From the IMG/VR virus record IMGVR_UViG_2698536379_000029: DNA of 10,637 bases. One strand, written 5' to 3'. Positions within the stretch are counted from its first letter, which is position 1; each line of letters begins with the position of its first letter. This document shows, in pieces, positions 1 through 10,637 of this stretch. The DNA comes from a virus (taxonomy: Duplodnaviria; Heunggongvirae; Uroviricota; Caudoviricetes). The notes beneath the pieces were generated by a model. That model was given only the letters and a program-made list of their open reading frames with translations. It was not told the DNA's origin and ran no database searches. The position numbers and the translations under genes are program-made.

Positions 1-483
1 ATGACGAAGAAAAAAGCACATAAACCTGGTTCAGCGACCATCGCGCTTAACAAGCGCGCCCGTCACGAATACTTTATTGAAGAAGAGTTCGAAGCGGGAC
101 TTGCCCTGCAAGGCTGGGAAGTTAAATCCCTGCGCGCAGGAAAAGCCAATATTAGCGACAGCTATGTCCTTCTGCGCGACGGAGAAGCGTTCCTGTTTGG
201 CGCAAACATCACGCCAATGGCTGTGGCTTCTACGCATGTGGTGTGCGATCCTACCCGTACTCGCAAGTTACTTCTCAACCAGCGCGAACTTGATTCGTTG
301 TACGGTCGCGTCAATCGAGAAGGCTATACCGTAGTGGCGCTCTCCCTGTACTGGAAAAATGCCTGGTGCAAAGTGAAAATCGGCGTCGCCAAAGGTAAGA
401 AACAGCACGATAAACGTTCAGATATCAAAGAACGCGAATGGCAGGTGGATAAAGCGCGTATCATGAAAAACGCCCACCGTTAA
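1..483 (+). CDS. smpB: SsrA-binding protein SmpB (trans-translation factor), complete 160 aa
   Basis: ATG at 1, TAA at 481-483; the 160-aa translation ([30 protein letters not shown]...) matches enterobacterial SmpB as I recall it; sits immediately upstream of ssrA as in E. coli/Salmonella. Confidence 0.95.
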
Positions 484-677
484 ACCTGCACTCCAATTCT
501 TGACCAGTTCCTCACCGCGCCTCCCTCTCCGGCGGCGCGAATGAACATCTTATTGGCTATCACATCCGACAAAAATGTTGCCATCCCATTGCTTAATCGA
601 ATAAAAATCAGGCTACATGGGTGCTAAATCTTTAACGATAACGCCATTGAGGCTGGTCATAGCGCTCATAAATCTGG

Positions 678-683
678 TATACT
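678..683 (+). promoter_or_regulatory. Candidate -10 hexamer (TATACT) of the ssrA promoter
   Basis: TATACT lies about 15 nt upstream of the mature tmRNA 5' end (698), consistent with a precursor that is 5'-processed; no convincing -35 with ideal spacing found. Confidence 0.35.
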
Positions 684-697
684 CGCCGTTACACATT

Positions 698-1060
698 GGG
701 GCTGATTCTGGATTCGACGGGATTTGCGAAACCCAAGGTGCATGCCGAGGGGCGGTTGGCCTCGTAAAAAGCCGCAAAAAATAGTCGCAAACGACGAAAA
801 CTACGCTTTAGCAGCTTAATAACCTGCTTAGAGCCCTCTCTCCCTAGCCTCCGCTCTTAGGACGGGGATCAAGAGAGGTCAAACCCAAAAGAGATCGCGT
901 GGAAGCCCTGCCTGGGGTTGAAGCGTTAAAACTTAATCAGGCTAGTTTGTTAGTGGCGTGTCCGTCCGCAGCTGGCAAGCGAATGTAAAGACTGACTAAG
1001 CATGTAGTACCGAGGATGTAGGAATTTCGGACGCGGGTTCAACTCCCGCCAGCTCCACCA
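698..1060 (+). ncRNA. ssrA: tmRNA (SsrA / 10Sa RNA), 363 nt
   Basis: Begins GGGGCTGATTCTGGATTCGACGGG and ends ...GGTTCAACTCCCGCCAGCTCCACCA (tRNA-Ala-like acceptor/T-arm with CCA); internal tag reading frame GCA AAC GAC GAA AAC TAC GCT TTA GCA GCT TAA at 787..819 encodes ANDENYALAA-stop. Confidence 0.97.
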
Positions 1061-1070
1061 AATAAATCAA

Positions 1071-1099
1071 GGGGTTACGTGAAAGCGTAGCCCCTTTTT
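1071..1099 (+). terminator. Rho-independent terminator downstream of ssrA
   Basis: GGGGTTACG / CGTAGCCCC stem (one G-U pair) with a 6-nt loop, followed by TTTTT at 1095-1099. Confidence 0.6.
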
Positions 1100-1118
1100 C
1101 TTAGGTAGTGGCGGCAAA

Positions 1119-1157
1119 ATGGCGACAGACTTTTGCGTCCATCTTGCCTGTCGCCAT
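1119..1157. repeat. Inverted repeat ATGGCGACAG ... CTGTCGCCAT (10-bp arms, 19-bp spacer) upstream of the WYL-BRCT ORF
   Basis: Arms at 1119-1128 and 1148-1157 are perfect reverse complements; located 27 bp upstream of the ATG at 1184; candidate operator or RNA hairpin. Confidence 0.4.
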
Positions 1158-1183
1158 CTTGAAATCATGCAAAGAGGTTTGAC

Positions 1184-1666
1184 ATGGAAGAACTTCACTT
1201 TGTTTACATCAATGCAAATGGTCGTATCGGTGTTCACTCAATACAGAGCATCAGTTATAGCGAAAATCACATACAGGGCATTTGTAAGAACACCGATCGA
1301 ATAAAAACCTTCCGAAAAGACCGCATTCTTAAACAATACGATTCACAAGAACAAGCCATTCAGGAATGCGCGTCATTCCTCCCCGAAAACTACTCACATC
1401 TCACTAAGCAGTCAGGTCCGAAAAAAAATACATTCGATGTGTGTTTCACCGGATTTAAGAAAGCAGATAAAGAAAGGTTGGTTGATAAGGCGAATGAACA
1501 AGGATTAACGGTAAGAACATCTGTAACCCAAAACCTTCAGATGCTCTGTTGCGGTTACAATGCAGGCCCATCAAAAGTATCGGCAGCCAGGATGAAAGGC
1601 ACTATCATCATAGATGAGCCTGGCTTTATACATTTTCTTGAAACGGGTGAGATCCCAGATGAATAA
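1184..1666 (+). CDS. Hypothetical two-domain protein: N-terminal WYL-like domain plus C-terminal BRCT domain (160 aa); probable prophage cargo (moron)
   Basis: ATG 1184 preceded by AAAGAGG (1171-1177); TAA at 1664-1666. N-terminal motif ...HIQGICKNTDRIKTFRKDRI resembles the WYL signature (R-x-FR-x-DRI); C-terminal ...VCFTGFKKADKERLVDKANEQGLTVRTSVTQNLQMLCCGYNAGPSKVSAARMKGTIIIDEPGFIHFL resembles the BRCT domain of NAD-dependent DNA ligase. Visibly AT-rich relative to the flanks. Domain calls are from motif recognition, not a search. Confidence 0.7.
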   Translation: MEELHFVYINANGRIGVHSIQSISYSENHIQGICKNTDRIKTFRKDRILKQYDSQEQAIQECASFLPENYSHLTKQSGPKKNTFDVCFTGFKKADKERLVDKANEQGLTVRTSVTQNLQMLCCGYNAGPSKVSAARMKGTIIIDEPGFIHFLETGEIPDE

Positions 1667-1667
1667 A

Positions 1668-1694
1668 AACCTGCCGTAGCAGGTTCTCTTTCTT
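1668..1694. terminator. Bidirectional rho-independent terminator between the convergent WYL-BRCT ORF and ogr
   Basis: AACCTGC-CGTA-GCAGGTT hairpin (1668-1685) flanked by TTCTCTTTCTT on the plus strand and by a T-rich run on the minus strand. Confidence 0.5.
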
Positions 1695-1911
1695 AAAAAT
1701 TCATATGGCCCTGACCACCTGGCAATGGATGTGGAGGGGCTGTGGCAATCACTGCAGGTGTCACAATAAACCGGACCACTGTTTCATGGGTAACAAAAGT
1801 GCTCCCGCAGTTAATATTTTGGCACTGGCAGTAACGCTCTTTGGTGCTTTCTGTTACTTGAAAACTGCTCCTTGTGTGCGCCGCATGACCACACTTTGGA
1901 CAATTCATCAT
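1693..1911 (-). CDS. ogr: P2 Ogr-family late-gene transcriptional activator (zinc-finger), 72 aa
   Basis: MMNCPKCGHAAHTRSSFQVTESTKERYCQCQNINCGSTF... has the Ogr/Delta C-x2-C...C-x4-C zinc-binding pattern and aligns with P2 Ogr as I recall it; sits directly downstream of gene D as in P2. The track's longer ORF (to 1956) starts at GTG and adds a non-homologous extension, so I chose the ATG at 1911. Confidence 0.85.
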   Translation of the reverse strand: MMNCPKCGHAAHTRSSFQVTESTKERYCQCQNINCGSTFVTHETVVRFIVTPAVIATAPPHPLPGGQGHMNF

Positions 1912-1979
1912 ATCCAGATCCCTACCTTTGCTATCAGAATCATTGCAATGATACACAAAATATCAATATTGAGAACCAT

Positions 1980-3080
1980 TTATTCCATTTCAAGATCACC
2001 AATTTTCACTTCAAGTTCAATACTGGTCGTAAAACCGTTATCCGGGCTGACGGTATGTGTCAGAGTCGTAATGGTCCATTCCGCATCATCTATTGGCTGT
2101 TTAAAGCCACTGACCTTCACAGGCATTTCCGTGTAGAGATCTGCCCGACCTTCCGCCAGTTGTAGCGAGAATGACGCAACACCGCGTTGCAGGCGTTCCC
2201 ACTGCATTTTCGCCGCTCGTTCGGCGTTGCTCCGGTTGGCATAAGTGCGATTAAGTACCAGCACGTTTTCATCCGTCCCCACCAGATAATCGCCCTGCTT
2301 CGCTTCCGGCTCTTTCTTCTGCTTCTTAGTTCTGCGCTTACGCTTCACCGTGGTGCTTTCTTTCTTCGCGGGTTCGCGGGTATGCAACCAGCTGGCAATG
2401 ACGCCCGTATAGGCTCCGCGATCTGCCAGGGTAAAGCGGTGACTGTCGCCGTCCTTACGCGTGATAGTGATCACCGGCAGTGGTTTACCGCTGGCGCTTT
2501 TGCCCTGTCCCTGCCGGATGAATAACAGATTGCCATTTTTCACCGATGCAATAGCACCGTACTGGCGCGCCAGTCGCATCAGAAAACTGCCGTCACTCTC
2601 ATTGGTCTGGTCTATATGTTCCACGGGTTTATCTGACAGGTCTTTACCCAATGCCATCTTCAGTTTGTGCCGTGCAGCTATTTCCTTCACCACTTCCCCA
2701 ACGGTGGTCTTGTGCCACGACTTTTCACGGCGGGTATTCAGCGTTTCACGAAAATCAGCACTTCGCGCCCGGATAGTCAGGCGGTCCGGTGCGCCAGTGT
2801 GTTCAATCTCGTCCACCGTGAATGCCCCTTTCGGGAAAAGCGGCTGCCCCTTCCAGCCCAGCGCCAGCGTAATAACCGCACCACGGCGCGGCAGCACGAT
2901 TTTTCCGTCGGCGTCGTCCAGCTCCAGATCAAGCTGGTCTGCTTCAAAGCCCCGATTGTCCGTCAGCGTCAAACTCATCAGGCGGTTATCCAGCACAGTG
3001 GTGATATCCCTGCCCTCAATACTGATGCTGAATGCGGGAGTTTTGTTGCCTTTGTTAAGCAGTTCAGAGCTGAAATTCAC
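1980..3080 (-). CDS. D: P2 gpD-like tail protein (late control gene D family), 366 aa
   Basis: Position immediately downstream of U with ATGA start/stop overlap at 3077-3080; size and sequence consistent with P2 gpD. Confidence 0.85.
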   Translation of the reverse strand: MNFSSELLNKGNKTPAFSISIEGRDITTVLDNRLMSLTLTDNRGFEADQLDLELDDADGKIVLPRRGAVITLALGWKGQPLFPKGAFTVDEIEHTGAPDRLTIRARSADFRETLNTRREKSWHKTTVGEVVKEIAARHKLKMALGKDLSDKPVEHIDQTNESDGSFLMRLARQYGAIASVKNGNLLFIRQGQGKSASGKPLPVITITRKDGDSHRFTLADRGAYTGVIASWLHTREPAKKESTTVKRKRRTKKQKKEPEAKQGDYLVGTDENVLVLNRTYANRSNAERAAKMQWERLQRGVASFSLQLAEGRADLYTEMPVKVSGFKQPIDDAEWTITTLTHTVSPDNGFTTSIELEVKIGDLEME

Positions 3081-3562
3081 GACAGCAGCCCTCCCACCGT
3101 TTTACTGATATCGCTTAAGGCAGACGTTGCCGTGTCCTGCAGATTATTCAGTTGCGCACTGAGATCACCGAACATATCGGACAGGGATTCATCCACCCGT
3201 TTGAGCGACAGGGTGAACTCAATCCGGCGCGGCATACCGTCGCGGAAAAACTCCGTTTTAGTCTGATTCAGTCCCTCAATCACATACATGCCGTAAATCG
3301 TGCCGCTGCCTTCAATCAGGGGCCATGCTTTCCCCTGTTCTGCCATCTGCTCCAGTACCAGCAATGACAGCCTGCCGCCTGTTATCTCCGGCATAAGAAC
3401 ACCAGAAAGCGTCAGCATGTCGTTGTCCGGTCCCAGAAACTGCGTGGACGGACGTCGGTTGACCCGGCTGTTTGCCGCATGTCGCCAGCTGCGTTGATAC
3501 TGCAGTTCCTGATACGGCACAGTGCGCAGCATAAACACGTACAATCCCAGCACCATCATCAT
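3077..3562 (-). CDS. U: P2 gpU-like tail protein, 161 aa
   Basis: MMMVLGLYVFMLRTVPYQ... start typical of P2 gpU; overlaps the T stop (3559-3562), suggesting translational coupling; T-U-D order. Confidence 0.85.
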   Translation of the reverse strand: MMMVLGLYVFMLRTVPYQELQYQRSWRHAANSRVNRRPSTQFLGPDNDMLTLSGVLMPEITGGRLSLLVLEQMAEQGKAWPLIEGSGTIYGMYVIEGLNQTKTEFFRDGMPRRIEFTLSLKRVDESLSDMFGDLSAQLNNLQDTATSALSDISKTVGGLLS

Positions 3563-6500
3563 GCGTCGTATCCCCCCTGATCGCTGTAGTTACTCCTGGC
3601 TTTTGCCTTCAGCCTGCGTTCACGTTCATCAAGCTGGCGTGCCACCTCCCGCGCAATATCCTGCGCACTTTGTCCTGGCTGCGTCTGGATGATGATCTGC
3701 GTCGGTGCCTCAATCCGTTGAGCGGGCGGCACAGTGGCTGCACGACTCACCATCGCTTCGCCGCCTTTCGCGGGAAGTGCCAAAGGATGTAACGGCGGAA
3801 GCTCTGCAGGCGCGGCAGCAACGCCCATCATTCCGGCAACAACGGCAGCCAGTGCAGCTGTATTTCTCCGACTGGTCACGTTTGCCGGACCGTTGACAAT
3901 TTCAGGCCCGTTTTCACCGACAATGCCGAACTGCCCGCGCGGGATATAGCCGCCGCTGTCATACATCCCCGCAAAGCCATATCCCCATGACGGAAAACCA
4001 CCCGATGGCATCATCACTTTACCGTCTGCATTCACCGTCGCAGGTTGCTGACGCGTCACGCTTTCCGGCAGTTTCGCCTTTGCAGCCTCTTTACTGACAA
4101 TACCGAGTTTCTCCAGCAACCAGGAAACGCCGGATTTCAGGGAGTCCAACGGATGCATGACCATATTCAGCCCTTCCGCCAGTGCCTCCCCGAATCGTCG
4201 CCCCATTGCCGCTGCGCTCTGCAGTTCGGCAGAGGTCGACTTAACAGGCGTCAGCAGATCAGTAAACCAGCCCCACAACGCCTGTACTTTGTCGCCAATC
4301 CACTGGAACACGGGCTTAAGCGGTTCGAATGCAGCACTGATGGGACCTGCCGCCGCTTTGAATCCTTCCACCACGCCACCGAGAAATGCGGTGATGGGTT
4401 GCCAGTATTTCCAGACAACCAGCGCCACGCCCGCCAGTGCAGTAACCACAAGACCTATCGGACTGAGCAGAGCACCTAACAGACCAGATACGGCATACAG
4501 GGCAACGCGCAGCATCGCCAGCGGACCGGATGCCAGCACACGCAGCACCGCGCCTGCGGCAGCCAGTCCACCGCGTAGTGCTGCCAGTGGATTCATAAAC
4601 ATCACAGCAACCGCACGTAAACCGGATAATCCAGACCGCAACAGTGCAACCGGCACACCTGCTACAGTTTTCAGGACATTCCCCGTCAGTGATGCGGTGC
4701 GGCGCAAAGACGACAACGGCGCAGTAAGTAAACCCGCTGCGTTGCCCGATGAAGCAAGCCCGCGTCGCAGCAGTGCCAGTGGAGCGCCAGCTAACCAGGA
4801 CAACGCGCTGCTGGTTCGTGTTACTGCTGCCGTAACGGAAGGTAACGTTTTGATACCCAGCACAGAGAATCCCAGACGGATGACTGCCAGCGGCCCCAGC
4901 ACTGCAGCCAGCGCCACCGCTAAGGTGCCGAGGCCTACGGTAACCGCAGCCACAACAGCCGCTACTTTCATCAGTGTGCCTGTCAGTTCCGGGTTAGCTT
5001 CCACCCAGCGGCGCAACGCCCCCGTGATGCTTTTTACCGTGTACAGAATATCCATCAGCGGCTGGCGCAGCGTTTCGCCCAGGCTGCTGAAGGTGTTCTG
5101 CGCTCCGGTTTTGACCAGCAACCACTGAGCGGAAAGTGAGTCTTTGTTGATGTCGGATTCTTTCTGCATGGAACCGAGCGCATCATTGCCCGCTGTCAGT
5201 TTTAGCTGGCGCTGCAGTTCCGGAAGGTTGTTTGCCAGTTTCGCTGCATCATCACCAAACTCTTTACCAAACAACATGGTCATGGCAGACAGACGCTTGT
5301 CCTGCGGCAGTGCGTTCACCTTCTCCAGCACACGCTGGATAGTTCCCATCGCATCCTTCGTCATCTGCTTTTCAATCACTTCAGGATTGAGTTTCAGCAG
5401 ATTCATCCCTTCAAAGAAACTCTTACTTTGCATGGTGGCAATGGACAATTCACGCACCATCGCGTTTGCTGCACTGGCAGCAACCTCCGGCGCAGCGCCC
5501 AGTGTCAGGAAGGTGGAACCCAGCGCCGCCGCTTTACGATAATCCAGACGATCTGCCACACCGCCCAGGCGTTGCATGACATCAATGATGTCTGACCCTT
5601 TCGACATGGCGTTATCATCCAGATAGTTCAGCGCATCACCGAGCTGTTCAATATTGCGGGTAGGGATTTTGTAGAGCTGGGCGATTTTCCCCAGACTTTC
5701 TGACAGTTCATCCGCTGGCAGCTCAAAGGCTGTTGCCGCCTTTGCTGCCGTGCTGGCGAAGGCCAGCAGGTCACGTTTCTGGTCTTCCCAGCTGTCGTCA
5801 GGATTTGCGACGTTCATGCGCGCACCACCTTCAACCAGTGCGGCAAAGTCCACAGCACCGTTTTCCATCGGCAACTGTTCGCTGGCAGCCTTGATGGCAT
5901 CCTGCATTTCGTAAAAACGCGCAGTGCGGTTGCCATTATCATCACGCAGACCATTGACCTGCTTTGCCACACCTTTCATGGCATCTTCCATGCTGGTATA
6001 GCTTTTTACTGCTGCCATCACTGGCGCACCCATTGCCAGCCCTGCAGCCGTGGTAGTGGCTCCGGCTCCTGCGATGCGATCGCGCACTTCAAGCCGTCTT
6101 GAGTATTGTTCTCTGGCAGCGTTCATCCGTGCCTGTTGTTCACCCAGACGTTTAAGTGCTTTTTGCTGGCCCTCCAGTGCCTGCCTTGTTTCTTCAGCAT
6201 TTTTCTTAAGTTCTCGCTGGGCACTACTGAGTTGTCTGGTATCAATCCCTGATTCTTTAAGTGCCTGACGTTGTCTCTGGACCGCCCCCAACAAGCCGTT
6301 ATAGGTCTGCTGAAGTTCCTGTACTCGTGTTTTGGCCTGACTGAATAACTTTGCCTGCGCGGCGGTTGGCCTGTTAGTGGCAGCAAATTGTGTGGCGAGT
6401 TTTGCCGCCTCTTCGCGGGCTGCGTTCAGGTTGTTGGCTGTTATGGCTAGTTGCGAGCGCGTCTTGCGAAATTCATCAATTCTGCCAGCCTGCTTATTCA

Positions 6501-6636
6501 GTTCTTTGAGGCTGTTTCGGGTATTCTGAATTGCGCCAGCCAGCTCTTTCGAACTGGCCTGTGCAACACGGAATGGGCGGGTGAGTTTGTCAACCGCATT
6601 AAGAATGACCTGCAGCCGCAGGTTGTTATCACTCAT
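3559..6636 (-). CDS. T: Phage tail tape measure protein (P2 gpT-like), 1025 aa
   Basis: Very long ORF directly after the E/E' chaperone pair; coiled-coil-like N-terminal half (Q/A/R/E/L-rich), repetitive Ala/Leu/Gly-rich hydrophobic central region, C-terminal globular region; start ATG overlaps the E+E' stop (ATGAGTGA). Confidence 0.9.
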   Translation of the reverse strand: MSDNNLRLQVILNAVDKLTRPFRVAQASSKELAGAIQNTRNSLKELNKQAGRIDEFRKTRSQLAITANNLNAAREEAAKLATQFAATNRPTAAQAKLFSQAKTRVQELQQTYNGLLGAVQRQRQALKESGIDTRQLSSAQRELKKNAEETRQALEGQQKALKRLGEQQARMNAAREQYSRRLEVRDRIAGAGATTTAAGLAMGAPVMAAVKSYTSMEDAMKGVAKQVNGLRDDNGNRTARFYEMQDAIKAASEQLPMENGAVDFAALVEGGARMNVANPDDSWEDQKRDLLAFASTAAKAATAFELPADELSESLGKIAQLYKIPTRNIEQLGDALNYLDDNAMSKGSDIIDVMQRLGGVADRLDYRKAAALGSTFLTLGAAPEVAASAANAMVRELSIATMQSKSFFEGMNLLKLNPEVIEKQMTKDAMGTIQRVLEKVNALPQDKRLSAMTMLFGKEFGDDAAKLANNLPELQRQLKLTAGNDALGSMQKESDINKDSLSAQWLLVKTGAQNTFSSLGETLRQPLMDILYTVKSITGALRRWVEANPELTGTLMKVAAVVAAVTVGLGTLAVALAAVLGPLAVIRLGFSVLGIKTLPSVTAAVTRTSSALSWLAGAPLALLRRGLASSGNAAGLLTAPLSSLRRTASLTGNVLKTVAGVPVALLRSGLSGLRAVAVMFMNPLAALRGGLAAAGAVLRVLASGPLAMLRVALYAVSGLLGALLSPIGLVVTALAGVALVVWKYWQPITAFLGGVVEGFKAAAGPISAAFEPLKPVFQWIGDKVQALWGWFTDLLTPVKSTSAELQSAAAMGRRFGEALAEGLNMVMHPLDSLKSGVSWLLEKLGIVSKEAAKAKLPESVTRQQPATVNADGKVMMPSGGFPSWGYGFAGMYDSGGYIPRGQFGIVGENGPEIVNGPANVTSRRNTAALAAVVAGMMGVAAAPAELPPLHPLALPAKGGEAMVSRAATVPPAQRIEAPTQIIIQTQPGQSAQDIAREVARQLDERERRLKAKARSNYSDQGGYDA

Positions 6637-7065
6637 CGTTGGCCCCGCTTCTCTGAATCGCTTTATACCGCCATTCCAGCACTTCGGTCAGCGGCATAAC
6701 GTCAGTAACGGATGGCGGCCAGTGAAAGATGGTGGCGATATCAGCCACCAGATCGTCAACCGTCAGGCTGTCGGTAAACCGGCAAGCACCGACTTCTTCA
6801 ACAAAAAAGTGACAACCTCAACCGACATGGCAGTGAGATCTGCCGGGTCCATCTCTGCAATTTCCTGTGCAGTCAGTGCCGGACTGGAGATACGGGGGAT
6901 CACGGTCATCATCGCGTTCACATCCATATCCATAATGGCCTGCAGGCGTGTACCGCGCAGCGCACCGGACTGCGGTTTACGCAGCACAATTTCGGTGATT
7001 TCTGTTTTACCGCGCTTGATGGGGGTATCCAGTTGAATAGTCTTTTCAGTCTGCTTATCGCTCAT
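6629..7065 (-). CDS. E': Tail assembly chaperone gpE+E' made by programmed -1 ribosomal frameshift (about 144 aa)
   Basis: I checked codon by codon that the -1 frame is open from the slippery site (6802-6808) down to a TGA at 6629-6631, which overlaps the T start codon; this mirrors the P2 E/E+E' and lambda G/GT arrangement. Confidence 0.65.
6763..7065 (-). CDS. E: Tail assembly chaperone gpE (zero-frame product), 100 aa
   Basis: Small ORF between FII and T; its 3' end contains the slippery heptamer T TTT TTG (..VTFLLKK..). Confidence 0.8.
   Translation of the reverse strand: MSDKQTEKTIQLDTPIKRGKTEITEIVLRKPQSGALRGTRLQAIMDMDVNAMMTVIPRISSPALTAQEIAEMDPADLTAMSVEVVTFLLKKSVLAGLPTA
6802..6808 (-). 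other. -1 programmed frameshift slippery heptamer TTTTTTG (minus strand)
   Basis: Plus-strand CAAAAAA at 6802-6808 is minus-strand T TTT TTG in the gpE zero frame; the -1 frame downstream is open for 57 codons. Confidence 0.65.
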
Positions 7066-7119
7066 TTTGCTGTCCTGTAAATTGGGTTCTGGCGCGGTAT
7101 CCCGCGCCGTTCAGATACA

Positions 7120-7635
7120 TCAGAGGCCGAGGGCGTTGCGGTGCGCTTCCATCAGGTCCACACCGTCCACAATTTCCACCATGTTGATAAGGTCCACTTC
7201 ATAGAGCACCTCACCATTGATGGTCAGCTTCGCGTAGCTGTTGGTACTGGTCACTTTGGTGGTGTTGCTTTCGCCCGTCTTCCACTCGCCGGAATCCACT
7301 TCTTTGTGACGTCCACGCACCACAAGCTCCACGGCCTGCACTTCCCCGGTATCGTCACGCTGGATAGAGCCGGTAAAGCGCAGCTGAATGCCATCTACCG
7401 TGGCTTTGCCCATCTGCTTAAACAGCAGCAGTTCAGTACCACCAATGGAAAATTCTGTGTCCAGCGCACTGTCATCAAGCCCCAGATCCACATCCACTGC
7501 ACCCGGCATTCCGCCGCCGCGATACTTCTCATATTTGCGGGTGAATTTCGGCAGCGTCAGCGACTCAACGATCCCCTGCCAGTTGTTCCCGTCGTTAAAC
7601 AGGTTCAGATGTTTTAATTTGCGTGGTAAAGCCAT
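7120..7635 (-). CDS. FII: Tail tube protein (P2 gpFII-like), 171 aa
   Basis: MALPRKLKHLNLF... N-terminus and length characteristic of P2 FII; lies 9 bp downstream of FI. Confidence 0.9.
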   Translation of the reverse strand: MALPRKLKHLNLFNDGNNWQGIVESLTLPKFTRKYEKYRGGGMPGAVDVDLGLDDSALDTEFSIGGTELLLFKQMGKATVDGIQLRFTGSIQRDDTGEVQAVELVVRGRHKEVDSGEWKTGESNTTKVTSTNSYAKLTINGEVLYEVDLINMVEIVDGVDLMEAHRNALGL

Positions 7636-7644
7636 GTTGTCCCC

Positions 7645-8817
7645 TTACGCGCTGACCTGGCTGGCGAAATTCACCAGGTACTGATCGGTGATGCGCTGGC
7701 GCAGCATCAGATTTTCAAGTGGCGGCACTGGCGTGTAGTCATAGTCGATGGTGAGTTTTCCGGCTTTCAGCGTGTCTTTGTCGTTCACCGACTCATCCAG
7801 CCAGCAATCACCACCAATGAGATAGCCCTGACTGACCAGGCTGCGTATTTTGGCGCGGATACCTTCGATAATGTCGCGGGCCAGCGACGGGTTAAGCGGT
7901 TTATCCACCGCCCACATGTGTGCTTCTGCCATTGTGTCCGTCAGCACCTGCGCCGTGCGGGTGTAGTTTTCGAAGGCAAAAAGCGGATCATCGCTCAGAC
8001 AGCGGGAACCCCAGAAGCGGAAACCGTCTTTACGCACAAGCGTGGTGACGTCGTTCTGGTTCAGCAGACCTGCATCGGTTGCCGGGTCCTGCAGATCCCA
8101 GAACACATCTGCAGAAATTCCGGTGACACCGTTCACGCCCACGTTGGACAGGCTTTTGTGCCACCCGGTCTGCTCATCAATTTTGGCACGCAGACCAAGT
8201 GCACGGGCGGTGGCATATGCCGTTGCTTCGGCATTCAGCACCGTGTCCCAGCCAGTAAAGTCGGGCCAGATCAGCATTCCTTCGCGCTGGCTGAAGTTTT
8301 CACGGTAAGTGATCGCCTCCTGTACCGTCTTGCAGCCATACGCTGACAGGTAAGCAAACCCACGCAGGCTTTGCGCCACGCTCAGCAACTCAGTCGCAAC
8401 GGCTTTGTTATCGTGACCTGGCACGCCGAGAATGCGCGGTTTAACGCCGAGCTGTGACTGGGCAGATAACAGAGCTTTCATGCCTGTTTTTTTACCTTCA
8501 GCAGTCACTGCGCCGATGATATTGGTCGTGGTTTCTTCTTCCGTTTCACCCTGCGGCACACGCACAACAACGGTCACGGGTTTTGCCTGGTCAGCGATGG
8601 CATCCAGCGAACGGGCCAGCGTGCCGGACTCACCCGCTTTACCGCTGGCAGTCAGCACATCAGTGATCAGCACAGGTTTGTTAAGAGGAAACATTTTTGC
8701 ATCGGCATCATCGCCCGTGCAGACCATGCCCACGATGGCGGTGCTCACCGTGGTAATGGATCGGGTGCCTTCGTTGACTTCAACAACGCGCACCCCGTGG
8801 TGGTAATCCTGAGCCAT
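7645..8817 (-). CDS. FI: Contractile tail sheath protein (P2 gpFI-like), 390 aa
   Basis: Length and sequence characteristic of Myoviridae sheath protein; strong SD (AGGAGG) 6-11 nt upstream of ATG 8817; first gene of the FI-FII-E-T-U-D operon. Confidence 0.9.
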
Positions 8818-8893
8818 AGTGGCGAACCTCCTGATTGGATTAGGCTTCGCCCTATGTTGAAGTGATTGTGCCTGACAAACAGCTAAGCGCAGT

Positions 8894-8911
8894 TGTACCG
8901 TTATTCACACA
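8894..8911 (-). promoter_or_regulatory. Candidate Ogr-dependent late promoter element (TGT-N12-ACA dyad) for the FI operon
   Basis: TGT ACCGTTATTCAC ACA at 8894-8911, centred about 85 bp upstream of the FI ATG, compatible with the P2 late-promoter dyad centred near -55 plus a roughly 30-nt leader; no clear -10 identified. Confidence 0.35.
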
Positions 8912-8921
8912 AAATGACGGT

Positions 8922-9526
8922 ATTTGTCTACTTGCAGGGATAATCAAAATAATGCTGATTCAGGGGGATTCATTACTCTTATTTGCCGGAAATTTTCTAT
9001 AAATTGTGGAAACACCCACATCAAAAATCAGTGCAATACGCTGTCTTGATTCTCCGGCCTCGAGTAAACGCCCAATCTGTGCCCACTGTTCGGTGGTCAA
9101 CTTAGGACGGCGTCCACCTACTCTGCCTTTGGCACGAGCTGCAGCCAGCCCTGCCCTGGTACGTTCAACTATCAGTTCGCGTTCCATTTCAGCCAGGGCA
9201 CCCATGACATGAAAAAAGAAACGGCCCATTGGGGTACTGGTATCAATACTGTCAGTCAGGCTTCGGAAATTCACACCACGCTGGCGCAACTCCTCTATCA
9301 GCGTAACAAGATGCCGCATACTGCGCCCCAACCTGTCCAGCTTCCAGACAACCAGCGTGTCTCCTGCCGATAGTGTCCTGAGCAGCTTTTTCAGCCCCGG
9401 TCTGTCGGACTTAGTGCCACTGATTTTATCCTCAAAAATCCGCTCACATCCCGCGCAGTTCAGTGCATTACGTTGCAAATCGGTGTTCTGGTCATTTGTT
9501 GACACGCGTACATAGCCAATAAGCAT
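8922..9526. repeat. Direct repeat copy A (at least 605 bp, period 1111 bp)
   Basis: 8922..9526 is identical base for base to 10033..10637 in my reading; identity starts one base after a t/a mismatch at 8921/10032. Confidence 0.9.
8960..9526 (-). CDS. Site-specific DNA invertase, serine recombinase of the Pin/Gin/Cin/Hin family, 188 aa (copy 1)
   Basis: MLIGYVRVSTNDQNTDLQRNAL... with the catalytic Ser in the YVRVST motif and a C-terminal HTH (GVSTIYRKFPA); strongly resembles E. coli Pin / Mu Gin as I recall them. Two in-frame ATGs lie upstream (9532 and 9526); I chose 9526 by family alignment. Confidence 0.9.
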   Translation of the reverse strand: MLIGYVRVSTNDQNTDLQRNALNCAGCERIFEDKISGTKSDRPGLKKLLRTLSAGDTLVVWKLDRLGRSMRHLVTLIEELRQRGVNFRSLTDSIDTSTPMGRFFFHVMGALAEMERELIVERTRAGLAAARAKGRVGGRRPKLTTEQWAQIGRLLEAGESRQRIALIFDVGVSTIYRKFPANKSNESP

Positions 9527-9553
9527 GATCATCCCCCTGAATAAAAACCGGAG

Positions 9554-9952
9554 ATGATGCCAGTTAGCCGTTATCTCTGCATTTTCATAAACGTTGGTTT
9601 GGGAGAAGCGGCGAAAAGGGATGTGGGCACAGGAGATAATCAGATACCGGATATGGGAGCATTCGCTTCTGGTTCGGGATGGTTCAGGCTACCAGGTGGA
9701 TATATTGTTCAGTTTGGCACTTTTGCAGGAAACACGACCCGCTTTATCAGTGGACACTTCCCTATACCATTCCCTAATCAGCCGATGGTTTCAGTCAGTG
9801 TTATGTCTGATGCCGTTCAGTCAGACCCGTCGATTCCTGCCCCGCAGGTTTTGTCTGTAAATTTTGAACATATCAGTAATTCAGCGTGGCGTGTGGCAAC
9901 CAGTGATATCTCACAGCAATACAGATTCAGTTATATTTCGATAGGACGGTAG
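9554..9952 (+). CDS. Promoterless tail-fibre C-terminal (receptor-binding) cassette in silent orientation; true coding part probably begins at the crossover site
   Basis: ORF reads through the crossover site and away from the invertase; contains a tail-fibre-tip-like motif (GWFRLPGGYIVQFG); followed 2 bp later by the ATG of a tail-fibre assembly gene, the Sv'-U' arrangement of Mu/P1 invertible segments. It is on the opposite strand to the late operon, so not expressed as arranged. Confidence 0.45.
   Translation: MMPVSRYLCIFINVGLGEAAKRDVGTGDNQIPDMGAFASGSGWFRLPGGYIVQFGTFAGNTTRFISGHFPIPFPNQPMVSVSVMSDAVQSDPSIPAPQVLSVNFEHISNSAWRVATSDISQQYRFSYISIGR
9583..9608. other. Candidate 26-bp recombination crossover site (hix/gix/cix-like)
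   Basis: TTTTCATAAACG TT GGTTTGGGAGAA: two imperfect inverted 12-bp half-sites around a 2-bp core, fitting the pattern TT-TC--AAAC(C)--GGTTT--GA-AA; about 55 bp upstream of the invertase start, as for gixR-gin and cix-cin. Confidence 0.5.
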
Positions 9953-9954
9953 AA

Positions 9955-10113
9955 ATGCAGAAATATATTTTCAGTGCCGATAAAAATGCGTTTTTCCCTG
10001 TGGAGCTTAAAATCGCTTATCAGGAATCCGGAATTTGTCTACTTGCAGGGATAATCAAAATAATGCTGATTCAGGGGGATTCATTACTCTTATTTGCCGG
10101 AAATTTTCTATAA
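9955..10113 (+). pseudogene. Tail-fibre assembly protein (Tfa/gpG/U-like) 5' fragment, truncated at the duplication junction
   Basis: MQKYIFSADKNAFFPVELKIAYQESG... resembles Tfa N-termini; after codon 26 (position 10032/10033) the frame runs into the repeated invertase-downstream sequence and stops at 10113. Confidence 0.4.
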
Positions 10114-10637
10114 ATTGTGGAAACACCCACATCAAAAATCAGTGCAATACGCTGTCTTGATTCTCCGGCCTCGAGTAAACGCCCAATCTGTGCCCACTGT
10201 TCGGTGGTCAACTTAGGACGGCGTCCACCTACTCTGCCTTTGGCACGAGCTGCAGCCAGCCCTGCCCTGGTACGTTCAACTATCAGTTCGCGTTCCATTT
10301 CAGCCAGGGCACCCATGACATGAAAAAAGAAACGGCCCATTGGGGTACTGGTATCAATACTGTCAGTCAGGCTTCGGAAATTCACACCACGCTGGCGCAA
10401 CTCCTCTATCAGCGTAACAAGATGCCGCATACTGCGCCCCAACCTGTCCAGCTTCCAGACAACCAGCGTGTCTCCTGCCGATAGTGTCCTGAGCAGCTTT
10501 TTCAGCCCCGGTCTGTCGGACTTAGTGCCACTGATTTTATCCTCAAAAATCCGCTCACATCCCGCGCAGTTCAGTGCATTACGTTGCAAATCGGTGTTCT
10601 GGTCATTTGTTGACACGCGTACATAGCCAATAAGCAT
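10033..10637. repeat. Direct repeat copy B (truncated by the window end)
   Basis: See copy A; whether identity continues past 10637 (a full 1111-bp tandem unit) cannot be seen here. Confidence 0.9.
10071..10637 (-). CDS. Site-specific DNA invertase, Pin/Gin/Hin family, 188 aa (copy 2, identical to copy 1)
   Basis: Nucleotide-identical to 8960..9526; its ATG is the last three bases of the window (10635-10637). Confidence 0.85.
   Translation of the reverse strand: MLIGYVRVSTNDQNTDLQRNALNCAGCERIFEDKISGTKSDRPGLKKLLRTLSAGDTLVVWKLDRLGRSMRHLVTLIEELRQRGVNFRSLTDSIDTSTPMGRFFFHVMGALAEMERELIVERTRAGLAAARAKGRVGGRRPKLTTEQWAQIGRLLEAGESRQRIALIFDVGVSTIYRKFPANKSNESP

Follow-up and report, generated by a model that had tools for sequence, protein, structure and literature searches.

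An E. coli prophage of the P2-like kind (Peduoviridae, Elveevirus-type) that adjoins ssrA very probably carries an orthologue of the tail assembly chaperone pair gpE/gpE+E' of phage P2, the longer member of which would arise by a -1 slip of the ribosome at a T_TTT_TTG heptamer. The stretch of DNA analyzed, here called the window, is the 10,637-nucleotide IMG/VR record IMGVR_UViG_2698536379_000029. We observed directly the anatomy of the locus, the homology of the products of both frames to known families and the presence of a conserved heptamer and a conserved -1 frame across relatives. Slippage in the phage studied, its ratio and the chaperone mechanism are what we infer, with the product, ratio and essentiality extrapolated from P2. 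A -1 frameshift that yields E and E+E' is already known and ordinary biology, and its sequence hallmarks are confirmed here.

In the proposed mechanism, the majority of ribosomes would finish E (100 amino acids [aa]) at its own stop codon, and a minority would step back by one nucleotide with TTT and TTG in the P and A sites. The tRNAs would re-pair with TTT TTT and the -1 frame would be read for 57 codons, giving E+E' (145 aa), which would terminate at a TGA overlapping the start codon of the tape measure gene. The slip would thereby set a roughly fixed ratio of E to E+E'. By analogy with the G/GT pair of phage lambda, the N-terminal part shared by both proteins would form a coat on the tape measure protein, and the rare fusion would use its E' domain to bring in the tube protein, at which point tail polymerization would start. 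Neither E nor E+E' would be expected to stay in the virion.

Anatomy of the E/E' locus

The coordinates of all features are collected in Table 1. A preliminary description, made from the sequence alone, had placed a TTTTTTG close to the gpE frame's 3' end and, from there on, a -1 frame open for 57 codons up to a TGA that overlaps the tape-measure ATG. Both elements are present as described. The first T of the heptamer is the third base of an ACT codon, which puts it in X_XXY_YYZ phase, and the E stop follows 12 codons later; no other in-phase X_XXY_YYZ heptamer occurs within E. Past the slip, the -1 frame contains 57 sense codons, from GTT (6802..6800) to GAG (6634..6632), before it reaches the TGA, and this stop overlaps the tape-measure ATG within ATGAGTGA. 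According to Pfam domains and the annotation of phage Cartapus, the gene order in the window is FI-FII-E-T-U-D, with E/E' flanked by the genes for the tail tube (FII) and the tape measure (T), an arrangement shared with P2.

Table 1. Features of the E/E' locus and its neighborhood in the window
Feature	Coordinates	Strand	Evidence
Gene E (0 frame), 100-aa tail assembly chaperone	6763..7065 (ATG 7065..7063, TGA 6765..6763)	minus	ORF list and translation; PF10109; phrog_103
Slippery heptamer T_TTT_TTG (0-frame codons ACT TTT TTG), putative -1 shift site	6802..6808	minus	Phase checked; conserved T6 run; P2 annotation
E', -1 frame extension, 57 codons (6802..6632) and TGA (6631..6629)	6629..6802	minus	Translation; PF06528; phrog_1756; periodicity
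Predicted composite CDS E+E', join(7065..6802, 6802..6629), 145 aa (88 from the 0 frame, 57 from the -1 frame)	6629..7065	minus	Built by analogy with the P2 join
ATGAGTGA, tape-measure ATG (6636..6634) overlapping E' stop (6631..6629)	6629..6636	minus	Sequence
Gene T, tape measure protein, 1025 aa, presumed chaperone client	3559..6636	minus	Pfam PhageMin_Tail, E = 1.2e-18; P2 GpT homologue in Cartapus annotation
Gene FII, tail tube protein, directly upstream of E	7120..7635	minus	Pfam Phage_tube, E = 8.8e-60
39-aa ORF from GTG 6748, pipeline name 'GpE family phage tail protein'	6629..6748	minus	Annotation of Cartapus, CP019275 and listed RefSeq E. coli
Shine-Dalgarno-like GAGGT, 6 nt upstream of the heptamer, candidate 5' modulator	6815..6819	minus	Sequence; positional enrichment

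A -1 slip that follows decoding of TTT-TTG would produce the junction ...VTFL|VEEVGA... in a protein of 145 aa, and a slip of the P-site tRNA only, after which the A site is read as TTT, would produce ...VTFF|VEEVGA.... The junction peptide that had been proposed at first, VTFL-FVEEVGA, contains one F too many and is corrected by these two forms. The predicted junction peptides are VTFLVEEVGACR or VTFFVEEVGACR, inside a longer peptide of an E+E' of approximately 16 kDa; in the predicted tryptic peptide of 38 residues the two variants would read ...ISSPALTAQEIAEMDPADLTAMSVEVVTFLVEEVGACR and ...VTFFVEEVGACR. A peptide specific to E' is predicted to have the sequence FTDSLTVDDLVADIATIFHWPPSVTDVMPLTEVLEWR.

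Both frames encode members of known tail protein families

The 0-frame product matched the Pfam family PF10109 (Phage_TAC_7) with 67.5 bits against a gathering cutoff of 25 (E = 1e-18), the match spanning residues 9-88 and model positions 1-78 of 79; E also matched phrog_103, 'tail protein' (E = 4.4e-44). The -1 part matched PF06528 (Phage_P2_GpE) with 65.5 bits against a cutoff of 23 (E = 2.9e-18), over fusion residues 107-143 and model positions 1-37 of 37, and phrog_1756 aligned to residues 3-57 of the extension (E = 1.8e-22). PF10109 and PF06528 were the only families returned by a Pfam scan of E and the fusion (E <= 0.01), with no match to the lambda gpG/gpT families, and a profile search of the PDB returned no related solved structure.

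The heptamer and the -1 frame across relatives

When the fusion was used as a tblastn query, 388 of 425 phage records covered at least 80% of it, and every such match among those listed fell into two pieces corresponding to the two frames. We considered a panel of 17 diverse loci drawn from Escherichia, Salmonella, Klebsiella, Erwinia, Burkholderia, Ralstonia, Pseudomonas, Vibrio, Mannheimia, Acidovorax and Zymomonas. In every one of the 17, the homologous region contains an X_XXY_YYZ heptamer that is in phase, and a -1 extension of 51-71 aa comes after it. The heptamer is located at a conserved Phe column in 16 of these loci and in a nearby insertion in Mannheimia. The forms tolerated across the panel are T6G, T6A, T6C, T7, GGGAAAG, AAATTTT and CCCTTTC. 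The codon that precedes TTT always ends in T, and the residue that it encodes varies (T, G, L, D or S). All of the more closely related viral contigs have the T6 run (80/80), with TTTTTTG in 73 and TTTTTTA in 7, and in 56 distinct sequences this run is kept while the flanking third positions vary freely.

The -1 frame itself is conserved as well. The alignment of the 17 phages contains 12 invariant columns, and the periodicity of substitutions follows first the 0 frame and then, further along the locus, the -1 frame: entropy by codon position is 0.19/0.11/0.78 for the 0 frame upstream and 0.17/0.07/0.43 for the -1 frame past the E stop, in the segment unique to E'. By this measure, purifying selection acts on the -1 frame as coding sequence. 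Poor conservation of this frame had been named beforehand as one observation that would speak against a frameshift; the opposite was seen, with 6 of the 12 invariant columns in the -1 part and a periodicity in that frame. The initial assignment to the conserved frameshift of tail assembly chaperones likewise stands, given the Phage_TAC_7 and Phage_P2_GpE domains, the synteny with P2 and the heptamers in 17 of 17 loci.

Alternative explanations for the open -1 frame

E' could be a separate small gene with an independent start at GTG 6748, encoding a free 39-aa 'GpE family' protein with no need for a frameshift. This is how PGAP and most phage annotations would have it, and GTG or ATG indeed occupies the position of GTG 6748 in 12 of 17 relatives, the PF06528 model covers just the 37-residue stretch and the invariant E' residues all lie downstream of that position. 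However, the remaining 5 of the 17 have GCC, GTT, TGG, ATC or ATT there rather than a start codon, and no convincing Shine-Dalgarno sequence precedes the E' start in any locus, the values of -1 to -6.8 kcal/mol (-4.5 kcal/mol in the window) being those of the background. Moreover, none of the 17 loci has a -1 stop in the linker of 12-29 codons between that position and the heptamer, in several of them (the window, P2, PSP3 and SEN4) this frame opens only 0-9 nt before the heptamer, and the phrog_1756 alignment begins at residue 3 of the extension. A separate E' gene would also leave the invariance of the heptamer at synonymous sites unexplained, and P2 is stated to make the fusion protein in the account that PMC3091744 gives, citing Christie 2002. 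We consider independent initiation of E' very improbable, and annotation of the 39-aa ORF most likely results from overlooking the frameshift.

The same product could also be reached if RNA polymerase slipped on the T6/A6 run, so that a fraction of the transcripts would lack one base or have two extra and be translated normally into E+E'. Transcriptional slippage is known at bacterial homopolymer runs (PMC5009743), and the site is a homopolymer of six T in the window and in most relatives; T6 runs can support such slippage at a low level. Nevertheless, efficient slippage in bacteria has been described on runs of approximately nine A or T, compared to which six is short (PMC5009743), and the homologous sites GGGAAAG, AAATTTT and CCCTTTC contain no run of six but preserve the X_XXY_YYZ re-pairing logic. 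These variants point to tandem tRNA slippage rather than to slippage of RNA polymerase. Furthermore, the run strictly keeps its phase with respect to the 0 frame, something that tRNA slippage leads one to expect and that polymerase slippage does not need, and the literature treats the P2 site as translational (PMC3091744, PMC5009743). An origin of E+E' at the level of transcription appears to us to have only a slim chance of being correct.

Finally, the heptamer and the open frame might be a coincidence or a relic without function in the prophage studied, a reading with which the chance expectations agree (see below) but which, judged by the Pfam and PHROG homology of the -1 product, the invariant columns, the periodicity of purifying selection in the -1 frame and conservation over 17 plus 80 loci and 999 E. 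coli genomes, appears effectively refuted. As for these expectations, TTTTTTG is not over-represented in the window (2 copies, 2.9 expected), and an open -1 frame of 57 codons is only mildly unlikely on its own (P of ∼0.03 from the density of -1 stops in E and 0.08 from shuffles). The significance of the putative slippage site comes from its phase, its position, the homology of the -1 product (E = 2.9e-18) and conservation, and not from the heptamer alone.

Sequence context of the slippery site

No stem-loop or pseudoknot was found 5-9 nt past the heptamer. When the 62 and 102 nt that follow it were folded, the window gave z values of -0.62 and -1.98; shuffle z values in the 17-locus panel ranged from -1.3 to +1.9, and alifold on 32 distinct relatives yielded a weak consensus of -5 kcal/mol with little two-sided covariation. 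The P2 site has likewise been reported to be without downstream structure (PMC3091744). Because no conserved downstream structure was found, the shift would apparently depend on the heptamer alone.

On the upstream side, the anti-Shine-Dalgarno pairing just ahead of the heptamer is strong relative to other gene positions in 11 of 17 loci, and GAG (in GAGGT) has a third base that is invariant across 56 distinct relatives. Measured against synonymous recodings of the same residues, the Shine-Dalgarno-like signal showed no excess (Fisher p = 0.17; window p = 0.41). An [E/K]-V-[V/I] motif in the protein probably explains most of it, and at the level of sequence the GAGGT signal is indistinguishable from amino-acid constraint.

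Comparison with P2, lambda and cellular frameshift sites

In the P2 record, gpE and a joined CDS for gpE+E' are annotated, and TTTTTTG carries the label 'site of -1 translational frameshift'. The heptamer named beforehand for P2 is indeed the same and occupies the homologous position. In the summaries of experimental work on P2, E has 91 aa, E+E' has 142 aa and the site is TTTTTTG (PMC3091744; also PMC5009743; Christie 2002, J Bacteriol 184:6522); a P2 join that we built in the same way as that for the window reproduced the published 142 aa (PMC3091744). The same summaries state that the P2 fusion is made at a fixed frequency of several percent and that E as well as E+E' is essential if tails are to assemble (PMC3091744, PMC5009743, citing Christie 2002). 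The two loci have common Pfam families in both frames, TTTTTTG at the identical alignment column (..V-x-F-L|V..), a 57-codon -1 extension, the location between FII and T, no downstream hairpin and an 8-nt overlap of E' stop and T start, which reads ATGAGTGA here and ATGAGTAA in P2. They differ in that the fusions share only ∼49% amino-acid identity, in the lengths of E (100 aa here, 91 aa in P2) and of the fusion (145 aa versus 142 aa), and in the tape measure protein, which has 1025 aa here and ∼815 aa in P2 (gpT, record 19850..22297). The greater length of E comes from the codons after the heptamer, of which there are 12 here and 6 in P2.

Named phages related to the window are Escherichia phage Cartapus, phage 500465-1 and Klebsiella phage 4LV2017 (Peduoviridae, Elveevirus), as well as Salmonella phages SEN8 and Fels-2 (Felsduovirus). 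Cartapus DNA is 99.8% identical to the window and that of 500465-1 is 96-97% identical; SEN8, at 86% amino-acid identity, shares both the heptamer and ATGAGTGA with it. The biology in these five phages is presumably identical to that in the window phage.

The gpG/gpGT pair of lambda follows the same logic at the same genome position. Its heptamer, G_GGA_AAG, differs from T_TTT_TTG, the Pfam scan of E and the fusion detected no sequence similarity, and lambda, in contrast, is a siphovirus with a non-contractile tail. The lambda chaperones are described as binding the tape measure, recruiting the tube protein and being absent from virions in studies known here as cited in PMC5009743 (Levin 1993; Xu, Hendrix & Duda 2004, 2013, 2014). 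The lambda ratio is ∼30:1, and P2 and its relatives are reported to shift with 2-3 times the efficiency of lambda (PMC5009743). E/E+E' thus seems to work like G/GT and is not, by sequence, a member of the G/GT family.

Similarities extend to E. coli dnaX and insertion sequence (IS) elements, which have in common with the window an X_XXY_YYZ tandem-slippage site, the E. coli translation system and an upstream Shine-Dalgarno-like sequence. The optimal Shine-Dalgarno spacing reported for dnaX is 10-14 nt, and the 6-nt spacing of GAGGT here is shorter. In dnaX and IS911, a 5' Shine-Dalgarno sequence and a 3' stem-loop accompany a shift of ∼50% (PMC5009743), whereas in the window no 3' structure was found and the Shine-Dalgarno-like element is inseparable from the amino-acid constraint.

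Absence of the predicted fusion from the closest phage and E. coli annotations

That ORF callers would miss the fusion had been anticipated, and this proved to be the case: the records of Cartapus, CP019275, SEN8 and the listed RefSeq E. coli give E and a separate 39-aa E' ORF with no ribosomal-slippage join. The E/E' module is present in 999 of 5,426 complete E. coli RefSeq genomes, and PGAP annotation of ∼1,000 such complete genomes turns E' into a 'GpE family' gene of 39 aa, as seen in records among the matches listed. E+E' is missed because the records contain this free-standing gene in place of the 145-aa product with a ribosomal-slippage join. The split E' is an annotation gap and not new biology. 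The scientific gain is small, as the locus is orthologous to a recoding event found in textbooks and shares the heptamer and the geometry of P2, and the practical value lies in annotation: anyone who searches proteomics data or engineers phages or tailocins from the split annotation would miss a protein that, by analogy with P2, is essential for tail assembly.

Gene junctions flanking the tape measure gene

The overlap 8-mer ATGAGTGA was found in 75 of 76 distinct related sequences, and P2, ENT90 and PSP3 have ATGAGTAA at the overlap of E' stop and T start. Since only frameshifted ribosomes terminate right at the tape-measure start codon, this conserved overlap raises the idea that the frameshift may do more than make E+E', with tape-measure synthesis partly coupled to the E+E' branch by termination-reinitiation. 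A second, weaker possibility is that the candidate Shine-Dalgarno-like GAGGT/GAGGTG 6 nt upstream of the heptamer may tune the slip rate. Taken jointly, we regard these two ideas as speculative and rather unlikely. If true, termination-reinitiation coupling would tie together the amounts of the rare chaperone and of its low-copy client, the tape measure protein.

At the other end of the tape measure gene, we considered a second frameshift at the T/U junction, where the -1 frame at G_GGG_GGA (3577..3571) is the U frame. This candidate was rejected because only 9 nt separate the G-run from the U ATG, a place taken by TAAGGAGGTGA in P2, and because T and U do not overlap in P2. The G-run is conserved in Fels-2, SEN8, ST11-VIM1phi8.4 and ST437-OXA245phi4.1 and, from its position, is best read as the probable ribosome-binding site of U.

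Predicted frameshift site and products of E / E+E'

All E-region genes of the window are encoded on the minus strand. E, the 0-frame tail assembly chaperone gene, contains a slippery TTTTTTG heptamer that begins with the last base of an ACT codon. This 0-frame reading places the heptamer in the X_XXY_YYZ phase required for tandem -1 tRNA slippage. The 57 residues encoded by the -1 extension E' read VEEVGACRFTDSLTVDDLVADIATIFHWPPSVTDVMPLTEVLEWRYKAIQRSGANDE, and the stop codon of this frame lies together with the start codon of the tape measure gene T within ATGAGTGA. The predicted fusion E+E' comprises 145 aa (88 + 57) with the junction ...VTFL|VEEVGA..., which reads ...VTFF|VEEVGA... if the P-site tRNA alone slips, the A site then being read as TTT. 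The preliminary description, which had assigned a programmed -1 frameshift to positions 6629-7065, was accurate in its coordinates, in the presence and phase of TTTTTTG, in the 57 open -1 codons and in the overlap of their TGA with the tape-measure ATG. Its junction peptide, VTFL-FVEEVGA, carried one surplus F.

Positions of the E / E+E' elements and of other features of the window
Feature	Position	Strand	Details
smpB	1-483		Pfam SmpB
ssrA (tmRNA gene)	698-1060		tag ANDENYALAA
T/U overlap, ATGA	3562..3559		
G_GGG_GGA	3577..3571	minus	in phase, 5 codons before T stop; -1 frame is the U frame
-1 extension E'	from G of TTG to stop TGA 6631..6629	minus	57 sense codons
T	ATG 6636..6634	minus	1025-codon ORF
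Pipeline-annotated 39-aa ORF	6629-6748	minus	from GTG 6748
TTTTTTG heptamer	6808..6802	minus	0 frame ACT TTT TTG
SD-like GAGGT	6819..6815	minus	6 nt upstream of heptamer
E	ATG 7065 to TGA 6765..6763	minus	100 codons
FII-E hairpin	7108..7091	minus	between FII stop (7122..7120) and E start
Repeat unit	8918-10028		repeated from 10029 to window end
DNA invertase, two copies	8960..9532; 10071..10637	minus	Pfam Resolvase + HTH_7
Duplicated ORF	9554..9952	plus	adjacent to invertase

Relationship to the P2 gpE/gpE+E' family

The 100-aa E product matched Phage_TAC_7 (67.5 bits, cutoff 25) and phrog_103 ('tail protein'), while residues 107-143 of the fusion, in its -1 part, matched Phage_P2_GpE (65.5 bits, cutoff 23, E = 2.9e-18) and residues 3-57 of the extension matched phrog_1756 ('tail protein'). 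Pfam identified the tail sheath FI, tail tube FII, tape measure T, gpU and gpD around E, and this gene order is the FETUD order of P2. With Escherichia phage Cartapus (Peduoviridae, Elveevirus) the window shares 99.8% identity, and with phage 500465-1 it shares 96-97%. At the left end of the window, smpB is followed by ssrA, which lies directly before the prophage tail/late-control genes; the P2-like prophage thus adjoins the tmRNA gene, which suggests integration at ssrA.

A tblastn search with the 145-aa fusion matched 425 phage records, and in 388 of these a single place spanned at least 80% of the query; among the matches listed at that coverage, every one was split into two segments lying in different frames. 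P2 (AF063097) showed 49% identity to the fusion. Its record contains gpE and a joined gpE+E' CDS labelled '-1 frameshift; essential tail protein', and its 'site of -1 translational frameshift' marks where the identical TTTTTTG ends, in agreement with the preliminary description, which named this heptamer for P2. The join is also annotated in PSP3, KL3 and L-413C. The P2 shift takes place at TTTTTTG and yields an E of 91 aa and an E+E' of 142 aa, the site is kept in Burkholderia P2-like phages, and a hairpin downstream of the P2 site is absent (PMC3091744); the P2 fusion rebuilt here was 142 aa long. With one exception, the defining sequence features of P2 gpE/gpE+E' were all found at E / E+E'; the exception is the lack of an initiation site belonging to E' itself, on which the window is ambiguous in that it has GTG 6748. 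We conclude that E / E+E' is by sequence a member of this family and is predicted to work as the family does.

For lambda, a G:GT ratio of ∼30:1 has been reported, with P2-type frameshift efficiency 2-3 fold higher, and a chaperone model of tail assembly has been described (PMC5009743). E / E+E' would work like lambda G/GT, but according to the Pfam scan they are not sequence members of that family. Cassettes of the dnaX/IS911 type have a 3' stem-loop, whereas the window site is without one. The E / E+E' frameshift is already known, and its biology is neither new nor surprising. In the closest phage records, as in E. coli genomes of RefSeq, E' stands as a separate 39-aa 'GpE family phage tail protein' without a slippage join; since 999 of the 5,426 complete genomes of E. 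coli contain the E/E' module, this annotation gap is widespread.

Conservation and alternative explanations

We compared 17 loci from the window, P2, SEN8, ST11-VIM1phi8.4, ENT90, PSP3, two Burkholderia phages, Ralstonia, phiCTX, ST16-OXA48phi5.4, SEN4, Mannheimia, Vibrio MAR, Acidovorax, E. coli 503458 and Zymomonas. Each of the 17 carried, within the homologous region, a slippery heptamer that was in phase and led into a -1 extension of 51-71 aa. The heptamer fell at a conserved Phe column in 16 loci, and in Mannheimia in a nearby insertion. It was TTTTTTG in 12 loci and TTTTTTC, TTTTTTT, GGGAAAG, AAATTTT or CCCTTTC in the rest. The codon preceding TTT ended in T throughout, yet encoded T, G, L, D or S depending on the phage, so that the constraint lies on the RNA and not on the protein. 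Six of the 12 invariant columns of the protein alignment belonged to the -1 part (D109, E128, W132, R133, A136 and R139). Among 80 closer IMG/VR loci the T6 run was invariant (73 TTTTTTG, 7 TTTTTTA), and ATGAGTGA was retained in 75 of 76 distinct sequences.

In 56 distinct sequences aligning without gaps, entropy at codon positions 1/2/3 was 0.19/0.11/0.78 upstream of the heptamer, fitting the 0 frame, and 0.17/0.07/0.43 after the E stop, fitting the -1 frame. The third positions of ACT and TTT at the heptamer did not vary at all in these sequences, against entropies of 1.1-1.5 at neighbouring third positions. Poor conservation of the -1 frame in relatives, named in the preliminary description as evidence against the frameshift, was clearly absent from both panel and entropy data.

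According to the PGAP annotation, the 39-aa E' would initiate independently at GTG 6748. This appears highly improbable: a start codon is missing at that position in 5 of the 17 relatives, a convincing SD sequence precedes it in none of the 17 loci, and the linker back to the heptamer (12-29 codons) is open throughout the panel. Moreover, in the window, P2, PSP3 and SEN4 the distance from the opening of the -1 frame to the heptamer is just 0-9 nt, and the phrog_1756 homology begins at residue 3 of the extension. It is just as hard to credit that transcriptional slippage on the T6 run makes the frame change, since six T are short relative to the ∼9-nt runs described for bacterial slippage, and the non-homopolymeric heptamers of relatives suit tRNA re-pairing rather than polymerase slippage.

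The heptamer by itself showed no excess over chance (2 TTTTTTG in the whole window, 2.9 expected), and nine window genes contained five in-phase X_XXY_YYZ heptamers, only one of them in E. The probability of an open 57-codon -1 frame was ∼0.03 when calculated from how often -1 stops occur elsewhere in E, and 0.08 by shuffles. The case for the frameshift rests chiefly on homology and conservation. Coincidence is ruled out by the Pfam match of the -1 product, the invariant -1 columns and the entropy periodicity.

Probable mechanism of the frameshift

No downstream stimulatory structure was found in the 62 nt (z = -0.62) or 102 nt (z = -1.98) past the heptamer, nor in the downstream folds of the 17 loci (z from -1.3 to +1.9), and 32 distinct relatives gave a weak consensus fold with little two-sided covariation. 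Upstream of the heptamer lies an SD-like GAGGT, whose GAG keeps its third base unchanged across 56 distinct relatives; many relatives carry GAGGTG or GAGGTGATC. Anti-SD pairing at this site was in the top 5% of same-gene positions in 11 of 17 loci, that of the window only at 11%. It did not exceed that of synonymous recodings of the same residues (Fisher p = 0.17; window p = 0.41), so the element is inseparable from the conserved [E/K]-V-[V/I] residues. Simple tandem slippage on the heptamer, at a modest fixed rate, would be the likeliest mechanism. The conserved ATGAGTGA overlap may additionally couple T initiation to termination of frameshifted ribosomes.

Other features of the window

Between FII and E lies a GC-rich 7-bp hairpin with a tetraloop and without a U-tail (GGCGCGG-GAUA-CCGCGCC); the 60-nt intergenic region has a fold z of -2.45. 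A rho-independent terminator is annotated at the same junction in a Mannheimia P2-like phage record. The hairpin may be an attenuator or a processing/stability element, keeping E-T-U-D expression below that of the sheath and tube genes.

The right end of the window consists of a direct repeat in tandem, exact and with a unit of 1,111 bp, which duplicates a Gin/Hin-type DNA invertase and the adjacent plus-strand ORF. In the best-matching E. coli RefSeq genomes, only 1,332 nt of the record cover the 1,938-nt query; these genomes thus have a single repeat copy, and the duplication either belongs to the source genome alone or arose through faulty assembly of the tail-fibre inversion region.

Near the T stop, Fels-2, SEN8, ST11-VIM1phi8.4 and ST437-OXA245phi4.1 conserve an in-phase G-run at Gly-Gly codons where synonymous change would be free. 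A second frameshift at this site was rejected, because the run precedes the U ATG by 9 nt and P2, in which T and U do not overlap, has the canonical TAAGGAGGTGA at its position. The best explanation of the G-run is that it serves U as ribosome-binding site.

Follow-up and report, generated by a model that had tools for sequence, protein, structure and literature searches.

An apparent duplication of a DNA invertase gene at the tail-fibre switch of a P2-like prophage is most probably a scaffolding artefact of a draft genome

The window, that is, the whole stretch of 10,637 bp that was analysed, forms the end of CYAE01000039.1 (34,453 bp), a draft contig of assembly GCA_001277435.1. It begins with smpB (positions 1-483) and, beside it, the tmRNA gene ssrA (698-1060), which encodes the tag ANDENYALAA and is directly followed by a prophage arm. 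Over its full length, the smpB-ssrA stretch reaches at most 98.6% identity with E. coli genomes. To the left of the invertase gene discussed below, the minus strand carries the P2-type tail genes for sheath, tube, E/E', tape measure, U, D and ogr. Given that P2-type tail genes directly follow smpB and ssrA, this part of the window represents one arm of a P2-like prophage for which ssrA of an E. coli-like chromosome served as the integration site.

Several features of this arm were recorded in passing. Between ssrA and ogr, at the edge of the prophage, a 160-aa ORF (1184-1666, plus strand) is matched along its entire length by PHROG 2561 ('DNA ligase', E 2.5e-77). Its BRCT match in Pfam is weak and falls below the cut-off (E 9e-4), and a ligase catalytic domain is missing; it is probably a small BRCT-like cargo gene. 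A 143-aa ORF at 1705-2136 (plus strand), a publicly called gene, overlaps ogr (1693-1911, minus strand) as well as the end of gene D and has no Pfam hit; it is probably a spurious call. At 6629-7065 on the minus strand, two ORFs form a pair of tail assembly chaperones arranged like E/E' of P2: a 100-aa Phage_TAC_7 ORF (6763-7065) and a 39-aa GpE-family ORF (6629-6748) that overlaps the start of the tape-measure gene. This is the arrangement known for the programmed -1 frameshift of P2. Within the tape-measure gene, a patch of about 440 bp (6095-6536) gives no blastn alignment to the related prophage of E. coli GPEC1222, and its flanks align at 96-98% with the same offset; it looks like a mosaic replacement of the same length.

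Linked to the tail sheath gene by continuous sequence is a gene for a serine DNA invertase of 188 aa (8960-9526, minus strand). The protein matches the Pfam families Resolvase (E 2.2e-53) and HTH_7 (E 1.4e-15), PHROG 125 'DNA invertase' (E 8.8e-101) and, over residues 1-184, the structure of the Mu invertase Gin (3uj3, E 7.9e-93). It thus has the N-terminal resolvase and C-terminal HTH_7 domains of a small serine recombinase and is close to Gin. An in-frame ATG at 9527-9532, two codons (6 nt) upstream of the invertase start, would allow a protein beginning MIMLIGY rather than MLIGY; the shorter form is the one used in public gene calls and at the window end.

Next to the invertase start lies a 26-bp crossover site of the Hin/Gin/Cin/Pin type, TTTTCATAAACG-TT-GGTTTGGGAGAA, at 9582-9607 on the plus strand, where the invertible segment has its invertase-proximal end. 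The crossover sites tabulated for prophages of E. coli EC958, and their consensus, are similar to it (PMC4134206). The site falls inside an ORF at 9554-9952, and this is as expected, since such sites lie at the joint between the constant and the variable part of a fibre gene. As called, this ORF starts upstream of the crossover site, and it is not an independent gene. The part beyond the site (9608-9952, plus strand) is a silent alternative C-terminal cassette of the fibre, here termed Sv', with a gp53-like C-terminal domain (Pfam Gp53-like_C, E 5.3e-9, residues 45-132 of the ORF), and PHROG 2557 and 1396 match the ORF via the C-terminal ends of fibre proteins only. The cassette is followed by the 5' end of the alternative tail-fibre assembly gene U' (9955-10031, plus strand), of which codons 1-25 and two bases of codon 26 are present.

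The layout of such a locus can be read from related prophages. In E. coli GPEC1222 (L001; about 98% identical), one strand carries the sheath gene, the invertase gene, a gp53-like fragment and U' (146 aa); a further assembly gene, U, and the complete fibre gene H lie on the other strand, followed by genes I, J, W and V. The same gene order is found in Klebsiella phage KP12. The crossover sites of GPEC1222 lie at 6983-7008 (L001 numbering), with one mismatch to the window's site and at the same place, and, inverted and with four mismatches, at 8814-8839 inside gene H. The Sv' cassette has the same position in GPEC1222, and the 5' end of U' matches the intact U' of that strain base for base over the 42 bases displayed up to 10031. 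The window holds one distinct crossover site, the distal partner lying outside both the window and the contig.

The other arrangement is seen in E. coli MFDS1019527, in which the sheath and invertase genes are followed by a cassette with a Collar domain and by U, after which the other strand carries a further assembly gene of opposite orientation, which by its position is U', and then H. GPEC1222 and MFDS1019527, both complete genomes, therefore have opposite segment orientations and one invertase gene each. MFDS1019527 was considered as an exact flipped form of the prophage in the window, with which it has an invertase side at 100% identity and the Collar cassette in common, but it is devoid of the window's gp53-like and U' alleles. 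GPEC1222 was for this reason taken as the relative that carries both cassettes. More generally, the related prophages for which the annotation was read have a single invertase, and their tail-fibre assembly gene, where annotated, is full-length with 144-146 aa.

What sets the window apart from these relatives is a second invertase ORF, at 10071-10637 on the minus strand, which encodes an identical protein of 188 aa. The sequence-only reading of this stretch had reported a perfect direct repeat of at least 605 bp with a period of 1111 bp, and direct comparison within the window reproduces it: 8922-9526 and 10033-10637 are identical base for base (100%), at an offset of 1111, and each copy comprises the complete invertase gene and 38 bp downstream of its stop. 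Directly before 8922, agreement between the two registers drops to what chance would give (6-17 matches in every 50 bases), and on the other side the 605-bp run is truncated only by the window end. It had been asked whether identity would continue over the whole 1111-bp unit. In the source record the repeat extends to 687 bp and ends there, 8922-9608 being identical to 10033-10719 in window-equivalent coordinates. Copy 1 (8922-9608) thus consists of the 38 bp past the invertase stop, the invertase gene, a 55-bp spacer, the crossover site and one further nucleotide, and identity ceases one base past the 26-bp site, at its inner edge. The contig itself stops 196 bp beyond the repeat end, which is 278 bp beyond the window end. 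A circular or terminal-overlap artefact was also considered, and the window end does not wrap onto the window start.

Past the crossover site the two copies part. Copy 1 continues into the gp53-like cassette, and copy 2 into a cassette with a Phage Tail Collar domain (Pfam E 8e-14), termed Sv, which lies beyond the window. The sequence that begins after the joint (10033-10637 in the window, 837 bp in the record) hence contains the invertase region, the site and this Collar cassette. Its terminal part corresponds to reversed gene H of GPEC1222 right after the inverted site (8839 to 8663 in L001), at 94% identity over 177 bp. The repeat therefore ends at a recombination site, and its two copies run into the gp53-like and the Collar cassette, which are the two segment ends of GPEC1222. 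The 837-bp piece is present in one contiguous stretch in 1066 of the 5426 complete E. coli genomes, with a best identity of 98.9% in MFDS1019527; the same genome is 100% identical to positions 8600-9608 of the window, and this identity stops at the very same base, 9608. An identical outer flank and site with the other segment end attached is what site-specific inversion predicts, and the second piece is most probably the flipped-orientation junction of the same tail-fibre switch. Both junctions are present in one record, and both orientations occur among complete genomes.

The joint between the two copies is of a different nature. Window and CYAE01000039.1 are identical at 10,636 of 10,637 positions, and they differ solely at 10032, where the public record gives N and the window A. 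This N is the only one in the last 10.9 kb of the contig. The joint base is thus not determined sequence, and as 10032 is an N the joint is a scaffold gap that was never sequenced: the real sequence of the first piece ends at 10031, and behind a single N stands a short second piece of 837 bp that runs to the contig's end. Compared with GPEC1222, the sequence is common as far as GGAATCCGG, after which GPEC1222 continues with CGAATGGCCC and the window with ATTTGTCTAC, the latter being the sequence 38 bp beyond the invertase stop. Preparation of the window appears to have swapped the N for an A, which conceals the scaffold gap from a reader of the letters alone; what the sequence-only reading met at 10032 was accordingly a gap marker in the guise of a base.

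With the joint placed in the middle of a 120-base query, none of the 5426 complete E. coli genomes covered the query to at least 80%, and the exact joint patterns occur neither in the GTDB representative genomes nor in IMG/VR nor in the JGI metagenomes. Inheritance of the joint as a real structure was rejected on account of its absence from these four collections. When both copies were used as query, the full-length matches listed had them mapping onto one single stretch of about 1.43 kb, i.e., one invertase, with one exception, a record carrying an IS26 insertion. Each of the two pieces is therefore a natural single-invertase configuration in finished genomes, and it is only their joint that was nowhere found in the collections searched.

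The types of gene named in the sequence-only reading, namely, invertase, tail-fibre assembly gene and chimeric ORF, were correct, and the joint is indeed seen in the window inside the 5' end of the assembly gene, where it leaves an open chimeric frame. This 52-aa ORF (9955-10113, plus strand) is composed of the first 26 codons of the tail-fibre assembly gene and 26 unrelated codons, spans the N of the record and has no Pfam family; an exact-protein look-up returned one contig only, CYAE01000039.1 itself. The ORF is a by-product of the join and not a gene. Two further accounts of the breakpoint were tried and set aside. Microhomology-mediated duplication is not supported, because only CGG is common to both sides before the mismatch, and the mismatched base is the N. 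Nor does an internal inverted repeat formed by shared 5' ends of U and U' account for the break at codon 26, as in GPEC1222 only the overlapping 3' ends match. The break at codon 26 of U' would thus be explained only by edge extension of an assembled piece.

Taken together, the duplication is read as a scaffold join rather than as a genomic feature, so that the observation holds for the letters of the window only. The most probable explanation, in which we have high confidence, is that scaffolding of the draft genome created the repeat artificially at a phase-variable tail-fibre locus, the second copy being the same invertase gene as it appears on the flipped orientation. The locus is a P2-like prophage beside ssrA with a tail-fibre switch of the Gin/Cin/Pin type, in which the invertase gene adjoins a segment of presumably about 1.8 kb that is bounded by inverted 26-bp crossover sites and would hold two mirror-image cassettes, each with a fibre C-terminus and its assembly chaperone. 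We infer from the assembly that the culture contained both segment orientations in one prophage, and the reads would in this case support two continuations after the invertase-proximal site, as we propose. The main contig would have been built with the invertase gene, the site, the gp53-like cassette and U', and the other continuation, with the invertase gene, the site and the Collar cassette, would have been kept as a separate piece of 837 bp. A read-pair scaffolder may then have placed this piece after the main contig with one N between them.

The arbitrary ends of the two pieces, at 8922 and at codon 26 of U', would fit a read-based extension of the edges, such as GapFiller performs, and as the two sides would have no overlap, the gap would never close. 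Where such filling finds no overlap, one N remains, a convention that the GapFiller paper does not spell out. A de Bruijn assembler would not normally emit the same 687 bp twice, so that a step of extension or repeat resolution after assembly must be assumed. For the Sanger pipeline, SSPACE and GapFiller are described as greedy programs that are liable to false joins, the joins being N gaps (PMC5320598). GapFiller lengthens each of the two edges one base at a time, and closure of a gap requires an overlap of at least 10 nt (PMC3446322). Separate contigs of alternative alleles have been reported as well, namely for the invertible tail-fibre segments of prophages in E. coli EC958 (Forde et al. 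2014, PMC4134206).

The strongest of the alternatives accepts that the join is false but derives the 837-bp piece from a second P2-like prophage, with an identical invertase region and with the Collar cassette facing the invertase, which the scaffolder linked via the repeat. The invertase region matches at up to 7-10 places per E. coli genome. The Collar cassette is closer to MFDS1019527 (98.9%, a value for the whole piece), which has neither the gp53-like nor the U' allele of the window, than to GPEC1222 (94%); the latter is the closest relative with both cassettes, and this 94% compares with about 98% in the neighbouring DNA. However, a genome has a median of one matching place, GPEC1222 carries both cassette types in one segment, and two prophages would have to be 100% identical over 687 bp that include non-coding DNA. 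We regard a second prophage as unlikely, though it merits more weight than the two alternatives that take the join as real.

The first of these two is a genuine rearrangement, by which a second, identical cassette of invertase gene and crossover site was inserted at codon 26 of the silent U'. If true, it would yield a switch with two invertases and three sites and with altered inversion dynamics, loosely like the multi-site Min system of p15B. Nothing speaks for it beyond the order of the scaffold itself, but the joint is found in none of the 5426 complete genomes, two independent illegitimate events with zero later divergence would be required, and the points that weigh against a tandem duplication, given below, apply in equal measure. 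Such a rearrangement is very improbable.

The second is a genuine and very recent tandem duplication or amplification of the 1111-bp invertase unit with an ambiguous base call at the joint: tandem duplications with homology-free junctions do occur in bacteria, and the window has 605 bp of perfect identity at a fixed period, but identity ends at 687 bp instead of 1111 bp, a different cassette comes after copy 2, an arrangement that could not arise by simple tandem duplication, the only N in 10.9 kb falls exactly on the joint, the contig stops just past the end of identity, and the joint is found nowhere else in the collections searched, so that we consider this origin very improbable as well. 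The sequence-only reading had left the choice between an assembly artefact and a recent duplication or amplification. The former stands, and the latter falls with the N at the joint, the different continuation of the second copy and the absence of the joint elsewhere. A doubled invertase dosage and an additional crossover site had also been envisaged; these consequences do not follow, since the second copy is not shown to be in the genome.

Such a scaffolding artefact has implications for quality control and not for biology. Displaying an N as an A hides scaffold joins and is bound to generate further false 'perfect duplications' and 'chimeric ORFs', and artefactual duplications in draft assemblies arise repeatedly from the invertible tail-fibre segments of prophages, a warning already given for EC958 (PMC4134206). 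As to the prophage itself, the presence of both junctions suggests that its invertase was active in the sequenced culture, which is a minor and expected result. A tail-fibre switch of the Gin type in a P2-like prophage is already well known.

The closest precedent is that of EC958, an E. coli strain with a prophage that likewise combines a DNA invertase and 26-bp sites with mirror-image cassettes and a fibre gene whose variable 3' end encodes a Collar domain, and in which both orientations were present in the sequenced culture and gave rise to extra contigs; its authors explicitly predicted artefactual duplications of this kind (PMC4134206). The two cases differ in that EC958 was assembled from PacBio reads and the alternative contigs stayed separate from its chromosome, whereas the assembly analysed here is a draft, probably from short reads, in which scaffolding attached the alternative junction to the main contig through a single N. 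The join itself is similar to the false joins of SSPACE and GapFiller (PMC5320598, PMC3446322) in consisting of two pieces with a residual N, no overlap and arbitrary ends. In its architecture the locus corresponds to the G segment of Mu with Gin, the C segment of P1 with Cin and the P segment of e14 with Pin: in all of them the invertase gene is located just outside the segment with its start adjoining a crossover site, this site lies inside the fibre reading frame, and two fibre C-termini and two chaperone genes are arranged as mirror images. In contrast to these systems, the host element here is a P2-like prophage at ssrA, and its cassettes are of the gp53-like and Collar types.

Follow-up and report, generated by a model that had tools for sequence, protein, structure and literature searches.

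A pixR-type crossover site next to a Pin-family invertase gene: the very probable invertase-proximal end of a tail-fibre host-range switch in a P2/Fels-2-like prophage

Pin/pix crossover sites, Fis-dependent invertasomes and the invertible fibre segments of P2-like prophages have all been described already. The P segment of the e14 element of Escherichia coli K-12 includes the invertase gene pinE, the sites pixL and pixR, and two divergent pairs of a fibre cassette and a chaperone gene (stfP-tfaP and tfaE-stfE), with the site lying in frame in the fibre gene; e14 itself is a lambdoid remnant at icd. In the G segment of phage Mu (gin, gixL and gixR, S-U and S'-U'), the site is located 54 bp upstream of the invertase gene, outside the segment, and the silent cassette points away from the invertase. 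The gix core is GA, the half-sites differ from those of pixR, and the G segment is 3 kb long with larger variable parts than those of the locus considered here. In the C segment of phage P1 (cin, cixL and cixR), cin points toward cixL, a site that overlaps the 3' end of the gene. The hin gene of Salmonella lies inside its own invertible segment and governs a promoter, not a fibre. The sites of both P1 and the Hin/hix system conform to the common Din-family consensus, and in both a Fis enhancer is embedded in the 5' portion of the invertase gene. Invertible fibre segments located between H/G and the sheath gene are known from P2-like elements, namely from enteropathogenic E. coli E2348/69 (PMC4272514) and from Cartapus, KP12 and 500465-1. 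Phase variation of the e14 segment and of P2-like prophage segments was shown experimentally in clonal cultures (PMC4272514).

The object of the present analysis was a DNA stretch of 10,637 nucleotides (IMG/VR record IMGVR_UViG_2698536379_000029), hereafter the window. Its features are listed in Table 1. The prophage, which is P2/Fels-2-like, comes directly after smpB and the tmRNA gene and therefore occupies the ssrA integration site, the one that Fels-2 uses in Salmonella. The ogr gene is the first in a run of P2/Fels-2-like late tail genes ending with the sheath gene, which is followed by the invertase gene, and to the right of the invertase gene lie an open reading frame with a fibre cassette (cassette A) and the start of a tail-fibre assembly chaperone (tfa) gene. 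A 160-aa BRCT-like protein is encoded at the prophage end, where its gene separates the tmRNA gene from ogr. It matched phrog_2561 'DNA ligase' (2.5e-77) and, weakly, the PADLOC candidate system PDC-S48 (1.7e-7), and may be the product of an accessory or defence gene.

Table 1. Features of the window (coordinates are window positions unless stated otherwise)
Feature	Coordinates	Strand	Details
smpB	1-483		
tmRNA gene	698-1060		tag ANDENYALAA
BRCT-like protein gene	1184-1666	+	160 aa
ogr		-	first of the late tail-gene run
D	1980-3080	-	
U		-	between D and tape measure
Tape measure	3559-6636	-	
E/E'		-	between tape measure and tube
Tube	7120-7635	-	
Sheath	7645-8817	-	
Pin-family serine DNA invertase	8960-9526	-	188 aa, intact; domain, structure and identity matches
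Predicted Fis-dependent recombinational enhancer	9437-9508	-	invertase nt 19-90; homology only
pixR-type crossover site	9582-9607	.	consensus match; identity to pixR and to the e14 copy
Outer half of the site	9582-9593		TTTTCATAAACG
Core of the site	9594-9595		TT
Inner half of the site	9596-9607		GGTTTGGGAGAA; codes G-L-G-E of the fibre
Putative silent variable cassette A	9608-9952	+	gp53-like C-terminal receptor-binding part of tail fibre H
Tail-fibre assembly chaperone gene of cassette A, first 77 nt	9955-10031	+	phrog_188; ended by the scaffold join
Scaffold join	10032 (L003 10078)	.	N in source record CYAE01000039.1, A in the window
Second invertase-region copy	10033-10637	-	gene 10071-10637; 100% identical to 8922-9526

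The system found in the window appears to be another member of the P2-like group of invertible segments, with no substantive difference. The phage type and the position between H/G and the sheath gene are the same, the whole unit of invertase, site and cassette is 98.2% identical to that of KP12, and the invertase gene shares 100% nucleotide identity with that of the P2-like phage Cartapus. One locus of E2348/69 has three sites and is shufflon-like (PMC4272514); the relatives of the window show two.

A Din-family 26-bp site is present upstream of the invertase gene, reading TTTTCATAAACG TT GGTTTGGGAGAA on the plus strand and TTCTCCCAAACC AA CGTTTATGAAAA on the minus strand. A preliminary description of this DNA had reported a 26-bp element with 12-bp half-sites and a 2-bp core. 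The element is real, but it had been placed one base too far to the right, at 9583-9608: the half-sites are symmetrical at 8 of 12 positions in the register 9582-9607 versus 4 of 12 in the earlier one. It had also been called hix/gix-like, and the match to the Din consensus bears out the family; more exactly, the site is that of a Pin-family invertase, since its reverse complement is identical at all 26 positions to pixR as given in a published table of Din-family sites (PMC3241671, Table 3). The same 26-mer occurs in e14 of E. coli K-12 (L007 4606-4631), where it lies 54 bp upstream of pinE; in the window, 55 bp separate the site from the invertase ATG at 9526, the distance initially given as about 55 bp. 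Judged by its sequence, then, the element goes beyond a resemblance to hix or gix: it is pixR, a known crossover site used by the Pin DNA invertase of E. coli.

The window was scanned with the Din consensus TTCNNNNAAACNNNNGTTTNNNNGAA, allowing up to two mismatches and with shuffled sequences as background. The site at 9582-9607, with one mismatch, was the only match, whereas 0.06 matches were expected in shuffles. No second site with two or fewer mismatches was found within the window, in line with the original statement that only one is visible there. Exact copies of the pixR 26-mer were confined to Escherichia and Shigella in a scan of one genome per species, a result that bears on host range only. 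The same site was found in the relatives L001, L002, L004 and L005, and in several phage genomes the homology to the window breaks off at 9605-9617, the edge of the site. That the element is an imperfect palindrome arisen by chance, without a role in recombination, has nothing in its favor except the imperfect symmetry (8 of 12). This explanation is vanishingly improbable, given that all 26 positions agree with those of an experimentally defined site, that the position of the element beside the invertase gene is kept in all relatives examined and that homology breakpoints coincide with it; it was ruled out by the identity to pixR and to the e14 copy together with the flipped segments in complete genomes described below.

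The site is located within the 5' end of a 132-codon open reading frame (9554-9952) that points away from the invertase gene, exactly as had been proposed for the start of a fibre cassette. The first 14 codons of this frame (9554-9595, MMPVSRYLCIFINV) are non-fibre and fall at the border of the invertible segment or outside it. Cassette A (9608-9952) matched PF21882 (5.3e-9) and tail-fibre PHROGs. As arranged in the window, cassette A would be in the silent position and would be expressed only after being joined by inversion to the constant part of H. In RefSeq, the silent cassette A is labeled as a free-standing 'gp53-like domain-containing protein'. Homology of the adjacent chaperone gene to tfa genes ends at 10031, while its counterpart in L001 runs on as a 146-aa tfa gene.

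The geometry had been likened to both the Mu G and the P1 C segments. The likeness holds for gixR-gin of Mu, and also for pixR-pinE of e14, but not for P1, with its cixL at the 3' end of cin. The e14 segment shares with the window system the divergent cassette and chaperone pairs, the in-frame position of the site and the site itself, and differs in the type of the element, a lambdoid remnant versus a P2/Fels-2-like myovirus prophage.

The invertase gene is intact, with an alternative ATG at 9532. The Resolvase (2.3e-53, positions 2-144 of 145) and HTH_7 (1.5e-15, positions 1-44 of 45) profiles were both matched over their full length, and the protein aligned end to end with the Gin structures 3UJ3/4M6F (E=8e-93). 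The catalytic Ser9 is present, aligned to the S9A position of 3UJ3. Therefore, the enzyme has the make-up of a Din-family recombinase: about 190 aa, an N-terminal catalytic domain with the active-site serine and a C-terminal helix-turn-helix. It is 85% identical in amino acid sequence to PinE and 73% identical to Gin; with PinE as the closest enzyme and a site equal to pixR, it falls into the Pin subgroup.

The Cin enhancer is annotated in the P1 record at cin nt 19-90, and the location of the predicted enhancer in the window was taken from this annotation and from conservation only. This stretch of the invertase gene is 78% identical to that of P1 (71% for nt 91-390) and 88% identical to that of pinE (81% for nt 91-390). 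It contains two 15-mers of the form G-N13-C, at nt 22-36 and 71-85 of the gene. Among nine invertases, the use of identical codons at synonymous sites was 0.57 for codons 7-30 versus 0.41 for codons 31-180, a modest excess. Conservation of the 5' part of the gene is consistent with an embedded DNA element, although it is no proof in itself. Fis dependence of inversion and activity of the switch in this particular strain are inferred. A simple scan of 8800-10100 revealed no sigma-70-like candidate for the invertase promoter, and promoter and terminator scans of this region gave nothing above the shuffle background.

The preliminary description had expected an inverted partner site at the constant part of the fibre gene H. 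A partner in this orientation and with the same core is indeed present in the intact homologous prophages L001, L004 and L005, but the first site to follow the window in the source scaffold is another pixR in direct orientation, next to a second invertase gene and linked via a single N. For this genome, neither the inverted partner nor the constant part of H can be seen, as the contig ends 232 bp past the window. In E. coli GPEC1222 (L001), the order is sheath gene, invertase gene, site, cassette A, its chaperone gene, a second chaperone gene on the opposite strand and H, which encodes a 504-aa "tail-collar" fibre. The strongest inverted repeat in 4 kb of L001 consists of the invertase-proximal site (6783-6809) and a site inside H (8613-8639), which falls at the junction of the constant and variable parts, about 1.8 kb away. 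The inner halves and cores of the two sites are identical (TT GGTTTGGGAGAAG; cores TT and AA), while their outer halves differ, as do those of hixL and hixR. The H-side partner of the relatives reads TTCTCCCAAACC AA GGTATGTGAGAA; compared with pixL of e14, its outer half is different, and the cassettes differ too. The inner half codes for G-L-G-E at residue 351 of H in L001, and therefore either cassette can be joined in frame to the constant 350 aa of H. Accordingly, inversion of the L001 segment in silico replaced the 504-aa H carrying the Collar cassette (cassette B) with an in-frame 468-aa H ending in cassette A. Thus, the locus shows the organization of a fibre switch, with the site in frame in the fibre gene and a separate chaperone gene for each C-terminal cassette. 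In another relative, E. coli 23CRST010 (L002, 6161-7555), an IS26 insertion interrupts the invertase gene, so that the switch is presumably locked.

Comparison of L001 with L004 showed colinear flanks up to both sites and an inverted interior, the breakpoints being the sites themselves. The L001 segment flipped in silico matched complete genomes in a single piece with 96.7-98.5% identity. Among 5426 complete E. coli genomes, the joint of invertase, pixR and cassette B was found in 924 and that with cassette A in 117. Strain ERP001 (NZ_CP063214.1; L017, L018) has two copies of the region, separated by 25.9 kb that span the record origin; they share 99.6-100% identity in the flanks and 99.8% in the segment, which is inverted in one relative to the other. 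One of the ERP001 copies carries frameshifted genes. This doubling is probably an untrimmed overlap of a long-read assembly that caught both states. The two orientations therefore occur between genomes and within ERP001, a relative with 97.5% identity, and the source scaffold contains both joints. The invertible tail-fibre segment initially deduced from a single site is supported by the in-frame flip and by the natural occurrence of both states with breakpoints at the sites.

Two different P2-like prophages were found in GPEC1222 (L001 6792-8639 and L019 1774-3621). Their flanks are only 68-80% identical, and yet they have in common a site-bounded 1848-bp invertible segment with 99.7% identity, in opposite orientations, which suggests that the whole invertible segment was exchanged between the prophages.

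We conclude with high confidence that 9582-9607 is the invertase-proximal site of a tail-fibre host-range switch of the Pin/Gin/Hin family in a P2/Fels-2-like prophage. The steps of the mechanism follow from the invertase family. Dimers of the adjacent serine invertase would bind this site and the inverted partner inside H, and the enhancer, located toward the 5' end of the invertase gene and bound by Fis, would assemble them into an invertasome. All four strands would then be cut at the 2-bp core (TT/AA) and exchanged, flipping a segment of about 1.8 kb that holds the two divergent pairs of cassette and chaperone gene. The phage could thereby alternate between two receptor-binding tips, the gp53-like one of cassette A and the Collar-type one of cassette B.

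The window also contains a direct repeat, in which 8922-9526 equals 10033-10637, with a spacing of 1111 bp. The full exact repeat is 687 bp long (window 8922-9608 and L003 10079-10765, 100% identical), since past the window the second copy runs on to an identical pixR (L003 10739-10764) and then to cassette B. The copies part directly after GGGAGAAG, where the second one enters cassette B (GSALPVGVPVPW..., Collar domain), and the source contig ends 150 bp beyond this divergence (L003 10915). The window differs from record CYAE01000039.1 (assembly GCA_001277435.1) at position 10032 only. The N of the record at this position is the only N in the 10.9-kb locus and separates the truncated chaperone gene from the second invertase copy. 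Since the junction base is N, the "duplication" represents a scaffold join and not read-through sequence, and the 52-codon open reading frame 9955-10113 is a chimera across the scaffold gap. The first copy is joined to cassette A and the second to cassette B, so both states of the switch are present in one assembly. The simplest reading is that the sequenced DNA contained both states of one switch, or two identical prophage copies, and that a small contig of the alternative state, showing the invertase gene and pixR joined to cassette B, was appended with a minimal (1-N) gap. The duplicated invertase gene in the record thus probably arose from a switch captured in two states. A De Bruijn hairpin artefact across inverted repeats was rejected, because it would yield an inverted and not a direct duplication.

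Alternatively, the tandem duplication could be real, a 1111-bp direct repeat comprising the invertase gene, pixR, cassette A and the 5' end of tfa', so that two invertase genes and two direct pixR sites would precede a normal segment. The direct, not hairpin-like, orientation of the copies agrees with this, CGG occurs both beside the join and at the left boundary of the first copy (a 3-bp microhomology-type junction), and inversion between the site of the second copy and the H-side site would place cassette B by the second copy. However, a true junction covered by reads should assemble without an N, and no read-through sequence supports the one in the record. The junction 30-mer was absent from the 5426 complete E. 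coli genomes, GTDB representatives and JGI metagenomes; the exact-match scans of GTDB and JGI used the A of the window in place of N and are weak tests, as a junction with another base would go unmatched. We therefore regard a real duplication as very unlikely. If it were true, the inverted partner would be preceded by a tandem pair of invertase genes and by two pixR sites in direct orientation; with three sites so arranged, inversions could be nested or the invertase could excise a 1.1-kb circle, an outcome to which we likewise give a slight chance.

The capture of a working switch in two states was also weighed against a genuine site that is a fossil in this genome, the H-side partner having been lost or the prophage otherwise rearranged so that nothing inverts. 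In that case, the contig with the invertase gene, pixR and cassette B would come from a second prophage, possibly a tandem copy. The contig ends ahead of any H sequence, and the two joints, linked by an N alone, could stem from two prophage copies. Many E. coli genomes have several related P2-like prophages, with up to 7-15 places per genome; GPEC1222 offers an example of two such prophages with opposite segment orientations, and the relative with IS26 in its invertase gene (L002) is an example of a presumably locked locus. On the other hand, the invertase gene is intact here, and the 687 bp common to the two copies show 100% identity, as against a divergence of about 2-20% between this stretch and independent prophages (identity of 97.2-97.7% in L001, L004, L017 and L018, 95.8% in L005 and 80.8% in L019). 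Even two identical prophages in opposite states would imply a recent inversion. A fossil site is thus unlikely, though less so than a real tandem duplication.

The active switch remains the preferred interpretation, and the initial reading of the locus is supported. The main added value of the analysis is a warning that the duplicated invertase gene in the record hangs on a single-N scaffold join. For annotation, the 132-codon "gp53-like" open reading frame would be best understood as a promoterless alternative fibre tip and not as a free-standing gene, and the crossover site marks the invertase-proximal boundary of the phase-variable segment. Biologically the system brings nothing new, being a host-range switch of an ordinary and thoroughly described sort in a prophage of a known kind.

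Follow-up and report, generated by a model that had tools for sequence, protein, structure and literature searches.

Invertible tail-fibre segments driven by Pin, Gin or Cin are already known and belong to the textbook examples of site-specific inversion. The segments of phages Mu and P1 are about 3 and 4.2 kb in length, respectively. They carry two opposed sets, each composed of a fibre C-terminus and an assembly gene, and the constant N-terminal part of the fibre is encoded outside the segment. Dependence on Fis and an enhancer has been documented for Gin, Cin and Hin. In E. coli K-12, the P segment of e14 has the order stfP-tfaP-tfaE-stfE-pinE.

We analyzed a DNA stretch of 10,637 nt (hereafter, the window), in which a serine invertase gene appears twice and a fibre-tip ORF lies between the two copies. 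The most probable reading, to which we assign a probability of roughly 85%, is that a P2-like prophage inserted at ssrA contains an invertible tail-fibre segment of the Pin/Gin/Cin type, of which this region is the invertase-proximal off half, and that the duplication is a scaffolding artefact.

The P2-like prophage at ssrA

The window opens at the smpB ATG and continues into the right arm of a P2-like prophage. The genes on the left of the invertase region are as follows.

1-483: smpB
698-1060: ssrA, the tmRNA gene, encoding the tag peptide ANDENYALAA
1184-1666, plus strand: small cargo ORF of 160 aa, between ssrA and ogr at the prophage end
minus strand: ogr, in the right arm of the P2-like prophage
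1980-3080, minus strand: D, P2-like late tail gene
3077-3562, minus strand: U, P2-like late tail gene
3559-6636, minus strand: T, tape measure gene of the P2-like right arm
minus strand, between T and FII: E and E+E', P2-like right arm
7120-7635, minus strand: FII, tube gene
7645-8817, minus strand: FI, sheath gene
8894-8911, minus strand: putative promoter dyad TGT-N12-ACA, about 85 nt upstream of FI

The ogr-proximal end of the prophage adjoins ssrA, which is located directly to its left. Thus, ssrA is the attachment site of the P2-like prophage. The product of the ORF at 1184-1666 matched phrog_2561 ('DNA ligase') at 2.5e-77. Weak Pfam matches to BRCT domains (9e-4, below the cut-off) and a weak PADLOC match (1.7e-7) to the C-terminus of the candidate defence protein PDC-S48 were also obtained. 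From these matches, the ORF looks like a BRCT-only cargo gene.

The dyad at 8894-8911 was read from the sequence. It fits the motif of the Ogr-dependent P2 late promoters, and is likely a late promoter element of the P_F type. Since this predicted element is located just outside the repeated block described below, the native left-hand context is present only at the first invertase copy.

The invertase, the crossover site and the silent tip cassette

The features from the invertase gene to the right end of the window are as follows.

8960-9526, minus strand: pin-type serine DNA invertase of 188 aa, with the catalytic Ser9 in YVRVSTNDQ
9554-9952, plus strand: silent cassette with a gp53-like tail-fibre C-terminal tip, 132-aa ORF, assigned by Pfam and PHROG
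9582-9607: pixR, 26-bp crossover site TTTTCATAAACG-TT-GGTTTGGGAGAA, next to the invertase and before the tip
9955-10031, plus strand: 5' end of tfa', codons 1-26, in the off orientation; codon 26 has the N at 10032 as its third base
10032: scaffold gap, N in the public record and A in the window
10033-10637, minus strand: second representation of the invertase with 38 nt of its 3' flank, an exact copy of 8922-9526

In the Pfam profile search, the invertase gave the Resolvase domain (2.3e-53) and a C-terminal HTH_7 domain (1.5e-15). The Ser9 nucleophile was seen in its translation (YVRVS9TNDQ), and use of the alternative start at 9532 gives a protein of 190 aa. The protein shares 87% identity with PinE of e14, and matched the phrog_125 DNA invertase (8.8e-101). 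The structure of Gin (3UJ3) matched residues 1-184 (E 7.9e-93). The enzyme is a small serine recombinase of the kind found in the Hin/Gin/Cin/Pin switches. By analogy with Gin, Cin and Hin, a Fis-dependent enhancer would be expected in the 5' part of its gene.

The initial annotation, which was made from the window alone, had proposed that the plus-strand ORF carries a fibre-tip-like motif, that the following ORF is the start of a Tfa-like gene, and that both represent an off-orientation receptor-binding variant on the strand opposite to the late operon. These proposals agree with the results of the searches. The 132-aa ORF matched Gp53-like_C (PF21882) with 36.9 bits against a cut-off of 24.9 (E 5e-9), and its residues 45-132 covered the whole profile. 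It was also aligned to positions 399-533 of the 534 positions of phrog_2557 (E 5e-38). Its matches to tail-fibre PHROGs generally correspond to the last ~130 positions of long profiles. The ORF therefore has Gp53-like_C at the extreme C-terminus of a fibre protein, as a gp53-like tip does, and from the profile alignments it appears to be a fibre C-terminus without the N-terminus. No significant match was obtained for the tip in a PDB sequence search, in which the best hit was a short tail fibre (E 0.46).

The annotated ATG of the tip, at 9554, falls in the spacer between pin and pix. The functional cassette starts at the crossover site, around position 9596, with the motif GLGEAAKRDVG. The tip needs fusion to the constant part of the fibre gene H in order to function. 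Such a fusion exists in nature: among 5,426 complete E. coli genomes, 39, including PEC1011, have the same tip joined in frame to the constant H portion, in agreement with the proposed off-orientation variant. When 8780-10120 was scanned for promoters and terminators, the counts did not exceed those obtained for shuffled sequences, and for the silent cassette no promoter was convincing.

The ORF at 9955 opens with MQKYIFSADKNAFFPVELKIAYQESG. Its residues 1-26 are identical (26/26) to those of the intact 146-aa Tfa proteins of the loci L001, L009 and L010, and this intact relative matched Caudo_TAP (PF02413) over residues 9-141 (E 4.5e-35). The ORF in the window has 52 codons, only the first 26 of which come from the 146-aa parent, and the Pfam search gave no match for it. 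Thus, the ORF at 9955 appears to be a Tfa gene, of which the window fragment lacks nearly all of the Caudo_TAP domain. The late tail genes (D, U, T, E, FII and FI) are encoded on one strand, and the tip ORF and tfa' on the other.

The outer half of pixR is specific to the pin side, and the inner half is common to pixL in the fibre gene. An inverted partner of pixR is present inside H, about 1.8 kb away, in L009 and L010, in L001, in L006 and in e14; in the source contig, the partner falls beyond the contig end. Two inverted 26-bp sites thus appear to flank the segment. When eight pix sites from four elements were aligned, reciprocal exchange of the outer and inner flanks was observed, and the exact core common to pixL and pixR was 15 nt. 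In the pairwise comparison of GPEC1222 and PEC1011, the flanks were collinear and the interior of the segment was inverted. Complete genomes contain the segment in either orientation, and the sites show reciprocal exchange. Among the 5,426 complete E. coli genomes, pin-pixR is followed by the gp53-like tip in 125 genomes and by the collar tip in 994 genomes. The region 9554-10032 is the off half of this invertible segment.

The order FI(-), invertase(-), tip(+), tfa(+), tfa(-), H(-), I(-), J(-) was found in GPEC1222, FDAARGOS_1372 and Klebsiella phage KP12. The gene order from FI to J is the same in two draft assemblies encoding the identical 132-aa tip. H of GPEC1222 ends in a collar-domain tip (...YLGLGEGSALPVGVPVPWPS...). 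H of PEC1011 (468 aa) ends in the gp53-like tip, and the 146-aa tfa comes next; beside the invertase, this genome has the collar tip and tfaE in reverse.

From these arrangements, the native order in the direction of late transcription would be the constant part of H, pixL, tip A (collar), tfaE, tfa' (reverse), tip B (gp53-like, reverse), pixR, pin, the P_F promoter and FI. Pin would recombine the two inverted 26-bp pix sites, and the ~1.8-kb segment would flip. H would then receive one of the two tips, A or B, in frame, and would be transcribed as part of the late operon together with the matching assembly gene (tfaE for tip A, tfa' for tip B), while the unselected pair would stay promoterless and antisense. 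Switching of the tip would change the receptor specificity and may thereby affect the host range.

Other tips were also observed at this position. L005 (NZ_CP096837.1, 5955-7637) has the same constant part of H and the same pix site with a third, glycine-rich tip (...GLGEGSFGFRNLV...GGGGGGGG...), and FDAARGOS_1372 (L002) has yet another tip pair. The cassette position bounded by pix seems to accept many unrelated tips. In the prophage of E. coli JNEC-KY202 (L004, NZ_AP045178.1, 4058-6900), pin, the collar tip, tfaE, a reverse tfa and a reverse 131-aa ORF are followed directly by early-region genes (a regulator and CII); neither the upstream late genes nor the constant part of H is present in this prophage. 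The arrangement could be a deletion ending at or near pixL.

The junction at position 10032

An exact direct repeat of 605 nt (8922-9526 and 10033-10637, with a period of 1111 nt) carries the invertase gene. The window corresponds to the last 10.9 kb of contig CYAE01000039.1 (GCA_001277435.1), and the sole difference is at position 10032, which is A in the window and N in the record. This N is the only one in the 10.9 kb. It is the last base of tfa' codon 26 and directly precedes the repeat. The N in the record indicates that the join between tfa' and the 3' flank of the invertase is a scaffold gap and not determined sequence. Apparently, the ambiguity code was replaced by a normal base in the window, and the gap was hidden. 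The junction reads GAATCCGG-x-ATTTGTCTAC in the window, whereas the native continuation of tfa' reads GAATCCGGCGAATGGCCC; past 10032, the native gene would continue with CGAATGGCCCGATGATGG....

The source contig extends 232 nt past the window and the second pin, and then ends. Within this extension, the second copy has 82 further bases identical to the first, through pixR, so that the two copies are identical over 687 nt including the pin-pix spacer and the pix core. Directly after the core TTGGTTTGGGAGAAG, the copies diverge: copy 1 leads into the gp53-like tip, and copy 2 into the tip of the collar type. From the shared pix core to its end, the source contig has 165 nt that agree at every position with the reverse-complemented H of L009 and L010 (165/165). 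Both of these loci encode the identical 132-aa tip, and they match the source over 4478 of 4478 nt as far as the last base ahead of the N. Each carries a single pin, tfaE, the intact 146-aa Tfa with Caudo_TAP and an H whose end is the collar tip. The prophage is present at 100% identity in GCA_006679645.1 and GCA_027382705.1.

These results bear on the remaining part of the initial annotation, according to which tfa is truncated by a duplication after 26 codons between two invertase copies, and the phage may lack the chaperone for the alternative fibre. The two copies do exist in the window as an exact repeat, but they are joined only at the N of the source record. The break in tfa' coincides with this N, and the truncation could not be upheld. 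Neither could the missing chaperone: the 24 examined contigs with the identical tip fell into two gene contexts, and all of them have a single invertase and the intact 146-aa Tfa. An intact gene, which the annotation had allowed for beyond the window, was found in L009 and L010, and rightward extension of the source record led through the second invertase copy to the collar tip. The second pin copy and the tfa' cut after 26 codons are, with high probability, features of the draft scaffold and not of the genome.

The artefact could have arisen as follows. The scaffold would consist of two blocks joined by a single N, which represent both inversion states of one locus. Block 1 (...FI-pin-pixR-tipB-tfa', the last over 78 nt) would represent one orientation, and block 2 (pin flank-pin-pixR-tipA...) the other. 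Block 2 would derive from a culture of mixed orientation. In such a culture, flipped cells would yield read pairs that link the pin region to the collar tip, and the scaffolder would place that contig second. A gap-filler would then extend both edges and, being unable to merge them, leave an N. The divergence of the copies exactly at the pix core fits this explanation, since this is the point where two inversion states of one locus must differ. Furthermore, because pixL and pixR have only 15 exact bases in common, the flipped junction would need reads from flipped molecules, and its invention by a k-mer assembler seems unlikely.

Where a gap is unmerged or negative, a single N is probably what SSPACE and GapFiller leave behind. 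According to the GapFiller paper, a gap is closed only where the extensions from its two sides merge and their result fits the gap size that was estimated; otherwise, Ns remain. No statement on when a single N is left was found in the GapFiller and gapFinisher papers.

Block 2 might also have been misplaced from a separate second prophage with an identical invertase and a collar tip beside pin, in which case no subpopulation with the same segment flipped was present. Many E. coli genomes have several pin-type loci, with up to 7-10 matching places per genome, and repeats common to prophages often cause mis-scaffolding. However, both blocks are 100% identical to one prophage (L009, L010), including the non-coding pin-pix spacer and the 165 nt of the collar tip, whereas prophages of the pin/pix type usually differ by 2-3%. 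Moreover, within a single segment the gp53-like tip is regularly paired with the collar tip. We therefore regard a second prophage as quite unlikely.

The window itself shows a clean direct repeat, as a genuine tandem duplication of 1,111 bp would. Such a unit would contain the pin flank, pin, pixR, the gp53-like tip and the first 78 nt of tfa', and its origin would be a microhomology of CGG; the N would be a mere ambiguous base call. The CGG directly before the N also precedes the repeat in copy 1, so that it is common to both repeat boundaries. This could be a hint of a real, microhomology-mediated junction, although three such bases agree by chance in 1 of 64 cases. The remainder of the invertible segment, at present flipped, would be joined to the distal unit, and the locus would have two pin genes and three pix sites. 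The sequence past the second pixR is compatible with duplication followed by inversion; the sequences flanking the N would be no different after a real duplication in which the distal unit was then inverted.

Against this, the only N in the 10.9 kb is placed exactly on the junction, and the contig ends shortly after the second pin. No unbroken determined sequence runs over the novel junction. Exact repeats of 605-687 nt are normally collapsed, not resolved, by short-read assemblers. In addition, the junction was not found elsewhere in the collections searched. The exact junction 33-mer was detected neither in the GTDB species representatives nor in IMG/VR, and a 191-nt junction query gave no junction-spanning match in the 5,426 complete E. 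coli genomes. In an exact-protein look-up, the chimeric 52-aa ORF was recorded on one contig only, CYAE01000039.1. The single pin in each of the 24 contigs mentioned above is also contrary to a duplication. On this evidence, a genuine tandem duplication is very unlikely.

The repeat start (8918/8922) was also considered as a natural homology boundary, because matches to the junction query begin at query position 90. This was uninformative: the left half of the query is tfa', and matches to the pin flank must begin there.

A lysogen that really has a tandem second pin, a third pix site and a gp53-like tip with a tfa' stub stranded between the pins is hardly to be expected. If the duplication were true, a two-state switch would have become a multi-site inversion and deletion system, loosely like Min of p15B, and a route by which silent fibre cassettes become orphaned would be visible.

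Under the preferred reading, a scaffolding artefact from two inversion states, the lone N presented as a normal base produced a false story of a duplication and a truncated chaperone. Tandem repeats in draft contigs that are bounded by an ambiguous base should thus be checked against the source record. The artefact is informative in itself. The presence of both pin-side junctions in one scaffold suggests a culture of mixed orientation, and most likely the sequenced culture contained both orientations. Since both orientations in one culture imply an active switch, Pin switching is probably active in the lysogen.

Comparison with described inversion systems

The gene order of the e14 P segment is the same as that of the native segment deduced here. 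The crossover sites are nearly identical, and the e14 pixR matches the site in the window through TTTTCATAAACGTTGGTTTGGGAGAAG. The silent stfE cassette of e14 is of the collar type, like the partner tip here, whereas the silent tip in the window is gp53-like. The surroundings also differ: e14 is located at icd and has mcrA after pin, whereas the present P2-like prophage is located at ssrA with intact tail genes, and pin is followed by the predicted P_F promoter region and the sheath gene FI.

In the G segment of Mu with Gin and the C segment of P1 with Cin, the invertase gene is located just outside the segment, as here. The segment of ~1.8 kb is smaller than those of Mu and P1, and the phage backbones differ.

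In some P2-like phages and prophages, among them KP12 and Cartapus, the invertase is located between FI and the fibre genes. Klebsiella phage KP12 (OM835953) shows 98.2% identity over window positions 8818-10031, and Escherichia phage Cartapus shows 98.6% identity over the first 839 nt only of the same region. The KP12 annotation lists sheath, DNA invertase, tail fiber assembly protein, reverse tail fiber assembly protein and tail fiber protein. Annotated copies of the exact prophage module exist in phage records and in hundreds of E. coli genomes, and the locus adds little to the known biology. The records of the KP12 type differ from the window in having one invertase and an intact 146-aa Tfa; otherwise, the two show no biologically substantial difference.
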